Position numbers and translations under genes: made by a program
The notes under the pieces: generated by a model
What the model was told of the DNA's origin: nothing
Databases searched by the model: none
What the model saw: the letters and a program-made list of their open reading frames with translations, nothing else
Origin: an uncultured Candidatus Saccharibacteria bacterium
GTDB taxonomy: Bacteria > Patescibacteriota > Saccharimonadia > Saccharimonadales > Saccharimonadaceae
Length of the DNA stretch: 64,000 nt
Direction of reading: 5' to 3'
Assembly (NCBI GenBank): GCA_963551825.1
Contig: CAUVHJ010000001.1
Location: 25,833 to 89,832, forward strand
Shown: positions 1-64,000 of the stretch, piece by piece
Layout of the letters: each line of letters starts with the position of its first letter
Position numbering within the stretch: the first letter of the stretch is position 1

Positions 1-9655: not shown

Positions 9656-10047
9656 ATCTTATTGTCGCCTCTCTTTAGAGAGGTGATTTTAGTTAGATTC
9701 TGTAGAGCCCTCTGTGCGGTAGTGAAGCAAGTTAGCCTGGTGGGGTTAGACAGAAGAGAGCAATCGTGGGGTAGTAAGTCGCCAGCCGATAGGGCTAAGG
9801 CGTCAGCTAGAGGCTTGTCGGTAATTGCACCAATTAGCTTCTCGGCGCCATAGGTGGCGATACTGCAGAGCTGACCGGTGTAGCTGGCTCTAGTGATGAT
9901 ACCGCCCTTGATGTCCAGATACAGTTCGATCCGGTCGCCACAGCCGGGATTACCGTCGGTCAGGGGAGATATATGAGCAAGCTCTCCTTGGTGTCGGGGG
10001 TGACGATGGGTAAAGATGATGTCGTCCAGCAGGCTTTGATCGTTCAT
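9598..10047 (-). CDS. sufU: SufU/IscU-type Fe-S cluster scaffold or sulfur-transfer protein
   Basis: Motifs are NPGCGDRIELYL, GQLCSIATYGAE and RLTCFTTAQRAL (three conserved Cys positions). The last ~19 codons read antisense through tRNA-Lys, overlapping it at 9598..9655. Confidence 0.75.
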   Translation of the reverse strand: MNDQSLLDDIIFTHRHPRHQGELAHISPLTDGNPGCGDRIELYLDIKGGIITRASYTGQLCSIATYGAEKLIGAITDKPLADALALSAGDLLPHDCSLLSNPTRLTCFTTAQRALQNLTKITSLKRGDNKIGESGGTRTHDTRLKRPVL

Positions 10048-10049
10048 GC

Positions 10050-11216
10050 CTAGCCACCTAGCCGATTAAGGGCTTGCTTGTAGCCGGTGATGAAGCGGTC
10101 GATATCTTGCTGAGTGTTATAAATACCGAGTGAAGCTCGGATAACGCCCCGGGCTTCGCCGAGGTGTTGCGCCGGAATATCGGCACAGGATTTGCCGGCC
10201 CGGACGATGATCTGCTGTGACTCTAGAAGCATGGCGATATCGTGGGGGTGAACGGTGGGGTGAGCCAGAGAAAAGATGGGGACGTGCCGGGTGGCCGGGT
10301 CGGTAGGGCCGATGAGGAACCGATCGAGCCGGTGTTGCCGGAGTTGATCAAGGAAATACTCGCCCAGAGCTTCTTCCCGGTGGCGAAATGCTCTGAGCAG
10401 CTGAAGACCCACCCTTAGCCCCAATGCCCCCTCGATATTAGGAGTGCCCGGCTCAAACCGTTCGGTAGATGATAGCAGCTTATAGTCGGATCGGTCAATG
10501 TAGCTAAAGGTTTGACTACCATAAACCATCGGTATTAGGCTCTGAAGTTGGTCATCGGCGATGTATAGCACCCCCAGTCCGGTCATGCCGTATACTTTGT
10601 GGGCTGAATAGACCAGAAAGTCGCTGTTGAGCCGGTCAATACTGACATCCAGGTGCGGTACAGCCTGGGTGGCATCAACTAAGATGAGGCCGCCCTGCTT
10701 CCTGATCTGGGTAGTCAAATTGTGATAGTCATAGACTTCGCCTGTCAGATTAGAGACCAGACTGTAGCTAAACAGTTTGACCATGGGGAGGTCTGATAGA
10801 GGTAGCTCCTCCATATATTTCACCTGAGCACCGGTCTGCTTCGCTAATGCCAACCAAGGCAGCAGGTTGGAATTATGCTCGTGGAGTGTTAACAAGATGA
10901 TATCGCCGGGGTGGAGGGTGTGCTGAATGCCGTACCTTACCATATTGATGGCGTAGGTGCTGGAATAGGTAAAGACGATGTTATTGCTCTTCGCCCCGAT
11001 TAGCCCCCCGGCGTCTTGGTGGGCCAGCTGATATTGCCTGGTGACCCAAGTCGACCAATCGGTGCTACTGCGCCCGACGTTCGTCAGGTGATGGTGATAA
11101 TACTTGGCCAGTGCTTTCAGCAGCAAGTCAGATTTCAGGGTGGTATTAGCGCTATCCAGGTAGACTAGCTCGGGGTGGCTGGTTAGGATGGGAAAGAGTG
11201 ATCGTACTTTAATCAT
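10050..11216 (-). CDS. sufS: Cysteine desulfurase, SufS-like class V aminotransferase
   Basis: The PLP-lysine motif SAHKVYG and the catalytic Cys loop RAGKSCADIPAQHLG are present. The gene sits within the suf cluster. Confidence 0.85.
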   Translation of the reverse strand: MIKVRSLFPILTSHPELVYLDSANTTLKSDLLLKALAKYYHHHLTNVGRSSTDWSTWVTRQYQLAHQDAGGLIGAKSNNIVFTYSSTYAINMVRYGIQHTLHPGDIILLTLHEHNSNLLPWLALAKQTGAQVKYMEELPLSDLPMVKLFSYSLVSNLTGEVYDYHNLTTQIRKQGGLILVDATQAVPHLDVSIDRLNSDFLVYSAHKVYGMTGLGVLYIADDQLQSLIPMVYGSQTFSYIDRSDYKLLSSTERFEPGTPNIEGALGLRVGLQLLRAFRHREEALGEYFLDQLRQHRLDRFLIGPTDPATRHVPIFSLAHPTVHPHDIAMLLESQQIIVRAGKSCADIPAQHLGEARGVIRASLGIYNTQQDIDRFITGYKQALNRLGG

Positions 11217-11217
11217 C

Positions 11218-11643
11218 TTATAATCTTACTCCATTATGATACCGGGCGGTTACCTCCGAGACTATTAGCTGCCAAGCCTGATCTTTGGTGAGGCCTCGGC
11301 TCATCAGGTAAAAGAGCTCATTCTTGCCGATATGCTTAGTGGTTAGAGCATGTCCTGCCTGGCACTGATTATTATCTATCTCGAGGTTGGGGGCAGCCTG
11401 GACAGTCGCCCGGTCACTGGTGATGACGATGATCTCGAGCCAGGCGTGGCTATCGACGGCGGACGACCTGATGGTGGTAGTAGCTTGCAACTTAACCTTA
11501 GCTTGCTTACCGGCCACGATGCAGATAGAGATATTTGACCAGGTGTGAGGTTCTCGGTGGACGAAATGGAGCTTGACCGTCCGCCGCCGGTTAGTCCGGA
11601 GCAGATACTTCTGTTTGATATCGCCTATGATATATCGTCTCAT
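11218..11643 (-). CDS. sufD: Short SufD-like protein (about 141 aa)
   Basis: The C-terminus NELFYLMSRGLTKDQAWQLIV parallels the SufB C-terminus WQLFYLMSRGLDEDEATGLII. ATG 11643..11641 overlaps the sufB stop as ATGA. The longer ORF running to 11802 would overlap sufB by about 160 nt. Confidence 0.55.
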   Translation of the reverse strand: MRRYIIGDIKQKYLLRTNRRRTVKLHFVHREPHTWSNISICIVAGKQAKVKLQATTTIRSSAVDSHAWLEIIVITSDRATVQAAPNLEIDNNQCQAGHALTTKHIGKNELFYLMSRGLTKDQAWQLIVSEVTARYHNGVRL

Positions 11644-12968
11644 CCGACCGACCCCTCCATAGATAGCTCGATCAGACGATTGAGCTCGACGGCATATTCC
11701 ATCGGTAAGTTGCTGATGATGGGCTCGATAAAACCTTGGATGATCAGGCCGGTGGCTTCGTCCTCGTCCAAGCCTCGACTCATCAAATAAAAGAGCTGCC
11801 ACTCGTTGATCCGTCCGGTCGTTGCCTCGTGACTAAGATTAGCGTCAGACCGCTTGATGACGCTGGTGGGATAAGTATTAGAGAGACTGTCGCTACTTAG
11901 CAGAAGTGTATCGCATTTGGTAGCAGAGCGAGCGTTGGCGGCTTGGTCATCAATGACGATCTCGCCTCGGTAAGTACTGGAGCCGTCGCCGGAGCAAATT
12001 GATTTGGCAACGACGGTTGATGAAGTATCCGGTGCAAGGTGGATTGCCTTGCCGCCGTTATCTTGCTTTTGCCCTGACTTGGCGGTAGCTAAGGAGAGGA
12101 TATTACCTCTGGCGCCTCGTTCAGCCAGTACGAGACAAGGGTACTTCATGGTCAGTTGTGAGCCGATATTACCATCGATCCATTCGCCGATACCTTCTTC
12201 CTTGACCAGCATCCGCTGGGTGGTCAGATTGATCACATTAGTTGACCAGTTCTGGATAGTGGTGTAGCGGGCTCGGGCATGTGGTTTGACGATTACCTCG
12301 ACTACGGCGGCGTGTAGAGTATTCCGACTAAAGACCGGCGCAGAGCAACCTTCGACGTATTGCACGGTCGAGCCTTGATCGGCGATGATCAGACTTCGTT
12401 CAAACTGCCCGACATTGCTGACGTCGATCAGGAAATAAGCTTGCAGGGGGATGGTCAGATGCACGTCGGGCGGGACATAGATGAAGCTACCGCCACTCCA
12501 GACGGCAGTATTAAGGGCGGCGAATTTGTTATCTCTACTGGAGACAACAGTACCGAAATACTCCCGGAAGAGGTCGGGGTGCTGTCTCAGGGCGGTATCG
12601 GTATCGGTAAAGATCACCCCCTGACTCTGCCATTCTTCTTTGAGACGGTTATAAATAGCGGTGGAATCAGTCTGGGCTTGGCTGCCGGCTAAGTAGCGCT
12701 GCTCTGCCTCAGGTAGACCAATCTCTTGATAAGTTTGTTTGATCTCATCGGGGATTTGATCCCAGTTATCCGCTACCTGCTCTCCGACCGGATGATAGTA
12801 ATCAATCGTGCTGAAGTCTAGGCTGCTTAGATCCGGACCGAAGTTAGGCATTGGCCGGCGGACGAACTCGTGATAGGCCTCCAGGCGAATATCCAGCATC
12901 CAGCTCGGCTCGTGCTTCATAGCCGAGATATGTCGGATAGTTGCCTCGGATAGACCGACCGTAGACAA
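11640..12968 (-). CDS. sufB: Fe-S cluster assembly protein SufB
   Basis: The 442-aa product has a beta-helix-type repeat region and a conserved C-terminus FYLMSRGLDEDEATGLIIQGF. It lies directly downstream of sufC. Confidence 0.88.
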   Translation of the reverse strand: MSTVGLSEATIRHISAMKHEPSWMLDIRLEAYHEFVRRPMPNFGPDLSSLDFSTIDYYHPVGEQVADNWDQIPDEIKQTYQEIGLPEAEQRYLAGSQAQTDSTAIYNRLKEEWQSQGVIFTDTDTALRQHPDLFREYFGTVVSSRDNKFAALNTAVWSGGSFIYVPPDVHLTIPLQAYFLIDVSNVGQFERSLIIADQGSTVQYVEGCSAPVFSRNTLHAAVVEVIVKPHARARYTTIQNWSTNVINLTTQRMLVKEEGIGEWIDGNIGSQLTMKYPCLVLAERGARGNILSLATAKSGQKQDNGGKAIHLAPDTSSTVVAKSICSGDGSSTYRGEIVIDDQAANARSATKCDTLLLSSDSLSNTYPTSVIKRSDANLSHEATTGRINEWQLFYLMSRGLDEDEATGLIIQGFIEPIISNLPMEYAVELNRLIELSMEGSVG

Positions 12969-12970
12969 AG

Positions 12971-13645
12971 CTAGAGCTCCTCCAGGTTGTAGGTGACGGT
13001 GGGCTTGAGTTCGTTTAATAGGTGGTCGTGATGAGAGATGACGATCAGGCTGGTCGGGTAGTCGATGGCGAGTAAGCGTTCGGCCAGCCGACTAACACTA
13101 TCTCGGTCCAGCCCCGAGTCCGGCTCATCGAGAAGGGCAAAACGGGGACGAATAGCTAACATCTGAAGGATCTCAGATTTCTTCTTTTCACCGCCACTGA
13201 AGCCGGCATTGAGCTGACGTTGCGGGTCGAAGTCATCAAAGCCGAGCCGGCTGGCATCTTGCTTGAGCTCGTCCAGTACGTCGAAGAAATTGCGTTCACC
13301 GGTATCAATATTAGCCAGTACGGAGCGGAGAAAATTACTATAGCTGATGGGGATTTCGATCGGTGACTGCATAGCCAGGAAGATGCCTAGCTTAGCTCGC
13401 TCGTTAGATGGCAGATCGGTAATATCTGTCCCGTCTAGCCGGATTTGCCCTGAGACTATCCGGTACTCCGGCGAGCCCATGATGGCGCTGACCAGGGTAG
13501 TCTTGCCGCAGCCGTTATGACCGAGCAGGGCGTAGTTGGTCCGGTCACTAAAGTGCAGGGATATATCTTTAATGATCTGCTTACCGTCTTTGGTGGCTAT
13601 GGTTAATTGCTTTATTTCTAACCCTTTTCTCATGCTCCCTCTCAT
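12971..13645 (-). CDS. sufC: Fe-S cluster assembly ATPase SufC
   Basis: Walker A GHNGCGKTT, signature FSGGEKKKSEILQ and Walker B FALLDEPDSGLD are present. Confidence 0.9.
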   Translation of the reverse strand: MRGSMRKGLEIKQLTIATKDGKQIIKDISLHFSDRTNYALLGHNGCGKTTLVSAIMGSPEYRIVSGQIRLDGTDITDLPSNERAKLGIFLAMQSPIEIPISYSNFLRSVLANIDTGERNFFDVLDELKQDASRLGFDDFDPQRQLNAGFSGGEKKKSEILQMLAIRPRFALLDEPDSGLDRDSVSRLAERLLAIDYPTSLIVISHHDHLLNELKPTVTYNLEEL

Positions 13646-13750
13646 CTTAGCCTAAGTAATCCGGTACTTTTCCACAGTCCGGATCACTGTCGCTATCTAT
13701 AGCGTCTGTTGCAAAAAGCATAACGCTAATTGTGTGGTTACTTATTGACT

Positions 13751-13799
13751 ACACCATATCTTGGTGAGTACAATCTATCATACACGCAACATATAGCGT
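13751..13799 (+). promoter_or_regulatory. Two candidate NrdR boxes upstream of nrdD
   Basis: The sites are acaccatatcttggtg (13751..13766; arms CACCA/TGGTG) and acgcaacatatagcgt (13784..13799; arms ACGC/GCGT), with centres 33 bp apart. Hand-scored against the published NrdR consensus acaCwAtATaTwGtgt, they match 11/16 and 13/16. Confidence 0.4.
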
Positions 13800-13830
13800 A
13801 TGCAACAAACAAAGTCATAAGGAGGGCAGG

Positions 13831-16185
13831 ATGCTGAAGTCGGTGCAGAAGAGGGATGGCCGGATCGTCAGTTTTAATCAAGCAAATATCGCTACGGCTA
13901 TCGCCAAGGCGGGAGCAGCTACCAAGGAGTTTAGCAGTAAGGAAGCAACTAAGCTGGCGGGCAAGGTGACGGACAAACTGAGCCAGGAGTACGACGGGAC
14001 GATCCCGACGGTGGAGCAGATTCAGGACGAGGTGGAGGATATCCTGATGAACTCCAGCTACAAGACGACGGCTAAGGCATATATTGTCTACCGGGACGAA
14101 CGGTCTAAAGTGCGCGGTTCAAAGTCTCGGCTGATGTCGCAATTTGATATCATTACCGGCTCGCTGGCAAAGGACTCCAGCGATCTCAAGCGTTCTAATG
14201 CTAACGTCAATGGTGATACTGCTATGGGTAAGATGCTTCAGTATGGTGAGGAAGGATCGAAAGAGTATGCTAAGACTTTCCTGCTCCGACCGGAGCATGT
14301 CCGAGCTCACGACGATGGCGATATCCATATCCATGACCTTGACTTCTATGCCACCGGAACGCTGACTTGCTGTCAGACCGACCCGCTGAAATTGTTTGCT
14401 AATGGCGGCTTCTCGACGGGGCATGGCTTCTTAAGGACGCCTAATAGCATCGGTAGTTATGCTGCTTTGACAGCGATCATCCTGCAGTCAAATCAGAATG
14501 AGCAACACGGCGGGCAAGCTATCCCCAACTTCGACTGGGCGATGGCGCCGGGCGTTAATAAGACTTACCGTAAAGCCGTTCAGTCAAATGTCGAGCATTA
14601 CAATGACTTTACCGGTAAAAAAATCAAGCTTGACCCGGCTAAGCTGGAGAAGCTGACCTATACCGAGCGGATCAAAGGTATCCCGGCTAAGATCTTTGAC
14701 TTCGCTATCAAGGAGACTAAGCGCCAGACTTATCAGGCGATGGAAGGCTTGGTGCATAATCTGAATACGATGCATTCTCGAGCAGGTGCCCAGGTGCCTT
14801 TCACCAGTCTGAACTTTGGTACTGATACTTCCCCCGAGGGGCATCTGGCTAGTGAGCAATTCTTACTGGCGACCGAGGCGGGGCTGGGGCACGGCGAGAC
14901 GCCGATCTTCCCGATCAGCATCTTCAAAGTAAAGGAAGGCGTGAATTATAACCCGGAGGATCCTAACTACGATCTATTCAAGTTGGCAATGCGAGTCTCG
15001 AGCAAGCGACTCTTCCCTAACTTCGTCTTCATTGATGCGCCGTTTAACCTAAAGTATTACAAGCCGGGTGATTATAAGTCTGAGATTGCTACCATGGGCT
15101 GTCGCACCAGGGTCTATGAGTCGATCTTTCCTGAGTCGAACGGTACTACGATCGGGCGAGGCAACTTATCCTTTACCAGTATCAATCTACCGCGGCTGGG
15201 TATCAAGCACGGTATCTGTCTGGGCAAACGCAGTAAACCGGACTGGAAGGGATTTTATAAAGAGCTGGATGACTTGATGGATCTGGTAGCCGACCAGTTA
15301 TATCAGCGCTATAAGTTTCAGTCTAATATGCTGGTGCGTAACTTCCCCTTCCTGATGGGGCAAGGCAACTGGCTTGGTAGTGAGAAGCTTGGTCCGGATG
15401 ATCGACTGGAAGCGGTCACTAAGCACGGCACTCTCTCGATCGGTTTTATCGGGCTGGCTGAGGCACTGGTGGCGATGACCGGTCATCATCATGGCGAGTC
15501 GGATGAGATACAGGCTAAAGGGCTGGAAATTATCGGTCACATGCGTCAGCGAGCTGATTATTATAAGGATGAGAAGTATCATCTGAACTATGGCATCTTG
15601 GGTACGCCGGCTGAGGGATTGTCGGGTCGTTTCACTCGGATAGATCGTCAGCATTTCGGCAAGATCAAAGGCGTGACCGACCGGGAGTTCTATACTAATT
15701 CCTTCCATGTGCCGGTTTACTATCAGATAGGAGCCTTTAATAAGATTGATAAAGAAGCGCCCTATCACAAGCTGTGCAGTGCCGGGCACATCACCTACAT
15801 TGAGCTGGATGGTGATCCCAGCCAGAATATTGAGGCTTTCGAGACGGTGATTCGCCATATGAAAGAGGCGGGGATCGGCTATGGTTCGGTTAACCATCCG
15901 GTTGACCGTGACCCGGTTTGCGGCTTCACCGGCATCATCTACGATGATGTTTGCCCCAGCTGCGGCCGACATGAAGCGGACGGGCCCAGCTTTGAACGTT
16001 TGCGTCGGATCACCGGCTACCTGGTCGGCTCACTGGATCGCTGGAATGATGCGAAGCAGGCTGAGGAAAAGGCTCGGGTCAAGCATGGGGTGACGGTCAA
16101 TAAAAATGGTGTCTATACTACCGAGCAAAAAGCCGAGCGGGAGCTCCAGAAAGCTAATCAAGCCAAGATGATGGCTAAGGTCTGA
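13831..16185 (+). CDS. nrdD: Anaerobic ribonucleoside-triphosphate reductase (class III)
   Basis: An SD (AAGGAGGG) lies 3 nt upstream. The product has an N-terminal ATP-cone (VQKRDGRIVSFNQANIATAI), a C-terminal CPSCG zinc site and the glycyl-radical motif RRITGYLVG. Confidence 0.92.
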   Translation: MLKSVQKRDGRIVSFNQANIATAIAKAGAATKEFSSKEATKLAGKVTDKLSQEYDGTIPTVEQIQDEVEDILMNSSYKTTAKAYIVYRDERSKVRGSKSRLMSQFDIITGSLAKDSSDLKRSNANVNGDTAMGKMLQYGEEGSKEYAKTFLLRPEHVRAHDDGDIHIHDLDFYATGTLTCCQTDPLKLFANGGFSTGHGFLRTPNSIGSYAALTAIILQSNQNEQHGGQAIPNFDWAMAPGVNKTYRKAVQSNVEHYNDFTGKKIKLDPAKLEKLTYTERIKGIPAKIFDFAIKETKRQTYQAMEGLVHNLNTMHSRAGAQVPFTSLNFGTDTSPEGHLASEQFLLATEAGLGHGETPIFPISIFKVKEGVNYNPEDPNYDLFKLAMRVSSKRLFPNFVFIDAPFNLKYYKPGDYKSEIATMGCRTRVYESIFPESNGTTIGRGNLSFTSINLPRLGIKHGICLGKRSKPDWKGFYKELDDLMDLVADQLYQRYKFQSNMLVRNFPFLMGQGNWLGSEKLGPDDRLEAVTKHGTLSIGFIGLAEALVAMTGHHHGESDEIQAKGLEIIGHMRQRADYYKDEKYHLNYGILGTPAEGLSGRFTRIDRQHFGKIKGVTDREFYTNSFHVPVYYQIGAFNKIDKEAPYHKLCSAGHITYIELDGDPSQNIEAFETVIRHMKEAGIGYGSVNHPVDRDPVCGFTGIIYDDVCPSCGRHEADGPSFERLRRITGYLVGSLDRWNDAKQAEEKARVKHGVTVNKNGVYTTEQKAERELQKANQAKMMAKV

Positions 16186-16186
16186 G

Positions 16187-16699
16187 ATGCAGCTGGCGGA
16201 CGATGAAATTAGGTTAGCCTCGCCGGTGGCGGGCGATAGTATCGTCGATGGACCGGGGCTCAGGGCGGTGGTTTGGTGCCAGGGCTGCTATAGAGCCTGC
16301 CCCGGCTGCCACAACCCTGAGACTTGGGATGTCCAGGCCGGTACGGTAGTCAAGATTGATTGGGTCAAGCAAAAGCTGCGTCAGATGGAGGGGCAGACCG
16401 GACTAACGCTGAGCGGTGGCGAACCGATGCTTCAGGCTAAGGCTTGCAAGGAGCTGGCCGACTGGGCACACCGAGAGATGGGCTGGAATGTACTGTCTTT
16501 CACCGGCTACCTATATGATGACATCAAAGCGGGGCGAGACTGGTCAACCCCCGAGATGTGGGAGCTGGTCAAGTCGATCGATATGTTGATTGATGGTCCG
16601 TTCATTCTGGCGGAGCGGGATCTATCGCTCAAGTTTCGAGGCTCTCGTAATCAACGTTTACTACACCTCAAAGATGGCGAGATCGTCAAGGTCGAATAG
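16187..16699 (+). CDS. nrdG: Anaerobic ribonucleotide reductase activating protein (radical SAM)
   Basis: The Cx3Cx2C cluster motif CYRACPGC and GLTLSGGEP are present. The gene is adjacent to nrdD. Confidence 0.85.
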   Translation: MQLADDEIRLASPVAGDSIVDGPGLRAVVWCQGCYRACPGCHNPETWDVQAGTVVKIDWVKQKLRQMEGQTGLTLSGGEPMLQAKACKELADWAHREMGWNVLSFTGYLYDDIKAGRDWSTPEMWELVKSIDMLIDGPFILAERDLSLKFRGSRNQRLLHLKDGEIVKVE

Positions 16700-16722
16700 C
16701 TGAGTATGATAGAATATCAGCT

Positions 16723-18123
16723 ATGAATGCTGACGAAATCAGGCGACGATTCTTAGAGTGCGCCAAAGAACATGGGCACACGGTGATTCCTCGTGCCAAG
16801 CTGGTGCCGGAGGATGATCAGACTACCCTATTTACCGGCTCGGGCATGCAGCCCTTACTCAAGTACCTGCTGGGCGAGCCTCATCCTCTGGGTACCAGGT
16901 TAGCCGACAGCCAGACTTGTGTTCGGGCGCAAGATATTGATGAGGTGGGAGATAATCGTCATACTACCTTCTTCGAGATGCTGGGTAATTGGAGCCTGGG
17001 GGACTACTTTAAGCGAGACCAGATCACCTGGTTTTTTAACTTCTTGGTCGACGAAGTCGGTCTGGATCCACGCCGACTATATGTGACTTGCTTTGCCGGT
17101 GATCCGGAGAACGGCATCCCTCGGGACGATGAGGCGGCTCAGATCTGGCAAGAATTATTTCAGAGCAAAGGCATTGAAGCTAAGCTGGCTGACATTGGCA
17201 GTGAGGCGCAGGGTGGTCAGCGAGGTATCAAGCCGGGCGAACGGATCTTCTTTTATGATGGCAGTAAGAACTGGTGGAGTCGTAATGGCGGTCCGTCAAC
17301 TACGCCGATGGGTGATCCCTGTGGTCCGGATAGCGAGGTCTTTTATGCCTTTGAGCATGTTGACCATGATCCGGCTTATGGTGATAAATGTCACCCTAAT
17401 TGCGATTGTGGTCACTACATGGAGATTGGTAATCAAGTCTTTACTCAGTACGTTCGTACTCCGGAGGGCTTTAAGAAGTTGCCGAAGCAGAACGTTGACT
17501 TCGGTGGCGGGCTGGAGCGGATTGCGGCGGCGGCGATCGATTCGCCGGATGTTTTTCGTACTTCTTTATTCATGCCGATCATTACTAAGCTGGAGCAGCT
17601 GAGCGGACGTAAATATGATGAAGAAAAACAGGCGATGCGGGTGATCGCTGACCATCTGAGAGCGGCTACCTTCTTAGCGGTTGATGGAGTTAAGCCAAGT
17701 AACAAGCAACAGGGCTATGTCATGCGTCGGCTAATCAGGCGAGCCATCCGCTTCGCCCTGGAGCTGGGGGTGGAGCAGAACTTCATGGAGGAGATCGTGC
17801 CGGTGGTAGCGGGGATTTACCGAGCGGACTTCCCTGAGGTAGAGGCAGGTCACGATGAAGTGGTGGCGGTACTGGTTAAGGAAGAGAAGGCTTTTCGTCG
17901 TACCCTGGCCAAGGGTCTAAGAGAGTTCGACAAGATGTCGGCTGATGGATTAACGGGTAGTGAGGTGTTCAAGCTATACGACACCTATGGCTTCCCAATT
18001 GAGCTATCGGTAGAGGAGGCGACTAAGCGTCGGCTTAAGATTGCCAATACCTGGCAAGCCGATTATAATGAGCTTATGAATCGCCAGCGCCAGCTCAGCC
18101 AAGCCGCAGGGAGGAAGTTCTGA
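16723..18123 (+). CDS. alaS: Alanine--tRNA ligase, aminoacylation plus tRNA-recognition domains only (466 aa; no editing or C-Ala domains)
   Basis: Class II AlaRS motifs are FTGSGMQP, HTTFFEMLGNWSLGDYFK and VDFGGGLERI. The protein ends at ADYNELMNRQRQLSQAAGRKF, where the linker to the editing domain normally begins. Confidence 0.85.
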   Translation: MNADEIRRRFLECAKEHGHTVIPRAKLVPEDDQTTLFTGSGMQPLLKYLLGEPHPLGTRLADSQTCVRAQDIDEVGDNRHTTFFEMLGNWSLGDYFKRDQITWFFNFLVDEVGLDPRRLYVTCFAGDPENGIPRDDEAAQIWQELFQSKGIEAKLADIGSEAQGGQRGIKPGERIFFYDGSKNWWSRNGGPSTTPMGDPCGPDSEVFYAFEHVDHDPAYGDKCHPNCDCGHYMEIGNQVFTQYVRTPEGFKKLPKQNVDFGGGLERIAAAAIDSPDVFRTSLFMPIITKLEQLSGRKYDEEKQAMRVIADHLRAATFLAVDGVKPSNKQQGYVMRRLIRRAIRFALELGVEQNFMEEIVPVVAGIYRADFPEVEAGHDEVVAVLVKEEKAFRRTLAKGLREFDKMSADGLTGSEVFKLYDTYGFPIELSVEEATKRRLKIANTWQADYNELMNRQRQLSQAAGRKF

Positions 18124-19055
18124 TGTCATCTCTGAGAATGCAGTATCAGATGCCCATCCACGACCTCAATCGTTATCTTGCCGTAGCTAACGGTTACTAT
18201 ACTGTCAGGAAGATTGCGAGAGCGCTGGAGACGCAAGCGTCGCAACGACATAGTATCCTATCTTGTAAAATACAATATAGTGTCGATTATTATCGGATGA
18301 TTCTAAACATTGAGTGTTGTAACGTTGACCAAATAAGCTCGGCTATCATGTCGGCTATAAGTGGTGGTCAAACGGTTGATAACGAGATGATAAACAAATG
18401 CCTTAATCAGCTTCCGGCCAGGTTTGGAGAGCGTATTGAGCTGGCTAATGAATATATCCAGGAAAATATGACAAGCTTATGGCGAGTGGGGTGTTTGCCG
18501 ATCATTGATACTGAGATAATAGAGGATATTTTGCCGGATAGCTTGTCTTCCGAGGACAATAAGACCTGTGTCAAACGTCGGATGCCTGTACAGCGGGGGA
18601 TCTGGACGATTGATCTGGAGCTAAAACAGATAGATCTGACAGATCGAGTACTTTTGCCGATCATAATGACGACGATTGGTGGTCTGATGGATAATATGGC
18701 ATACTTGCACGGGCTACACTACCTGGGTGGTAAGATTATTAACGGTGATAGCGACAACGCATCACTTCGTTACAATTGTTACCACGTTCCATCCATTAGC
18801 TGTTCAATTGAAGACTTCCGATCTGAGTTGGAGCAGAAACTGGCGCAAGAAAGCTTTTATGATGAGGATGTCGACAATCTGATTATGATGATCGAAGAGC
18901 AGATTATGTGCTTTGATCCGGTAGACGACTACCTTGAGACGGGCGTGCTAATTGATCGAAACAAGCTGATGTACCATGTGATGACCAAAGATAATCTAAA
19001 TGCGACTCTGGCAAAGCTAAAGGTTAGATCTATAAGCAATGGAGGCATTGACTAG
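18123..19055 (+). CDS. Hypothetical protein (A+T-rich gene, translationally coupled to alaS)
   Basis: The junction TGATG overlaps the alaS stop, and an SD (GGGAGG, 18109..18114) lies 8 nt upstream. A weak by-eye resemblance to the non-catalytic M16 (pitrilysin-like) fold exists (LLPIIMTTIGGLMDNMAYLHGLHY). There is no HxxEH motif. Confidence 0.55.
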   Translation: MSSLRMQYQMPIHDLNRYLAVANGYYTVRKIARALETQASQRHSILSCKIQYSVDYYRMILNIECCNVDQISSAIMSAISGGQTVDNEMINKCLNQLPARFGERIELANEYIQENMTSLWRVGCLPIIDTEIIEDILPDSLSSEDNKTCVKRRMPVQRGIWTIDLELKQIDLTDRVLLPIIMTTIGGLMDNMAYLHGLHYLGGKIINGDSDNASLRYNCYHVPSISCSIEDFRSELEQKLAQESFYDEDVDNLIMMIEEQIMCFDPVDDYLETGVLIDRNKLMYHVMTKDNLNATLAKLKVRSISNGGID

Positions 19056-19056
19056 T

Positions 19057-20079
19057 ATGAATGTGACTGACGGGATATCATCAGTAGAGACTCCGAAGAG
19101 ACTGTTTGTCTTTAATGCCGAACTTGATGGGACGATAGATCTTTCAATTGTGGGGATATATCTTTTCTATCTTGCTGATCAACTAAGCAACCATTTATGC
19201 ACCGAGCGTCACGTTAAGACTATTAGTAGCCTGTGCGGACTACGCTATTTAGGCTTTCGACATCGTATGATCGTCCGAGTTAATGTATGCGATGAGATGG
19301 TGTATGGGCTAGTACTGCGTTTCCTTACCCAAGGTCTGAAAGTTCCTAATGACGAACAGCTGAGACGATGTATAGCCAAGCTTGAAACTGCTTGGAACAT
19401 CAATTATCTGATCAAGGATGAGAAAAAGTTTTATGAGGCAATAGAGCGATTGGCTCACACAAAGTTCTATAATCTAAGCGGTGACGATACTATCTACTAT
19501 GACAAGCCGATGGGCAAAGGATCCGACATGGAAGTTGACCGGTTGGGTTTCCAGCCTCCCAGTCGGCCGGTCATTCAGCTAGAGCCAAATATAACAATAC
19601 TCAGACCGACAAGAACTGATTTAATTTTACTGTCTACTTTGACCGGTTATGTAGGTGGTGTGCTAGCACAGATTATGAGCGATAAATATAATGCTTACAA
19701 ACTAGGTCAGGTTATGATACCGTCTAAAGCAGGATACAAGATGAAGTTCGGATATTTATTTAAGCAAGAGCAGGATCTGATATACAGTCTGCGGACTGAT
19801 ATAGAACGTATCCTGCGTGACCTGTCTAATAAGGGGGATGTAGCCGAGCTTGAACAGCTGGTAAGGAGCATTACCTACACTTCGTACCGCTATAGCCCGG
19901 GAGCCGAGTACATTAATTCCGGTCTGGTTGTATCAACTAAGATTTTCTTAAAGAGGTATATGACGGTCGATAATTTACATAGCGCCATTAGTAGACTACG
20001 GTTGAAGGACATAGAGAAGTTCCATTTTGGCGGAAGTCGTCATGGTGAGTCTGAGCCGGCGAATATCATTATTGGCTAA
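19057..20079 (+). CDS. Hypothetical protein (A+T-rich gene, second member of the pair)
   Basis: ATG 19057 lies 1 nt after the upstream stop, with GGAGG 11 nt upstream; the ORF track's start at 19039 is in the same frame. The layout resembles the 18123 product (TDLILLSTLTGYVGGVLAQIMSDKYNAYKLG). There is no HxxEH motif. Confidence 0.55.
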   Translation: MNVTDGISSVETPKRLFVFNAELDGTIDLSIVGIYLFYLADQLSNHLCTERHVKTISSLCGLRYLGFRHRMIVRVNVCDEMVYGLVLRFLTQGLKVPNDEQLRRCIAKLETAWNINYLIKDEKKFYEAIERLAHTKFYNLSGDDTIYYDKPMGKGSDMEVDRLGFQPPSRPVIQLEPNITILRPTRTDLILLSTLTGYVGGVLAQIMSDKYNAYKLGQVMIPSKAGYKMKFGYLFKQEQDLIYSLRTDIERILRDLSNKGDVAELEQLVRSITYTSYRYSPGAEYINSGLVVSTKIFLKRYMTVDNLHSAISRLRLKDIEKFHFGGSRHGESEPANIIIG

Positions 20080-20475
20080 GAGCTAAGGTAAGCTTTATCG
20101 GTTAAACTCAGCCGGGCTAAGTGAGCGGTATAGCTCAATAATCTTGTTTCAATGACTTTATCCACTAATCTATCCATGGTAACAACCAGGATAAATGCAA
20201 CCTGTCTCCATGACGCAAAGATCTGATCTGTAAAAAGAAAAAGAAGCAAAAAGAAAAACATCCTAGAAAGACAAAAGAGAAAGCTTAAACCAACAGGCTA
20301 AAGTCTTAAATAGTTTAAAAATAGTTGTCCAATAACAATGAACTGGCTACACTAATTCTACAGGATAGTCCAAAGATAATGTCTATTTTTAACCATGAGC
20401 GTCAACTTTTGGATTGGAGGATATAAGGCGCATATTTAATAGGCATAACCGATTATATTGTATAATAGTTAGCGT

Positions 20476-21729
20476 ATGAAGCTTTTTTCACGGGTCGAGG
20501 AGACCGATCAGTATATCGTCGCCTTAGATATCGGGACGGTCTACACTAAGGCGCTGATCGCTAAACTGATTGATGATAAGCTGAGGGTAGTCGGGGTTGG
20601 TCGGGCTCGCCAAGAGACAGGCAACATGTTTGGTGGGGCTATTGCCGATATCACCGGTGTAGTCAAGAACTGTGAGGTAGCGTTAGCCAAGGCGGAGGAC
20701 CAGGCCGGTGTCCAAGCCAAGAAAGTGGTGATTGGCATTGCCGGCGAGTTCGTTAAGGGGATTACTTCAACTATTCGTTATAAACGTCCCAATCCGGATC
20801 ATCAGCTGAGTGAAGCGGAGATGCAGCTGATCATCGACAAGGTGCAAGAGAGGGCTGCCACTAAGGCGCAGAAGCAGATTGCCTTTGAGACGGGTAATCC
20901 TGATGTCGAGGTCAAGCTGGTTAATGCTGCTATCGTCAGTATTCATATCGACGGCTACAAGGTTAGTAATCCAATCGGCTTCCAGGGTAAAGACGTGGCG
21001 ATCCAGATTTACACTGCATTTGCACCGATGGTTCATATCGGGGCGCTGGAGCGGACGGCAACCGAGCTAAACTTAGAGCTGGTGGCGGTGGCAGCCGAGC
21101 CCTTCGCAGTGGCTCGGGCAGTACTGGGGACGGATGAGAGCCCCAACTATACAGCGATATTGTGTGATGTCGGCGGTGGTAGTACCGATATCGCCGTAGT
21201 CAATGACGGCGGAGTGGAAGGTACCAAGTGCTTTGGCGTGGCCGGTCGATCCTTCACTAAGACGATCAGTGGCGACCTAAGCATTGGCTATGAGGCTGCT
21301 GAGAAGCTCAAGCTTAATATTGACGGAGGCAAGATCAAGCCTAACGTACTCCGGACGGTCAATGAATCGATCGATAATACTCTAGATGTCTGGATCAGCG
21401 GTGTGCAGCTGGCGCTGAGCGAGTTTGATGCTATCGACCATCTGCCGAATAAGTTCTTACTCTGTGGTGGTGGTTCATCACTAGGCGCTTTGGTTGATCG
21501 GCTGGAGACTTCAAGCTGGTATAAAGACTTGCCTTTCTCGAGACGACCGATCATCAAGCATGTTCGCCCCAGCGATGTATCAGGTATAGAGGATGAGACC
21601 GGTGAGATCACTGACCACACCCTGATCACTGCCCTAGGGCTTTTGCGAGTGGGCTATGATACAATGGAGTCAGTCACCGGGACGAAGGAGACGTTCCGAG
21701 ATAAAATAGATAGAGTACTAAGGATATAA
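20476..21729 (+). CDS. ftsA: Cell division protein FtsA (actin-like ATPase)
   Basis: Motifs are ALDIGTVYTKALIA, LCDVGGGSTDIAVV and LLCGGGSSLGALVDRL. Confidence 0.78.
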   Translation: MKLFSRVEETDQYIVALDIGTVYTKALIAKLIDDKLRVVGVGRARQETGNMFGGAIADITGVVKNCEVALAKAEDQAGVQAKKVVIGIAGEFVKGITSTIRYKRPNPDHQLSEAEMQLIIDKVQERAATKAQKQIAFETGNPDVEVKLVNAAIVSIHIDGYKVSNPIGFQGKDVAIQIYTAFAPMVHIGALERTATELNLELVAVAAEPFAVARAVLGTDESPNYTAILCDVGGGSTDIAVVNDGGVEGTKCFGVAGRSFTKTISGDLSIGYEAAEKLKLNIDGGKIKPNVLRTVNESIDNTLDVWISGVQLALSEFDAIDHLPNKFLLCGGGSSLGALVDRLETSSWYKDLPFSRRPIIKHVRPSDVSGIEDETGEITDHTLITALGLLRVGYDTMESVTGTKETFRDKIDRVLRI

Positions 21730-21730
21730 G

Positions 21731-23500
21731 ATGACGAAGCTTGATAGTCAGAGAGTCAAGGTCAGAGTAGCGAAGCGAGGGCGAGATGATACGCCGAGTT
21801 CCGGTTTGCAGGGCCGGGGTCTGATCTACATTGACACTGACGACGACGTGACTTCTATCGTAGGCAAGATTAAGGCTGCCAAAGAGACAGTGGTGGCACT
21901 GGTGCCGCCTAAGCGGATCGGAGTGTTGCAGAGTGCGGTTAACCTGAAGCTATTACAGCGAGCAGCTAAGCTGGCGCATAAGCGTCTCAGTATCGTTACC
22001 CTGGATAAGGCGCTGACCAACTTAGCCTCCGGTCTAGCCATTCCGGTGGCTAAGAATATCAATGCCCAAGCGAGGCTGATCGAAGTTGATAACGTCGATG
22101 ATGATGACGATGACATTATCGACGGGCGTAATGAAGCGATTGGCAGGCTGGATGATGTTGCCAGAGAGTCAGTGGGAGAACGGATGGACGATGATATATC
22201 CGTGGCTGTAGCGGCGATTGAGACGGACGACCATATCAAGAACGACGCTGACGGTGACGGCGTGGCTGACGATGAAACTCCCGGGGCGACGAAACGGCCA
22301 ACCGGTAAGCGGATCAAGATCCCCGATATCGGCGATCTGAGAAAGAAGATTTTACTAATCGGTGGGGGTTTGATACTGCTGATTGGGCTGATCGTCTGGG
22401 CACTCGTTATCGCTCCTCAGGCGATTATTACTATCAAGGCGAAAACAACTGCTGTTGATATTGAGCGGACACTTAACTTAGTGCCGTCCGGTGAGCGTAA
22501 TGACGAGCAGGGCATCCTGCCTCCGGTCATCAAGCAAAAGAAAGCTAACGAGATAGTGCAGTTCAACGCTACCGGTACTAAAGAGGTCGGCACTAAGGCG
22601 ACCGGTACAGTGGCTTTTTGCTATAACGCTACTCCTAATGACTCCTATAGCGATACGCCTAAGAAGAATAGTATTACCATTGAAGCGGGTACCAGATTGT
22701 ATGCCAGCGGCATGCAATTCACAACTGACGGTGATGTGACGGTTATCGGCGGCAAAGATGCTTCGGGAGAGTGTAAGACTTATCATAGCGTCAAAGCGAC
22801 AGCGGTGAACATCGGTCCTGAAGGTAATATCGAGAAGAATACTGCTCTGTCTGTCTCAGGCTACTCTTCCAGTAAAGTGATAGCCTTGGCTAAAGTGACC
22901 TTCAGTGGCGGTAATAAGCAGACGGTTAAGGTGGTGTCGCAAGCTGATGTCGATACGGCGGTAGCGGCGTTAAAGAAAAAAGGTGATAGTAATGCCGCTA
23001 AGAAAGATCTGGCCAGTCAAATGTCCGGCTCGGTAGTGACCATCGGTAACAGCTTTAGCGTCGGACAGAGCGAGGTGAAAGTCTCGCCGGCGGTGGGTGA
23101 GCAATCGTCCGGTCAAGCGACAGCCAGTATGGAGATTACTTATACCCTGATGGGGGTTAACCGGGGTGATCTAAAGGGGATGTTGTCCCACCAGCTGAAT
23201 AGTAAAAAACGCCTTGACCAGAAGATTTATAGTGATGGTGTTAAAGAAATAGCGTTTAGCGGCTTCGCTCCGGCTCAGAACGGCTACGTAGTTGCCATTA
23301 AGACTACCGGTAAATTAGGACCGCAAGTGGATGAAGCTAGCGCCAAACGCCAAGCGACCGGTCGTAAATCAGAGGAGGTTAAGTCGCTGCTCAAGCAGAC
23401 CGAGGGCGTTAGCGATGTTAACGTAGCGCTGTCGCCCTTCTGGGTTAGTCGGGTGCCGGCTGTGAATAAGATAAAGGTTGTTTATACGGTCGATCAATGA
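21731..23500 (+). CDS. Hypothetical single-pass membrane protein with an acidic linker and a beta-rich C-terminal region (weak baseplate-J/gp47-like pattern)
   Basis: The product has the TM helix ILLIGGGLILLIGLIVWALVIA and an acidic run VDDDDDDIIDG. The segments ATGTVAFCYNAT, ITIEAGTRLYASGMQFTTDGDVTV and VKATAVNIGPEGNIEKNTAL resemble baseplate J-like domains by eye only. Confidence 0.55.
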   Translation: MTKLDSQRVKVRVAKRGRDDTPSSGLQGRGLIYIDTDDDVTSIVGKIKAAKETVVALVPPKRIGVLQSAVNLKLLQRAAKLAHKRLSIVTLDKALTNLASGLAIPVAKNINAQARLIEVDNVDDDDDDIIDGRNEAIGRLDDVARESVGERMDDDISVAVAAIETDDHIKNDADGDGVADDETPGATKRPTGKRIKIPDIGDLRKKILLIGGGLILLIGLIVWALVIAPQAIITIKAKTTAVDIERTLNLVPSGERNDEQGILPPVIKQKKANEIVQFNATGTKEVGTKATGTVAFCYNATPNDSYSDTPKKNSITIEAGTRLYASGMQFTTDGDVTVIGGKDASGECKTYHSVKATAVNIGPEGNIEKNTALSVSGYSSSKVIALAKVTFSGGNKQTVKVVSQADVDTAVAALKKKGDSNAAKKDLASQMSGSVVTIGNSFSVGQSEVKVSPAVGEQSSGQATASMEITYTLMGVNRGDLKGMLSHQLNSKKRLDQKIYSDGVKEIAFSGFAPAQNGYVVAIKTTGKLGPQVDEASAKRQATGRKSEEVKSLLKQTEGVSDVNVALSPFWVSRVPAVNKIKVVYTVDQ

Positions 23501-23940
23501 AGCAGCTGGAACGATTAATGGCGCTGGATGTCGGGGCTCGACGAATTGGTGTTGCCTTTGGTGACAATGAAGTTAAACTAGCCTCGCCGGCTAAAGCGGT
23601 TGAGAATGACGGACAGGCTCTGGCTGAGATCTGTCGTTTGGTTGTAAACCACCGGATCAAGACAGTGGTGGTTGGTCTGCCTCGCAATGCCGAGGGGCTG
23701 GAGACTAAGCAGAGTGAATACTGTCGTCAGTTTGCAGATGATCTGGGGGATGCTATGTCGGTTAACTCCATTCGGGACGTTGAAGTGGTTTTTCAGGATG
23801 AGAGTTTAACATCCGTTCAGGCAGAGGCGATGCTTCGTCGAGACAAGAAGCACTTTAAGGAGCAAATGTTGCGAGATGGCACGCTGGATAGCCAAGCAGC
23901 GGTGGTCATATTGACTGATTATCTAGGTGGGGTGAAATAA
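23497..23940 (+). CDS. ruvX: Putative pre-16S rRNA nuclease / Holliday junction resolvase-like protein YqgF (RuvX)
   Basis: Motifs are LMALDVGARRIGVAFGD and VVVGLPRNAEGLETKQS. The start is ATGA-coupled to the upstream gene. Confidence 0.85.
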   Translation: MKQLERLMALDVGARRIGVAFGDNEVKLASPAKAVENDGQALAEICRLVVNHRIKTVVVGLPRNAEGLETKQSEYCRQFADDLGDAMSVNSIRDVEVVFQDESLTSVQAEAMLRRDKKHFKEQMLRDGTLDSQAAVVILTDYLGGVK

Positions 23941-23943
23941 GGT

Positions 23944-25155
23944 ATGAAGATAGAGGTGGGCAAGCTTAAGCCGGGTCATAAACGGGTGAATGTCAGTCAG
24001 GTCAAGCGACGACCGTCATTTGAGATAGCGAACGATTTCATGGAGCTTAACTTTAAGCCAATTATCGAAGCGGAGACTGAGGCAACGCTGAGTCGGGGTG
24101 AGCTGAGACGTCGGCGCCGTCAGCAAAAGCGTCAAGCTCGGCGGGGCAGACATAGCATCTTGCGTAACAGTGTGGTCGTCGCAGTGATATTCATTGTTAT
24201 TGCCATTGCGACCGTCTTCGTTTGGTGGTGCAGCTCGTCCGAGCCGGTCAACGCAGCAGATAAGAGCGTCCGACAGTTCGTTATTGACAAGGGCGCTACC
24301 ACTGAAGAAGTGGCTAATGCTCTCCAGAAGGCGGGCTTTATTCGTAATACTCTGGCTTTTCGAATCTACAAGCGTCTTCATGGCGGGGATATCCAGGCGG
24401 GCACACATATGCTTAGTCCGAGCTACGGTATGACCAAGATTGTTGATAAGCTAGCCACCGCTGATAGTGATGAGGTTGACATTCAGATACCGCCCGGGCT
24501 GACTCTTAACGAGCTAAAAGAGGTCTTTAAGGGCTATGACTATACCGATGCTGAGATAGAGAAGGCTTTATCAGCTCATTACGATAGTCCGATCTTAGCC
24601 GACAAACCTGATAATGCCGGCCTGGAAGGCTACCTCTACCCTGATACTTACCGGGTGCTGGCCGGTGATGGGCTGGATAAGGTGATCAAGAAAGCACTTA
24701 ACCAACTGGCGCTGGTCAGTAGTCGTAACAATCTCAAGGTTAAATTTGCCGGTCGGGGGCTAAGCTTTTATCAAGGCATTACACTAGCCTCAATCGTGAC
24801 CAAGGAGGTTAAGAACCAGGCCGACCAGAAGCTGGTAGCCAGCGTCTTTTACAATCGTTTAGAGGCGGGGATGAATCTAGGCTCGGACGTGACGTTCCAG
24901 TACGCCTACAAGATGGGGATGTGTAGCACTAACTCACCCGACTGTACTTCGACCTATAATACCCGCAATAATCCGGGGTTACCACCCGGACCAATCGCCA
25001 ATCCTAGCCTGAGTGCTATGCTGGCGGTGGCGGAGCCTCCGGCGAGTGGCTACTATTACTTTGTGGCCGGCGAAGATGGCAAGACATATTTCTCGGAGAC
25101 GGCTGACCAGCACAATCAGGCTGTGGCTGACCACTGTGGCAAGCTGTGCAAGTAG
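23944..25155 (+). CDS. mltG: Endolytic murein transglycosylase MltG (YceG-like)
   Basis: The product has an N-terminal TM helix and the motifs GYLYPDTY, LASIVTKE and YNTRNNPGLPPGPIANP. Confidence 0.85.
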   Translation: MKIEVGKLKPGHKRVNVSQVKRRPSFEIANDFMELNFKPIIEAETEATLSRGELRRRRRQQKRQARRGRHSILRNSVVVAVIFIVIAIATVFVWWCSSSEPVNAADKSVRQFVIDKGATTEEVANALQKAGFIRNTLAFRIYKRLHGGDIQAGTHMLSPSYGMTKIVDKLATADSDEVDIQIPPGLTLNELKEVFKGYDYTDAEIEKALSAHYDSPILADKPDNAGLEGYLYPDTYRVLAGDGLDKVIKKALNQLALVSSRNNLKVKFAGRGLSFYQGITLASIVTKEVKNQADQKLVASVFYNRLEAGMNLGSDVTFQYAYKMGMCSTNSPDCTSTYNTRNNPGLPPGPIANPSLSAMLAVAEPPASGYYYFVAGEDGKTYFSETADQHNQAVADHCGKLCK

Positions 25156-25199
25156 CTTTCGCTACTACTGTCGATAGCTTGCTCCACCCCTAAAGAGCA

Positions 25200-25229
25200 T
25201 TGACACAACTACCTCCGGCTTGCTATAAT
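25200..25229 (+). promoter_or_regulatory. Sigma-70-type promoter for the LysM/CHAP gene
   Basis: TTGACA (25200..25205) is followed by an 18-nt spacer and TGcTATAAT (-10 hexamer at 25224..25229). Confidence 0.5.
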
Positions 25230-25258
25230 CAATAGCGATTTAATCTAAATCACGAGCT

Positions 25259-26512
25259 ATGACTGATCGTAATTTAATTAATTCTTCCAGCGAGAGAATC
25301 AAATCAAAGGCAAGTGGACGGAGCAAGAAGTTCCTGCAACGGGCTTCTTACATTGCCGTCTTCATACTGGTACTGACGTTAGTCGCTACGAGTTACACTC
25401 ATGCTGACTCTATCACTCAGGTTAGCCTGCCGGGTGTGTCGACTAGCAATTCTATTGACGTTAATATCTTACAAGGTCAGAAAGTTGGCCAGGTTAACCA
25501 GTCTAATGCTGTCGCTACCAGCTTGGCTGACAATACCGGCGGTCAGCTGGCGGGCGGAGCGGTAACGACAGGCTCGACTACGGCTGATGATGTCAAGTCG
25601 GCTAATATCGCTTCGGCAGTGGCGTCAGTGACCAATCTATCGTCATCAAATAGCGTCTCCAGTAATGCAGAGTCAGTTAACGTGAGTGCCGAGATGGCGC
25701 AGGCTGATGCTACCAGCGTTAGCAAACAGCAGATTGTGGCACCGACGACTGAGTCGAAGGCTTTGGCGACTTACGTGGTGAAGGAAGGTGACTCGGCAGA
25801 GACGATCGCTAAAGCGCATGGCGTCTCAGCCCAGACCATCCGCTGGGCCAATGGTCTCAAGACTGATGCTATGGCGGTCGGCTCGACTATCACTATCCCG
25901 GCTGTTGATGGTGTAGTCTATACCGTCAAAGAAGGCGATGACCTTAAGGCGCTGGCTGATAAATATAAGTCGTCTACTGAGTCGATTACTAATATCAATA
26001 ACCTCAATAGCGATAAGGTGGCGACGGGTACGGCTATTCTTTTGCCGGATGGTGTCTTACCCGAGGAAGAGCGCCCGGAGTATGTTGCGCCTCGAGCTAG
26101 ACGGCGTTATGGGCGGAGTTCATATTCATATGGTTATAATGATGATTCGTCGGGTGTCAGCACTACTCTAGGCTTCTATGTGCCGATCGTTAGTGGTAAC
26201 CGCTATGCCTATGGTTACTGTACCTGGTATGCTTATAACCGCAGAGTTCAGCTGGGTCTGCCGGTCAGTGGCGGTTGGGGCAATGCCAATACCTGGGATA
26301 GTGGAGCGAGGGCTTCGGGGCTTCTAGTCGACCACGTTCCGTCAGTTGGGGCTATTTTCCAGACCAAGTCCGGCTACTACGGTCACGTCGGTATCGTCGA
26401 GCGAGTTAACCCCGATGGTAGCGTCTTCGTCAGTGAGATGAACTACGCCGGTTGGAATGTCCGATCAACCAGAACTATCCATAATCCGGCCGGATACAAG
26501 TTTATTCACTAG
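25259..26512 (+). CDS. Secreted or membrane-anchored peptidoglycan hydrolase: two LysM repeats plus a C-terminal CHAP domain
   Basis: There is an N-terminal TM helix. LysM repeats are YVVKEGDSAETIAKAHGVSAQTIRWANGL and YTVKEGDDLKALADKY. CHAP motifs are CTWYAYNRR and GHVGIVE. Confidence 0.8.
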   Translation: MTDRNLINSSSERIKSKASGRSKKFLQRASYIAVFILVLTLVATSYTHADSITQVSLPGVSTSNSIDVNILQGQKVGQVNQSNAVATSLADNTGGQLAGGAVTTGSTTADDVKSANIASAVASVTNLSSSNSVSSNAESVNVSAEMAQADATSVSKQQIVAPTTESKALATYVVKEGDSAETIAKAHGVSAQTIRWANGLKTDAMAVGSTITIPAVDGVVYTVKEGDDLKALADKYKSSTESITNINNLNSDKVATGTAILLPDGVLPEEERPEYVAPRARRRYGRSSYSYGYNDDSSGVSTTLGFYVPIVSGNRYAYGYCTWYAYNRRVQLGLPVSGGWGNANTWDSGARASGLLVDHVPSVGAIFQTKSGYYGHVGIVERVNPDGSVFVSEMNYAGWNVRSTRTIHNPAGYKFIH

Positions 26513-26518
26513 GGGTTC

Positions 26519-27943
26519 ATGCGGACGTTCTTCTTTTATGATCTAGAGACGTCCGGATTTAGTGCCAGACACGACCGGATCATGCAGTTTGCCGGTCAGC
26601 GGACTAACGATGAGCTCGAACCAATTGGTCAGCCGGTTAACCTACTGGTCAAGCTGACCGATGATATCTTACCTTCACCGGGGGCGGTCTTAACTACTCA
26701 TATTACGCCGCAAATGACTGTGGCTGATGGTATTAGCGAGGCGGACTTTTGCCGTTACTTTCTAGAGCAAGTTGCAACACCGGATACAACCATCCTGGGG
26801 TATAACAGTACGAGGTTTGACGATGAGTTTATCCGTCACACTTTGTGGCGTAACTTTCATGATCCTTATCAGTGGGCATGGTCAGAAGGTCGTGATCGCT
26901 GGGATCTACTGGATGTGACTCGGCTGGTACGAGCATTGCGTCCGGAGGGGGTTAACTGGCCGACCAAGCGGGTGGCAGAGACGGATCAGCTGATTACTAC
27001 GGTCAATCTGGTAGATATGGCGAAATGTAACGGCTTTGAGAACGACAATGCTCATGATGCCCTGGCTGATGTCAAGGCGCTGATTAGCCTAGCGAGGCTA
27101 CTACGCCAGAGCCAGCCGACGATGTGGCACTACCTGCTAGACCACCACGACAAACACTCGGTACTTAGCATCATTGCCCCTAGCCAGCCTAAGCCATTTG
27201 TCTATGCCAGTGGCCGCTACTCGTCTAGCTACCAGAAGACAACGGTGGCAACGGTGATTGCTGAAGGGCGCACCCCGAACAGCTATCTAGTTTGGGACCT
27301 GCGCTATGATCCGGCCGACTTCACCTCACTTAGTGAAGCAGAGATACTCGGTAATCTGACGGCAGATCGGGCGACTAGGCGACAGGATGATTTCGTCCCT
27401 ATACCGATCAAGGAGCTGAGCATCAATAAGTGTCCCGCAGTAGCACCTCTAGGGGTGCTAGATGCGGCTTCGGAGGCTCGGATTAGCCTAAGTCGGGCTG
27501 AGGCGATGGGGCATTATCGTCAGCTAAATAGTCAGGCTGGCTTAGCCAAACGACTGACTAAGGCTTGGTGTAAGCGCCCCGCCTTTCCGCCGGCTAGTGA
27601 TGTCGAAGGCAAGCTGTATGACAGCTTTACGCCTAAGAGTGATCAGACGAAGATCCGCCTAGTCGCTGCGGCTGATTCAGCCAGCCTGGCTGATTTACAC
27701 CCTAACTTTACCGACGAACGGTTGGACGAATTGCTTTTTCGCTACAAGGCTCGCCAATACCCGACCAGTCTGTCAGAGTCTGAGGAAAAGCGTTGGCAGA
27801 AGCTTCGCCGAGCCAAACTGGAGCGGGAGCTACCGGCTTATCTGTCAGAACTGAGCAAGCTGGCGAGCAGTCCGGCGGCGGATCAGTTTATCTTAGAAGA
27901 ACTTCAGCTATGGGCGGAGTCAATTGCACCGGTTGACTACTAG
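26519..27943 (+). CDS. sbcB: Exodeoxyribonuclease I
   Basis: DEDDh motifs are FFFYDLETSGF, GYNSTRFDDEF and HDALADV. The length and C-terminal region are typical of ExoI. Confidence 0.85.
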   Translation: MRTFFFYDLETSGFSARHDRIMQFAGQRTNDELEPIGQPVNLLVKLTDDILPSPGAVLTTHITPQMTVADGISEADFCRYFLEQVATPDTTILGYNSTRFDDEFIRHTLWRNFHDPYQWAWSEGRDRWDLLDVTRLVRALRPEGVNWPTKRVAETDQLITTVNLVDMAKCNGFENDNAHDALADVKALISLARLLRQSQPTMWHYLLDHHDKHSVLSIIAPSQPKPFVYASGRYSSSYQKTTVATVIAEGRTPNSYLVWDLRYDPADFTSLSEAEILGNLTADRATRRQDDFVPIPIKELSINKCPAVAPLGVLDAASEARISLSRAEAMGHYRQLNSQAGLAKRLTKAWCKRPAFPPASDVEGKLYDSFTPKSDQTKIRLVAAADSASLADLHPNFTDERLDELLFRYKARQYPTSLSESEEKRWQKLRRAKLERELPAYLSELSKLASSPAADQFILEELQLWAESIAPVDY

Positions 27944-28001
27944 TCGCCGTTCAGCTACTTGCCAGCTCCGATATGCTTGTGCTAATTTATTAGGTAAGTA
28001 C

Positions 28002-29918
28002 ATGATCATCCACCGTATCCACCACTTAGCTCGTCAGCTCACTTTTGTGCTGGTGGGAGCTCTATGCTTTCTGTCGATTCCGGCAAGAGCATTTTCAGTA
28101 GAGACGATGACGCCGACCAGTGGCTCGACTAGCGGTGGCACGCCGGTAGTGATCAAGGGCAAGGGCTTCATTAGAGAGGAGAGTGAGAAGTTCGTTGATG
28201 TAGCGGCGGGTGTCGAGCACGCTTTACTCTTGTCGCAGAGTGGTCATATCTGGGCGGTCGGTAGTAATACGTACGGTCAGCTGGGCAGCAGGAAAGTAAT
28301 TGGCTATACAGTTCAGCCTGTCGATGTGACAGCTAAGCTGAACTTAGAGGCGAGCGATCGGGTCGAAACGGTTGCGGCCGGCGACTATAGTTCGTACGCC
28401 ATTAGTCAGAAGCATCGGGTTTTTGCCTGGGGTCACAATGATAGGGGTCAGCTAGGGCAAGGCGGCGAGAGTCGTCAAGATCGGAATCAGCCTGTCGAGA
28501 TCACCGACAAATTCACTCTGCGTCAAGGTGATTTCATTAGGTTTATTGTTGCCGGCGCTAATACGGCTTATGCCCTGACCGACCAAGGCTATATCTACGT
28601 CTGGGGCGAGGTACAAGATTATATTGATGGTGACACTAATCGAAAGTACGCCGACAAGACTGCTCCGGTCGAGGCGGCTTGGCTGGGAGATAATATCAAG
28701 ATGCTGGCAGCGGGCAACCGGTCAGCGATTAGTCTGGATAATGTTGGCAATCTGCAGACCTGGGGGCGTAATAATCACGGTGAGCTGGGGCGATCAAGGC
28801 GGGGTGAACCGAATAAGCTTGATCCGGCGATGTCGGCTTACTATATCAGCTCGCCGGGTACAGGCAGTATTCCGTCGCTTGGCGATGATACGGTGATCCA
28901 GGTTGCGGCCGGTGATGGCGTCATGGCAATCTTGACTAAGAATGACAGGCTGTTTATCTGGGGCAACCATCAGACCGGTATGCTGGGGATTGGCGATGAC
29001 AAAGCTAATCCGGCTGATCACAGTAGCGGTGACAAGCTCTCTAGTGTGCCGATCGAGCTAACCAAGCGGTTTAAGGAACTTCTAGAGAAGGACGATCGGA
29101 TTAGCCGGATTAGTATCGGTAATTCTCAGGTATTGGCTCTGTCGCAATACGGTAGAGTCTTTAGCTGGGGGTCTAATGACTATGGTCAGTTGGGTGACGG
29201 GTCAAATATTAGTCGGAATCAAGTTAGCGAGATCACTAGCCAGTTTGCGCTACCGACGAAACCGAATCGACCCGACGGAACTGAGGACAAGGTGACTATC
29301 CAGAAGGTACTGGCAGCCGGTGCCGGTGGCAGTCAGATAGCGAGCTACTCATATGCGCTTGATTCTGAGGGTAATGTCTATGCCTGGGGCGGCTCGGCGA
29401 AAGGCCTGCCCGGTATTAACGCCTTAGCTAACACTAATCAGCCAAAGCTAATTAGCAATCGTCTAATTGCTAAAGTATCCAACATCACGGCGATTCGTTT
29501 CGGTGATAAAGAGGTGGCGGATTATGAAGTGGGTGATGATTCGATCAAGCTTTTAACGCCGGCTAGTGATCACTCCGGCGCTGTCGAAGTTACTCTAAGC
29601 GAGGATGAAGATCACGAGACTAAGCTGTCTCAGCTGTTCACTTACACTGATCCGGTTAATCCTGATGACGATAAAGACAAGGATAAGGGCGGCGACAATG
29701 ATCAAACCGGTGATAAAAATGACAACAAGGATAAAGACAAGTCCGGCGACAAAAGAGCTGATAATACCACCAGAAAGCCTACCGCCAGGAAATCAACCGG
29801 CGGCACCGGCTCGACCGGATCAAAGTATCGACTGGCTGCCCCGAATACCGGAGTTATTAACGAGCTAAGACATATGGGGTATGCCGGGTTTCACGCTACT
29901 CTTGCATTGACTAGTTAA
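28002..29918 (+). CDS. Secreted RCC1-repeat (beta-propeller) protein with IPT/TIG-like segments and a K/D-rich tail
   Basis: The start is moved to ATG 28002, which gives the signal-like N-terminus MIIHRIHHLARQLTFVLVGALCFLSIPARAFS. Repeats are GSNTYGQLG, GHNDRGQLGQG, GRNNHGELG and GSNDYGQLGDG. Confidence 0.75.
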   Translation: MIIHRIHHLARQLTFVLVGALCFLSIPARAFSVETMTPTSGSTSGGTPVVIKGKGFIREESEKFVDVAAGVEHALLLSQSGHIWAVGSNTYGQLGSRKVIGYTVQPVDVTAKLNLEASDRVETVAAGDYSSYAISQKHRVFAWGHNDRGQLGQGGESRQDRNQPVEITDKFTLRQGDFIRFIVAGANTAYALTDQGYIYVWGEVQDYIDGDTNRKYADKTAPVEAAWLGDNIKMLAAGNRSAISLDNVGNLQTWGRNNHGELGRSRRGEPNKLDPAMSAYYISSPGTGSIPSLGDDTVIQVAAGDGVMAILTKNDRLFIWGNHQTGMLGIGDDKANPADHSSGDKLSSVPIELTKRFKELLEKDDRISRISIGNSQVLALSQYGRVFSWGSNDYGQLGDGSNISRNQVSEITSQFALPTKPNRPDGTEDKVTIQKVLAAGAGGSQIASYSYALDSEGNVYAWGGSAKGLPGINALANTNQPKLISNRLIAKVSNITAIRFGDKEVADYEVGDDSIKLLTPASDHSGAVEVTLSEDEDHETKLSQLFTYTDPVNPDDDKDKDKGGDNDQTGDKNDNKDKDKSGDKRADNTTRKPTARKSTGGTGSTGSKYRLAAPNTGVINELRHMGYAGFHATLALTS

Positions 29919-29940
29919 CTGCTTGTGCTAAATTAGATAT

Positions 29941-30207
29941 ATGGATGCCTTTCAAATACTAGTTCTGATCTTGTCGGTGTTTCTGGCGATATTCCTGGTG
30001 CTAGGCATCATTTTCTTAGTCTTGTCGATTCGGATCTCTATCCAGATTAAGCGTATCACCGATAATGTTGAGGACGCCAGCGATAGTCTGCGTTCATTCT
30101 TCGCTACGCTTAATCGGTTGGCTAATCCGGCGATAATTGCCAAGATTGTAGTAAAATATATCCGTAACCATCTTAGCGGTAAAAGGAGGAACAAAGATGA
30201 GCAGTGA
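29941..30207 (+). CDS. Small membrane protein, hypothetical
   Basis: The product has one strong TM helix (ILVLILSVFLAIFLVLGIIFLVLSI). An 11-nt overlap with the next gene suggests an operon. Confidence 0.4.
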   Translation: MDAFQILVLILSVFLAIFLVLGIIFLVLSIRISIQIKRITDNVEDASDSLRSFFATLNRLANPAIIAKIVVKYIRNHLSGKRRNKDEQ

Positions 30208-30478
30208 CAAGAAATCATCAGGCGCAGGCAAGTTTGCCCTGGGGGCAGCTATCGGTACGGCCGTGGGCGTAGTAGCCGGTATCTTGACGGCACCAAAGTC
30301 AGGTAAAGAGACTCGGCAGGATGTCGCTCGTAAAGCCCGAGAAGTCAAGAAGGCAGCCGGTGACAAAGCCGGTGAGGCCAAGGCTTTCGCCGGTGAAAAA
30401 GTGCGGGATGCTAAGAAGTTCTTCGGTCAGAAGAAAGAAGAGCTGGACGATAAGATCGATAGCAAGTTAGACGACTAG
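30197..30478 (+). CDS. YtxH-like small stress or membrane-associated protein
   Basis: GAAIGTAVGVVAGILTAPKSGKETRQDV is followed by a K/A/E-rich helix, typical of the YtxH domain. Confidence 0.55.
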   Translation: MSSDKKSSGAGKFALGAAIGTAVGVVAGILTAPKSGKETRQDVARKAREVKKAAGDKAGEAKAFAGEKVRDAKKFFGQKKEELDDKIDSKLDD

Positions 30479-30498
30479 CAGCTACCGGTTAAGCTTAG

Positions 30499-30528
30499 AT
30501 AGACCCCGGAGAGGGGTCTATTCTTGTT
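30499..30528 (+). terminator. Rho-independent terminator
   Basis: The stem atagacccc/ggggtctat closes a 5-nt loop and is followed by tcttgtt. Confidence 0.6.
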
Positions 30529-30586
30529 GCCCCCGGAGGGCCGGTAGCACCACAAATTAAGCATTATTTTGCTATAATAATTAGCG

Positions 30587-33500
30587 ATGAGTCAGGGGGA
30601 AGTAAAGACGAAAAAGCAGGATGATCGGACTGATGTGCCGCCGATCTGTATTAGCCGTGAGGAAGCACGCAAGCACAAGTTTACCCCGAGTGACTTCGTC
30701 CATTTGCACAACCATACCACTTACAGTGTACTGGACGGACTGACCAAGGTAGATGACCTCATCGGTAAAGTCAAAGAGTTTGGTATGGAGGCTGTGGCGG
30801 TGACCGACCACGGCACTATGGGCGGCGATCTAACTTTTTATAAAAAGGCGAAGGCGGCAGGTGTCAAGCCGGTTCTCGGCATCGAAGTGTATATGGCGAC
30901 CCGAGGGCGCAAAGATCGTGATCCGGCAAAGGACAAGCAGCGCTTCCACCTGACTATTCTGGCTATGAATAAGACCGGCTGGCACAATATGATGCGACTC
31001 TCCAGTCTGGCTAACCTGGAAGGAATGTACTACAAGCCACGGATTGACCACGAGATCTTGGAGAAATACAACGAAGGTCTAATCGTTCTATCGGGCTGTG
31101 CCAGTAGTGAGATTAGCTGCGCTCTAAAGACCGGTGATTATGACAGGGCGGTCGAGCTGGCGAAGTGGTATCGGGGGGTCTTTGGTGATCGCTTTTACTT
31201 AGAGATGCAGGATCACGGTCACCCGAAGAGCAATACTCACTGGGAAATTCAGAACCGGATTAACGAAGGGCTGAAGCGGATGAATCAGGAGCTGGGCATT
31301 CCTCTGGTAATTACCTGTGACGGACACTACCTGACCCACGATTGTCAGCAGGCACACGAGATCCTACTCTGTATTGGTACAGGTTCTTTCTTAAGCGACA
31401 AGAATCGCATGAGTCTGGCTGACTTCGAGCTGCATTTGACAGACCCGAGGGACATCATTGATCACTGGGGTGACGAATGTCCGGAGGCTATCCTTAATAC
31501 CAGGCTGGTTGCCGAGCGATGTAATGTCGATATCGAGCTGGGGCAAGTGCTGATCCCGAAGTATCCCTCCCTCCCGAAAGGTGATAGTGAGCACTCGTTC
31601 TTTCATAAGTTGGTTTATCAGGGCCTGCTGGTGCGTTATAACGGCGTGCCGCAGGCGGAAGCGGAGCAGCTGTCGGTTGAGCAGATTAAGCCGATGCTGT
31701 CAGACGAAGTGCGTCAGCGAGCCGAGCTGGAGTTAAGCGTGATCGGTTCGATGGGTTATGAGGGCTATTTCTTGATCGTTCAGGACTTCATTAACTGGGG
31801 TAAGTCGCAAGGCTATGTCTTTGGCCCGGGGCGGGGGTCGGCGGCGGGGTCAATCGTCTCGTACGCCGTCCGGATCACTGACCTCGACCCGCTGAAGTAC
31901 AGTCTACTGTTTGAGCGCTTCCTTAATCCTGACCGCATTTCGATGCCGGATATCGATGTTGATATGCAGGATACTTGTCGGGACGATGTGATCGACTACT
32001 GTGCTGATAAATACGGGCGAGATCATGTCTGCAATATCGTCACCTTCGGCACGATGGCCAGCCGCTCGGCGGTGCGTGATGTGGCTCGGGTGCTGGAAGT
32101 ACCATATGCTGAGAGCGACCGCCTGTCAAAGCTGGTGCCGACCGGGCCACAGTCAGCTCATATCGGTACCTTGCGAGAGATCTTACAGACCGACCCGGAT
32201 ATCAAGCACGAGTATGAGACTAATCCTACGGCTAAGCGGGTTTATGACTTCGCCGCTCAGCTGGAAGGTACGATCAGAAGTCATGGCGTTCATGCTTGCG
32301 GTACTGTGATTGCCCCGGAGCCGCTGATTGATATTATTCCACTGGAGATGGCGCAGAAGGGTGTGATCACTACTCAGTTCTCTGCGCCTGAGGTTGAGGA
32401 TATGGGGCTGCTGAAGATGGACTTTTTGGGACTGTCCAACCTGACTATCATTGATAACTGTCTGCGGATTGTTCGCAAGGTCTATGGTGACAAGATTGAC
32501 CTCGATAACCTCCAGCTGGATGACGAGGAAGCCTACAAGCTTTTGCAACGAGGCGAAACGACCGGGGTCTTCCAGCTGGAGTCTGCCGGCATGAAGCGCT
32601 ACCTTAAGGAGCTGAAGCCGACCTGTTTTGACGATATTATTGCTATGGTGGCGCTATATCGTCCCGGTCCGATGCAGTTCATCGACTCGTTCATCGCTCG
32701 CAAGAACGGTAGAGAGCCGATTACCTATCCACACCCAACCATGGAGGATCAGCTGAAAGAGACCTATGGTGTATTGGTCTATCAGGAGCAGTTCATGAAT
32801 ATCTCTAAGGCAGTCTGTGGCTTTACCGGCGGTGAGGCGGATACTCTGCGTAAGGCTGTGGCGAAGAAGAAAGCCGACTTGATGGCGAAGATCAAGCCTA
32901 AGTTTATCGATGGGGCGGTCAAGACTGTCGGTGTGGAACGAGAGCTGATGGAGAAGTTTTGGTCACAGCTGGAAGACTTCGCTAACTACTGCTTTAATAA
33001 GAGTCATGCTGCCTGTTATGCCCTGATTGCCTACTGGACAGCTTATCTCAAGTCACATTATCAGGACGCCTTTATGGCGGCCCTGATGACCTCCGATTCG
33101 GGTGATACTGAGCGGCTAACCATTGAGATCTCCGAGTGTAATCGGATGGGGATAGACGTATTAAGGCCTGATATTAATGAGTCGTTTCAGGAGTTTGCTG
33201 TCGTTAAGGGGACGAGGAATATTCGCTTCGGTCTGGCCGGAATCAAGAGCGTCGGCTCGACGGCGATCGATGACATTATCAAGCAGCGTAAGAAAGATGG
33301 GCTATTCACCTCGGTGGAGGACTTTGCTCGGCGAGTCAATAGTCGGGTCTGCAATCGCAAGGTCTACGAGTCGCTGATCAAAGCAGGAGCTTTCGACTGT
33401 TTTATTGATAAGAGCGCTCCGGCCGGTACTTACTCCGGCTCACGAGCCGATCTACTCTTTAATCTAGATAGCATCATTGCTTTTGCTCAGAAGTCGCAGA

Positions 33501-34426
33501 AAGAAGCCGACTCAGGTCAGGGTAACCTGATCAGCATGCTGGAGGGTGATACTAAGGGTGTAGTATCCAGCTTGGAATTGAGCGCAGCACCCAAACAAAC
33601 TGACGCCAAGGAGCAGCTTAATTGGGAACGGGAGCTGCTTGGTCTGTACCTGTCGGCTCATCCGCTGGACGCCTACGATGACTTCCTGAACGAAAAGACG
33701 AATCCGACTAACTCGCTTAGCTCTGACCAAGATGGTAGCCTGGCGACGGTCGGTGGGCTGGTCAGTAAGAATCGGACTCTAGTGACCAAGGCTGGTTCGA
33801 AGATGGCATTTTTAACTATCGAGGATAAGTTTGGTGAGATAGAGGTGGTGGTCTTTCCTAAGACTTTTGAGGCTAATATGCCGGCGACGATCAACCCCAG
33901 CGATGTGGTCTTGATTAAAGGTCGGATCAGCGGTAAAGATAAAGAGGGTAATCGTCTGCCCGACCCATCCTTGGTAGCTGATTCGATTCAAGTTGTCACT
34001 GATGATGTGCTGAGTGCCTATCAGCCGACCGGCGTGCCGATGAGTGAAGTCAAGGCTGCTCCGGCTAGGTCAAGGCGTGGTGGTAGTCGCCAGTACCAGG
34101 CGAAGCAGGTAGCAGAGAGTGGACGAAAATATCATTCGGTAGCGACTAGAGCTAGCTCACCCACTACTGATATGTCGCTCTATGATATCGTTGAGGCAGA
34201 CAAGCCGAAAGTGATGTACATTCATATCAAAGATCCTACTGACGGTAAGAAACTGGTGGCGATGAGGGAAAAAGTTGATCAGTACCAAGGCGAAGATCAG
34301 GTTATCTTAGTGTTGGGTGAGTCTAAGAAGAGCGCCGTGCGCATGCCGGTGCGGACTTCGGCTTGTGCTGAGCTGGAATCAGCGGTCGGGTCGATTTTCG
34401 GCGCCGATTGTGTAGCTATTCGCTAG
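30587..34426 (+). CDS. dnaE: DNA polymerase III alpha subunit
   Basis: The product has the PHP domain FVHLHNHTTYSVLDG, the motifs GLLKMDFLGL and FNKSHAACYALIAYWTAYLK, and a C-terminal OB-fold region. It is 1279 aa long. Confidence 0.92.
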   Translation: MSQGEVKTKKQDDRTDVPPICISREEARKHKFTPSDFVHLHNHTTYSVLDGLTKVDDLIGKVKEFGMEAVAVTDHGTMGGDLTFYKKAKAAGVKPVLGIEVYMATRGRKDRDPAKDKQRFHLTILAMNKTGWHNMMRLSSLANLEGMYYKPRIDHEILEKYNEGLIVLSGCASSEISCALKTGDYDRAVELAKWYRGVFGDRFYLEMQDHGHPKSNTHWEIQNRINEGLKRMNQELGIPLVITCDGHYLTHDCQQAHEILLCIGTGSFLSDKNRMSLADFELHLTDPRDIIDHWGDECPEAILNTRLVAERCNVDIELGQVLIPKYPSLPKGDSEHSFFHKLVYQGLLVRYNGVPQAEAEQLSVEQIKPMLSDEVRQRAELELSVIGSMGYEGYFLIVQDFINWGKSQGYVFGPGRGSAAGSIVSYAVRITDLDPLKYSLLFERFLNPDRISMPDIDVDMQDTCRDDVIDYCADKYGRDHVCNIVTFGTMASRSAVRDVARVLEVPYAESDRLSKLVPTGPQSAHIGTLREILQTDPDIKHEYETNPTAKRVYDFAAQLEGTIRSHGVHACGTVIAPEPLIDIIPLEMAQKGVITTQFSAPEVEDMGLLKMDFLGLSNLTIIDNCLRIVRKVYGDKIDLDNLQLDDEEAYKLLQRGETTGVFQLESAGMKRYLKELKPTCFDDIIAMVALYRPGPMQFIDSFIARKNGREPITYPHPTMEDQLKETYGVLVYQEQFMNISKAVCGFTGGEADTLRKAVAKKKADLMAKIKPKFIDGAVKTVGVERELMEKFWSQLEDFANYCFNKSHAACYALIAYWTAYLKSHYQDAFMAALMTSDSGDTERLTIEISECNRMGIDVLRPDINESFQEFAVVKGTRNIRFGLAGIKSVGSTAIDDIIKQRKKDGLFTSVEDFARRVNSRVCNRKVYESLIKAGAFDCFIDKSAPAGTYSGSRADLLFNLDSIIAFAQKSQKEADSGQGNLISMLEGDTKGVVSSLELSAAPKQTDAKEQLNWERELLGLYLSAHPLDAYDDFLNEKTNPTNSLSSDQDGSLATVGGLVSKNRTLVTKAGSKMAFLTIEDKFGEIEVVVFPKTFEANMPATINPSDVVLIKGRISGKDKEGNRLPDPSLVADSIQVVTDDVLSAYQPTGVPMSEVKAAPARSRRGGSRQYQAKQVAESGRKYHSVATRASSPTTDMSLYDIVEADKPKVMYIHIKDPTDGKKLVAMREKVDQYQGEDQVILVLGESKKSAVRMPVRTSACAELESAVGSIFGADCVAIR

Positions 34427-34570
34427 GGGTAATTATCATGACACAATATGCTAGGGCTTAAAGTCCCAGGCTTCATTCTTGCGGATAGATAAAGTTTGTC
34501 GTATAATTGCAACTGAAATAAGGTGAAAAACAAGTGAAATAAATTACTCAGCTGATGCGGAAAGGAGAGA

Positions 34571-35641
34571 TTGGTGGTCAAATCGCTTGATACCAGGGCA
34601 GAATTGACTGAGGCTGTCCAGTCGATCGTGTCATTTATAGAGCGGCCTCGAGAGGCGGATATTGTCATGCGGCGTTATGGGATCAAGGGTGAGCAAGAAA
34701 CGCTAGAGCAAGTCGGTGAGACGATGCATATCACCAGAGAGCGGGTGCGTCAGATCGAGAAGGCGACCATGATCCGGATCAAGCTGTGGCTGGAGAAAGG
34801 GTCCTGTCAGGCGTTTAATGTGGCGGAGATGGATATCGTCAAGTCGCTACACGAGATGGGGCGAGCCGCCAAGGTCGGTGACTTAGCTGAGGTGGTGATG
34901 GGCGACTCCGAGAGGCAAAGCCGAGCCTACGTCATGTTCCTAGCTGAGCTTAGCGGCAAGATGCTACCGACTACGGAGAATGATAAATACCACGCCGGGG
35001 TGGTATTGACAAGTGACAAGGATGATCGCAGCGTTAAGGCGAGGATTGATGAGATTATCAAAGTACTCAAGGATAAGAAAGAGCCGGCTACTCTGGACGA
35101 ACTATTTAAGTTAATTGGCAGTGGTTACGAGCATCCTAAGGAGATCGGAGCGATCGCTCGACTGAGTAAGCAGGTAGCTAATCTAGACGATAAATGGGGC
35201 TTAGCGAAATGGGCGTCGGTCAACCCGCGGACCATTAGAGATAAAGTTTATATTGTCCTTAAAGATAGTAAGAAGCCGATGCATTACAGTGAGATTGCCC
35301 AGCTGATCCGAGACCGAGGGCTTAATCGCAACAACTCCACCGACCCGGCAATTCATAACGAACTGATCAAGGACGATCGTTTCGTCCTAGTGGGGCGGGG
35401 TATTTACGCCCTGGCTGAGCATGGTTACAAGAAAGGTTCGATTACAGATGTGATCACCGAGGTTCTTCGTCAGCATGGCCCGATGTATCGAGACGATATC
35501 GTCCGGGAAGTACTCAAGGCTCGCCAAGTCCGAGAGACTACTATCTTGCTCAACCTGCAGAGTCGACCACAGTTTAAGCGAGTCGATAAGAATAAATATG
35601 CTCTAGCTGAAGAAGTGGAGACGAGTCCGGCTAAGTCCTAG
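34571..35641 (+). CDS. DNA-binding protein with a sigma-70 region-4-like HTH and a C-terminal HARE-HTH-like domain
   Basis: The start is TTG, preceded by AAAGGAGAG. Motifs are TLEQVGETMHITRERVRQIEKATMIRIK and MHYSEIAQLIRDRGL...FVLVGRGIYAL. Confidence 0.6.
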   Translation: MVVKSLDTRAELTEAVQSIVSFIERPREADIVMRRYGIKGEQETLEQVGETMHITRERVRQIEKATMIRIKLWLEKGSCQAFNVAEMDIVKSLHEMGRAAKVGDLAEVVMGDSERQSRAYVMFLAELSGKMLPTTENDKYHAGVVLTSDKDDRSVKARIDEIIKVLKDKKEPATLDELFKLIGSGYEHPKEIGAIARLSKQVANLDDKWGLAKWASVNPRTIRDKVYIVLKDSKKPMHYSEIAQLIRDRGLNRNNSTDPAIHNELIKDDRFVLVGRGIYALAEHGYKKGSITDVITEVLRQHGPMYRDDIVREVLKARQVRETTILLNLQSRPQFKRVDKNKYALAEEVETSPAKS

Positions 35642-35754
35642 GTCGGGTGATATCTGCCGGTAGTCGATTTTACCTGTGGGTATAATTAACTTGCCTTGAC
35701 GAATGAGCTAGCTTATTACGCTGTCAAGATTTGACATACACATCGCCCTTCCCC

Positions 35755-35788
35755 GCCCCTTGCTTCCGAGCAAGGGGCATTTTCTTTT
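35755..35788 (+). terminator. Rho-independent terminator (copy 1 of an identical 35-nt block)
   Basis: The stem gccccttgc/gcaaggggc closes the loop ttccga and is followed by attttctttt. The block is identical to 38019..38053. Confidence 0.65.
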
Positions 35789-35791
35789 AGG

Positions 35792-35829
35792 GTAACTCCG
35801 GATTTTTCCTGAGTTTGACTCCGTGTTTT
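35792..35829. repeat. 38-nt perfect direct repeat, copy 1 (gtaactccggatttttcctgagtttgactccgtgtttt)
   Basis: The sequence is identical to 37191..37228. The two copies bracket the ATPase gene. Confidence 0.9.
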
Positions 35830-35858
35830 ACCGAATACCAAGAATCTTGGACCACGAG

Positions 35859-37142
35859 CTAATTCTTCAAGCAGCCAATCGGGACGATGTAGATGCCGTC
35901 GGCTTGGCGGTAGGCGTAGTTGGTGGTGGCTGTCAGGATCATCGTAAATGATGGTCGGTGCATGACTTCAGTGTCAATATTGTCGATGAATCGCTGTAGC
36001 GACTTTGAACCCTCGTTGATCGAGACCTCGTCTGACCCAAGCTTGATTTCGACAGCTCCCCATTTACCATCAGGTAGGTGGATGATGGCGTCGCATTCTC
36101 GACCGGCTTTGTCTCGATAATAATACAGATGACCGTCTAAGTTCTCGGCGTAAATCTTCAAGTCACGTAGCGCCATAGATTCGAAGACCAGGCCAAACGT
36201 TCGGTAATCTAGTCGTAGGTCGTTCTCTGAAGCAAGCAGAGATGCTACTACCAGCGACGGATCGGTAAAGTTTCGCTTCCAGCCTGATCTGATAGCAGTC
36301 TTACTCCTTAACTGTGGTGACCAAGGTTCGATATCGTCCAAGATATGCAAGCGATTCAACGTCTCTAGATATGATGATAGTGTCTTGTCGCTGATCGTTT
36401 CGCCCGAACCGATAACGTCATTCATGATCGTCTGACCGGTCACCGGAGAGGCAATATGGCGAGCTAAGCTCCGGATGACGGCTCTCATCTTGGGAGTGGA
36501 GAAGGAGATGTCGTTGTCTAAGTCGGTCATCGATTCGTTAGTCAGGATGACCTCCAAGTAATCACGAGCTAACTTGCCGGTGTTGGTCGGATTACGCTTG
36601 ACGCTAGCCGGCCAGCCACCACGGGTGCAGAGCCGGGCGATATCCTCAGGTGTCAATCCGGCTTCTCCGGCGATATTTTCATTACCGTGAAAAAGGTTTT
36701 TTAGTGAGACAGCGCCATTAGACTCGCCGGATTCGTAGAGACTCATGGGGCGCATGATTAGTCGGACTATGCGCCCGGCGCCGGAGTGGGCGGGCTTGCT
36801 AACTTTAGGCGTGGATGAGCCGGTCAAGATATATTGTCCGGTCAGTCCGGTCTTGTCGACATCATAGCGAACGGCATCCCAGATAGTAGGCGTATCTTGC
36901 CACTCGTCAATCAGACGGGGCTTGTCGCCACTAAGTAGGATACCGGGGTCTGACTTGGCGATCGCCTTGTTGTTTTCAGCGGTAGTAGGGTTCTGCATCT
37001 CGATGAAACTACTAGCTACCTGGCGGGCTGTGGTTGACTTGCCACACCATTTACACCCCTCCAACGATACGGCGCCATAAAGCTCCAGGTTTTCCTTTAA
37101 TACGCTGTCCATTAGGCGGGGAATATAATCGCTATCTTTCAT
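35859..37142 (-). CDS. AAA-type ATPase of the orphan ATP-binding protein class (AAA plus DUF4143-like architecture by eye)
   Basis: Walker A is GCKWCGKST and Walker B is PRLIDEWQ. The ~427-aa length and N-terminus YIPRLMDSVLKENLELYGAV are typical of this family. The gene has its own TGaTACAAT -10 on the minus strand just upstream. Confidence 0.72.
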   Translation of the reverse strand: MKDSDYIPRLMDSVLKENLELYGAVSLEGCKWCGKSTTARQVASSFIEMQNPTTAENNKAIAKSDPGILLSGDKPRLIDEWQDTPTIWDAVRYDVDKTGLTGQYILTGSSTPKVSKPAHSGAGRIVRLIMRPMSLYESGESNGAVSLKNLFHGNENIAGEAGLTPEDIARLCTRGGWPASVKRNPTNTGKLARDYLEVILTNESMTDLDNDISFSTPKMRAVIRSLARHIASPVTGQTIMNDVIGSGETISDKTLSSYLETLNRLHILDDIEPWSPQLRSKTAIRSGWKRNFTDPSLVVASLLASENDLRLDYRTFGLVFESMALRDLKIYAENLDGHLYYYRDKAGRECDAIIHLPDGKWGAVEIKLGSDEVSINEGSKSLQRFIDNIDTEVMHRPSFTMILTATTNYAYRQADGIYIVPIGCLKN

Positions 37143-37190
37143 CTCTTCCTATCCTTATTGTATCACAGGTGGTGTTTCTGTATCACCCCT

Positions 37191-37228
37191 GTAACTCCGG
37201 ATTTTTCCTGAGTTTGACTCCGTGTTTT
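37191..37228. repeat. 38-nt perfect direct repeat, copy 2
   Basis: The sequence is identical to 35792..35829. Confidence 0.9.
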
Positions 37229-37352
37229 GCCTGATGTAGTGTAAAACGATTCGGGTTGATAAGGGTGGTAATCGCTATATATAGCTATATATTCATGACG
37301 GTATCTCCGACCGGCTTACCTTGACGAAATAAGATTTCAATCACGCTAACAC

Positions 37353-37381
37353 TTGACAAATGCGGGGGGGGGTGTTACAGT
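37353..37381 (+). promoter_or_regulatory. Candidate promoter TTGACA-N17-TACAGT with a G9 homopolymer inside the spacer
   Basis: TTGACA is at 37353..37358, the G-run at 37364..37372 (9 G) and TACAGT at 37376..37381. Downstream lie a 5' UTR hairpin (catgtgag/ctcacatg) and a strong SD. Confidence 0.45.
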
Positions 37382-37445
37382 GGACACCATCAGGTTGCAT
37401 GTGAGACCAGCTCACATGGCCTGCGATCCCTAAGGAGGGATGATC

Positions 37446-37994
37446 ATGAGTAAAATCATGACGACATCGCAAAGCATTATCCTCTCCGGTCGTTATGACC
37501 GGGAGGGATGCCGTACCCGGGTAGTGATACCCGGGTACAAGCTCGGTCAGTGCGTGAACATAACGCACTGGCGGGGCGGAGATAGGGAGTGCCTGGAGAA
37601 GGCTCTCCCTGGTCACCCCCATCTCGTCGACCTGGTCGACGGGATTGTCGGACAGCCTGGGCTGTCCGAAGGGGTTAAGGTTGGGAATACTCCCGACCTT
37701 AGGCCTGAACTGCGCCTGGCCGCATATGACCAGACGCAGTTCGTCGTAGAGATGAAGTACCTCATCTCTGCGATCTACGAGCATTCTCGCCATTTGGCGA
37801 GAATGCTTGATCGGTTTTACCCGTTATGGGTTAAACCAAGAGAGGAAGATGTTTCCACCGACCTGGCTACCATAATGGTGGCTGAGGTTGGGTGCAAGGG
37901 GGACCGCCCTATTTGGGTGACCATTCCTTGTAGTTGGGAGGATATGTCTCCCAACGGAAGAGGGCTGGTGACGCCTGCCGGCGTTGCTGGGTAA
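37446..37994 (+). CDS. Hypothetical protein, GC-rich orphan
   Basis: An SD (AAGGAGGG) lies 7 nt before ATG 37446 (ATG 37440 is in the same frame). The ORF is followed by the terminator at 38020. G+C is locally high: 40/60 at 37561..37620, against 30/60 at 17221..17280 in alaS. I recognised no family. Confidence 0.55.
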   Translation: MSKIMTTSQSIILSGRYDREGCRTRVVIPGYKLGQCVNITHWRGGDRECLEKALPGHPHLVDLVDGIVGQPGLSEGVKVGNTPDLRPELRLAAYDQTQFVVEMKYLISAIYEHSRHLARMLDRFYPLWVKPREEDVSTDLATIMVAEVGCKGDRPIWVTIPCSWEDMSPNGRGLVTPAGVAG

Positions 37995-38019
37995 TCCCTG
38001 CTCTACTCTTCCTCTCCTC

Positions 38020-38053
38020 GCCCCTTGCTTCCGAGCAAGGGGCATTTTCTTTT
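38020..38053 (+). terminator. Rho-independent terminator (copy 2 of the identical 35-nt block)
   Basis: It has the same hairpin and T-tract as 35755..35788. Confidence 0.65.
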
Positions 38054-38186
38054 TATCATGTTATCTTTACGTTAGAACTGCTAAAAGTAATATGTCAGGG
38101 TAGCTCGGCAGCCTTATTTATGAGCTAACAGTCACTAGGACTGACTAGTGACAAATCAGGTAAAATATGCTAGGATACCCGAGATA

Positions 38187-40997
38187 ATGACAGAGGTGAT
38201 ACGTATCCAGGGTGCTAGAGTCCACAACCTGAAGGACATCAGTGTGGATATTCCTCGTGATCGGCTAGTGGTGATCACCGGACTGTCGGGCTCGGGCAAG
38301 TCCTCGCTAGCCTTCGACACTCTCTACGCCGAGGGGCAGCGACGTTACGTCGAGTCGCTATCGTCTTATGCCCGGATGTTCCTGGGTCAGATGGAGAAGC
38401 CTGATGTGGATAAGATTGACGGGCTTAGTCCGGCGATCTCGATTGATCAGAAATCAACTAGCCGTAACCCTCGCTCGACGGTGGCAACCGTGACCGAGAT
38501 ATATGACTATCTGCGCTTGCTCTTTGCCCGACTGGGTACCCCGCATTGTCCGATCTGCGGCAAGGAGGTGCGCAAGCGGACTCCTCAAGCGATCATTAAC
38601 GAGATCATGCAGCTGAAGGATCGACGGGTCTACATCTGCGCACCGATCGCCAAGCAGAAGAAGGGTGAGTTTGCTCATGTGCCGGAGCAGTATATGGCCC
38701 GAGGCTATGCTCGGGCTCGAGTAGATGGTATCGTCTATGCTCTAGACGAGTGGCCGGATATCGACAAGAAGTTCAAGCACGATATTGAGCTGGTAGTTGA
38801 TCGTCTGGTCATCACCGAGCAAGATCTATCCAGGATATCTGGTAGTGTCGAGCAGGCCCTGACTATCGGTGGCGGAGTAGTCGAGGTGATTGATGCCGAT
38901 AGCAGCGAACTGATGACTTATTCAGAACGCTATGCCTGTCCTGATCACCCTGACGAGCCGATTCCCGAGCTGGAGCCGAGACTTTTCTCCTTTAACTCAC
39001 CCTTCGGGGCTTGCCCAACTTGCTCGGGACTGGGCAGTCGAATGGTGGTTGATCCGGAATTGGTGCTGAACGATCACCTGACTATCATGGAGGGCGCCAT
39101 CCGACCGTTCAACCGGATTAACGTCGAAGCCTGGTGGATGAAGAAGCTGGCTAGTGTGGCGAAGGTGCACGGCTTTGACCTGCGTACTCCGGTCGGTGAA
39201 CTGGATGTTCAGACTCGCCGACTTCTACTGTATGGCACAGGCGACCAAGTCTATCCAGTCAAACTAGGTAGACGGACGGTTCAGACGACTTATGAGGGAG
39301 TGATCCCTAATCTAGAACGCCGCTGGCGAGAGACTGATAGTGATTTCATGCGGCGGAATATCGAGCGATTTATGCGAGAGCGAGAGTGTATGGACTGCCA
39401 CGGTGCTCGGCTCAAGCCTGTAGTGCAGGCGATCACAGTACACGACCTATCAATCGTCGATATCTGTAACCTGTCGATTGACGACGCCCGTGATATCTTC
39501 AATAAGATTGACTGGACGGAGCGAGAGAAGCTGATCGGTAAGCAGATTTTTAAGGAGATCAACTCTCGTCTGGACTTCTTAAGAGATGTCGGACTGAATT
39601 ACCTGGAGCTAGGACGCTCGGCTAATACACTATCGGGTGGTGAAGCGCAGCGAATCCGCCTGGCAACGCAGATCGGCAGCGGACTGAGAGGCGTGCTCTA
39701 TGTCTTGGATGAGCCTAGTATTGGCTTGCACCAACGAGATAACGACCGATTGATTGCCACTCTAAAGCACCTACGTGACCTTGGCAATACGGTGGTGGTG
39801 GTGGAGCACGATGAGGATACGATTCGCTCAGCCGACTATCTGATAGATGTTGGACCGGGTGCCGGGGTACATGGTGGTGAGATTGTAGCGGCCGGCACAC
39901 CTGCTGAGGTGGCAGCTAGCCCCGATTCACTTACCGGTCGTTTTCTCTGTGGCGAGGAAAAGATTGCCGTGCCGGCTAAGCGTCGACCGGTTGACAAGAG
40001 CCGTCTGCTGACGGTAGTAGGGGCCAGAGAGCATAATCTAAAGAATATCGATGTGTCTTTTCCGCTGGGGCTTCTGACAGTAGTGTCAGGAGTGTCGGGC
40101 TCGGGTAAATCGACCCTGATTAACGATATCTTAGGCCAAGAACTGCTGGCTAGGCTAAACCGAGCTCAGGCAGTGTCAGGAGCGCACCAGCGAATTGATG
40201 GCATAGAACAGCTAGACAAGGTGATCGTGATCGACCAGAGTCCGATTGGTCGGACACCAAGGTCAAACGCCGCTACTTATACCGGTGTCTTCACTCATAT
40301 CCGAGACTTATTTGCGGCAACACCTGAGGCAAACGTCAGAGGCTACAAGGCAGGGCGGTTTAGCTTTAATGTTAAGGGTGGGCGCTGCGAGCACTGTCAG
40401 GGTGACGGTGTGATCAAGGTGGAGATGCATTTTCTACCCGATGTTTATGTTACCTGCGATGAATGCCACGGTGCTAGGTACAATCAGGAAGCGTTGGAGA
40501 TTAAATGGCATGACAAGAATATTAGCCAGGTACTCCAGATGACTGTCGATGAAGCGGTGCAATTCTTTGACTCTATTCCGAAGATAGCAAACAAGCTGAA
40601 GACATTGCAGGAGGTGGGATTAGGCTATATTAAGATTGGACAGCCTGCTACTACACTGTCAGGCGGTGAAGCGCAACGAGTCAAGCTGGCGACCGAGCTA
40701 AGTCGTCGTGCCACCGGTCGGACATTCTATATCTTAGATGAGCCGACTACCGGTCTACACTCGGCGGATGTGCGCTGCTTACTAGGGGTGATGCAACGGC
40801 TGGTTGATACCGGCAACACTATGGTGGTGATCGAGCACAACCTTGACGTGATCAAATCTGCCGATTACATCATCGATATGGGGCCAAATGGTGGCTTGGA
40901 CGGCGGTCGGGTAGTAGCCAGTGGTACGCCTGAAGAGGTGGCGAAGAACCAAGCCAGCTTCACCGGACAGTACCTGAAGAAGATGTTGGCTAAGTAG
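38187..40997 (+). CDS. uvrA: Excinuclease ABC subunit A
   Basis: The start is set at ATG 38187 ([17 protein letters not shown]). There are two ABC modules ([18 protein letters not shown]; two LSGGEAQR signatures) and zinc modules ([19 protein letters not shown]). Confidence 0.92.
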
Positions 40998-41020
40998 GGC
41001 GAGAAGCTTGCCTTGGCAGA

Positions 41021-41974
41021 CTACTTGGCGGAATGCAGGCTATCATATGCTTCAGCTAGGAGTTTGGCGCTATGGTGAAGTTTGCCCTCTTCTTCCTCTG
41101 AGATATAGGGGGCGATGATTTTGATAATGCCGTGCTGACCGATGACGGCAGGTAGAGACAGGTAGACATCTTTTAGCCCATACTGACCGGTCAGCTTGAC
41201 CGACAAGGGCATGATCGACTTTTCATCTCGCAGAATAGCCTCGGCTATTCGGCTAGCACTGGCGGCGATGCCGTAGTAGGTAGCCTTTTTACGATTGATG
41301 ATCTCGTAGGCGGCGTTACGAGTGTCGTTAGCCAGATTGATGTAGTCGTAGTCGCCCATCAGTCCGCCGAAGGCGTCGGATGCCTCGTTGATGTTCATAC
41401 CGGCGATATTGACGTTGCTCCAGGCGACAAACTCGCTGTCGCCGTGTTCGCCTAAGACGTAGGCGTGGATATTGCGGCTATCGATGCCAAACTTCTTGCT
41501 GAGTAAATAGCGCAGGCGAGCGGAGTCTAGGTTAGTGCCGGAGCCGATTACTCGCTCGGCAGGGAAGCCGGTCACTTCCTGAACCACCCGAGTCATCACG
41601 TCGACAGGGTTCGATACTACTAAAACGACAGCTTTGGGAGAGACCTGCTTAACCTGCTTGGCGACGCCGGTGACGATGGCGGCGTTGCGACCGATCAAAT
41701 CCATCCTGGTCTCACCGGGGCGCTGGTTAGTGCCGGCGGTAATGATGACGATATCAGAATCAGCCGATGTTTGGTAATCGCCGGCGTGAATGAGCGACTC
41801 CTTAAAGAAGGGTGAGCCGTGCTCAATATCCATCGCTTCACCCTCGGCTCGATCATTATCGACGTCGACTAAGACGATCTCACTGGCGACCCCCTGTGCC
41901 ACCATGGTGTAGGCGATGGTGCTCCCGACTAAGCCTGCTCCGACGATAGTTGCTTTGATTGCTGTTTGTGCCAT
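41021..41974 (-). CDS. ldh: L-lactate dehydrogenase
   Basis: The Rossmann motif is IVGAGLVGST. Other motifs are ITAGTNQRPGETR and LGEHGDSEFVAWS. Confidence 0.9.
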   Translation of the reverse strand: MAQTAIKATIVGAGLVGSTIAYTMVAQGVASEIVLVDVDNDRAEGEAMDIEHGSPFFKESLIHAGDYQTSADSDIVIITAGTNQRPGETRMDLIGRNAAIVTGVAKQVKQVSPKAVVLVVSNPVDVMTRVVQEVTGFPAERVIGSGTNLDSARLRYLLSKKFGIDSRNIHAYVLGEHGDSEFVAWSNVNIAGMNINEASDAFGGLMGDYDYINLANDTRNAAYEIINRKKATYYGIAASASRIAEAILRDEKSIMPLSVKLTGQYGLKDVYLSLPAVIGQHGIIKIIAPYISEEEEGKLHHSAKLLAEAYDSLHSAK

Positions 41975-42074
41975 TTGCCACCCTTCTCATATTACTTACT
42001 GCTAATATAATAGCACTCTGCTCATGATTTGGGTGGCTAGCGGGAATTATGGTATATTATTGCTAGTTAATCAT

Positions 42075-42150
42075 GGGTCGATAGCTCAGTTGGCAGAGCA
42101 CGGGCCTTTTAAGCCTGGTGTCGTGGGTTCGAGCCCCACTCGACCCACCA
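42075..42150 (+). tRNA. tRNA-Lys (anticodon UUU), CCA encoded
   Basis: The cloverleaf gives acceptor GGGTCGA/TCGACCC, anticodon loop CTTTTAA and T arm GTGGG TTCGAGC CCCAC. Confidence 0.9.
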
Positions 42151-42168
42151 CATCAGAACAAGCCAATC

Positions 42169-42201
42169 AATCGCTCTTTTAGAAGGGCGATTTATATTTT
42201 T
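42169..42201 (+). terminator. Rho-independent terminator after tRNA-Lys(UUU)
   Basis: The stem aatcgctctt/aagggcgatt (one G-T pair) closes the loop ttag and is followed by tatattttt. Confidence 0.5.
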
Positions 42202-42294
42202 AGCCGGATGCGGCTGACTGAACTAACTATAGCTTCTGTGAGTCATCGATTATGACTCTGACCGCCCTAAGCTCATTATGACATAATATGTTTA

Positions 42295-43755
42295 GTGGGC
42301 TACTTGAAAGAGAAGACGCATGTCTCATGGGTGATTACGGCGATTTGCCTGGGTTTCTTGACTGGCGTAGCGGTAGTACGGTGGTTTCCGAGGATAGATA
42401 AATATGGCTTGTGGTTGCTCGGCTTTGGGATAGTGCTTAGCCTGGTCTCGCTGATTAGTCGCTGGCGACTGATGGTTGTCGTGGCGGTATTGGGCGGTTT
42501 AGTCTTGGGAATAGTCAGGTCAAGCGGGCTACCGGCTAGCATTGATCGCTATAGTGACCTGGTTGGTGATGAAGTGATAGTGCAGGGTACAGTAGCTGAT
42601 GACCCGGCGATGAGCAAAGGGTTGACGACGATCAACCTTGATCAGCCGATATTAACTTTAGGTAGACGTCGGTATGACCTGGGCGGGCGAATCTGGGCAT
42701 CAATCAAGGGTGGGCAGTCGGCTAAGTTGCTTCGCTACGACCGGGTTAAGCTAAGCGGTACGTTGGACAGCGGTTTCGGGTCTTATGTAGCGACCCTGCC
42801 CGGGGCGAGGCTGGTTGAGGTGGCTCGTCCAGCCGGAGCTGATCCGATGGGGCGGATACGGGAGCACTTTGCCGATGGTCTAAAGAAGGTCATGAGCCGG
42901 GAGAATGCAGATCTGGGTATGGGCATCTTGACCGGTCAGAAAGCCAACCTAAACGAGCGAATCAAAAACGCCTTTATGCTGGCGTCACTGACTCACGTAC
43001 TGGTAGCTAGTGGCTACAATCTGACGGTGTTGGTTCGTTTCGCTCGACGTCTGCTAGCGAAGAGATCTCGCTTAGTAGCGGTCATTCTATCGGTCACTCT
43101 GGTGCTGCTATTCACCCAACTGACCGGCCCGTCAGCCAGTATGGATCGAGCGGTACTGGTGTCGATATATAGCTTGCTTCTCTGGTATGTCGGTCGCAAA
43201 TCTCACCCGGTGACTTTACTAGCTGTCGTGGCGACTGTGACGATCATGCTTGACCCTAGCCAGCTGTGGGGTGATGTCAGCTGGTATCTATCTTTCGGCT
43301 CGTTCGCCGGGGTGATCATCCTGGCACCCTTGCTTCATGACCTGATCAAGGCTAAGTGGAGCTTGGTACAGATCCTGCTGGAAACGGTCAGTGCCCAGCT
43401 AGTTACTTGGCCGATTATAGCCGTGGCGATGGGTAAGATTTCACTCGTTGGTCTGGTGACTAATTTGCTGGTATTGCCGATGTTGCCTTTGGCTATGCTA
43501 GCTACTTTTGTGGCTGGGCTAAGTACTTTTCTTTTGCCGCTGGCTGGAGCTAACGTTATTGCCCTACCGGCTAACGCTCTGCTGGATTGGGTGAAGGCAG
43601 TGGCTAGCTGGGGTTCTACTCTCCCCGGAGCAGGTTTGGAGTATCGGCTAGAGCTGAGGATGGCGGGTGTATATTATCTGGCAATAGTAGCCGTCATCTT
43701 AGCGCTTAAACGCTTGACCAAGCACAATTTCTACGGTGATAATGTGATAGAATGA
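42295..43755 (+). CDS. comEC: ComEC/Rec2-family DNA uptake channel protein (no metallo-beta-lactamase domain)
   Basis: The product is polytopic, with an N-terminal OB-like insert and the core segment LTHVLVASGYNLTVL. Its 486 aa end right after the membrane domain. Confidence 0.75.
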   Translation: MGYLKEKTHVSWVITAICLGFLTGVAVVRWFPRIDKYGLWLLGFGIVLSLVSLISRWRLMVVVAVLGGLVLGIVRSSGLPASIDRYSDLVGDEVIVQGTVADDPAMSKGLTTINLDQPILTLGRRRYDLGGRIWASIKGGQSAKLLRYDRVKLSGTLDSGFGSYVATLPGARLVEVARPAGADPMGRIREHFADGLKKVMSRENADLGMGILTGQKANLNERIKNAFMLASLTHVLVASGYNLTVLVRFARRLLAKRSRLVAVILSVTLVLLFTQLTGPSASMDRAVLVSIYSLLLWYVGRKSHPVTLLAVVATVTIMLDPSQLWGDVSWYLSFGSFAGVIILAPLLHDLIKAKWSLVQILLETVSAQLVTWPIIAVAMGKISLVGLVTNLLVLPMLPLAMLATFVAGLSTFLLPLAGANVIALPANALLDWVKAVASWGSTLPGAGLEYRLELRMAGVYYLAIVAVILALKRLTKHNFYGDNVIE

Positions 43756-43767
43756 GGCGAGTTAGAT

Positions 43768-45036
43768 ATGATGTGGTTAGTGAGCCTGATTGGCAAGTGT
43801 TTGGTCTTTCTATCTCGGCACCTGGGCGGCGGTCATGGCTCGGCTTTGCCGGGGCTAGTGGTCGAGAAGCTGTCACCCCACTTTCTCGGGCGATTACTCG
43901 CTAAGCTACCGGAGGGTGTAGTGCTGGTCAGTGGGACTAACGGCAAGACTACTACCACCAAGATCGTTGCCGACCTCCTGAGAGCGGATGGCTACCGGGT
44001 ATTTACGAACCCCAGTGGGAGCAACTTTGCTCGAGGGGTCATCTCGGCGGCTTTGCCGGTCATGCATCGTGGACGATTGGAGGCTGACATCGCAGTGCTG
44101 GAGCTGGACGAAGCTCATGCGACCCACTTCGTAGCGCAGGTTAAACCACGCTACAGCCTGCTGCTCAATGTACTGAGAGATCAGCTTGACCGCTTCGGTG
44201 AGATTGACCAGACAGCTCGGCTGCTCTCGTATGTAGCTGAACAGACTACCGATGTGGTGGTGCTAAATGCTGATGATCCACGGCTAAGTCGGCTGGGTCA
44301 GAGTGATCAGCTAACGGCTCGACCGGCGTGGTTTGGCGCTAGCGGCGAGGCGAGCCGATTGTACCGTACGGACGAAGAGCTGCATACTAGTCAGCGAGCC
44401 AAACGCTCTAAAGGTGCTACTGAGGACGTATTAACTCTGGATAGACTAACCGGTCATCGGGCGCAGTACCTGATCGATGGCAAACGGTATACGACCGAGC
44501 TGCGACTCTTCGGTATCTACAATGCCCTTAACTGTGGAGCAGCCTTGAGTTTGGTGCAAGCGGTCAAGCAGGACCGATTTGATCCACGGCGAGCAGTCAA
44601 GACATTAGCTAAGATTAAACCGGCGTTTGGACGAGGTGAAGAGCTTAGTCTAGCTAATGGGACTGTCCGATTAATCCTAGTCAAAAACCCGAGTGGCTTC
44701 CAATTGAGCCTCGATTCAGCTGAGGTGCAGCCGACTTTGATCGCTATTAACGACCAGTATGCCGATGGCAGAGACGTCTCCTGGCTATGGGACGTAAAGA
44801 TTGACTCACTGAGGCAAGATGAAGTGAGTGTGACAGGCATCCGGGCGTACGATATGGCGCTTCGGTTAGAGTATGATCAAGTGGTGCCCAGGTCAGTCGA
44901 GCCGGATATTGTCGTGGCGACTGAGTCCTTTCTTGATCGACTAGAGGGTGACGGACAGATCTTTGCTACTTATACGGCGATGTTAAAGATCAGACAGCTA
45001 CTCCTAGCTAGGCAGAGCCGGGAGGAAAAACGATGA
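43768..45036 (+). CDS. murT: Lipid II isoglutaminyl synthase, Mur-ligase-like subunit MurT
   Basis: Motifs are SGTNGKTTT, LRDQLDRFGEID and the C-terminal DUF1727-like ADGRDVSWLWD. The gene overlaps gatD by 4 nt. Confidence 0.8.
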   Translation: MMWLVSLIGKCLVFLSRHLGGGHGSALPGLVVEKLSPHFLGRLLAKLPEGVVLVSGTNGKTTTTKIVADLLRADGYRVFTNPSGSNFARGVISAALPVMHRGRLEADIAVLELDEAHATHFVAQVKPRYSLLLNVLRDQLDRFGEIDQTARLLSYVAEQTTDVVVLNADDPRLSRLGQSDQLTARPAWFGASGEASRLYRTDEELHTSQRAKRSKGATEDVLTLDRLTGHRAQYLIDGKRYTTELRLFGIYNALNCGAALSLVQAVKQDRFDPRRAVKTLAKIKPAFGRGEELSLANGTVRLILVKNPSGFQLSLDSAEVQPTLIAINDQYADGRDVSWLWDVKIDSLRQDEVSVTGIRAYDMALRLEYDQVVPRSVEPDIVVATESFLDRLEGDGQIFATYTAMLKIRQLLLARQSREEKR

Positions 45037-45794
45037 AACGACGCCAGCTTAATATCGTCCAGCTGTACCCCGAGCAGATGAATCTTTACGGTGACTACGG
45101 CAATGCCCAGATCATCTGTCGGCGAGCTGAGCTGTATGGTTATCAGGCAAAGCTGACTAGTTACAATTCGGCGCCGGATATGGCTAAACTGGTGAAGGCT
45201 GACCTGATCTTGGGCGGCGGCGGACAGGATTCGGGGCAGAGGGCAATCCTGAGCGACCTGGTGAAGTTAAAGTCTGAGCTACCGGGTATGATAGAGGCCG
45301 GCGTGCCGATGTTGGTTATCTGCGGGCTGTACCAGCTGATGGGTCATTATTTCCAGACCGGCGATGGCGATCGGCTGACGGGGCTGGGTATCTTTGATGC
45401 TGTCACGGTGGCGGGGCAGAAGCGATTGATTGGTAACGCGGTAGTCGATGCCGGCGATGAGCTGGGCGTACTGGTCGGTTATGAAAATCACAGCGGTCGA
45501 ACTGATCTTGGTAAGGAGCAGGCTCCGCTAGGGCGAGTAATCAAGGGCTGGGGCAACGATGGTGCCGGTAGGCTTGAGGGGGCGATCAGGCAGGCGGCGA
45601 TAGGCACGTATCTACATGGTCCGGTACTAGCCAAGAGCCCTCATCTGGCTGATTGGTTGCTGGCTAGAGCGAGCTACCGGCGCTACGGCGAGGCGAAGCT
45701 TGAGCCGGCTGACGGTCATGCCGAGAAGGAGCTGGCTCGTCTGGAGCAACTGTCAGAGCGAGCCCGTCAGATCGCCTTGACCAGACCGCAGTAA
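45033..45794 (+). CDS. gatD: Lipid II isoglutaminyl synthase, glutaminase subunit GatD
   Basis: Motifs are LNIVQLYPEQMNLYGDYGN, the nucleophile elbow ICGLYQL, GYENHSGRT and TYLHGP. Confidence 0.8.
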   Translation: MKRRQLNIVQLYPEQMNLYGDYGNAQIICRRAELYGYQAKLTSYNSAPDMAKLVKADLILGGGGQDSGQRAILSDLVKLKSELPGMIEAGVPMLVICGLYQLMGHYFQTGDGDRLTGLGIFDAVTVAGQKRLIGNAVVDAGDELGVLVGYENHSGRTDLGKEQAPLGRVIKGWGNDGAGRLEGAIRQAAIGTYLHGPVLAKSPHLADWLLARASYRRYGEAKLEPADGHAEKELARLEQLSERARQIALTRPQ

Positions 45795-45802
45795 GCCTAT
45801 GT

Positions 45803-47254
45803 CTAGTTGTGCACCCAGACAGGCGTGCCGATTGATGCCCAGTCGTAGACTCGTTTGGCATCACCGATAAACATGTTGACACAGCCGTGTGAGATGCCTT
45901 GACGGACGTTGCCATTGACGTAGTTCATCCACCAGGCTTCGTGGAAAGCGTAGCCGGACGATTGCCAGAAAGTGATGTAGTGGATGTTGCAGAGAGGCTC
46001 TTTGGCCGGCGGATTGGGCATGCACTGCTGATATACTTTGTACCAGACTCTAAACAAGCCGGTGATAGTCGGAGTAGAGGGCTTACCCTGAGAGGTCTGA
46101 TTTGTCGACCAGACTATGCCATTGCCGGCCCATAGGCGCACTTCATAGGTCGATCGATTGTATTCGATCCAGTGACCGTCTGCTGCTATGTAGGCGTCGG
46201 TCTGGAAGGGCGAATCCTTGGTGGTCATCTCGATTCGTTTACCGGAGCCATCCTTGAGGCCGGCGATGACTTGGTTAGCGATATCGTCGACATTGCTGGC
46301 GGTCTGACCGTTGCGCCCCGGGCGGATTACCTGTAGTACCTGCTTGTTACCATCGGTGATGGCTAGCTGGTTGACCGGTTTATCACTCAGCTCACCGGCA
46401 ACCGTCTCGGTGATGAACTTGGTAATCTTATCTTTATCAAAGGCGATGTCATAGTTTGATGTCGTATGGTTGGGCTGGAACGATGTCCAGTCGGCGATCG
46501 TCCAGGGGTCGATCGTCCAGAGAGTTCGGTCACCGTTAAAAATCTGGATTGATTGGCTGAGCGACTGATTGATCTTATTAGCGGTCTCCTCGGCTGATTT
46601 GTCGCTGATAGTAGGATGGTCATTGACAGTAGTAATCTGATAACTGGTGATCTGGGGTGCCTTGAGGAGTTTTTCGACTTGACGGTATAGGTCAAGCAGC
46701 CGGACTGACTTGCCGACAGTACCGGGCTGAACTCGGTAGCGGTTCTGATCCTTATCGTAGACTAGCTGGGCATCCTTAGGGTCAGTGGTTAACTCGGGGA
46801 AATTAGTATCGACGAAGTGCTTAACCTTCGTTTTATCGTACGAGCCGGCCAGGTCGAAATGCTGATTGTTAAATAAGATGCCTAGTGGATTGTCTCGTCC
46901 GGTCCGGGCGGCTCTCTCAGCGAGCTGTTCGGTCTTGATATCGACTCCCAGGTCTTTGGCGCTAGCGGTGGCAGACTTACCGTCATACTTGAGGCTGAGG
47001 CGGATATTCTTAGTCAAGTTATGGATGATAGCAGTGATCTGCTCTTTAGTGCGCCCGCCAACCTTGACGTTAGCGATAGTGACGCCGGGAGCCGCCTTGT
47101 CCCGGTAGAAAGTCAGAGAGAAGACGACCGAGCCTAGGCAGAAGATCAGAATGATGCCGAGGATAACACTCAGGACAAGGTGGCGCCGCAACCAACCGGA
47201 CAACCCGGTCATTTTTAGCTTGGCTATTCTGGCTTTATTTTTTAGCTTATCCAC
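45803..47254 (-). CDS. L,D-transpeptidase (YkuD domain) with an N-terminal TM anchor and a large pre-domain
   Basis: The TM helix is LVLSVILGIILIFCLGSVVFSL. The C-terminal YkuD catalytic motif is GISHGCVNM. Confidence 0.8.
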   Translation of the reverse strand: MDKLKNKARIAKLKMTGLSGWLRRHLVLSVILGIILIFCLGSVVFSLTFYRDKAAPGVTIANVKVGGRTKEQITAIIHNLTKNIRLSLKYDGKSATASAKDLGVDIKTEQLAERAARTGRDNPLGILFNNQHFDLAGSYDKTKVKHFVDTNFPELTTDPKDAQLVYDKDQNRYRVQPGTVGKSVRLLDLYRQVEKLLKAPQITSYQITTVNDHPTISDKSAEETANKINQSLSQSIQIFNGDRTLWTIDPWTIADWTSFQPNHTTSNYDIAFDKDKITKFITETVAGELSDKPVNQLAITDGNKQVLQVIRPGRNGQTASNVDDIANQVIAGLKDGSGKRIEMTTKDSPFQTDAYIAADGHWIEYNRSTYEVRLWAGNGIVWSTNQTSQGKPSTPTITGLFRVWYKVYQQCMPNPPAKEPLCNIHYITFWQSSGYAFHEAWWMNYVNGNVRQGISHGCVNMFIGDAKRVYDWASIGTPVWVHN

Positions 47255-47275
47255 CTTGATCCTTAAAATAATTAT

Positions 47276-47351
47276 TGGTCGGGGTGATCCGACTCGAACG
47301 GACGACCTCCGCGTCCCAAACGCGGCGCGCTACCAACTGCGCCACACCCCG
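47276..47351 (-). tRNA. tRNA-Pro (anticodon UGG), CCA encoded
   Basis: The reverse complement folds with acceptor CGGGGTG/CACCCCG, anticodon stem CCGCG/CGCGG and loop TTTGGGA, and T arm GTCCG TTCGAGT CGGAT. Confidence 0.9.
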
Positions 47352-47402
47352 ACTAACTACCCATGTCTTTCGGCGCAAAACTTAGCTACAGTCTGAATTA
47401 TA

Positions 47403-48122
47403 TCAGACTTCCGCCGTGATGTCAGCGTTAGTGTGGACGCCGGTCACATCATCCAGGTCATCAAGGGCGTTTAGCAGGCGCAACGCTCGGGCGGCTTTGT
47501 CCGGATCGCTGATTTCGACTTGAGTCTTACCGACATATTCCAGTCCGGCATCAGCTACCGTTAGCCCGGCGTCGACAATGGCTTGGCGTACTTGATGAAG
47601 ATCTCGCATGTCGGTAATAGCGGTAATTTCCTTGTCGTCATCAGTGGCGTCTTCCGCTCCGGCATCCAGGATAGTCATCAGCGCTTCATCGCCGGTTGCC
47701 TCGACACGGATAACGCCTTTATGGTCAAACTGAAAAGCCACCGAGCCCGGGTCGGCGATGGTGCCGCCGTTCTTAGTCAGGGTGGTGCGTACCTCGGGCA
47801 AAGTGCGGTTGCGATTATCGGTCGCCGTCTCAATGATAATCCCGATGCCGCCTGGACCATAAGCCTCGTAGACTATCTCCTCCAGAGCTGAGGCGTTTTT
47901 GTCGCTGACTCGGTCGATGGCTCGCTGGATGTTAGAAGCGGGCATGTTGGCATGCTTGGCTTTGTCGATGGCGAGGGCTAGGGCAGGGTTCATGTCGGGG
48001 TCTGTTCCTTTGCGGGCGGCGATGGCGATCATGTTGCCCAGTTTGGTGAAGACAGCGCCTCGTTTGGCGTCGACTACTGCTTTCTGCCTTTTGGTTGTCT
48101 CCCATTTGCTGTGTCCTGACAT
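47403..48122 (-). CDS. yebC: YebC/PmpR-family DNA-binding regulator
   Basis: The N-terminus MSGHSKWETTKRQKAVVDAKRG and the length are typical of the family. Confidence 0.92.
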   Translation of the reverse strand: MSGHSKWETTKRQKAVVDAKRGAVFTKLGNMIAIAARKGTDPDMNPALALAIDKAKHANMPASNIQRAIDRVSDKNASALEEIVYEAYGPGGIGIIIETATDNRNRTLPEVRTTLTKNGGTIADPGSVAFQFDHKGVIRVEATGDEALMTILDAGAEDATDDDKEITAITDMRDLHQVRQAIVDAGLTVADAGLEYVGKTQVEISDPDKAARALRLLNALDDLDDVTGVHTNADITAEV

Positions 48123-48230
48123 AGTTTTTACTCCTGACTATTTAAGCTCAGTATAATTATACCAGCAGTTAGGAGCAGGTGGTACAGAGGAACACACATA
48201 GTCGTCTCATTGTATTGCTCGTTAGACCCC

Positions 48231-48355
48231 TCATTCTTCATCTGCATCATCATTTCCTTCAGACCCGCCCGGCTGCTCGTGTGCTGCTGAGCTTCAAGCG
48301 CACACAGTCTTCAGGAAATGACTAATAGAGTGAAGGACAACAGACACCCTTGGAT
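48231..48355. ncRNA. Long imperfect hairpin element, copy 1 (candidate small RNA or MITE/REP-like element)
   Basis: The arms are cttcatct...tcatttccttcagac and gtcttcaggaaatga...agagtgaag, with an inner stem gtgtgc/gcacac. It is paralogous to 48419..48545. Confidence 0.4.
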
Positions 48356-48418
48356 GCGTCTATCAGGCATTCAGAGCAGGCTGTATAGCCTTCTCAGTTC
48401 TACTACCTAGGCAACCTC

Positions 48419-48545
48419 TCACTCTTCGTCTCGTCATCATTTCCTTCAGACCCGCCTGGCTGGCTCGTGTGCTGCTGTGCTACAAGCGCACACAGTCTTC
48501 AGGAAATGACTGACGCAGACGAAGGACGAAAGACACCCTTTGAGG
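48419..48545. ncRNA. Long imperfect hairpin element, copy 2
   Basis: The architecture matches copy 1, 188 nt downstream. The outer stem is cttcgtct/agacgaag plus cgtca/tgacg. Confidence 0.4.
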
Positions 48546-48561
48546 TAGAAGGAAGGTTATT

Positions 48562-48769
48562 GTCTGTAATTTCCCCGGTCTCATTCCATAGTTGGACCTC
48601 AATCTAAGTAAACATTCCTGGGTACGAGTAGTACAGTGTGGTTGACGAAGGCTGTTGATATATCGGTAAGCTAGCCAGTGCACGTGGTAGTTTATGCGGT
48701 GCCAAGCCTGAGGAGACCACCTGTACTGCTCGCACAGAGAAGAGCTATGTGTGGAGGGAAATTACAGGC
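48562..48769. ncRNA. Candidate structured RNA of about 200 nt (nested long-range helices), class unknown
   Basis: A 14-bp helix pairs gtctgtaatttccc (48562..48575) with gggaaattacaggc (48756..48769). It encloses a second helix pairing cgagtagtacagtgtgg (~48624..48640) with ccacctgtactgctcg (~48717..48732). No convincing ORF is present. Confidence 0.35.
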
Positions 48770-48795
48770 ACTAAGGTGTTAATACAGATGCTGGG

Positions 48796-48824
48796 TTGAC
48801 ACTACGCTGTTATTATGCTAATGT
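48796..48824 (+). promoter_or_regulatory. Candidate promoter TTGACA-N17-TGcTAATGT for the 48880 operon
   Basis: TTGACA is at 48796..48801, with an extended -10 at 48816..48824. Confidence 0.45.
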
Positions 48825-48879
48825 ATAGACTAGTTATTAAGTCAAGCATCATGCTAGAAAGGATTATCGGGCAAGGCTT

Positions 48880-49524
48880 ATGAATAACATGAATCATCCC
48901 AGTCATGACTACCAGCTACCTAATGATAGCTTTCTCTATAATCTAGACGTCAATGACTGGTCGATGCTGGCGCATCCGGAAGAAACAGATCAGCCCAATG
49001 ACGACCGGACTGGTGACGACCGGGCTGATAAAGCAGATGATAGCTCTGACGGTAATCTAAGTGACGGTCATGGCTACTCTCTCGAGATTTCCGCTATAGA
49101 CCCGGAGCTTGAACAAATGATGCTGGAGATAGAATATGGGCGACGGAAACTGGAAGAGCTGGAACGGATGCTACCGGAGACAAGGTGGTTGCTACGAGAG
49201 TTTGAGGAGCGAACCTCATGTCAGACATTTCCACTAGATTTGGAGCTTGAACAAGCGACACTGGAGGCAGAACAAGTGCGACAGCAACTGGAAAAGTCAG
49301 AGCAGATGCTACAAGAGGCGAGGCAGTTAATACAAGGGCTTGAGGAATCAGAGGAACAAGGTCCACATCAGACACTTCAACCGGATGCTAAGCGAGAAAG
49401 CCCCAAGAGGACTACGTCCCTGACGTTAGATGATCCGGAAGAGTTAAGGAATCGACCTTACCATAGTCAATTCAAAGAGATGAATCAAGGCATCGACTGG
49501 GGCTACGGCATGGGTCGTCGCTAG
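48880..49524 (+). CDS. Acidic hypothetical protein with two ~46-aa coiled-coil repeats
   Basis: The repeats are DPELEQMMLEIEYGRRKLEELERMLPETRWLLREFEE and DLELEQATLEAEQVRQQLEKSEQMLQEARQLIQGLEE. The N-terminus is D-rich. Confidence 0.5.
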   Translation: MNNMNHPSHDYQLPNDSFLYNLDVNDWSMLAHPEETDQPNDDRTGDDRADKADDSSDGNLSDGHGYSLEISAIDPELEQMMLEIEYGRRKLEELERMLPETRWLLREFEERTSCQTFPLDLELEQATLEAEQVRQQLEKSEQMLQEARQLIQGLEESEEQGPHQTLQPDAKRESPKRTTSLTLDDPEELRNRPYHSQFKEMNQGIDWGYGMGRR

Positions 49525-49600
49525 TCTGCGACCGGGTGATTACGTCTGCCCGAGCGCCGTTACCTCTCTTGGTACTGGATGGCTGTAGTATAATACAGTT

Positions 49601-49987
49601 ATGGTTATCATTAGTTTGCTGTCTTGGTGGTACTCGGAGGGCTGGTTGGAGCAAATCAGCTTAACCAAGCGGTCATTCATCAAGCTGGCAGACAAGTTTA
49701 GCATCGGTATGCTGCTCAGGACGCTCTTTGCTCCCTTTCGTCAGATCTCAGTAGGCGAGCAGGCGGGCAAGACTGCCAGTCTGGCCAGTGTCATTGCCGA
49801 CAAGCTAATTAGTCGTCTGGTCGGTAGCGTGATGCGACTGGTCATGGTCTTCGTCGGGACGCTGGCTCTGATTATCTACGCCATCATTAGCGTACTCCGC
49901 TTAGCCGGCTGGCCGCTTTTGCCATTAGCGCCGGTGCTGGGTCTGATCTTGATGGTTAGCGTGGGGGCGCCGTGGAAAATAATCTAG
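49601..49987 (+). CDS. Small membrane protein, hypothetical
   Basis: A TATAAT box (49589..49594) lies 6 nt before the ATG. Hydrophobic segments include LVMVFVGTLALIIYAIISVL and LLPLAPVLGLILMVSV. The gene overlaps the next gene by 16 nt. Confidence 0.45.
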   Translation: MVIISLLSWWYSEGWLEQISLTKRSFIKLADKFSIGMLLRTLFAPFRQISVGEQAGKTASLASVIADKLISRLVGSVMRLVMVFVGTLALIIYAIISVLRLAGWPLLPLAPVLGLILMVSVGAPWKII

Positions 49988-52407
49988 ACTATCGGCTGAA
50001 TTATCGGGCTAACCGGGCGATTGAGGCGAGATATTGTCAGCGCTTTGGCAAGCTGACTCGGGCTATTACTCTGGTCGGGGCTATCCTGCTGTCGTTGCTG
50101 GGCATAGTTCTGTTGCTGGCGGGCATGGCAATCGGCTGGCTGGTATTGATGCTGGCGGGCTGGTCGCTGGTGCCATATCTGTGGCTACGCTCTCGGCTGA
50201 GGGATATGCCGGCGACCAAACAGCCTCGCAACATCGGTGACATTTTATCGCTGGAAGTACTGGGCTTGTTGCCCCAAGATCCTAACCCTCACACCATCAT
50301 TGAGGCACTAGCCGGTAGCGGTGGAGCGAAGTTTCTGGCTAATCGTCTAGGCATCCCGATTCAGCAGGTAGTCCAGTTGACACCGGCTGATCCCGGCTTG
50401 ACGGAGAGTGTCTGGCGAGAGTCAATCAACATCTGGTCTCACCTGCCTGAGCGAACCAGCACGATTCCTTCGGTAGTGGTAGTGGCGGCTATCATCCGCC
50501 TCAACCCCGACTGTACCGACATCCTTAACAATCTGCGGATAGACGCCAGCGATGTCTATCGAGGTGTGGAATGGCTGGAGCATTGGGAGATGCAGGCGAG
50601 GCGCAGTAGCGATCTGAAGCTGACCGGCGGGGTTGCTCGGGACTGGTCATTTGGCTATATCCCCACCCTGGAGCATTTTGGTACCAATCTGAGCCTCAAG
50701 TATTCTGAGGGACGACGGTCAATGGCGGGTAATCTGATGCGCAACCGATTACTGGTCGATGATATGATTAAATATCTTTCTAGCAATGCTCGACGTAACG
50801 TGGCGCTGATCGGACCGTTAGGAGTGGGTAAATCTACCGTAGTGGAGGCGCTGGCCGATATCCTGATGGACTCCAAATCGGGTGCGTCATCTGACGTCAA
50901 GTTTAACCAGGTCTTTATGTTGGATGCCTCGGCGATAATCTCGGTAGCTAATGCCAGAGGTGAGATTGAGCAACTGATCGGTCGTTTACTCTCCGAAGCA
51001 TATCGAGCCAAGAACATCATCCTTTTTCTAGATAATGCCGAGTTATTTATGTCCGACGGTACCGGCTCGGTCGATCTGTCCAATCTACTTCAGCCGGCAA
51101 TTGAGGGCGGCGGACTCAAGCTGATCATGGCGATGGAGGAGCAGCGGTTCCTCCAGATTGCTCAGGCCAAGCCGGCACTGACCAGCGCTCTTAACCGGAT
51201 CGAGATCACTCCGACCGACGACAACGACACCATCAGAGTACTGGAAGATCGGATAATCCCACTGGAGTATGGTAGTACGACGCTCTTCACCTATCAGGCG
51301 CTGACTGAGGCGTATCGCTTGTCTAATCGCTACATCCATGACGTGGCTCAGCCTAGAGCCTCGGTTCAATTACTGGAGAGTGCCGCTCAGCGAGCTTCGG
51401 GCGGGGTGGTTAACCCTAGCGTGGTAGCGCATACTATCGAGCAAACCCTAGGTATCAAGGTCGGAGGCAATCTACAGAGCGGTGATGCTCAAGCTGAGAA
51501 AGATAAGCTGCTTCACCTGGAGGAATTAATTCATCAGCGGATGATCAATCAGACTAAGGCGGTCTCAGCGGTGGCATCAGCCCTGCGTCGGGCTAGGGCG
51601 GGGGTACGCAATGAGAACCGTCCGATCGGCACTTTCCTCTTTCTCGGTCCGACCGGTGTCGGTAAAACTGAGCTGGCTAAGTCGCTGGCGGCAGTCTATT
51701 TCTCAGGCGAGGATCATTTAGTCCGGATTGATCTGAACGAATATGTCCGGGCGGAAGATGTGGCTCGCTTGATTGCCGATGGAGCGACCGACCCGATGTC
51801 GCTATCGGCTCAGGTGCAAAAGGATCCCTTCAGCGTGGTGCTGCTGGACGAGATTGAGAAAGCTCACCCCAACGTACTGACGACTTTGCTACAGGTGCTG
51901 GACGAGGGAGTGCTAAGGGATATTAACAACCGACCGATTAGCTTCCGAGACACTATCCTGATCGCTACCAGCAATGCCGGGGCGGATAAGATCAGGCAGT
52001 ACATCGAGGCCGGCTATCAGCTGGAGCAATTTAGCGAGCAGATTCAAAACGAGCTGATTAGCTCGGGGCAATTCAAGCCGGAGTTTCTTAACCGTTTTGA
52101 CGAGATCGCTGTCTTCAGACCGCTGACCAAGCCGGAGCTACTACAGGTGATTGACTTGATCTTAGTCGGGATCAACAAGAACCTGGCTAACCAGAAGGTC
52201 GCCGTGGCAGTTGATGATCAGGCGAAGTTGGCACTGGTGGAGGCCGGCTATGATCCCCGTCTGGGTGCTCGACCGATGCGTCGAGTGGTACAGCGTACGG
52301 TCGAGAATATCGTCGCCGAGAAGATCCTGACCGGCGAACTGGTGCCGGGCTCAGGTATCCGCCTTAGCCTAGCCGACATCCAGGCGAGCCTGGCGAAAGA
52401 TGGCTAG
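49972..52407 (+). CDS. Membrane-anchored Clp/Hsp100-like double-AAA+ ATPase (no M-domain and no ClpP-docking tripeptide seen)
   Basis: The start is GTG. There are two N-terminal TM helices (AITLVGAILLSLLGIVLLLAG, WLVLMLAGWSLVPYLWL). D1 has Walker A GPLGVGKS but Walker B ILFLDNAE (Asn in place of the catalytic Glu). D2 has GPTGVGKT and VVLLDEIEKAHP intact. Confidence 0.8.
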   Translation: MENNLDYRLNYRANRAIEARYCQRFGKLTRAITLVGAILLSLLGIVLLLAGMAIGWLVLMLAGWSLVPYLWLRSRLRDMPATKQPRNIGDILSLEVLGLLPQDPNPHTIIEALAGSGGAKFLANRLGIPIQQVVQLTPADPGLTESVWRESINIWSHLPERTSTIPSVVVVAAIIRLNPDCTDILNNLRIDASDVYRGVEWLEHWEMQARRSSDLKLTGGVARDWSFGYIPTLEHFGTNLSLKYSEGRRSMAGNLMRNRLLVDDMIKYLSSNARRNVALIGPLGVGKSTVVEALADILMDSKSGASSDVKFNQVFMLDASAIISVANARGEIEQLIGRLLSEAYRAKNIILFLDNAELFMSDGTGSVDLSNLLQPAIEGGGLKLIMAMEEQRFLQIAQAKPALTSALNRIEITPTDDNDTIRVLEDRIIPLEYGSTTLFTYQALTEAYRLSNRYIHDVAQPRASVQLLESAAQRASGGVVNPSVVAHTIEQTLGIKVGGNLQSGDAQAEKDKLLHLEELIHQRMINQTKAVSAVASALRRARAGVRNENRPIGTFLFLGPTGVGKTELAKSLAAVYFSGEDHLVRIDLNEYVRAEDVARLIADGATDPMSLSAQVQKDPFSVVLLDEIEKAHPNVLTTLLQVLDEGVLRDINNRPISFRDTILIATSNAGADKIRQYIEAGYQLEQFSEQIQNELISSGQFKPEFLNRFDEIAVFRPLTKPELLQVIDLILVGINKNLANQKVAVAVDDQAKLALVEAGYDPRLGARPMRRVVQRTVENIVAEKILTGELVPGSGIRLSLADIQASLAKDG

Positions 52408-52483
52408 AGGGCAAGTTAATAATGGGGCTTCCCTCGGGCTAAGGAGCACTAGACTAGTAGTGTGAATCCTTGATCGCTATCAT

Positions 52484-52520
52484 GCGCTAGATATGGTTTT
52501 GCTATCTAGCGCATTTTATT
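52484..52520 (+). terminator. Rho-independent terminator after the Clp-like gene
   Basis: The stem gcgctagata/tatctagcgc closes a 9-nt loop and is followed by attttatt. Confidence 0.6.
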
Positions 52521-52561
52521 ATAATTAGGTCATTATTAACCGTAATGTTGGAGAGGTGTAA

Positions 52562-53098
52562 ATGAAGAATCTAGAGATAGAGAAGCGATACCTGGTGAAA
52601 GGTGGTGGTTTTGATCAACTTGATGATATCAAGCCTTATATTGTCACTGGCTCTGAAGTGGTAATGAATGACTATTACGTACCCAACGGAGATGAGCACA
52701 AGGATCTACGCCTGCGCCACAAAGGTGACCGCTACGTCATCACTCGCAAGCGACCGATTAAGGAGGGCGATACGACGACAATGATGGAAACGACCATCCC
52801 GCTGTCGAGCGAAGAGTTTACGGCGCTCAGTAGCGGCATCTCGACTAACGTTCAGAAGAGCCGTTATACTGTCGATATGCTTGGTCGTCAGGCAGATCTA
52901 GATATCTTCTCGGGTAGGCATGACGGCTTGATCGTGATTGAGTTCGAGTTCAAAGATGAATCAGACCTAGCTAAGTTTATGAAAGAGACGAAGCTGGACT
53001 TGCCTGATGTGACTAATGTTGAATGGTTGGCTGGCGGACGTCTAGCTGAAACATCGCTAAAAGACATAGAGTCCAAGCTGAAAAGCTTAAATAAATAG
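52562..53098 (+). CDS. CYTH-domain protein (triphosphate tunnel metalloenzyme)
   Basis: An N-terminal ExExK motif (EIEKRYLV) and alternating charged beta-strands (RLRHKGDRYVITRK, GLIVIEFEF) are present. Confidence 0.75.
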   Translation: MKNLEIEKRYLVKGGGFDQLDDIKPYIVTGSEVVMNDYYVPNGDEHKDLRLRHKGDRYVITRKRPIKEGDTTTMMETTIPLSSEEFTALSSGISTNVQKSRYTVDMLGRQADLDIFSGRHDGLIVIEFEFKDESDLAKFMKETKLDLPDVTNVEWLAGGRLAETSLKDIESKLKSLNK

Positions 53099-53114
53099 AG
53101 CCCGCACTTATACT

Positions 53115-53176
53115 ACATGGGGCGTCTGACAGGATTCGAAGGCTTCTTTGCTGGCGCAAAGTCGCAGGTTCAGCCT
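53115..53176. repeat. 62-nt repeat, copy 1, beginning with a pseudo-copy of the tRNA-His 3' end
   Basis: Positions 53116..53140 equal 53334..53358, which cover the tRNA-His 3' 23 nt plus 2 flanking nt. The remaining 36 nt are unrelated to the tRNA and identical in copy 2. Confidence 0.85.
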
Positions 53177-53224
53177 TAGGCGTCAACAAGCCTTTTCTTA
53201 AAAATAATACCTATCGCATCAATC

Positions 53225-53286
53225 ACATGGGGCGTCTGACAGGATTCGAAGGCTTCTTTGCTGGCGCAAAGTCGCAGGTTCAGCCT
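53225..53286. repeat. 62-nt repeat, copy 2 (100 percent identical to copy 1)
   Basis: The sequence is identical to 53115..53176. The period is 110 nt, and the genuine tRNA end follows 108 nt later. Confidence 0.85.
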
Positions 53287-53335
53287 GGGGAGTTTATAAG
53301 ACCTTCGTCGTTCGGACGTAACTGTAATAATCGCA

Positions 53336-53413
53336 TGGGGCGTCTGACAGGATTCGAACCTGCGACCTCCGGAGCCACAATCCAGCGCTCTAACCAGCTG
53401 AGCTACAAACGCC
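53336..53413 (-). tRNA. tRNA-His (anticodon GUG) with encoded G-1 and CCA
   Basis: The reverse complement folds with G-1, acceptor GCGTTTG/CAGACGC, discriminator C, anticodon stem CTGGA/TCCGG with loop TTGTGGC, and T arm GCAGG TTCGAAT CCTGT. Confidence 0.9.
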
Positions 53414-53431
53414 ACGCACAGGTATTATATA

Positions 53432-54964
53432 TCAAATCTCACGGAAAGTCTCAATCTGCGCTCCGAGGGAGTTCAGCCGGTCGTAAAAATCTTGGTAGCC
53501 TCGGTTGATATTGTAGACATCACGCAGCGTCGATGTACCCGGTGTGGCCAGCATAGCCAGCAGGATTACCACGCTGGGTCTCAGAGCCGGTGGGGCGACT
53601 ACATCGGCAGCTCGCCAATGTGTCGGACCGGTGATATAGACTCGGTGCGGATCAACCAGCTCGACTTGAGCGTTGAGGCGATTTAGCTCAGTCAGATAGA
53701 TTGAGCGGTTCTCGTACGCCCAGTCGTGGATCAGGGTGCGTCCTCGGGCAACGGTGGCTGCTAATGCCATGAAGGGTAGATTGTCCAGATTGATACCGGG
53801 GAAGGGTAGAGCGGTGATCTTGTCGGTGGGGGCGACCAGCTGAGATTTTCGGACGGTGACATCAACCAGCCTGGTTTTGCCATTGGTTGATAGATAGACG
53901 GGTGACTGCTGATAATCTAGCCCCATCTGCCCGAGCGTGGCAAGCTCTAGCTCAAGGAACTCGACGGGGCAGCGACGGACGGTGATATTTGACCCGGTGA
54001 TGATGCCGGCAGTGATAAAGCTCATAGCTTCGATCGGGTCTTCGCTGACCTGATATTCGACATTTTGATTGATCTGCTTGACGCCTTTGATGGTCAGGAC
54101 GGTAGTGCCGATACCGTCAATCTGAACGCCGAGCTTTTGTAGGAAGAAGCAAATATCCTGCACCATATAGTTAGGACTGGCGTTGCGGATCACCGTGGTA
54201 GCGGGGCAAAGTGCCGCTGCCATGATCACGTTCTCAGTCGCAGTGTCACCTCGCTCGATCAGGATGATGTCTTTATCAGGCTGTCGAGGTCGGACAGTGG
54301 CGTGGTAGCAGGTGGCACTGGCGGGTACATCAACGTTCATGCCGAAGGCGCTCAGCCCGACCAGGTGAGGCTTGACTGTGCGCACACCTAGCGAGCAACC
54401 CCCGGCGAAAGGCAGGCGAAAATCATTACACTGGTGAAGCAGCGGTCCGAGAAACATCAGGATGGAGCGAGTCCGCTTGGCGGCGGCTGTGTCCATCCGG
54501 TCTAACTGTAGCTGAGTCGGAGGGCAGATCTCCAGGTCGTTTTGGCGATTGAGCCATTTGGTCTTGACGCCGATGGAGTTGAGTACCTCAATGATGCGGT
54601 TGACTTCTTCGATCCTAGCCACCCGACGCAAGACAGTCTTGCCCTTATTAAGGAGTGAGGCGCAAAGCAAGCCGACTCCGGCGTTTTTACTGGTATTAAC
54701 TGAGATGCTACCATTTAGCTGATTGCCACCGTGGATGCGTAGGCTAAGCTTGCTGGAGCTACTGAGGCTGATAATCTCGCTATTGAGTACTCCTGAGATG
54801 CGAGCGATTAGCTCCAGGCTGATATTTTGCGCCCCTTTTTCGATCCGATTGATGGCTGATTGAGAAGTGCCGAGCTCATCAGCCAGCTGAGCCTGAGTCA
54901 GACCACGGTTGATCCGTAGTTCAGCGATCAGCTTACCGATCTTAACACGGTAGTCGTAAGGCAT
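53432..54964 (-). CDS. murA: XRE-family HTH domain fused to UDP-N-acetylglucosamine 1-carboxyvinyltransferase (MurA)
   Basis: The N-terminus is IGKLIAELRINRGLTQAQLADELGTSQSAINRIEKGAQNISLELI (HTH_3-like). The MurA body has SKNAG (Lys22 equivalent), FAGGCSLGVRTVKPH (Cys115 equivalent), SEDPIE, ALRPS and the C-terminus INRGYQDFYDRLNSLGAQIE. Confidence 0.8.
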   Translation of the reverse strand: MPYDYRVKIGKLIAELRINRGLTQAQLADELGTSQSAINRIEKGAQNISLELIARISGVLNSEIISLSSSSKLSLRIHGGNQLNGSISVNTSKNAGVGLLCASLLNKGKTVLRRVARIEEVNRIIEVLNSIGVKTKWLNRQNDLEICPPTQLQLDRMDTAAAKRTRSILMFLGPLLHQCNDFRLPFAGGCSLGVRTVKPHLVGLSAFGMNVDVPASATCYHATVRPRQPDKDIILIERGDTATENVIMAAALCPATTVIRNASPNYMVQDICFFLQKLGVQIDGIGTTVLTIKGVKQINQNVEYQVSEDPIEAMSFITAGIITGSNITVRRCPVEFLELELATLGQMGLDYQQSPVYLSTNGKTRLVDVTVRKSQLVAPTDKITALPFPGINLDNLPFMALAATVARGRTLIHDWAYENRSIYLTELNRLNAQVELVDPHRVYITGPTHWRAADVVAPPALRPSVVILLAMLATPGTSTLRDVYNINRGYQDFYDRLNSLGAQIETFREI

Positions 54965-54976
54965 AGCACTAGTATC

Positions 54977-54996
54977 TTATATCACATGTGATATAA
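54977..54996. promoter_or_regulatory. 20-bp perfect palindrome ttatatcacatgtgatataa overlapping the HTH-murA -10 region (candidate operator)
   Basis: The inverted repeat is perfect and lies 12 nt upstream of the start codon. Each half reads TGaTATAAg, which resembles an extended -10. Confidence 0.5.
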
Positions 54997-55009
54997 AGGC
55001 AATTAGGCG

Positions 55010-55462
55010 CTAGCTGTCAAGGCGCCGACCGGGCAAGTGTAGGGTAGGACATAGGGTGGCGAGCAGAGACAGCAGGGTGCTGCCCATGGCTAGTTGAGTG
55101 CCCACGCCTAGCTGACCGAAACGACCGAAGATATCGCCCGGGCCGAAGGAGTTGTAGCTTAGCCACAAGTAGACGATGAGAACGACCAGTAGAGTGCCGA
55201 CTAGCCCGACCAACTTAGAGCCGAGAGTAGCTGAGACGAGCAGGACAATGGCTAGGACGAAGATGACCGGCGCCATATGGATGGAATTGAGCAGCTCGAC
55301 GTCCAGAGTGACAGATCCGCCGGATAGATTGTGGATGGCGCTGGATAGTAAGCGTCCAAAGCTGGTATCGGCCGGTAGCTGACCATTGATCCAGGTCATC
55401 TGGCTGCTGCAGAGAAGCAGTATGCCTGCTACCATCATCATTAATCGTCGAAGTGATTTCAT
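55010..55462 (-). CDS. Small polytopic membrane protein, hypothetical
   Basis: The product has 4 hydrophobic segments (MMMVAGILLLCSSQ, MAPVIFVLAIVLLVSATLG, LVGLVGTLLVVLIVYLWL, LAMGSTLLSLLATL). Confidence 0.45.
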   Translation of the reverse strand: MKSLRRLMMMVAGILLLCSSQMTWINGQLPADTSFGRLLSSAIHNLSGGSVTLDVELLNSIHMAPVIFVLAIVLLVSATLGSKLVGLVGTLLVVLIVYLWLSYNSFGPGDIFGRFGQLGVGTQLAMGSTLLSLLATLCPTLHLPGRRLDS

Positions 55463-55523
55463 ATACGATATTATACTACAGCCGCTTATGCTCAGGCGGT
55501 CGAAGCTTTGCTATAATATGCTT

Positions 55524-56372
55524 ATGGTAAAACCGCCGGTGGATGAAGTACAGCTGATCGAATATCATGCGACTAGTATTCGACGTCAAATCATCCAGAT
55601 GCTGGCACTGGCCGGTTCGGGTCATCCCGCCAGCTCGCTGGGGCTGGTAGAAGTGCTGGCTTGTCTATATTTTAATGTCCTTCGTTATAATCCGGCCGAT
55701 CCTGATGACGATCAGCGGGATCTACTGGTGATGTCTAATGGTCATGCTTGCCCGGCTCTCTATGCCACCTTGGCAGAGGCGGGGCTAATCGACCCGCTGG
55801 AGCTACGCCATCTGCGCCAATATGGTTCGAGGCTACAAGGTCACCCCGAGCGGACTCGCCTGCCTTGGCTGGAGACGACGTCCGGTCCACTGGGCGAGGG
55901 ATTGTCGCAGGCTGCCGGTATGGCTTATAGTTTGCGATACTTGGATTCACCTAATGATCGCCGAGTTTACTGCATTGTCAGTGACGGCGAGCTGGATGAG
56001 GGTAATATCTGGGAGGCGGTGATGTTTGCCGGTAAATATCATCTGGCGAATCTAGTGGCTATAGTTGACTGCAATGATATTCAGCTGTCGGGCAGGGTAG
56101 ATCAGATCATGCCACTGGGTGACTTGGCTCAGCGTTGGCGGGCTGCCGGCTGGCGGGTGAGTCAAATCGCCGACGGTAATGATGCCACAGAGCTGCTGAC
56201 GGCGCTCGGCAATATTCGAGGGTCTCGGCGGGTTAGCAAGCCATTAGCACTGCTTACTCACACTTGCCCGGGCAAAGGGGTGAGCTTCATGGAGCACGAT
56301 TACCATTGGCATGGTCGACCGCTGAGTGAGGCAGAGGCCGGGCGAGCCTTGGCGGAGCTGGGAGTGAGATGA
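55524..56372 (+). CDS. Transketolase, N-terminal (TPP-binding) subunit
   Basis: Motifs are GSGHPASSLG, SNGHACPALYA and VSDGELDEGN. The start is placed at ATG 55524 (or 55518), after TGcTATAAT at 55509..55517. The ORF-track start at 55386 would overlap the opposite-strand gene. Confidence 0.85.
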   Translation: MVKPPVDEVQLIEYHATSIRRQIIQMLALAGSGHPASSLGLVEVLACLYFNVLRYNPADPDDDQRDLLVMSNGHACPALYATLAEAGLIDPLELRHLRQYGSRLQGHPERTRLPWLETTSGPLGEGLSQAAGMAYSLRYLDSPNDRRVYCIVSDGELDEGNIWEAVMFAGKYHLANLVAIVDCNDIQLSGRVDQIMPLGDLAQRWRAAGWRVSQIADGNDATELLTALGNIRGSRRVSKPLALLTHTCPGKGVSFMEHDYHWHGRPLSEAEAGRALAELGVR

Positions 56373-57349
56373 TGCAGCTGGCTAATGACTTCACCCAGGG
56401 CAATCCGGTCAGGCAGTCTCTGCGACATAGCTTCGGGCAGAGCTTGCTGGAGCTGGCTCGGCAGGATGAACGGATCGTGGCACTTTCGGCTGACTTAGCC
56501 GGTTCGGTCGGGCTAGGTGACTTCGTCCAGGAGATGGGGCATCGCTATATTGAGGTGGGAGTGGCCGAACAAAACTTAGTGACGGTGGCTAGCGGTCTGG
56601 CCCACATGGGCAAGATACCTTTCGCTGCCAGCTATGCCAGCTTTAGTCCGGGGCGCAACTGGGAGCAGATTCGCACGTCCGTTTGCCTGAATGATCAGCC
56701 GGTTAGGCTAATCGGTAGTCATGCCGGGCTGAACGTGGGGGCGGATGGAGCATCACACCAGATGCTGGAGGATATCGCACTGATGCGGGTACTGCCCGGT
56801 ATGGTAGTCCTGGCACCGGGTGATAGCATCGAAGCAGCGCAATTCACCCGCTTGATGGCTCAGGATAATCACCCTAGCTACATGCGTTTACCGAGAGTTG
56901 ACCTGCCGGTCTACAATGACCCGGCGAATGAATATCAGATTGGGCGGGCTTATGTACTACGTCGGGATGATCAACCGGTGGTGTCGGTCGTTACTACCGG
57001 ATCGATGACGGGTAATGCCCTACTGGCGGCGCAGACACTATCGCAGAAAGGCATCGCCAGTGAAGTGGTTCACGTGCCGACGATCAAGCCGCTTGACCAG
57101 GCGACTATTCTTGGCTCAGTTGGTCGTACCAAAGTGGTAGTGACGGTGGAAGAGCATCAAGTTAGTGGTGGCTTAGGCTCAGCGATAGCGGAGCTGGTAC
57201 TAGAATCGGACATTCGTCCAACTAAGTTTTATCGGATCGGCGTGAACGACCGTTTCGGTCAGTCGGGTACAGCGACGAATCTGTGGCGACATTATCAGCT
57301 GGACGTCGGAGGAATCGTCGAGCAAATCTTAGCTCTGCTTGATAACTAG
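56369..57349 (+). CDS. Transketolase, C-terminal (pyrimidine-binding) subunit
   Basis: Motifs are YIEVGVAEQNLV, GSHAGLNVGADGASHQ and VVTVEEHQVSGGLGSA. The gene overlaps the N-subunit gene by 4 nt. Confidence 0.88.
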   Translation: MMQLANDFTQGNPVRQSLRHSFGQSLLELARQDERIVALSADLAGSVGLGDFVQEMGHRYIEVGVAEQNLVTVASGLAHMGKIPFAASYASFSPGRNWEQIRTSVCLNDQPVRLIGSHAGLNVGADGASHQMLEDIALMRVLPGMVVLAPGDSIEAAQFTRLMAQDNHPSYMRLPRVDLPVYNDPANEYQIGRAYVLRRDDQPVVSVVTTGSMTGNALLAAQTLSQKGIASEVVHVPTIKPLDQATILGSVGRTKVVVTVEEHQVSGGLGSAIAELVLESDIRPTKFYRIGVNDRFGQSGTATNLWRHYQLDVGGIVEQILALLDN

Positions 57350-57368
57350 CTTATGGTAAAATAGACCT

Positions 57369-58370
57369 ATGAAAGCTGATCACAAGCTTAGCTTCCTCTG
57401 TATTGGCTCGTCGTCATATGATGTTTATCTGCGCAACGTAGCTGATCTGGCTCCGGTCTGCACTAACCCCGAGGACTGCTTCTACAATATCCACCTAGGC
57501 GACAAGATCTACGTTAACCAAGTAGACTTCATGACTGGTGGTGGAGCATCTAATGCCTCGGTAACTTTTGCTCGGGGTGGACAAAAGTCATACTTCATGG
57601 GGCTGATTGGCTGTGATACGCCGGGTTCGGCTTGTCTGGCGACTTTTACCGAGGAGGGGGTCGATACTAAGTATGTCTCCTACTCCAAGCGCTATCACAC
57701 CGACTATTCGACTCTACTGCTAGCTCCCAGCGGCGAGCGGTCAATCTTGACCCATCGAGGCTGCGGGGCGCATGTCAAGCCTAGTCACTTTGACCTGGAT
57801 CGGGTCGATGAACCGATCGACTGGATCTACATGACCTCGATGGTGGGACATTTTGAGATTTATCGTCAGATAGTGCGCCAAGCCCGTCGGCGCCGGATCA
57901 AGATTGCTTTTAATCCGGGCGGAGTTGAGTTGGATCATCCTGATGAGCTGAGGAAGTTGCTACCGGACATTGAGATCCTCTCAGTCAATAAGGAAGAGGC
58001 GCAGAAGATCGTATCGGGCGAGACGATGCCGGAGCTACTAAAGGGGCTAAGAGAGCTCTGCCCGGTGGTTATCATTACTGATGGTGTCAATGGCGCAGTT
58101 CTCGCTGATCGGACAGAGGCTATCTGGGCGGGGCTATACCACCCGGAGCATGTTTCGGTCGATCGGACCGGGGCGGGCGATTCGTTCTGCTCGGGCTTTA
58201 CCCTGCAATATGCCCTGGGCGAGGGGCTGCGGCGCTCGGTTCACTACGCTACCGCTAACTCAGCCTCGGTAGTTGTCCGGATTGGCTCGAAACCGGGCAT
58301 CTTAAGAGGCGATAATATTGATCAGCTTGACCCGATCGAGATTACTCCGCTGGATCTAACTGCCGGCTAG
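57369..58370 (+). CDS. PfkB-family carbohydrate or nucleoside kinase
   Basis: Motifs are GGGASNASVTFARGG and DRTGAGDSFCSGF. Confidence 0.8.
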   Translation: MKADHKLSFLCIGSSSYDVYLRNVADLAPVCTNPEDCFYNIHLGDKIYVNQVDFMTGGGASNASVTFARGGQKSYFMGLIGCDTPGSACLATFTEEGVDTKYVSYSKRYHTDYSTLLLAPSGERSILTHRGCGAHVKPSHFDLDRVDEPIDWIYMTSMVGHFEIYRQIVRQARRRRIKIAFNPGGVELDHPDELRKLLPDIEILSVNKEEAQKIVSGETMPELLKGLRELCPVVIITDGVNGAVLADRTEAIWAGLYHPEHVSVDRTGAGDSFCSGFTLQYALGEGLRRSVHYATANSASVVVRIGSKPGILRGDNIDQLDPIEITPLDLTAG

Positions 58371-58895
58371 ACTCAAGTAATAGAGGGCGATACCGGTAGC
58401 GACGCTGACGTTGTAGCTCTCTTTGCGCCCGAACATAGCCAGCTCTATCAGCTGATCGCAGGTGTCTTGCAGCGTAGCATCCAGCCCTCGCACTTCTTCG
58501 CCTAAGAGTAGAGCGAGCTTGTCCGGCGGCCGGAATTGGTCTAGTGGCACGCTGGCGGGAGACTGTTCCAGTCCGACGATGTGGTAGCCACTTTTCTTTA
58601 GTGAGTTAACTAGGTCAAGGACGGCGGGGTGAGCAGTTAGCTGGACGTACTGCTCGGCACCCAGTGCTGTATGGTGGAGCTGCCCGGCCAGCTTGGTCTT
58701 AATATGGGGTAGTAGGGGCAGGTAGCTTCCGTCGCTGGATCTCTCCAGATTAGGTGTCCAGCCGGTAGCATAAACCTGCTTGACGCCCAGGCACTCGGCG
58801 GTGCGGAGGATAGCACCAACATTTTGAATAGAGCGGATATTATGGGCGATGACGACGATGTTTCGGCTGGGCTTTACGAAGGAGCGGGAACGCAT
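58356..58895 (-). CDS. SpoU/TrmH-family RNA 2'-O-methyltransferase
   Basis: Motifs are IRSIQNVGAILRTAECLGV, LLLGEEVRGL and SYNVSVATGIALY. Confidence 0.8.
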   Translation of the reverse strand: MRSRSFVKPSRNIVVIAHNIRSIQNVGAILRTAECLGVKQVYATGWTPNLERSSDGSYLPLLPHIKTKLAGQLHHTALGAEQYVQLTAHPAVLDLVNSLKKSGYHIVGLEQSPASVPLDQFRPPDKLALLLGEEVRGLDATLQDTCDQLIELAMFGRKESYNVSVATGIALYYLSLAGS

Positions 58896-58938
58896 AGGCT
58901 GATTATAGCACTATGCCTATGCTAGAATGACAGGAGTA

Positions 58939-60930
58939 ATGGCGGAATACAAACTACAGACTAAGTACCAGCCAACCGGTGACCAGCCGAGAGCGATTGC
59001 TCGTCTGACTGAGGGGATAGAACGGGGCGAGAAGTATCAGACTCTGTTGGGCGTGACTGGCTCGGGCAAGACCTTTACTATGGCAAACTTGGTCAAGAAT
59101 ACCGGCAAGACTACCCTGGTGCTGGCTCACAATAAGACCCTGGCGGCACAGCTATTCTCGGAGTTTAAGCAATTCTTCCCCGAAAATGAAGTGCATTACT
59201 TCGTCTCGTACTTTGACTTCTACCAGCCTGAGGCTTATATCGCCAGCTCAGACACCTATATCGAAAAGGATTCACGGATCAATGAAGAGATCGACCGCCT
59301 GCGGCATGCTGCGACCAGTGCTCTACTGACCCACCGAGATGTAATCATCGTGGCTAGCGTCAGCTGTATCTACGGCATTGGCTCACCGGGTGATTACGCC
59401 GAGATGTCGATCAAGCTATCGCTAGGTCAGCGCTACAAGCACGACAAGTTCTTGCGTCATCTGGGCGATATCCAGTATCACCGCAACGACCTGGATTTCG
59501 CTAGGGGCAACTTCCGAGTGCGGGGCGATACAGTCGATATCTATCCCTCGGGGCGAGAGACGGCCTATCGGGTAGAGTTCTTTGGTGACGAAGTGGAGCG
59601 TATCCTGGAGATCGACCCACTGACGGGCGAGATTATAGGCTATCCACAGCATGTGACTATTTTTCCGACTAGTCACTACGTGACACCGGAGCAAAAGATG
59701 AAGCAGACGATCGAGCAGATCAGACAGGAATATCAGGTGCGACTGAAATACTTCGAGGAGCATCAGAAATATCTCGAGGCTCAGCGCTTAACCCAGCGGA
59801 TCAAGTACGATCTCGAGATGCTGGAGCAGACCGGCTTCGTCAAAGGTATTGAGAATTATAGTCGCTACTTGACCGGCCGGGCACCCGGTGAGCAGCCGGC
59901 TACTCTGCTGGACTATTTCCCTGACGATTTCCTGCTGCTGATCGATGAATCGCATATGACCATCCCGCAGGTGCGAGGCATGTACAATGGCGACCGAGCT
60001 CGTAAAGAGACACTGGTTGAGTATGGCTTTCGCCTGCCCTCCGCCTTGGATAATCGCCCGCTGACTTTCGCTGAGTTCGAGTCGCACATTGACCGGGCGG
60101 TCTTTGTCAGTGCTACGCCGGGCGAGTACGAGCTGGCGCATTCGAAAGAGCCTGTCGAACAGGTGATTCGCCCGACCGGGCTACTGGATCCCGAGATCGA
60201 GCTTCGTCCCAGCGAGCACCAGGTAGATGACCTGATGAATGAGATCCGGCTCCGGATCCGGAAGCACCAGCGCACCCTGGTGACCACCCTGACTAAGCGG
60301 ATGGCAGAGGACTTGACTGAGTTCTTGGTCGAGGCGGGAGTGAAGACGGCTTATATCCATAGTGACGTGGGCACACTGGAGCGAAGCGATATTTTGCGAG
60401 AGTTGCGGGAGGGTGTCTACGACGTGCTGGTGGGCATCAATCTACTGCGAGAGGGCTTGGATCTACCGGAGGTTAGCCTGGTGGCGATCATTGACGCTGA
60501 TAAAGAGGGCTTTCTCCGCTCGGAGTCGGCCCTGATCCAGACGATCGGTCGGGCGGCTCGCCATGTCGAGGGTAAGGTGATCATGTACGGCGATAAAGTC
60601 ACCGGGGCGATGCGCTATGCTATCGACAAGACAGAGCGACGCCGGGTGATCCAGTCTCGTTATAATGAAGAGCATGGCATCACTCCGCACTCAGTCAATA
60701 AGCTGATCGATGAGGGGCTACGAGCGGTCATCCCGGTCGATGAGTCAAAGGCGAAGCCCAAGCTGAATCTGAATAAGATTCCGACTGACGAATATCAGCA
60801 CTTGATCAGCGAGCTGACGGGGCAAATGGAGATAGCGGCGGCCAACCTGGAGTTCGAGCAGGCGGCTGAGCTGAGAGATACCATTAGCGAGATCAAGCAG
60901 AGGTTGGCGCAAAGTAAACGCCGGGGATGA
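58939..60930 (+). CDS. uvrB: Excinuclease ABC subunit B
   Basis: ATG 58927 lies inside the TAGAAT -10 box, so the start is set at ATG 58939. Motifs are [14 protein letters not shown] and a C-terminal UVR domain ([11 protein letters not shown]). Confidence 0.92.
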
Positions 60931-61023
60931 GCGACACGGCCGGACGTGACACTAGCACTTTGTCGTGCTGAGTGAGTGCTGCGCCGAGCGAGCTGAAGAT
61001 CTGCTATAATTTTCATAAGCACC

Positions 61024-62973
61024 ATGAATAGACACGATAGCTATCAACAGCCGGAGGCGACAGCGAACGACGCCAATGCTGACCAATGGCAGATTGACCT
61101 GCCGGAGCAAGGAGCTAGTGAAGTAGATAACTACGGCAATGCCAGTGCTGTTAATGGCGGTAAAAATGCTAACGATACCAACCGCACCTCAGATCAGGGC
61201 GAGGCCGTTGAAGTTCGGGTGATCAAGGGCAGCCAAGATGAATCCAGCGACCGGTCCGGTCAGGTAGAGCAGGGCAGTCAAGCTGGTCAGACTGTCCAGA
61301 CTGATACCGAGGCACAATATAGCACTAACGTCGCCCCGGAAGAGCAGAGCGGTCGGGTTGTTCAGGCCGGTGCTGAGACACGGCCTAAGAAAAGGGGAAT
61401 AATAGAGCTACTTGGCTCCAGCCCGCTAGGTGTCATGGCGCAGACGGCACTCGACTCGGTGAGGCAATTTCGAGCAGAGAAGCAAATTAACAAGCAGGCG
61501 AGTCTAGTCAGAAGTATATTGAACACACCGCTTAACGCTGCTGGTTATAGCAAGCAGGAGGTGCTAGAGCAACAGCGGAGGCATGCTCAATTCAATCAGC
61601 TGGTTGAAGGCGGCGAACTTGACTTATCTAACAAGCGAGTCTTGCAGACCTATATACATAAGATGAGGACGGGGCCGGTGATGAGCGATGAGACCGTCGA
61701 ATCAGACTCCAAGTTCATTTCCAAGATGCTGCGAGAGGGTAAAATCAACTTATCTGACCCGGAGATGGCCAAAGAGTTTTTGGATACTCGTGGAAACTAT
61801 CATAACAAGTATTTTGGTATACGAGAGGCACTTGAGCTGGGTAAGCTTGACCTATCCAATGAGGATATCAAGCGCCATTTCTTAGATTCGCTTGATGACG
61901 TCAAGGCTGACAGTGTGGCTTTACTTGACGCCTCCGGTCTTCCTGTTGAGGAGATTGCAGCTAATGAACACATTCGGCAAGTTATTGTTGATGAAACAAG
62001 CGAAAGAGTGTATTCGATAAAGGCGAGTAACTATGACAACAATGAATTATCTTCGGTAGATAAAGCCGGCGATCCTTACCGCTTTGGCATCGTTAATGCA
62101 ATTTGCGCCACTGATGAGGGCAAACAATACTTAGCTGACTCGATAAATAAAGCCTCCGGATGCAAGAGCATTCAGGATGTGGGCGAGGAGATTGAGGACG
62201 ATATATTGCAGGTCATTAATTCTGAAGATAGGTGGCTTTACGGTAAACGGTATAATGAACTTACCTATAATAGTGCTCTCATCCGGAACATCGCTAAGTA
62301 CAACGGCGTACTCAGAAAGCTCGGCTGGGAGCCACTGAAGAAAGATGAGTCACTTGCTAAGTTATTTTATACGGACACAGACTACAGGTTTGACACAGAA
62401 GAACGAGCCAAGAAGTCAATTGATCTTCAAAGCAAAGCGTACAAGTTAGGGTTAGTTACTTCTGAAGTTACTGACCGATTATATAACCATCAATTCAAGG
62501 AGCTATTCGGCGAGGCGAAAAAAGGATCTAGGTTCAGTCTGAATAATACCGGTGATTATGCATTGCTGTCCGGCTATGTCGTTAGTCCTGATCTGGCTCC
62601 AAGTGACAATAACCTGATGGCTAACTACTGGCGGAAGCAATCTAGCTACTTGGGTAACGATGCGATGCGGCTCTGTATGGCGAAGGCTCTTGATATGACT
62701 GAAGAAGAGCAGGGCGATGGACAGAGACTAGATCTATCCGACCTGATAGACGGGAATGGTCTTCTCAAGGATGCATTCTTTCAGAATCGCTCAAAATCAT
62801 TTTTGCAAGACATCTGCATCCCAAGATGCGGCTTTATACATGACGACGAGGGATGGCGTACAGAGGTTGCCGGATTTCTGGAAGCGCATAAGGACCAGAC
62901 CAGTGAAGCTGACGGCAGTAGAGCAATGGTTGACCTGTTGAGTAAAATGAAAAAACGGAAACAGTGGTTATGA
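61024..62973 (+). CDS. Large hypothetical protein with a low-complexity Q/G/E/S N-terminus and repeated G-x-[LI]-[DN]-LS-[ND] modules
   Basis: TGcTATAAT (61002..61010) lies 13 nt upstream. The repeats are GGELDLSNKRV, EGKINLSDPEM and LGKLDLSNEDI. I recognised no family. Confidence 0.55.
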   Translation: MNRHDSYQQPEATANDANADQWQIDLPEQGASEVDNYGNASAVNGGKNANDTNRTSDQGEAVEVRVIKGSQDESSDRSGQVEQGSQAGQTVQTDTEAQYSTNVAPEEQSGRVVQAGAETRPKKRGIIELLGSSPLGVMAQTALDSVRQFRAEKQINKQASLVRSILNTPLNAAGYSKQEVLEQQRRHAQFNQLVEGGELDLSNKRVLQTYIHKMRTGPVMSDETVESDSKFISKMLREGKINLSDPEMAKEFLDTRGNYHNKYFGIREALELGKLDLSNEDIKRHFLDSLDDVKADSVALLDASGLPVEEIAANEHIRQVIVDETSERVYSIKASNYDNNELSSVDKAGDPYRFGIVNAICATDEGKQYLADSINKASGCKSIQDVGEEIEDDILQVINSEDRWLYGKRYNELTYNSALIRNIAKYNGVLRKLGWEPLKKDESLAKLFYTDTDYRFDTEERAKKSIDLQSKAYKLGLVTSEVTDRLYNHQFKELFGEAKKGSRFSLNNTGDYALLSGYVVSPDLAPSDNNLMANYWRKQSSYLGNDAMRLCMAKALDMTEEEQGDGQRLDLSDLIDGNGLLKDAFFQNRSKSFLQDICIPRCGFIHDDEGWRTEVAGFLEAHKDQTSEADGSRAMVDLLSKMKKRKQWL

Positions 62974-64000
62974 CGAGGAAGCTATTATTGATCTGCATCA
63001 TCTGATCGGTCTTACTAATAACTATACGGAGTTATTTGACGCTAATGGCCTGAAGTCGGAAGTCTGGCAAGACGTCTTCTCACGAGGGGGTTACCTTATG
63101 ATTCTTAGATACTATCAGAATCAAGACGAAGCCGGTAGGGAGCGGATGGGGCTGGATGACAAGCAGATAGCGGTCGCAAAGGGCGCCGGTAATATCGGTG
63201 GGAACGATAACTGGAACAGCCCTCGTCGTGCCTTCAAGTCATATGTCGAAGAACATTATGACGAACTCACCGTTGAACGGATCAAACAAGTATCAGGTAT
63301 TATTGCTCGTCTAACCAACTCTAACGCCAGTGAGCTAGCTGAGCGTTCCGAAGCTTTCACCAGCGAGCTACTCAAGCTGGATACAGACAGAATGCCTGAA
63401 GTCCTAGATAGAGTGGAGGATATCTTCATCCACAACCACTTGCCCTACGTCGGTAAGAACTACCTGGTCTTTCGAACGATGCATCCATCACCGAATCTAG
63501 AGAAAGACTTTGACTTTGGTCTCATACATAGTGATGGCAGACTTAACACGATCAGCCCCGTCCTCCAGCAAGCCACCGGCGACATAAAGAGTGGCAAGCT
63601 GGATCAGATGCTCAATAGTAGGGACGCCATCATTGTCTCCGACTTGCTCCGAGCTTCGCTCGGCTCTAACAACCGCTCCATCAGGGAATACCTGGCTACT
63701 CTAAAGAATGGTCAAACTCTACTTGATCAGCTGAGCTCAGGTGAGCTGGACTGGAATACCTTTAATCAGCCAACTAACCTAATGGATAAGGATACCAAGG
63801 CTAATTACGATACTCTCAGCACCTTCGCTTGGCACTTAGCCACTATCTATAACAGTACCTTGCCCGGTAAAGAACATCCATACCAGCTGATCCATCAGCA
63901 ATCTGGCATAGAAGAACCGTCGGCTCAACCCAACGCACTCCAAACTGACTTCGCTAACCTGACTAGTCTCATCAAACCTAACAGTCGGTACTCTCTGGCT
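62951..64000 (+). CDS. Open reading frame (350 codons, no stop) running off the window; +1 frame relative to 61024..62973; first ATG at 63098
   Basis: I translated this by hand; it is not in the supplied ORF track. The frame opens right after TGA 62948..62950 and is uninterrupted to 64000. The 49 sense codons before the first ATG suggest continuity with the upstream ORF across the A6 run at 62950..62955. Confidence 0.45.

What the first reader, a model, noticed from the sequence alone, without database searches (positions are those of the whole stretch)
35690..38053. Cassette-like locus: identical terminator and 38-nt blocks plus a duplicated leader bracket two unrelated genes (one slot empty, one filled)
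**Repeated blocks**
- T: a 35-nt hairpin-plus-T-tract block, identical at 35754..35788 and 38019..38053.
- D: a 38-nt block, identical at 35792..35829 and 37191..37228. The two copies bracket the reverse-strand ATPase gene and its own promoter.
- L: a diverged ~50-nt leader (ccTTGACGAA...acgct...TTGACA) at 35690..35740 and 37315..37362.

**Empty and filled slots**
- In the first L copy the TTGACA runs almost straight into T, so the slot is empty.
- In the second L copy the TTGACA is followed by a G9 tract, an SD, a 182-codon GC-rich ORF and then T.

**Other features**
- A 16-bp perfect palindrome (atatatagctatatat, 37277..37292) lies between D and L.
- The overall order is L-T-D-[ATPase]-D-palindrome-L-[ORF]-T.
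- No recombinase gene is present.
- The perfect identity of T and D next to a diverged L suggests recent recombination or site-specific insertion. The locus may be an insertion hot spot that captures foreign genes.
Basis: seen in the sequence. Interest (0 to 1): 0.7.

Follow-up and report, generated by a model that had tools for sequence, protein, structure and literature searches.

The report
Modular strain-variable island in oral Saccharibacteria
The repeated blocks are ancient, strongly conserved control sequences that separate three fast-evolving accessory genes in an oral TM7 (Saccharibacteria) bacterium; each gene is present or absent depending on the strain, and two are driven by a promoter containing a hypermutable run of Gs.

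Summary
The repeats are real and confined to this locus.

About 60 related Candidatus Saccharibacteria genomes (TM7-G5, Ca. Nanoperiomorbus) share one layout: HTH gene | L-p88-T | D-ATPase-D | palindrome-L-p182-T | uvrA.

- **Empty slot:** it is a 355-bp deletion of an 88-codon gene, an allele shared by 20 genomes. Its "TTGACA" is the end of that lost ORF.
- **L:** a promoter plus structured 5'UTR. A G tract sits in the promoter spacer. It varies from G6 to G9 between loci that are otherwise identical, which marks a candidate phase-variable switch.
- **T:** an intrinsic terminator.
- **D:** two 23-bp iterons. Homologous iteron arrays lie upstream of related AAA_14/DUF4143 (PADLOC PDC-S01) ATPase genes in four phyla. 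Only here does a second copy follow the gene. Three genomes carry a single D and no ATPase.
- **Diversity:** the three genes show 2.5–5 times the backbone's synonymous divergence, mosaic alleles and no linkage to each other. The blocks between them are nearly invariant.
- **Extra module:** some strains carry a PDC-M04 module next to uvrA.

No recombinase and no foreign cargo were found. The functions of D, p88 and p182 are inferred, not shown.

The parts
35694..35722 (+). L1 remnant: the upstream part of the promoter module (TTGACG -35 of promoter P1 plus its spacer). The deletion junction lies at about 35721-35723.
   Evidence: 100% match to positions 1-29 of the full module in L001. Alignment A3 shows a 355-bp gap relative to L001 and L003, and the same junction in L007.
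35723..35734 (+). Last four codons (V K I stop) of the deleted 88-codon gene p88.
   Evidence: p88 is intact in 33 related genomes.
35750..35788 (+). T1: intrinsic terminator of slot 1 (hairpin 35755-35778 plus a T run).
   Evidence: The stem is invariant and the T run variable across genomes.
35792..35832 (-). D1: the downstream copy of the iteron pair, starting 26 nt after the ATPase stop codon.
   Evidence: The core is invariant in about 55 genomes.
35859..37142 (-). AAA_14 + DUF4143 (PD-(D/E)XK) ATPase. It matches the PADLOC candidate defence gene PDC-S01.
   Evidence: Pfam E 1e-26 and 1e-12. PADLOC PDLC04790 E 2e-57 over the full length. dS 0.51, dN/dS 0.06.
37157..37186 (-). Predicted ATPase promoter (GTGATA-18-TACAAT with TG). 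This stretch is hypervariable and occurs in three allele classes.
   Evidence: pi 0.19-0.40.
37191..37231 (-). D2: two 23-bp-period iterons (GGCAAAACACGGAGT / GGAAAAATCCGGAGT on the minus strand) ending 5 nt upstream of the ATPase -35 box. Probable operator.
   Evidence: pi 0.000-0.013. Homologous 23-nt arrays lie upstream of related ATPase genes.
37277..37292 (.). Perfect 16-bp palindrome ATATATAGCTATATAT between D2 and L2. Probable binding site for a dimeric protein; function unknown.
   Evidence: pi 0.000-0.006. It is absent only where p182 is deleted.
37321..37381 (+). L2: tandem promoters. P1 is TTGACG (37321-37326)-18-GCTAAC (37345-37350). P2 is TTGACA (37353-37358), a 17-nt spacer holding G9 (37364-37372), and TACAGT (37376-37381) with an extended -10.
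   Evidence: The G tract is G6-G9 in 90 promoter copies while the rest is invariant. It also varies between otherwise identical loci.
37382..37445 (+). 5'UTR with a 13-bp hairpin and a second hairpin (AUCCCU/AGGGAU) that pairs part of the Shine-Dalgarno sequence.
   Evidence: MFE -28.3 kcal/mol, z -2.8. pi 0-0.025. No Rfam family matches.
37446..37994 (+). p182: a lineage-restricted, mosaic, fast-evolving 182-aa protein with a confidently predicted fold that has no known relative.
   Evidence: 58 homologues at 40-96% identity, none with a Pfam domain. dN 0.30, dS 0.89. pLDDT 87.5. No Foldseek hit below E 0.1.
37778..37809 (+). 14-bp hairpin inside the p182 coding sequence, kept by compensatory changes in the most divergent alleles.
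   Evidence: 93.8% of cells paired against about 40% in slid controls; 3 pairs changed on both sides.
38015..38053 (+). T2: intrinsic terminator of slot 3 (hairpin 38020-38043).
38142..38178 (+). uvrA promoter block (GTGACA-17-TAGGAT), single copy here. In other strains it is duplicated on either side of a PDC-M04 two-gene module or its ~160-nt scar, so this is a fourth slot that is empty in the window.

Best explanation
The locus is a modular, strain-variable accessory island, probably defence-related, in the oral TM7-G5 Saccharibacteria lineage (Ca. Nanoperiomorbus). It sits between the core genes dnaE/HTH and uvrA. The repeated blocks are conserved control elements, not recent copies.

1. 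**L and T.** These are the shared expression signals of two unrelated orphan genes, p88 and p182. L holds tandem promoters and a two-hairpin 5'UTR that partly pairs the ribosome-binding site. T is an intrinsic terminator.
2. **G tract.** The -35/-10 spacer of promoter P2 contains a G tract that changes length far faster than the surrounding DNA. Spacers of 14-17 nt should switch or tune expression, as in phase variation. The hypermutability is shown; the effect on expression is inferred.
3. **Slot 1 in this window.** It is a 355-bp deletion allele of p88.
4. **D.** It is a pair of 23-bp iterons, the operator type found upstream of related AAA_14/DUF4143 (PDC-S01) ATPase genes in several phyla. 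The protein that binds them is presumably the ATPase or a partner (inferred). In this lineage a second copy lies behind the gene. Recombination between the two copies removes the ATPase and leaves a single D.
5. **Selection.** High recombination together with balancing or diversifying selection keeps old, mosaic alleles of the three genes. Purifying selection freezes the control blocks between them.
For: **Shown**
- Synteny holds in relatives, and their slot 1 is filled by p88 behind an identical promoter and leader.
- The deletion alignment and shared junction are, and the allele counts.
- D occurs only at this locus in 76 genome stretches and 18 metagenome stretches, and in no viral contig.
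- pi per site is 0-0.013 in D, 0 in the palindrome and 0-0.025 in the promoter and UTR. Neutral pS is about 0.15-0.19, and pi is 0.2-0.56 in the adjoining gene sequence.
- dS is 0.51 (ATPase), 0.49 (p88) and 0.89 (p182), against 0.16-0.22 for backbone genes.
- Alleles are mosaic, and adjacent modules are unlinked, Mantel r about 0.
- The G tract takes lengths G6 to G9 in 90 promoter copies. It differs in 16 of 27 and 20 of 38 pairs that are otherwise identical or nearly so over 450-740 nt.
- P2 has a 17-nt spacer and an extended -10. The UTR folds with z -2.8.
- 23-nt iteron arrays lie upstream of ATPase homologues in Saccharibacteria, Clostridia, Bacteroides and Collinsella, all five homologue lineages examined.
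- Single-D alleles are L009, L013 and L024.
- The ATPase matches PDC-S01 at E 2e-57. PDC-M04 is inserted in some strains.
Against: - No expression or binding data exist. Promoters and the terminator are consensus predictions only.
- G-tract lengths come from assembled consensus sequences of different samples. Switching within one strain was not observed.
- Most copies are G7-G8, giving 15-16-nt spacers, so the ON and OFF states are uncertain.
- The model does not explain why D1, behind the gene, is as conserved as D2.
- PDC-S01 and PDC-M04 are untested defence candidates (PMC12988326; bioRxiv 10.1101/2024.01.29.577857).
- p88 and p182 have no assignable function, and each module can be lost independently.
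Confidence: 0.65

Rival explanations
1. Site-specific cassette exchange. D, and the 37-nt uvrA block, act as attachment sites. A circular [ATPase + D] module integrates into a chromosomal D and excises from it, catalysed by a recombinase encoded elsewhere (for example host Xer) or by the ATPase-nuclease itself.
For: - 41-nt direct repeats bracket the ATPase together with its promoter, and the transition from variable to invariant sequence is sharp at exactly the same nucleotides.
- Single-D alleles exist.
- One 1419-nt contig (L038) is a circular permutation of ATPase plus one D, with a 20-nt end overlap.
- PDC-M04 is likewise flanked by 37-nt direct repeats.
- The ATPase homologue in L106 is bracketed by 222-nt direct repeats.
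- D contains an ACTCCGG-N6-CCTGAGT inverted motif (read from the sequence).
Against: - No recombinase lies in or near the locus.
- D is homologous to upstream iterons of ATPase genes that have no downstream copy.
- D was never found at another site or around another gene.
- The Logan contig L103 simply breaks inside D, as expected for a repeat shorter than needed to assemble through it. L038 may therefore be a low-k assembly loop.
- Single-D alleles are equally explained by homologous recombination between the two D copies.
Confidence: 0.2
2. p88, the ATPase and p182 form one three-component, defence-like system. The two small hypervariable proteins are phase-variable specificity or regulatory partners of the ATPase-nuclease.
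For: - The three genes are adjacent in the same order in nearly all of about 60 genomes.
- All three show raised divergence.
- The two small genes share regulation through L and T.
- Both small-gene families are confined to this lineage and locus.
Against: - Each gene is lost on its own in some genomes. p88 is missing in about 40% of them, including this window.
- Alleles of the three genes are not linked: Mantel r is -0.07 to 0.13.
- PDC-S01 is listed as a single-gene candidate, and homologues elsewhere lack such neighbours.
Confidence: 0.25
3. The identical blocks result from recent duplication or gene conversion within this strain, or are generic REP- or terminator-type repeats.
For: T1 and T2 are perfectly identical in the window. 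In L062 both promoter copies carry the same extra A.
Against: - The blocks are conserved in all related genomes.
- Within-genome leader differences (1.50 per 90 nt) equal between-genome differences, permutation p 0.64.
- T1 equals T2 in only 7 of 43 genomes.
- There are no other copies in the window, in 60 genomes' loci, or in metagenome and viral scans.
Confidence: 0.03

Closest known systems
Simple-sequence contingency loci with a homopolymer in the promoter spacer (for example the poly-G/C tracts of Neisseria porA and opc, or the TA repeats of Haemophilus hif; recalled from general knowledge)
   Same: A G tract lies between the -35 and -10 hexamers. Its length is polymorphic (G6-G9) while the flanks stay identical. 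The genes it controls are hypervariable and non-essential.
   Different: - The host is a CPR/Patescibacteria episymbiont with a tiny genome.
- Two copies of the same switch drive two unrelated orphan cytoplasmic-looking proteins on either side of a candidate defence gene.
- Switching and its effect on expression have not been demonstrated.
Variable genomic islets between conserved core genes that are exchanged by homologous recombination (Neisseria 'minimal mobile elements'; defence-island hot spots)
   Same: - Core flanks (dnaE/HTH and uvrA) are conserved.
- Content between them alternates among strains.
- There is no dedicated recombinase.
- The population is highly recombining.
- Candidate defence genes (PDC-S01, PDC-M04) are present.
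   Different: Slots 1-3 always hold alleles of the same three families. Ultra-conserved non-coding blocks separate the modules. One module is bracketed by its own duplicated operator.
PADLOC phage-defence candidate PDC-S01 (AAA_14 ATPase fused to a DUF4143 PD-(D/E)XK domain)
   Same: The HMM match covers the full length, and the Pfam architecture is the same.
   Different: Here the gene is bracketed by two copies of its iteron operator and is polymorphic for presence. The family has no experimentally shown function (PMC12988326).
Iteron-type operators (tandem ~22-bp direct repeats bound by plasmid Rep proteins and autoregulators)
   Same: The period is 23 bp, about two helical turns. The repeats sit directly upstream of the promoter. 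The repeat sequence changes together with the adjacent gene across lineages.
   Different: The context is not a plasmid origin. There are only two units here, with a second pair downstream of the gene. The binding protein is unknown.
Integron gene cassettes
   Same: Gene-sized units are delimited by repeated sites, and slots can be empty or filled.
   Different: There is no integrase and no attC-like palindromic structure. The genes carry their own promoters and lie in opposite orientations. Each slot holds a fixed gene family.

Membership tests
Phase-variable (simple-sequence) contingency locus | A homopolymer or short repeat positioned where its length changes expression (here the -35/-10 spacer) | tested here: met
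   TTGACA-aatgc-G9-tgt-TACAGT, with a 17-nt spacer and an extended -10. The promoter is a consensus prediction only.
Phase-variable (simple-sequence) contingency locus | Tract length mutates much faster than the flanking DNA | tested here: met
   G6-G9 in 90 copies while other promoter positions are invariant. Lengths differ in 36 of 65 pairs that show 0-3 mismatches over 450-740 nt.
Phase-variable (simple-sequence) contingency locus | Reversible switching within a clonal population, with a change in expression | not testable with these tools
   This needs read-level data from a culture, and reporter or RNA assays.
Intrinsic (Rho-independent) terminator (T) | A G+C-rich hairpin followed by a T run, directly downstream of a stop codon | tested here: met
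   10-bp stem with 7 G-C pairs plus ATTTTCTTTT. It follows the p88 stop codon in relatives and the p182 stop codon.
PADLOC PDC-S01 / Pfam AAA_14 + DUF4143 | Full-length match to the family HMM, and both Pfam domains above their cut-offs | tested here: met
   PDLC04790 E 2.1e-57 over residues 5-425. PF13173 scores 48.5 bits against a cut-off of 27, and PF13635 scores 94.1 bits against 28.1.
PADLOC PDC-S01 / Pfam AAA_14 + DUF4143 | Anti-phage activity | not testable with these tools
   The family itself is an untested candidate (PMC12988326; bioRxiv 10.1101/2024.01.29.577857).
Iteron operator | Tandem direct repeats with a period of about two helical turns next to the promoter, recurring in homologous loci | tested here: met
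   D consists of two units 23 nt apart. Arrays of 3-5 units with a 23-nt period lie upstream of ATPase homologues in L104, L106, L110, L112 and L113.
Iteron operator | A specific protein binds the repeats | not testable with these tools
   This needs EMSA or ChIP.
Integron gene cassette | Adjacent IntI integrase, and attC sites with an imperfect palindromic structure | tested here: not met
   No recombinase is among the ORFs or gene calls. D folds no better than shuffled sequence (z -1.1 and -1.5). The genes have their own promoters.
REP / MITE-like dispersed repeat | Many copies dispersed in the genome | tested here: not met
   There are two copies per genome, always at this locus. L and T were tested only in the window and in the fetched loci.
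Integrative element with att sites | Direct repeats at both ends, empty sites carrying one repeat, and a circular junction | tested here: inconclusive
   Direct repeats and single-D alleles are present. The only circular junction is contig L038, which may be an assembly loop. No recombinase was found.

The most novel reading that the evidence does not exclude
Two readings are not excluded by the evidence.

- The twin G-tract promoters could be the first contingency (phase-variation) switch described in a CPR/Patescibacteria bacterium. They would switch two orphan, mosaic proteins, one of them with a new fold, that work together with a PDC-S01 ATPase-nuclease.
- The 23-bp iterons seen upstream of these ATPase genes in four phyla could be the family's own recognition site. 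That would give a first mechanistic handle on one of the commonest untested defence candidates. It could also explain how the gene moves as an [iteron + gene] unit.
Probability: 0.25. Interest if true: 0.8.

Novelty: new variant of a known kind. Interest (0 to 1): 0.62.

Why it matters
- **Adaptive variability in a minimal genome.** Saccharibacteria have very small genomes and live attached to other bacteria. Little is known about how they vary their gene expression or defend themselves. This locus points to stochastic switching through a hypermutable promoter tract, long-maintained allelic diversity and gene-by-gene presence/absence, all within 2.5 kb of one such genome.
- **A testable site for PDC-S01.** The iteron operator may be a general feature of the very common AAA_14/DUF4143 (PDC-S01) genes. 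If so, it offers a defined DNA site for working out what these proteins do.
- **A caution for sequence readers.** Perfect repeats next to diverged DNA can reflect old, constrained elements rather than recent mobility.

Tried and rejected
- A fuzzy-regex scan timed out and was replaced by BLAST.
- Exact-sequence look-ups of the window's ATPase and 184-aa ORF found nothing.
- Rfam at a permissive threshold gave only two chance-level hits inside p182.
- Viral-contig scans for D, the leader and T found nothing, and a phage BLAST found nothing.
- p182 and p88 have no Pfam, NCBIfam or PADLOC family and no PDB sequence match below E 0.4. p182 has no Foldseek match below E 0.1 in PDB or BFVD.
- The p88 structure model was too poor to use (pLDDT 48.6).
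- p88 and p182 are not distant paralogues (hhalign probability 0.1%).
- Gene conversion between the two leader copies was tested and not found.
- D as a structured RNA was rejected (z -1.1 and -1.5).
- The circularly permuted contig L038 was considered as evidence for an excised circle. It was downgraded after L103 showed that assemblies break inside D.
- The metagenome scan added no new junction type.
- Literature searches found nothing on this locus, on phase variation within Saccharibacteria, or on iterons at DUF4143 genes.
Full report
**1. The observation**

The window contains the repeats as described.
- T occupies 35750-35788 and 38015-38053. It matches at 38 of 39 nt, and 35754-35788 is exact.
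- D occupies 35792-35832 and 37191-37231. It matches at 40 of 41 nt.
- Each block occurs only twice in 64 kb, with no matches in shuffled controls.
- T scores as an intrinsic terminator: a 10-bp stem with 7 G-C pairs, followed by ATTTTCTTTT.
- The ORFs are dnaE (30587-34426), a sigma70-region-4/HARE-HTH protein (34571-35641), a reverse-strand AAA_14 + DUF4143 ATPase (35859-37142), a 182-codon ORF with no family (37446-37994), and uvrA.

**2. Relatives change the reading of slot 1**

The 182-aa protein (p182) has 58 homologues at 40-96% identity, all from human oral samples. Contigs that encode them keep the order dnaE-HTH-(88-aa gene)-ATPase-p182-uvrA-ldh-comEC-murT.

This ORF sits behind a promoter and leader identical to those in front of p182, and T follows it. 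Aligning the window against L001 shows a 355-bp deletion running from just after ...TTATTACGC(T) to the last four codons of p88. The window's TTGACA at 35732 therefore belongs to the end of that lost ORF. It is not a -35 box.

L007 carries the same junction, and L006 carries a different, independent deletion.

**3. Population survey**

A scan of species-representative genomes with a 29-nt D core returned 76 stretches. All came from Candidatus Saccharibacteria or Ca. Nanoperiomorbus (TM7-G5), and almost all showed two copies about 1399 nt apart. The metagenome scan gave 18 stretches with the same layout. Viral contigs gave none. D is therefore specific to this locus and is not a dispersed repeat.

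The layout is HTH | L-p88-T | D-ATPase-D | palindrome-L-p182-T | uvrA. Slot occupancy is as follows.

| Slot | Filled | Empty or altered |
|---|---|---|
| p88 | 33 intact | 20 with the window's deletion; 2 otherwise altered |
| ATPase | 52 between two D copies | 3 with a single D joined T1-D-palindrome (L009, L013, L024) |
| p182 | 40 present | 3 lacking p182 together with the palindrome and L2 |
| T2-uvrA | 4 with a two-gene module | 30 empty; 10 with a ~160-nt scar |

The module in the fourth slot matches PADLOC PDC-M04A/B at E 1e-64 and 3.5e-33. It is flanked by a 37-nt direct repeat of the uvrA promoter block. In the window that fourth slot is empty.

**4. Diversity pattern**

The backbone is 93-99% identical among strains. 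The three island genes fall to 66-90% identity and show mosaic blocks. Nei-Gojobori estimates are below.

| Gene | dS | dN/dS |
|---|---|---|
| HTH, dnaE, uvrA | 0.16-0.22 | 0.02-0.03 |
| ATPase | 0.51 | 0.06 |
| p88 | 0.49 | 0.19 |
| p182 | 0.89 | 0.34 |

- Per-site diversity is 0.000-0.013 in D, 0 in the palindrome and 0-0.025 in promoter P2 and the 5'UTR. It is 0.19-0.40 in the ATPase promoter and 0.2-0.56 in p182 after codon 6.
- The flanks of D fall into discrete allele classes that converge at exactly the same nucleotide.
- The protein alignments show alleles assembled from a few alternative segments.
- Pairwise distances of adjacent modules are uncorrelated. The Mantel r is about 0 between p182 and the ATPase half only 250 nt away. 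Recombination is therefore frequent.

The repeated blocks are thus old and constrained, and the genes between them carry long-maintained diversity.

The two leader copies of one genome differ as much as copies from different genomes: 1.50 per 90 nt in both comparisons, permutation p 0.64. T1 equals T2 in only 7 of 43 genomes. Recent recombination is not needed to explain the identity seen in the window.

**5. The promoter switch**

L contains two consensus promoters. P2 reads TTGACA-aatgc-Gn-tgt-TACAGT. With G9 its spacer is 17 nt and it has an extended -10.
- In 90 promoter copies the tract takes lengths G6, G7, G8 and G9: 9, 15, 11 and 4 copies in slot 1, and 9, 17, 16 and 9 in slot 3. The rest of the promoter is invariant.
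- Among pairs with 0-3 mismatches over 450-740 nt of otherwise highly polymorphic sequence, tract length differs in 16 of 27 pairs (slot 1) and 20 of 38 pairs (slot 3). Some same-length pairs are duplicate records of a single assembly.

This shows hypermutability of the tract. The inference that spacers of 14-17 nt turn expression up or down is based on the established behaviour of sigma-70 promoters and of contingency loci in Neisseria and Haemophilus.

The 5'UTR folds into a 13-bp hairpin and a second hairpin that pairs part of the Shine-Dalgarno sequence (-28.3 kcal/mol, z -2.8). No Rfam family matches it.

**6. What D is**

The ATPase matches the PADLOC candidate PDC-S01 over its full length (E 2e-57). 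DUF4143 is a PD-(D/E)XK domain (PMC3424549). PDC-S01 is common but untested (PMC12988326).

Every more distant homologue examined has tandem repeats with a 23-nt period just upstream of its promoter.

| Locus | Identity to the window's ATPase | Upstream repeats |
|---|---|---|
| L104/L105 | 76% | AAAGTTAGCCAAAATACGGAGTG x3 |
| L106/L109 | 59% | five units built on GCCAAATTACCAAAT |
| L110, a Clostridia genome | 56% | TGCCAAACTCGGAAG x3 |
| L112, a Bacteroides ovatus plasmid | 46% | AAGCCAAACTGCCGA x3 |
| L113, a Collinsella plasmid | 38% | 3.5 units |

Read on the minus strand, D is two such units: CAGGCAAAACACGGAGT... and CAGGAAAAATCCGGAGTTAC. It ends 5 nt before the ATPase -35 box, and its sequence resembles the L104 units. 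D2 is therefore the native upstream operator of the ATPase module. That the ATPase or a partner binds it is an inference, based on the repeat sequence changing together with the gene across lineages.

Only in this lineage does a second pair (D1) sit 26 nt after the stop codon. Both copies are constrained, and I cannot explain why D1 is. Possibilities include looping, a roadblock against antisense read-through into p88 (T1 has no T run on the minus strand), or a role in recombination.

Since D belongs to the module, single-D genomes are best read as deletion scars left by recombination between the two D copies.

**7. Site-specific mobility as a rival**

*For:*
- Direct repeats lie at both ends of the ATPase module.
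- Single-D sites exist.
- PDC-M04 is flanked by 37-nt direct repeats.
- L106 has 222-nt direct repeats around its ATPase.
- L038 is a 1419-nt contig that is a circular permutation of ATPase plus one D, with a 20-nt end overlap.

*Against:*
- No recombinase was found.
- D was never found elsewhere.
- The same gene family always occupies the slot.
- The Logan contig L103 simply ends inside D at both ends, so L038 may be an assembly loop.

I give this rival about 0.2.

**8. The small proteins**

p88 and p182 are confined to this lineage: 20 and 58 clusters among 5.8 billion. They are unrelated to each other and belong to no family.

p182 gives a confident model (pLDDT 87.5, pTM 0.82), but it has no structural neighbour in PDB or BFVD. 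The best E-values exceed 0.1 and TM-scores stay below 0.3. The p88 model was poor.

Their function is unknown. Raised dN, mosaicism and the company of candidate defence genes suggest a conflict-related role, but this is inference.

**9. Verdict**

The cassette picture is right in that the locus is modular, with slots that are filled or empty depending on the strain, and in that it is a hot spot. It is wrong about recency, foreign cargo and site-specific capture.

The kinds of element involved are all known: a contingency promoter, an intrinsic terminator, an iteron operator, and a variable island between core genes. Several things appear to be undescribed in the literature I could search:
- their combination in a CPR bacterium;
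- the twin G-tract promoters;
- the operator duplicated around a PDC-S01 gene;
- the recurrence of 23-bp iterons across this gene family.

Noticed in passing
window 37778-37809 (inside the p182 coding sequence): A perfect 14-bp hairpin lies within the ORF. It is kept in all allele classes, with compensatory changes at 3 pairs in the 40%-identity alleles (93.8% of cells paired against about 40% in slid controls). The T-rich tail is not conserved, so it is probably not a terminator. Its function is unknown.
   Followed up: partly
L104 4862-4930, L106 4809-4946, L110 2381-2449, L112 ~625-695, L113 ~560-640: Arrays of 3-5 direct repeats with a 23-nt period lie immediately upstream of AAA_14/DUF4143 (PDC-S01-like) ATPase genes in Saccharibacteria, Clostridia, Bacteroides and Collinsella. 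This may be a general, undescribed operator of the family.
   Followed up: partly
L023, L066, L073 and L077, between T2 and uvrA (for example L023 ~2560-3990); scar in L001 7735-7890: A two-gene module matching PADLOC PDC-M04A (DUF3800) and PDC-M04B is inserted on the minus strand, flanked by a 37-nt direct repeat of the uvrA promoter block. Ten other genomes keep a ~160-nt scar made of the two ends of the module.
   Followed up: partly
window 38131-38152: An inverted repeat, GTCACTAG-N6-CTAGTGAC, overlaps the -35 box of the predicted uvrA promoter. It could be an operator (SOS-box-like?), and it is also the left edge of the 37-nt block that gets duplicated by the PDC-M04 insertion.
   Followed up: no
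L038 (CALKRD010000056.1, 1419 nt): This contig is a circular permutation of the ATPase plus one D, with a 20-nt end overlap. It is either an excised circle or tandem copy, or an assembly loop.
   Followed up: partly
L105 1-75 / L104 ~4780-4860: In the lineage with 76% ATPase identity, the iterons and ATPase gene start directly after the 3' end of a tRNA gene, a typical landing site for mobile DNA.
   Followed up: no
L106 4066-4287 and 6283-6504, plus 39-nt copies at 4070, 4313, 6287 and an inverted copy near 4770: The ATPase homologue of another Saccharibacteria lineage is bracketed by 222-nt direct repeats (78% identical). The right copy starts 8 nt after the stop codon.
   Followed up: no
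window 53111-53358, next to tRNA-His (53336-53412, minus strand): Three tandem ~110-nt units each repeat ACATGGGGCGTCTGACAGGATTCGAA, and the last unit overlaps the tRNA-His gene. These may be repeated partial tRNA ends of the kind left by integrative elements.
   Followed up: no
window 48247-48323 / 48434-48511, and 49097-49208 / 49235-49346: Two further local direct-repeat pairs (96-97% and 72% identical, spaced 187 and 138 nt apart). Their nature is unknown.
   Followed up: no
window 1-500 and 2245-2750: About 490 nt at the start of the window recur 2.2 kb downstream at 71-76% identity. These are probably paralogous genes.
   Followed up: no
L062 3052 and 5016: Both promoter copies of this genome carry the same change, AATGCA+G6 instead of AATGC+Gn. 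This is a possible single case of conversion between the two copies, although the population test for conversion was negative.
   Followed up: partly
window 38148 versus 38187: The mechanical ORF for uvrA starts at a GTG (949 aa). Gene calls in relatives (936 aa) and the promoter position point to the ATG at 38187.
   Followed up: no

Follow-up and report, generated by a model that had tools for sequence, protein, structure and literature searches.

HTH-MurA fusion proteins of Saccharibacteria and Actinomycetota and a conserved palindrome in their own promoter: a probable case of negative autoregulation

The HTH-MurA gene and its promoter

The sequence analyzed here (the window) is a stretch of 64,000 nucleotides from an uncultured oral member of Candidatus Saccharibacteria. 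Its minus strand carries, at 53432..54964, a gene for an HTH_3::MurA fusion protein (HTH-MurA) of 510 amino acids plus a stop codon. Upstream lies a gene for a predicted membrane protein of 150 aa without a Pfam match (55010..55462, minus strand), with 45 nt between its end and murA; its presence at this position is conserved across the genus, including at loci that carry a reduced form of the fusion, HTH-deltaMurA, described below. A tRNA-His gene (53336..53412) lies 20 nt past the murA stop codon, and the 3′ end of this tRNA gene is repeated downstream in the manner of att scars (53115..53413).

The N-terminal XRE-type HTH_3 domain (aa 13–63; 54776..54928, minus strand), a DNA-binding domain of the phage-repressor kind, was identified by Pfam with an E value of 4e-14 and 52.7 bits (cut-off 23), and its recognition-helix region, TSQSAINRIEK (aa 33–43; 54836..54868, minus strand), is near-invariant in all operator-bearing fused proteins. 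A Ser-rich flexible linker (aa 61–72; 54749..54784, minus strand), with pLDDT values <50 at aa 66–71, leads to the MurA (UDP-GlcNAc enolpyruvyl transferase) domain at aa 75–507 (53444..54742, minus strand), which was delimited from NCBIfam, solved relatives, alignment and an AF2 model. Pfam placed the EPSP_synthase domain at aa 78–497 (E 7e-42). The NCBIfam MurA subfamily model NF006873 matched aa 74–507 with 329.6 bits, above its cut-off of 297, and the equivalog model TIGR01072 gave the window protein a score of 310, under its cut-off of 392.7. The top solved relatives were all MurA (E 1e-54).

An alignment of 36 sequences, from 28 fused proteins and 8 close relatives without the fusion, showed that K93 (in SKNAG; codon 54686..54688, minus strand), C190 (GGCSLG; codon 54395..54397, minus strand), D309 (EDPIE) and R462 (ALRPS) are invariant, as are N94, R195, D394 and R420. 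Mapping through conserved motifs, we take K93, N94, C190, R195, D309, D394 and R462 to be the equivalents of K22, N23, C115, R120, D305, D369 and R397 of E. coli MurA, respectively. The AF2 model built from the 36-row alignment (mean pLDDT 90) displayed helices at aa 5–19, 24–31, 35–42 and 50–60, which form a four-helix HTH bundle (aa 5–60), followed by a disordered linker (aa 61–72) and a complete two-lobed MurA with a flexible Cys190 loop. Within the genus, the MurA part and the HTH alike are under strong purifying selection (pN ~0.11, pS saturated), with a dN/dS of ~0.04 over the entire MurA domain. When the best 120 relatives in the database were surveyed for domain architecture, both domains were present in 120/120, at a length of ~510 aa.

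An in-frame TAA lies four codons 5′ of the ATG, and the next in-frame ATG, GTG or TTG after the start is found only past the codon for the catalytic K93; an HTH-less MurA is therefore not translatable from this gene. The genome (835 kb, 98.5% complete) yielded a single PF00275 match, HTH-MurA itself. Enzyme and DNA-binding domain are thus in one polypeptide and cannot be made separately, which is one of the criteria for a trigger enzyme. We consider it likely that the ORF encodes such a bifunctional protein, a full-length MurA linked flexibly to an N-terminal XRE-type HTH, with both enolpyruvyl transfer and DNA binding being inferred.

These results bear on an earlier note made from the sequence alone. 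Its reading of an N-terminal HTH_3 domain followed by a full-length MurA held (Pfam, NCBIfam, solved relatives), as did its statement that the catalytic Lys, Cys, Asp and Arg are retained, all of them being invariant in the 36 sequences. It had also raised the possibilities that the true start codon lies downstream of the HTH, which cannot be the case, and that a second, unfused murA exists, of which there is none among PF00275 homologues in this genome.

Two further observations of the note, a perfect 20-bp palindrome 12 nt upstream of the start codon and its overlap with a −10-like element, were likewise confirmed. The palindrome, TTATATCACATGTGATATAA, occupies 54977..54996, 12 nt 5′ of the ATG at 54964. 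Its core is a predicted 18-bp operator, TATATCACATGTGATATA (54978..54995, no strand assigned), which is unique in the genome, with no second match at ≤3 mismatches across the 835 kb. The motif TATAYC-N6-GRTATA also occurs only once in the window genome; another site (G000:C7:3742) has a spacing of 7 nt, not 6 nt. A genome-wide search for the half-site TGTGATATAA, which the note had proposed, returned two further intergenic sites, where it is a plain extended −10 (TGnTATAAT-type) without the left arm, and these were rejected as regulon members. Because the half-site recurs as an ordinary −10, its count is uninformative; the full palindrome is still unique.

Reading from the sequence, we placed a candidate −35, TTGCCT (54997..55002, minus strand), 1 nt 5′ of the operator, in the same geometry as the TTGACA or TTGACT of other genera. 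A 17-nt spacer separates it from a candidate −10, TAAGAT (54974..54979, minus strand), and the alternative is the extended −10 named in the earlier note, TGaTATAAG (54976..54984, minus strand). With either −10 candidate, there is overlap with the operator’s right arm; the operator fills the −35/−10 spacer, and this arm alone is a good extended −10. The transcript is predicted to start within a few nucleotides of the ATG, giving a leaderless-like mRNA with no SD. The murA promoter was not called in a consensus promoter/terminator scan because its −35 is weak.

Distribution, loss and transfer of the operator

In a first scan, one ~4.5-kb locus was taken per lineage, giving 29 fused and 11 closely related unfused loci. 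The best TATAYC-N6-GRTATA match of the whole locus lay directly 5′ of the start codon in 26/29 fused loci, and 0/11 unfused relatives had a match at ≤3 mismatches inside the 80 nt upstream. A generic inverted-repeat finder applied to the upstream regions returned mostly terminators of the upstream genes, and was replaced by this motif-specific scan. In the G171 genome, too, the motif is found once, at murA.

For a pooled set of 69 proteins, the motif was widened post hoc to TATMYC-N6-GRKATA to admit an actinomycete variant. All proteins with the helix SQSA[IV][NAH]R[IMV]E (57/57) had an operator within 70 nt upstream, and it was absent in 12/12 proteins without the canonical helix, these being either unfused or diverged in the helix. 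The association of helix and operator is perfect but not statistically independent, with only 2–3 phylogenetically independent contrasts (sign test p 0.5). Among the 57 fused loci, the 18-bp operator has the consensus TATATCATATnTGATATA; it ends 8–13 nt 5′ of the ATG in 47/57, is preceded at 0–3 nt by a −35-like (TTGACA-like) hexamer in 29/57, and has a TAnnnT beginning at its final TA in 37/57. The operator is conserved over many Saccharibacteria families and Actinomycetota, always in the promoter spacer. What these data show is the fusion architecture, the sole copy, where the operator lies, that it is unique and deeply conserved, and that it strictly co-occurs with the helix. The earlier note had asked for the palindrome to be looked for at orthologous loci and for the architecture to be surveyed in databases; the palindrome is conserved in both groups, and the fusion is widespread in Saccharibacteria and also found in Actinomycetota.

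The module has been lost in places. In family f29, some MurA proteins lack the HTH (L047, L049–L051), while in others (L046, L048) the HTH is kept and its recognition helix has diverged, and no operator was found at any of these HTH-less or diverged loci (L046–L051); the HTH/operator module appears to be decaying in this family. In the genus members G005, G017, G007 and G022, a syntenic ORF of ~200 aa replaces the full HTH-MurA. This HTH-deltaMurA, of 218 aa in G005 and G017 (syntenic ORFs at L061, 1614..2270, minus strand, and L062, 1773..2429, plus strand), combines an HTH that has the canonical helix with a rapidly diverging remnant and a conserved stretch of the ~35 C-terminal residues of MurA; its ORF shares 4 nt with the membrane-protein gene upstream. 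Despite the canonical helix, no operator was found at the HTH-deltaMurA loci. A subclade reduced to a 218-aa HTH plus MurA remnant without operator is a new observation of this work. Perfect motif matches elsewhere in G005, G007 and G017 were dismissed as chance, those checked falling within the coding sequences of PBP or UvrB, and a perfect match in G022 is intergenic with no identified gene adjoining. Only two Mur-ligase matches each were present in G005, G017 and G007, corresponding in G005 to MurE and MurF.

An additional site was seen in G023, a genome encoding a MurA with 83% identity to that of the window. This genome has a second exact copy of its 18-mer operator on the promoter of an unrelated gene, with different flanks (L066 1514..1531; G023:C1:272713). 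Downstream of this copy come TATAAT and a 35-nt leader that contains AAAGGAG, and then an orphan ORF of 150 aa with no Pfam match and no homologue in the window genome. From this second copy, we concluded that the regulon can exceed one gene; the orphan gene may be one such additional member.

The same fusion was found in complete Streptomyces chromosomes and in Nocardioides, Kribbella, Actinopolymorpha, Actinocatenispora and Jatrophihabitans (one genome per species), with 65–68% identity across the N-terminal 139 aa, and HTH_3+EPSP_synthase clusters in a protein atlas were dominated by Actinomycetota. At these loci, of ~70% G+C, the operator reads (T/C)ATCTCA-N4-TGAGATA, ends 10–11 nt 5′ of the ATG, and shares just its last TA with a TAnnnT −10. 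In a maximum-likelihood tree from a quick search, rooted on typical CPR MurA and without bootstrap or topology test, the 17 actinomycete rows formed one clade (SH-aLRT 100) inside a Saccharibacteria clade (SH-aLRT 99) that includes the window protein. This nesting makes it likely that the transfer ran from Saccharibacteria to Actinomycetota, and, as the operator has been kept in the actinomycetes, gene and operator moved together. Co-transfer of operator and HTH into a foreign regulatory background is what would be expected of a self-contained module of regulator plus site, and the nested phylogeny is a record of genes passing from the epibionts into their hosts’ phylum. Separately, a hit named ‘Streptomyces caniscabiei’ (P0069; 70% identity, on a 957-kb contig) could possibly be a Saccharibacteria contig.

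MurB and MurC in the genus

No MurB was detected in the window genome by PF02873, by TIGR00179, or by tblastn with the MurB of a sister genus, and PF02873 found MurB in 0/41 genomes of the genus. Three sub-threshold MurB_C matches in the genus were spurious, being located inside DNA polymerase I, and the sole FAD_binding_4 protein of the window genome was rejected as a MurB candidate, as it is a GlcD/D-lactate-dehydrogenase-type oxidase. Across the order, MurB was present in 56/61 genomes sampled, usually 2–4 kb from murA; one of the genomes counted, G254, is unpublished, and leaving it out gives 55/60. MurC was not found in the genus either, where searches gave solely cross-hits from other Mur ligases; in sister genera, MurC scored 243 bits, or 158+105 bits. 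The window genome encodes MurD, MurE, MurF, MraY, MurT/GatD and an L,D-transpeptidase. The genes for MurT/GatD and the L,D-transpeptidase lie together (murT, 43768..45036; gatD, 45033..45794; L,D-transpeptidase, 45803..47254, minus strand), an arrangement suggestive of lipid II amidation as well as 3-3 cross-linking.

A pathway-context test for MurA, namely the presence of MurB and MurC to use its product, is therefore not met in the genus. That a genus without detectable MurB or MurC has kept HTH-MurA under strong purifying selection is, to our reading, new here. The cytoplasmic precursor pathway seems to be eroding from the top, with MurA having nonetheless long outlived MurB and MurC. The earlier note had suggested that the fusion would directly couple wall-precursor synthesis to transcription; without MurB and MurC, this coupling is less straightforward in the genus than in most relatives. 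The gap also raises the question of where UDP-MurNAc-peptide comes from.

Autorepression, its alternatives and its meaning

Our preferred reading is that HTH-MurA represses its own gene, to which we assign a probability of roughly 0.75. In this model, a dimer of two HTH domains would sit on the 18-bp palindrome in the −35/−10 spacer of the gene’s own near-leaderless promoter and exclude RNA polymerase, such that the level of MurA limits its own synthesis. This autorepression by a dimeric HTH had been put forward in the earlier note, and the comparison of relatives supports it; DNA binding, dimerisation and repression all remain inferred, as there are no binding or expression data. Against it stand several points. 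HTH-deltaMurA keeps a canonical helix without an operator at its own locus; the promoter escaped the consensus scan, and the right arm of the operator is an extended −10 that was seen at two other promoters. MurA is, moreover, usually monomeric, which counts against simple HTH dimerisation. With neither MurB nor MurC found in the window’s genus, it is also questionable which flux the enzyme would serve there.

We can also speculate that DNA binding responds to occupancy of the MurA domain by UDP-GlcNAc, PEP or UDP-MurNAc, much as that of BirA responds to its corepressor. MurA undergoes open/closed transitions and binds UDP-MurNAc tightly, and this is the basis of the idea. In a bolder reading, which is possible and for which ligand gating is speculation only, HTH-MurA would be a metabolite-gated repressor and a sensor-enzyme that outlived MurB and MurC in the genus: the open or closed state of MurA, set by which of these ligands is bound, would decide whether the HTH pair binds, and the precursor pool would feed back on transcription. 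If this were true, the cells would have to import late precursors from their actinomycete host or else convert enolpyruvyl-UDP-GlcNAc into UDP-MurNAc-L-Ala by a route not yet known.

Three other explanations deserve consideration. The HTH might serve as a protein-protein module, as the RodZ HTH does with MreB, leaving the palindrome to another regulator or to the promoter only. XRE HTH domains of cell-wall proteins can indeed be non-DNA-binding, as in RodZ; the coincidence of the operator’s right arm with an extended −10, and the HTH-deltaMurA proteins that hold the helix without a nearby operator, would fit this view as well. We nevertheless regard it as unlikely, given that helix and operator co-occur perfectly and were lost jointly in L046 and L048, that the operator persisted after transfer to Actinomycetota, whose host regulators differ, and that its left arm is conserved inside the promoter spacer. 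Nor do we favor the idea that the palindrome is a mere symmetric or bidirectional promoter with no repressor, a caveat raised in the earlier note. It rests on the resemblance of both halves to TGnTATAAT and is fair for the half-site, but not for the full palindrome: the gene upstream runs in the same direction, which removes any need for a divergent promoter; the actinomycete arms (TATCTCA) are not −10-like, with just the last TA overlapping the −10; the motif is absent from unfused relatives; and the conserved left arm lies in the −35/−10 spacer, where promoters have no conserved sequence. We find this explanation very unlikely.

The remaining alternative is that the MurA domain has become non-enzymatic in the genus and acts as the ligand sensor of a transcription factor, comparable to the shikimate-kinase-like domain of BzdR. 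In its favor, neither MurB nor MurC was found in the 41 genus genomes (with MurB in 56/61 genomes of the order), and one subclade deleted the catalytic core yet kept the HTH. On the other hand, the catalytic residues are all invariant and dN/dS is ~0.04 over the MurA domain in the genus; the window genome’s sole operator is at the gene’s own promoter, meaning that a pure regulator would control only itself; and MurD, MurE, MurF, MraY and MurT/GatD are present. This explanation, too, appears improbable, and autorepression by an active HTH-MurA remains the reading we prefer.

Known systems provide partial parallels. The E. coli biotin protein ligase/bio-operon repressor BirA, as well as PutA and NadR, also join an N-terminal DNA-binding domain to an active metabolic enzyme and have a palindromic operator overlapping the promoter; among them, PutA is in addition a repressor of its own gene. 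These proteins use winged-helix or ribbon-helix-helix domains, however, whereas HTH-MurA has an XRE/Cro-type HTH and its enzyme is MurA; a further difference is that its only predicted target in the window genome is its own promoter, and ligand control has not been shown. BzdR resembles it in joining an enzyme-fold domain to an XRE-type HTH, and the HTH of HTH-MurA weakly matches the BzdR model NF006015, but in BzdR the enzyme-like part is a sensor without catalytic function, while HTH-MurA retains all catalytic residues. RodZ shares the presence of an XRE HTH on a peptidoglycan-related protein and differs in that this HTH binds MreB, not DNA, with no conserved operator alongside. Compared with canonical MurA (EC 2.5.1.7; PDB 3R38, 1UAE, 1NAW), HTH-MurA has the same full-length two-domain fold, the catalytic Lys, Cys, Asp and Arg, and the status of sole copy. 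It differs in its ~70 extra N-terminal residues (HTH plus linker), in belonging to a divergent clade with 30–36% identity to typical CPR MurA and under the TIGR01072 cut-off, and in that MurB and MurC are missing from the window’s genus.

The closest parallel is the HTH-MurA of Streptomyces and other Actinomycetota, with the same fusion, the same recognition helix and an operator 10–11 nt 5′ of the ATG, the half-site being TATCTCA there and TATA(T/C)CA in Saccharibacteria. We take the Streptomyces protein to be probably murA2, e.g., SCO5998. S. coelicolor has a second MurA enzyme besides MurA2 (PMC12161575), whereas the fusion is the sole MurA of the window genome. In the literature searched, we found no description of the HTH-MurA fusion, its operator or its control circuit, and the only paper we found naming SCO5998/MurA2 mentions no HTH.

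MurA starts cell-wall precursor synthesis, and the control of MurA known to date is post-translational, through ClpCP proteolysis and kinase-dependent inhibition in Firmicutes (PMC12077105). HTH-MurA spans both the Saccharibacteria, tiny epibionts that have few regulators, and Streptomyces and its relatives, in which genetic tests are feasible at once. If our reading is true, a MurA that reads DNA and represses itself would represent a novel, highly compact type of wall-synthesis homeostasis.
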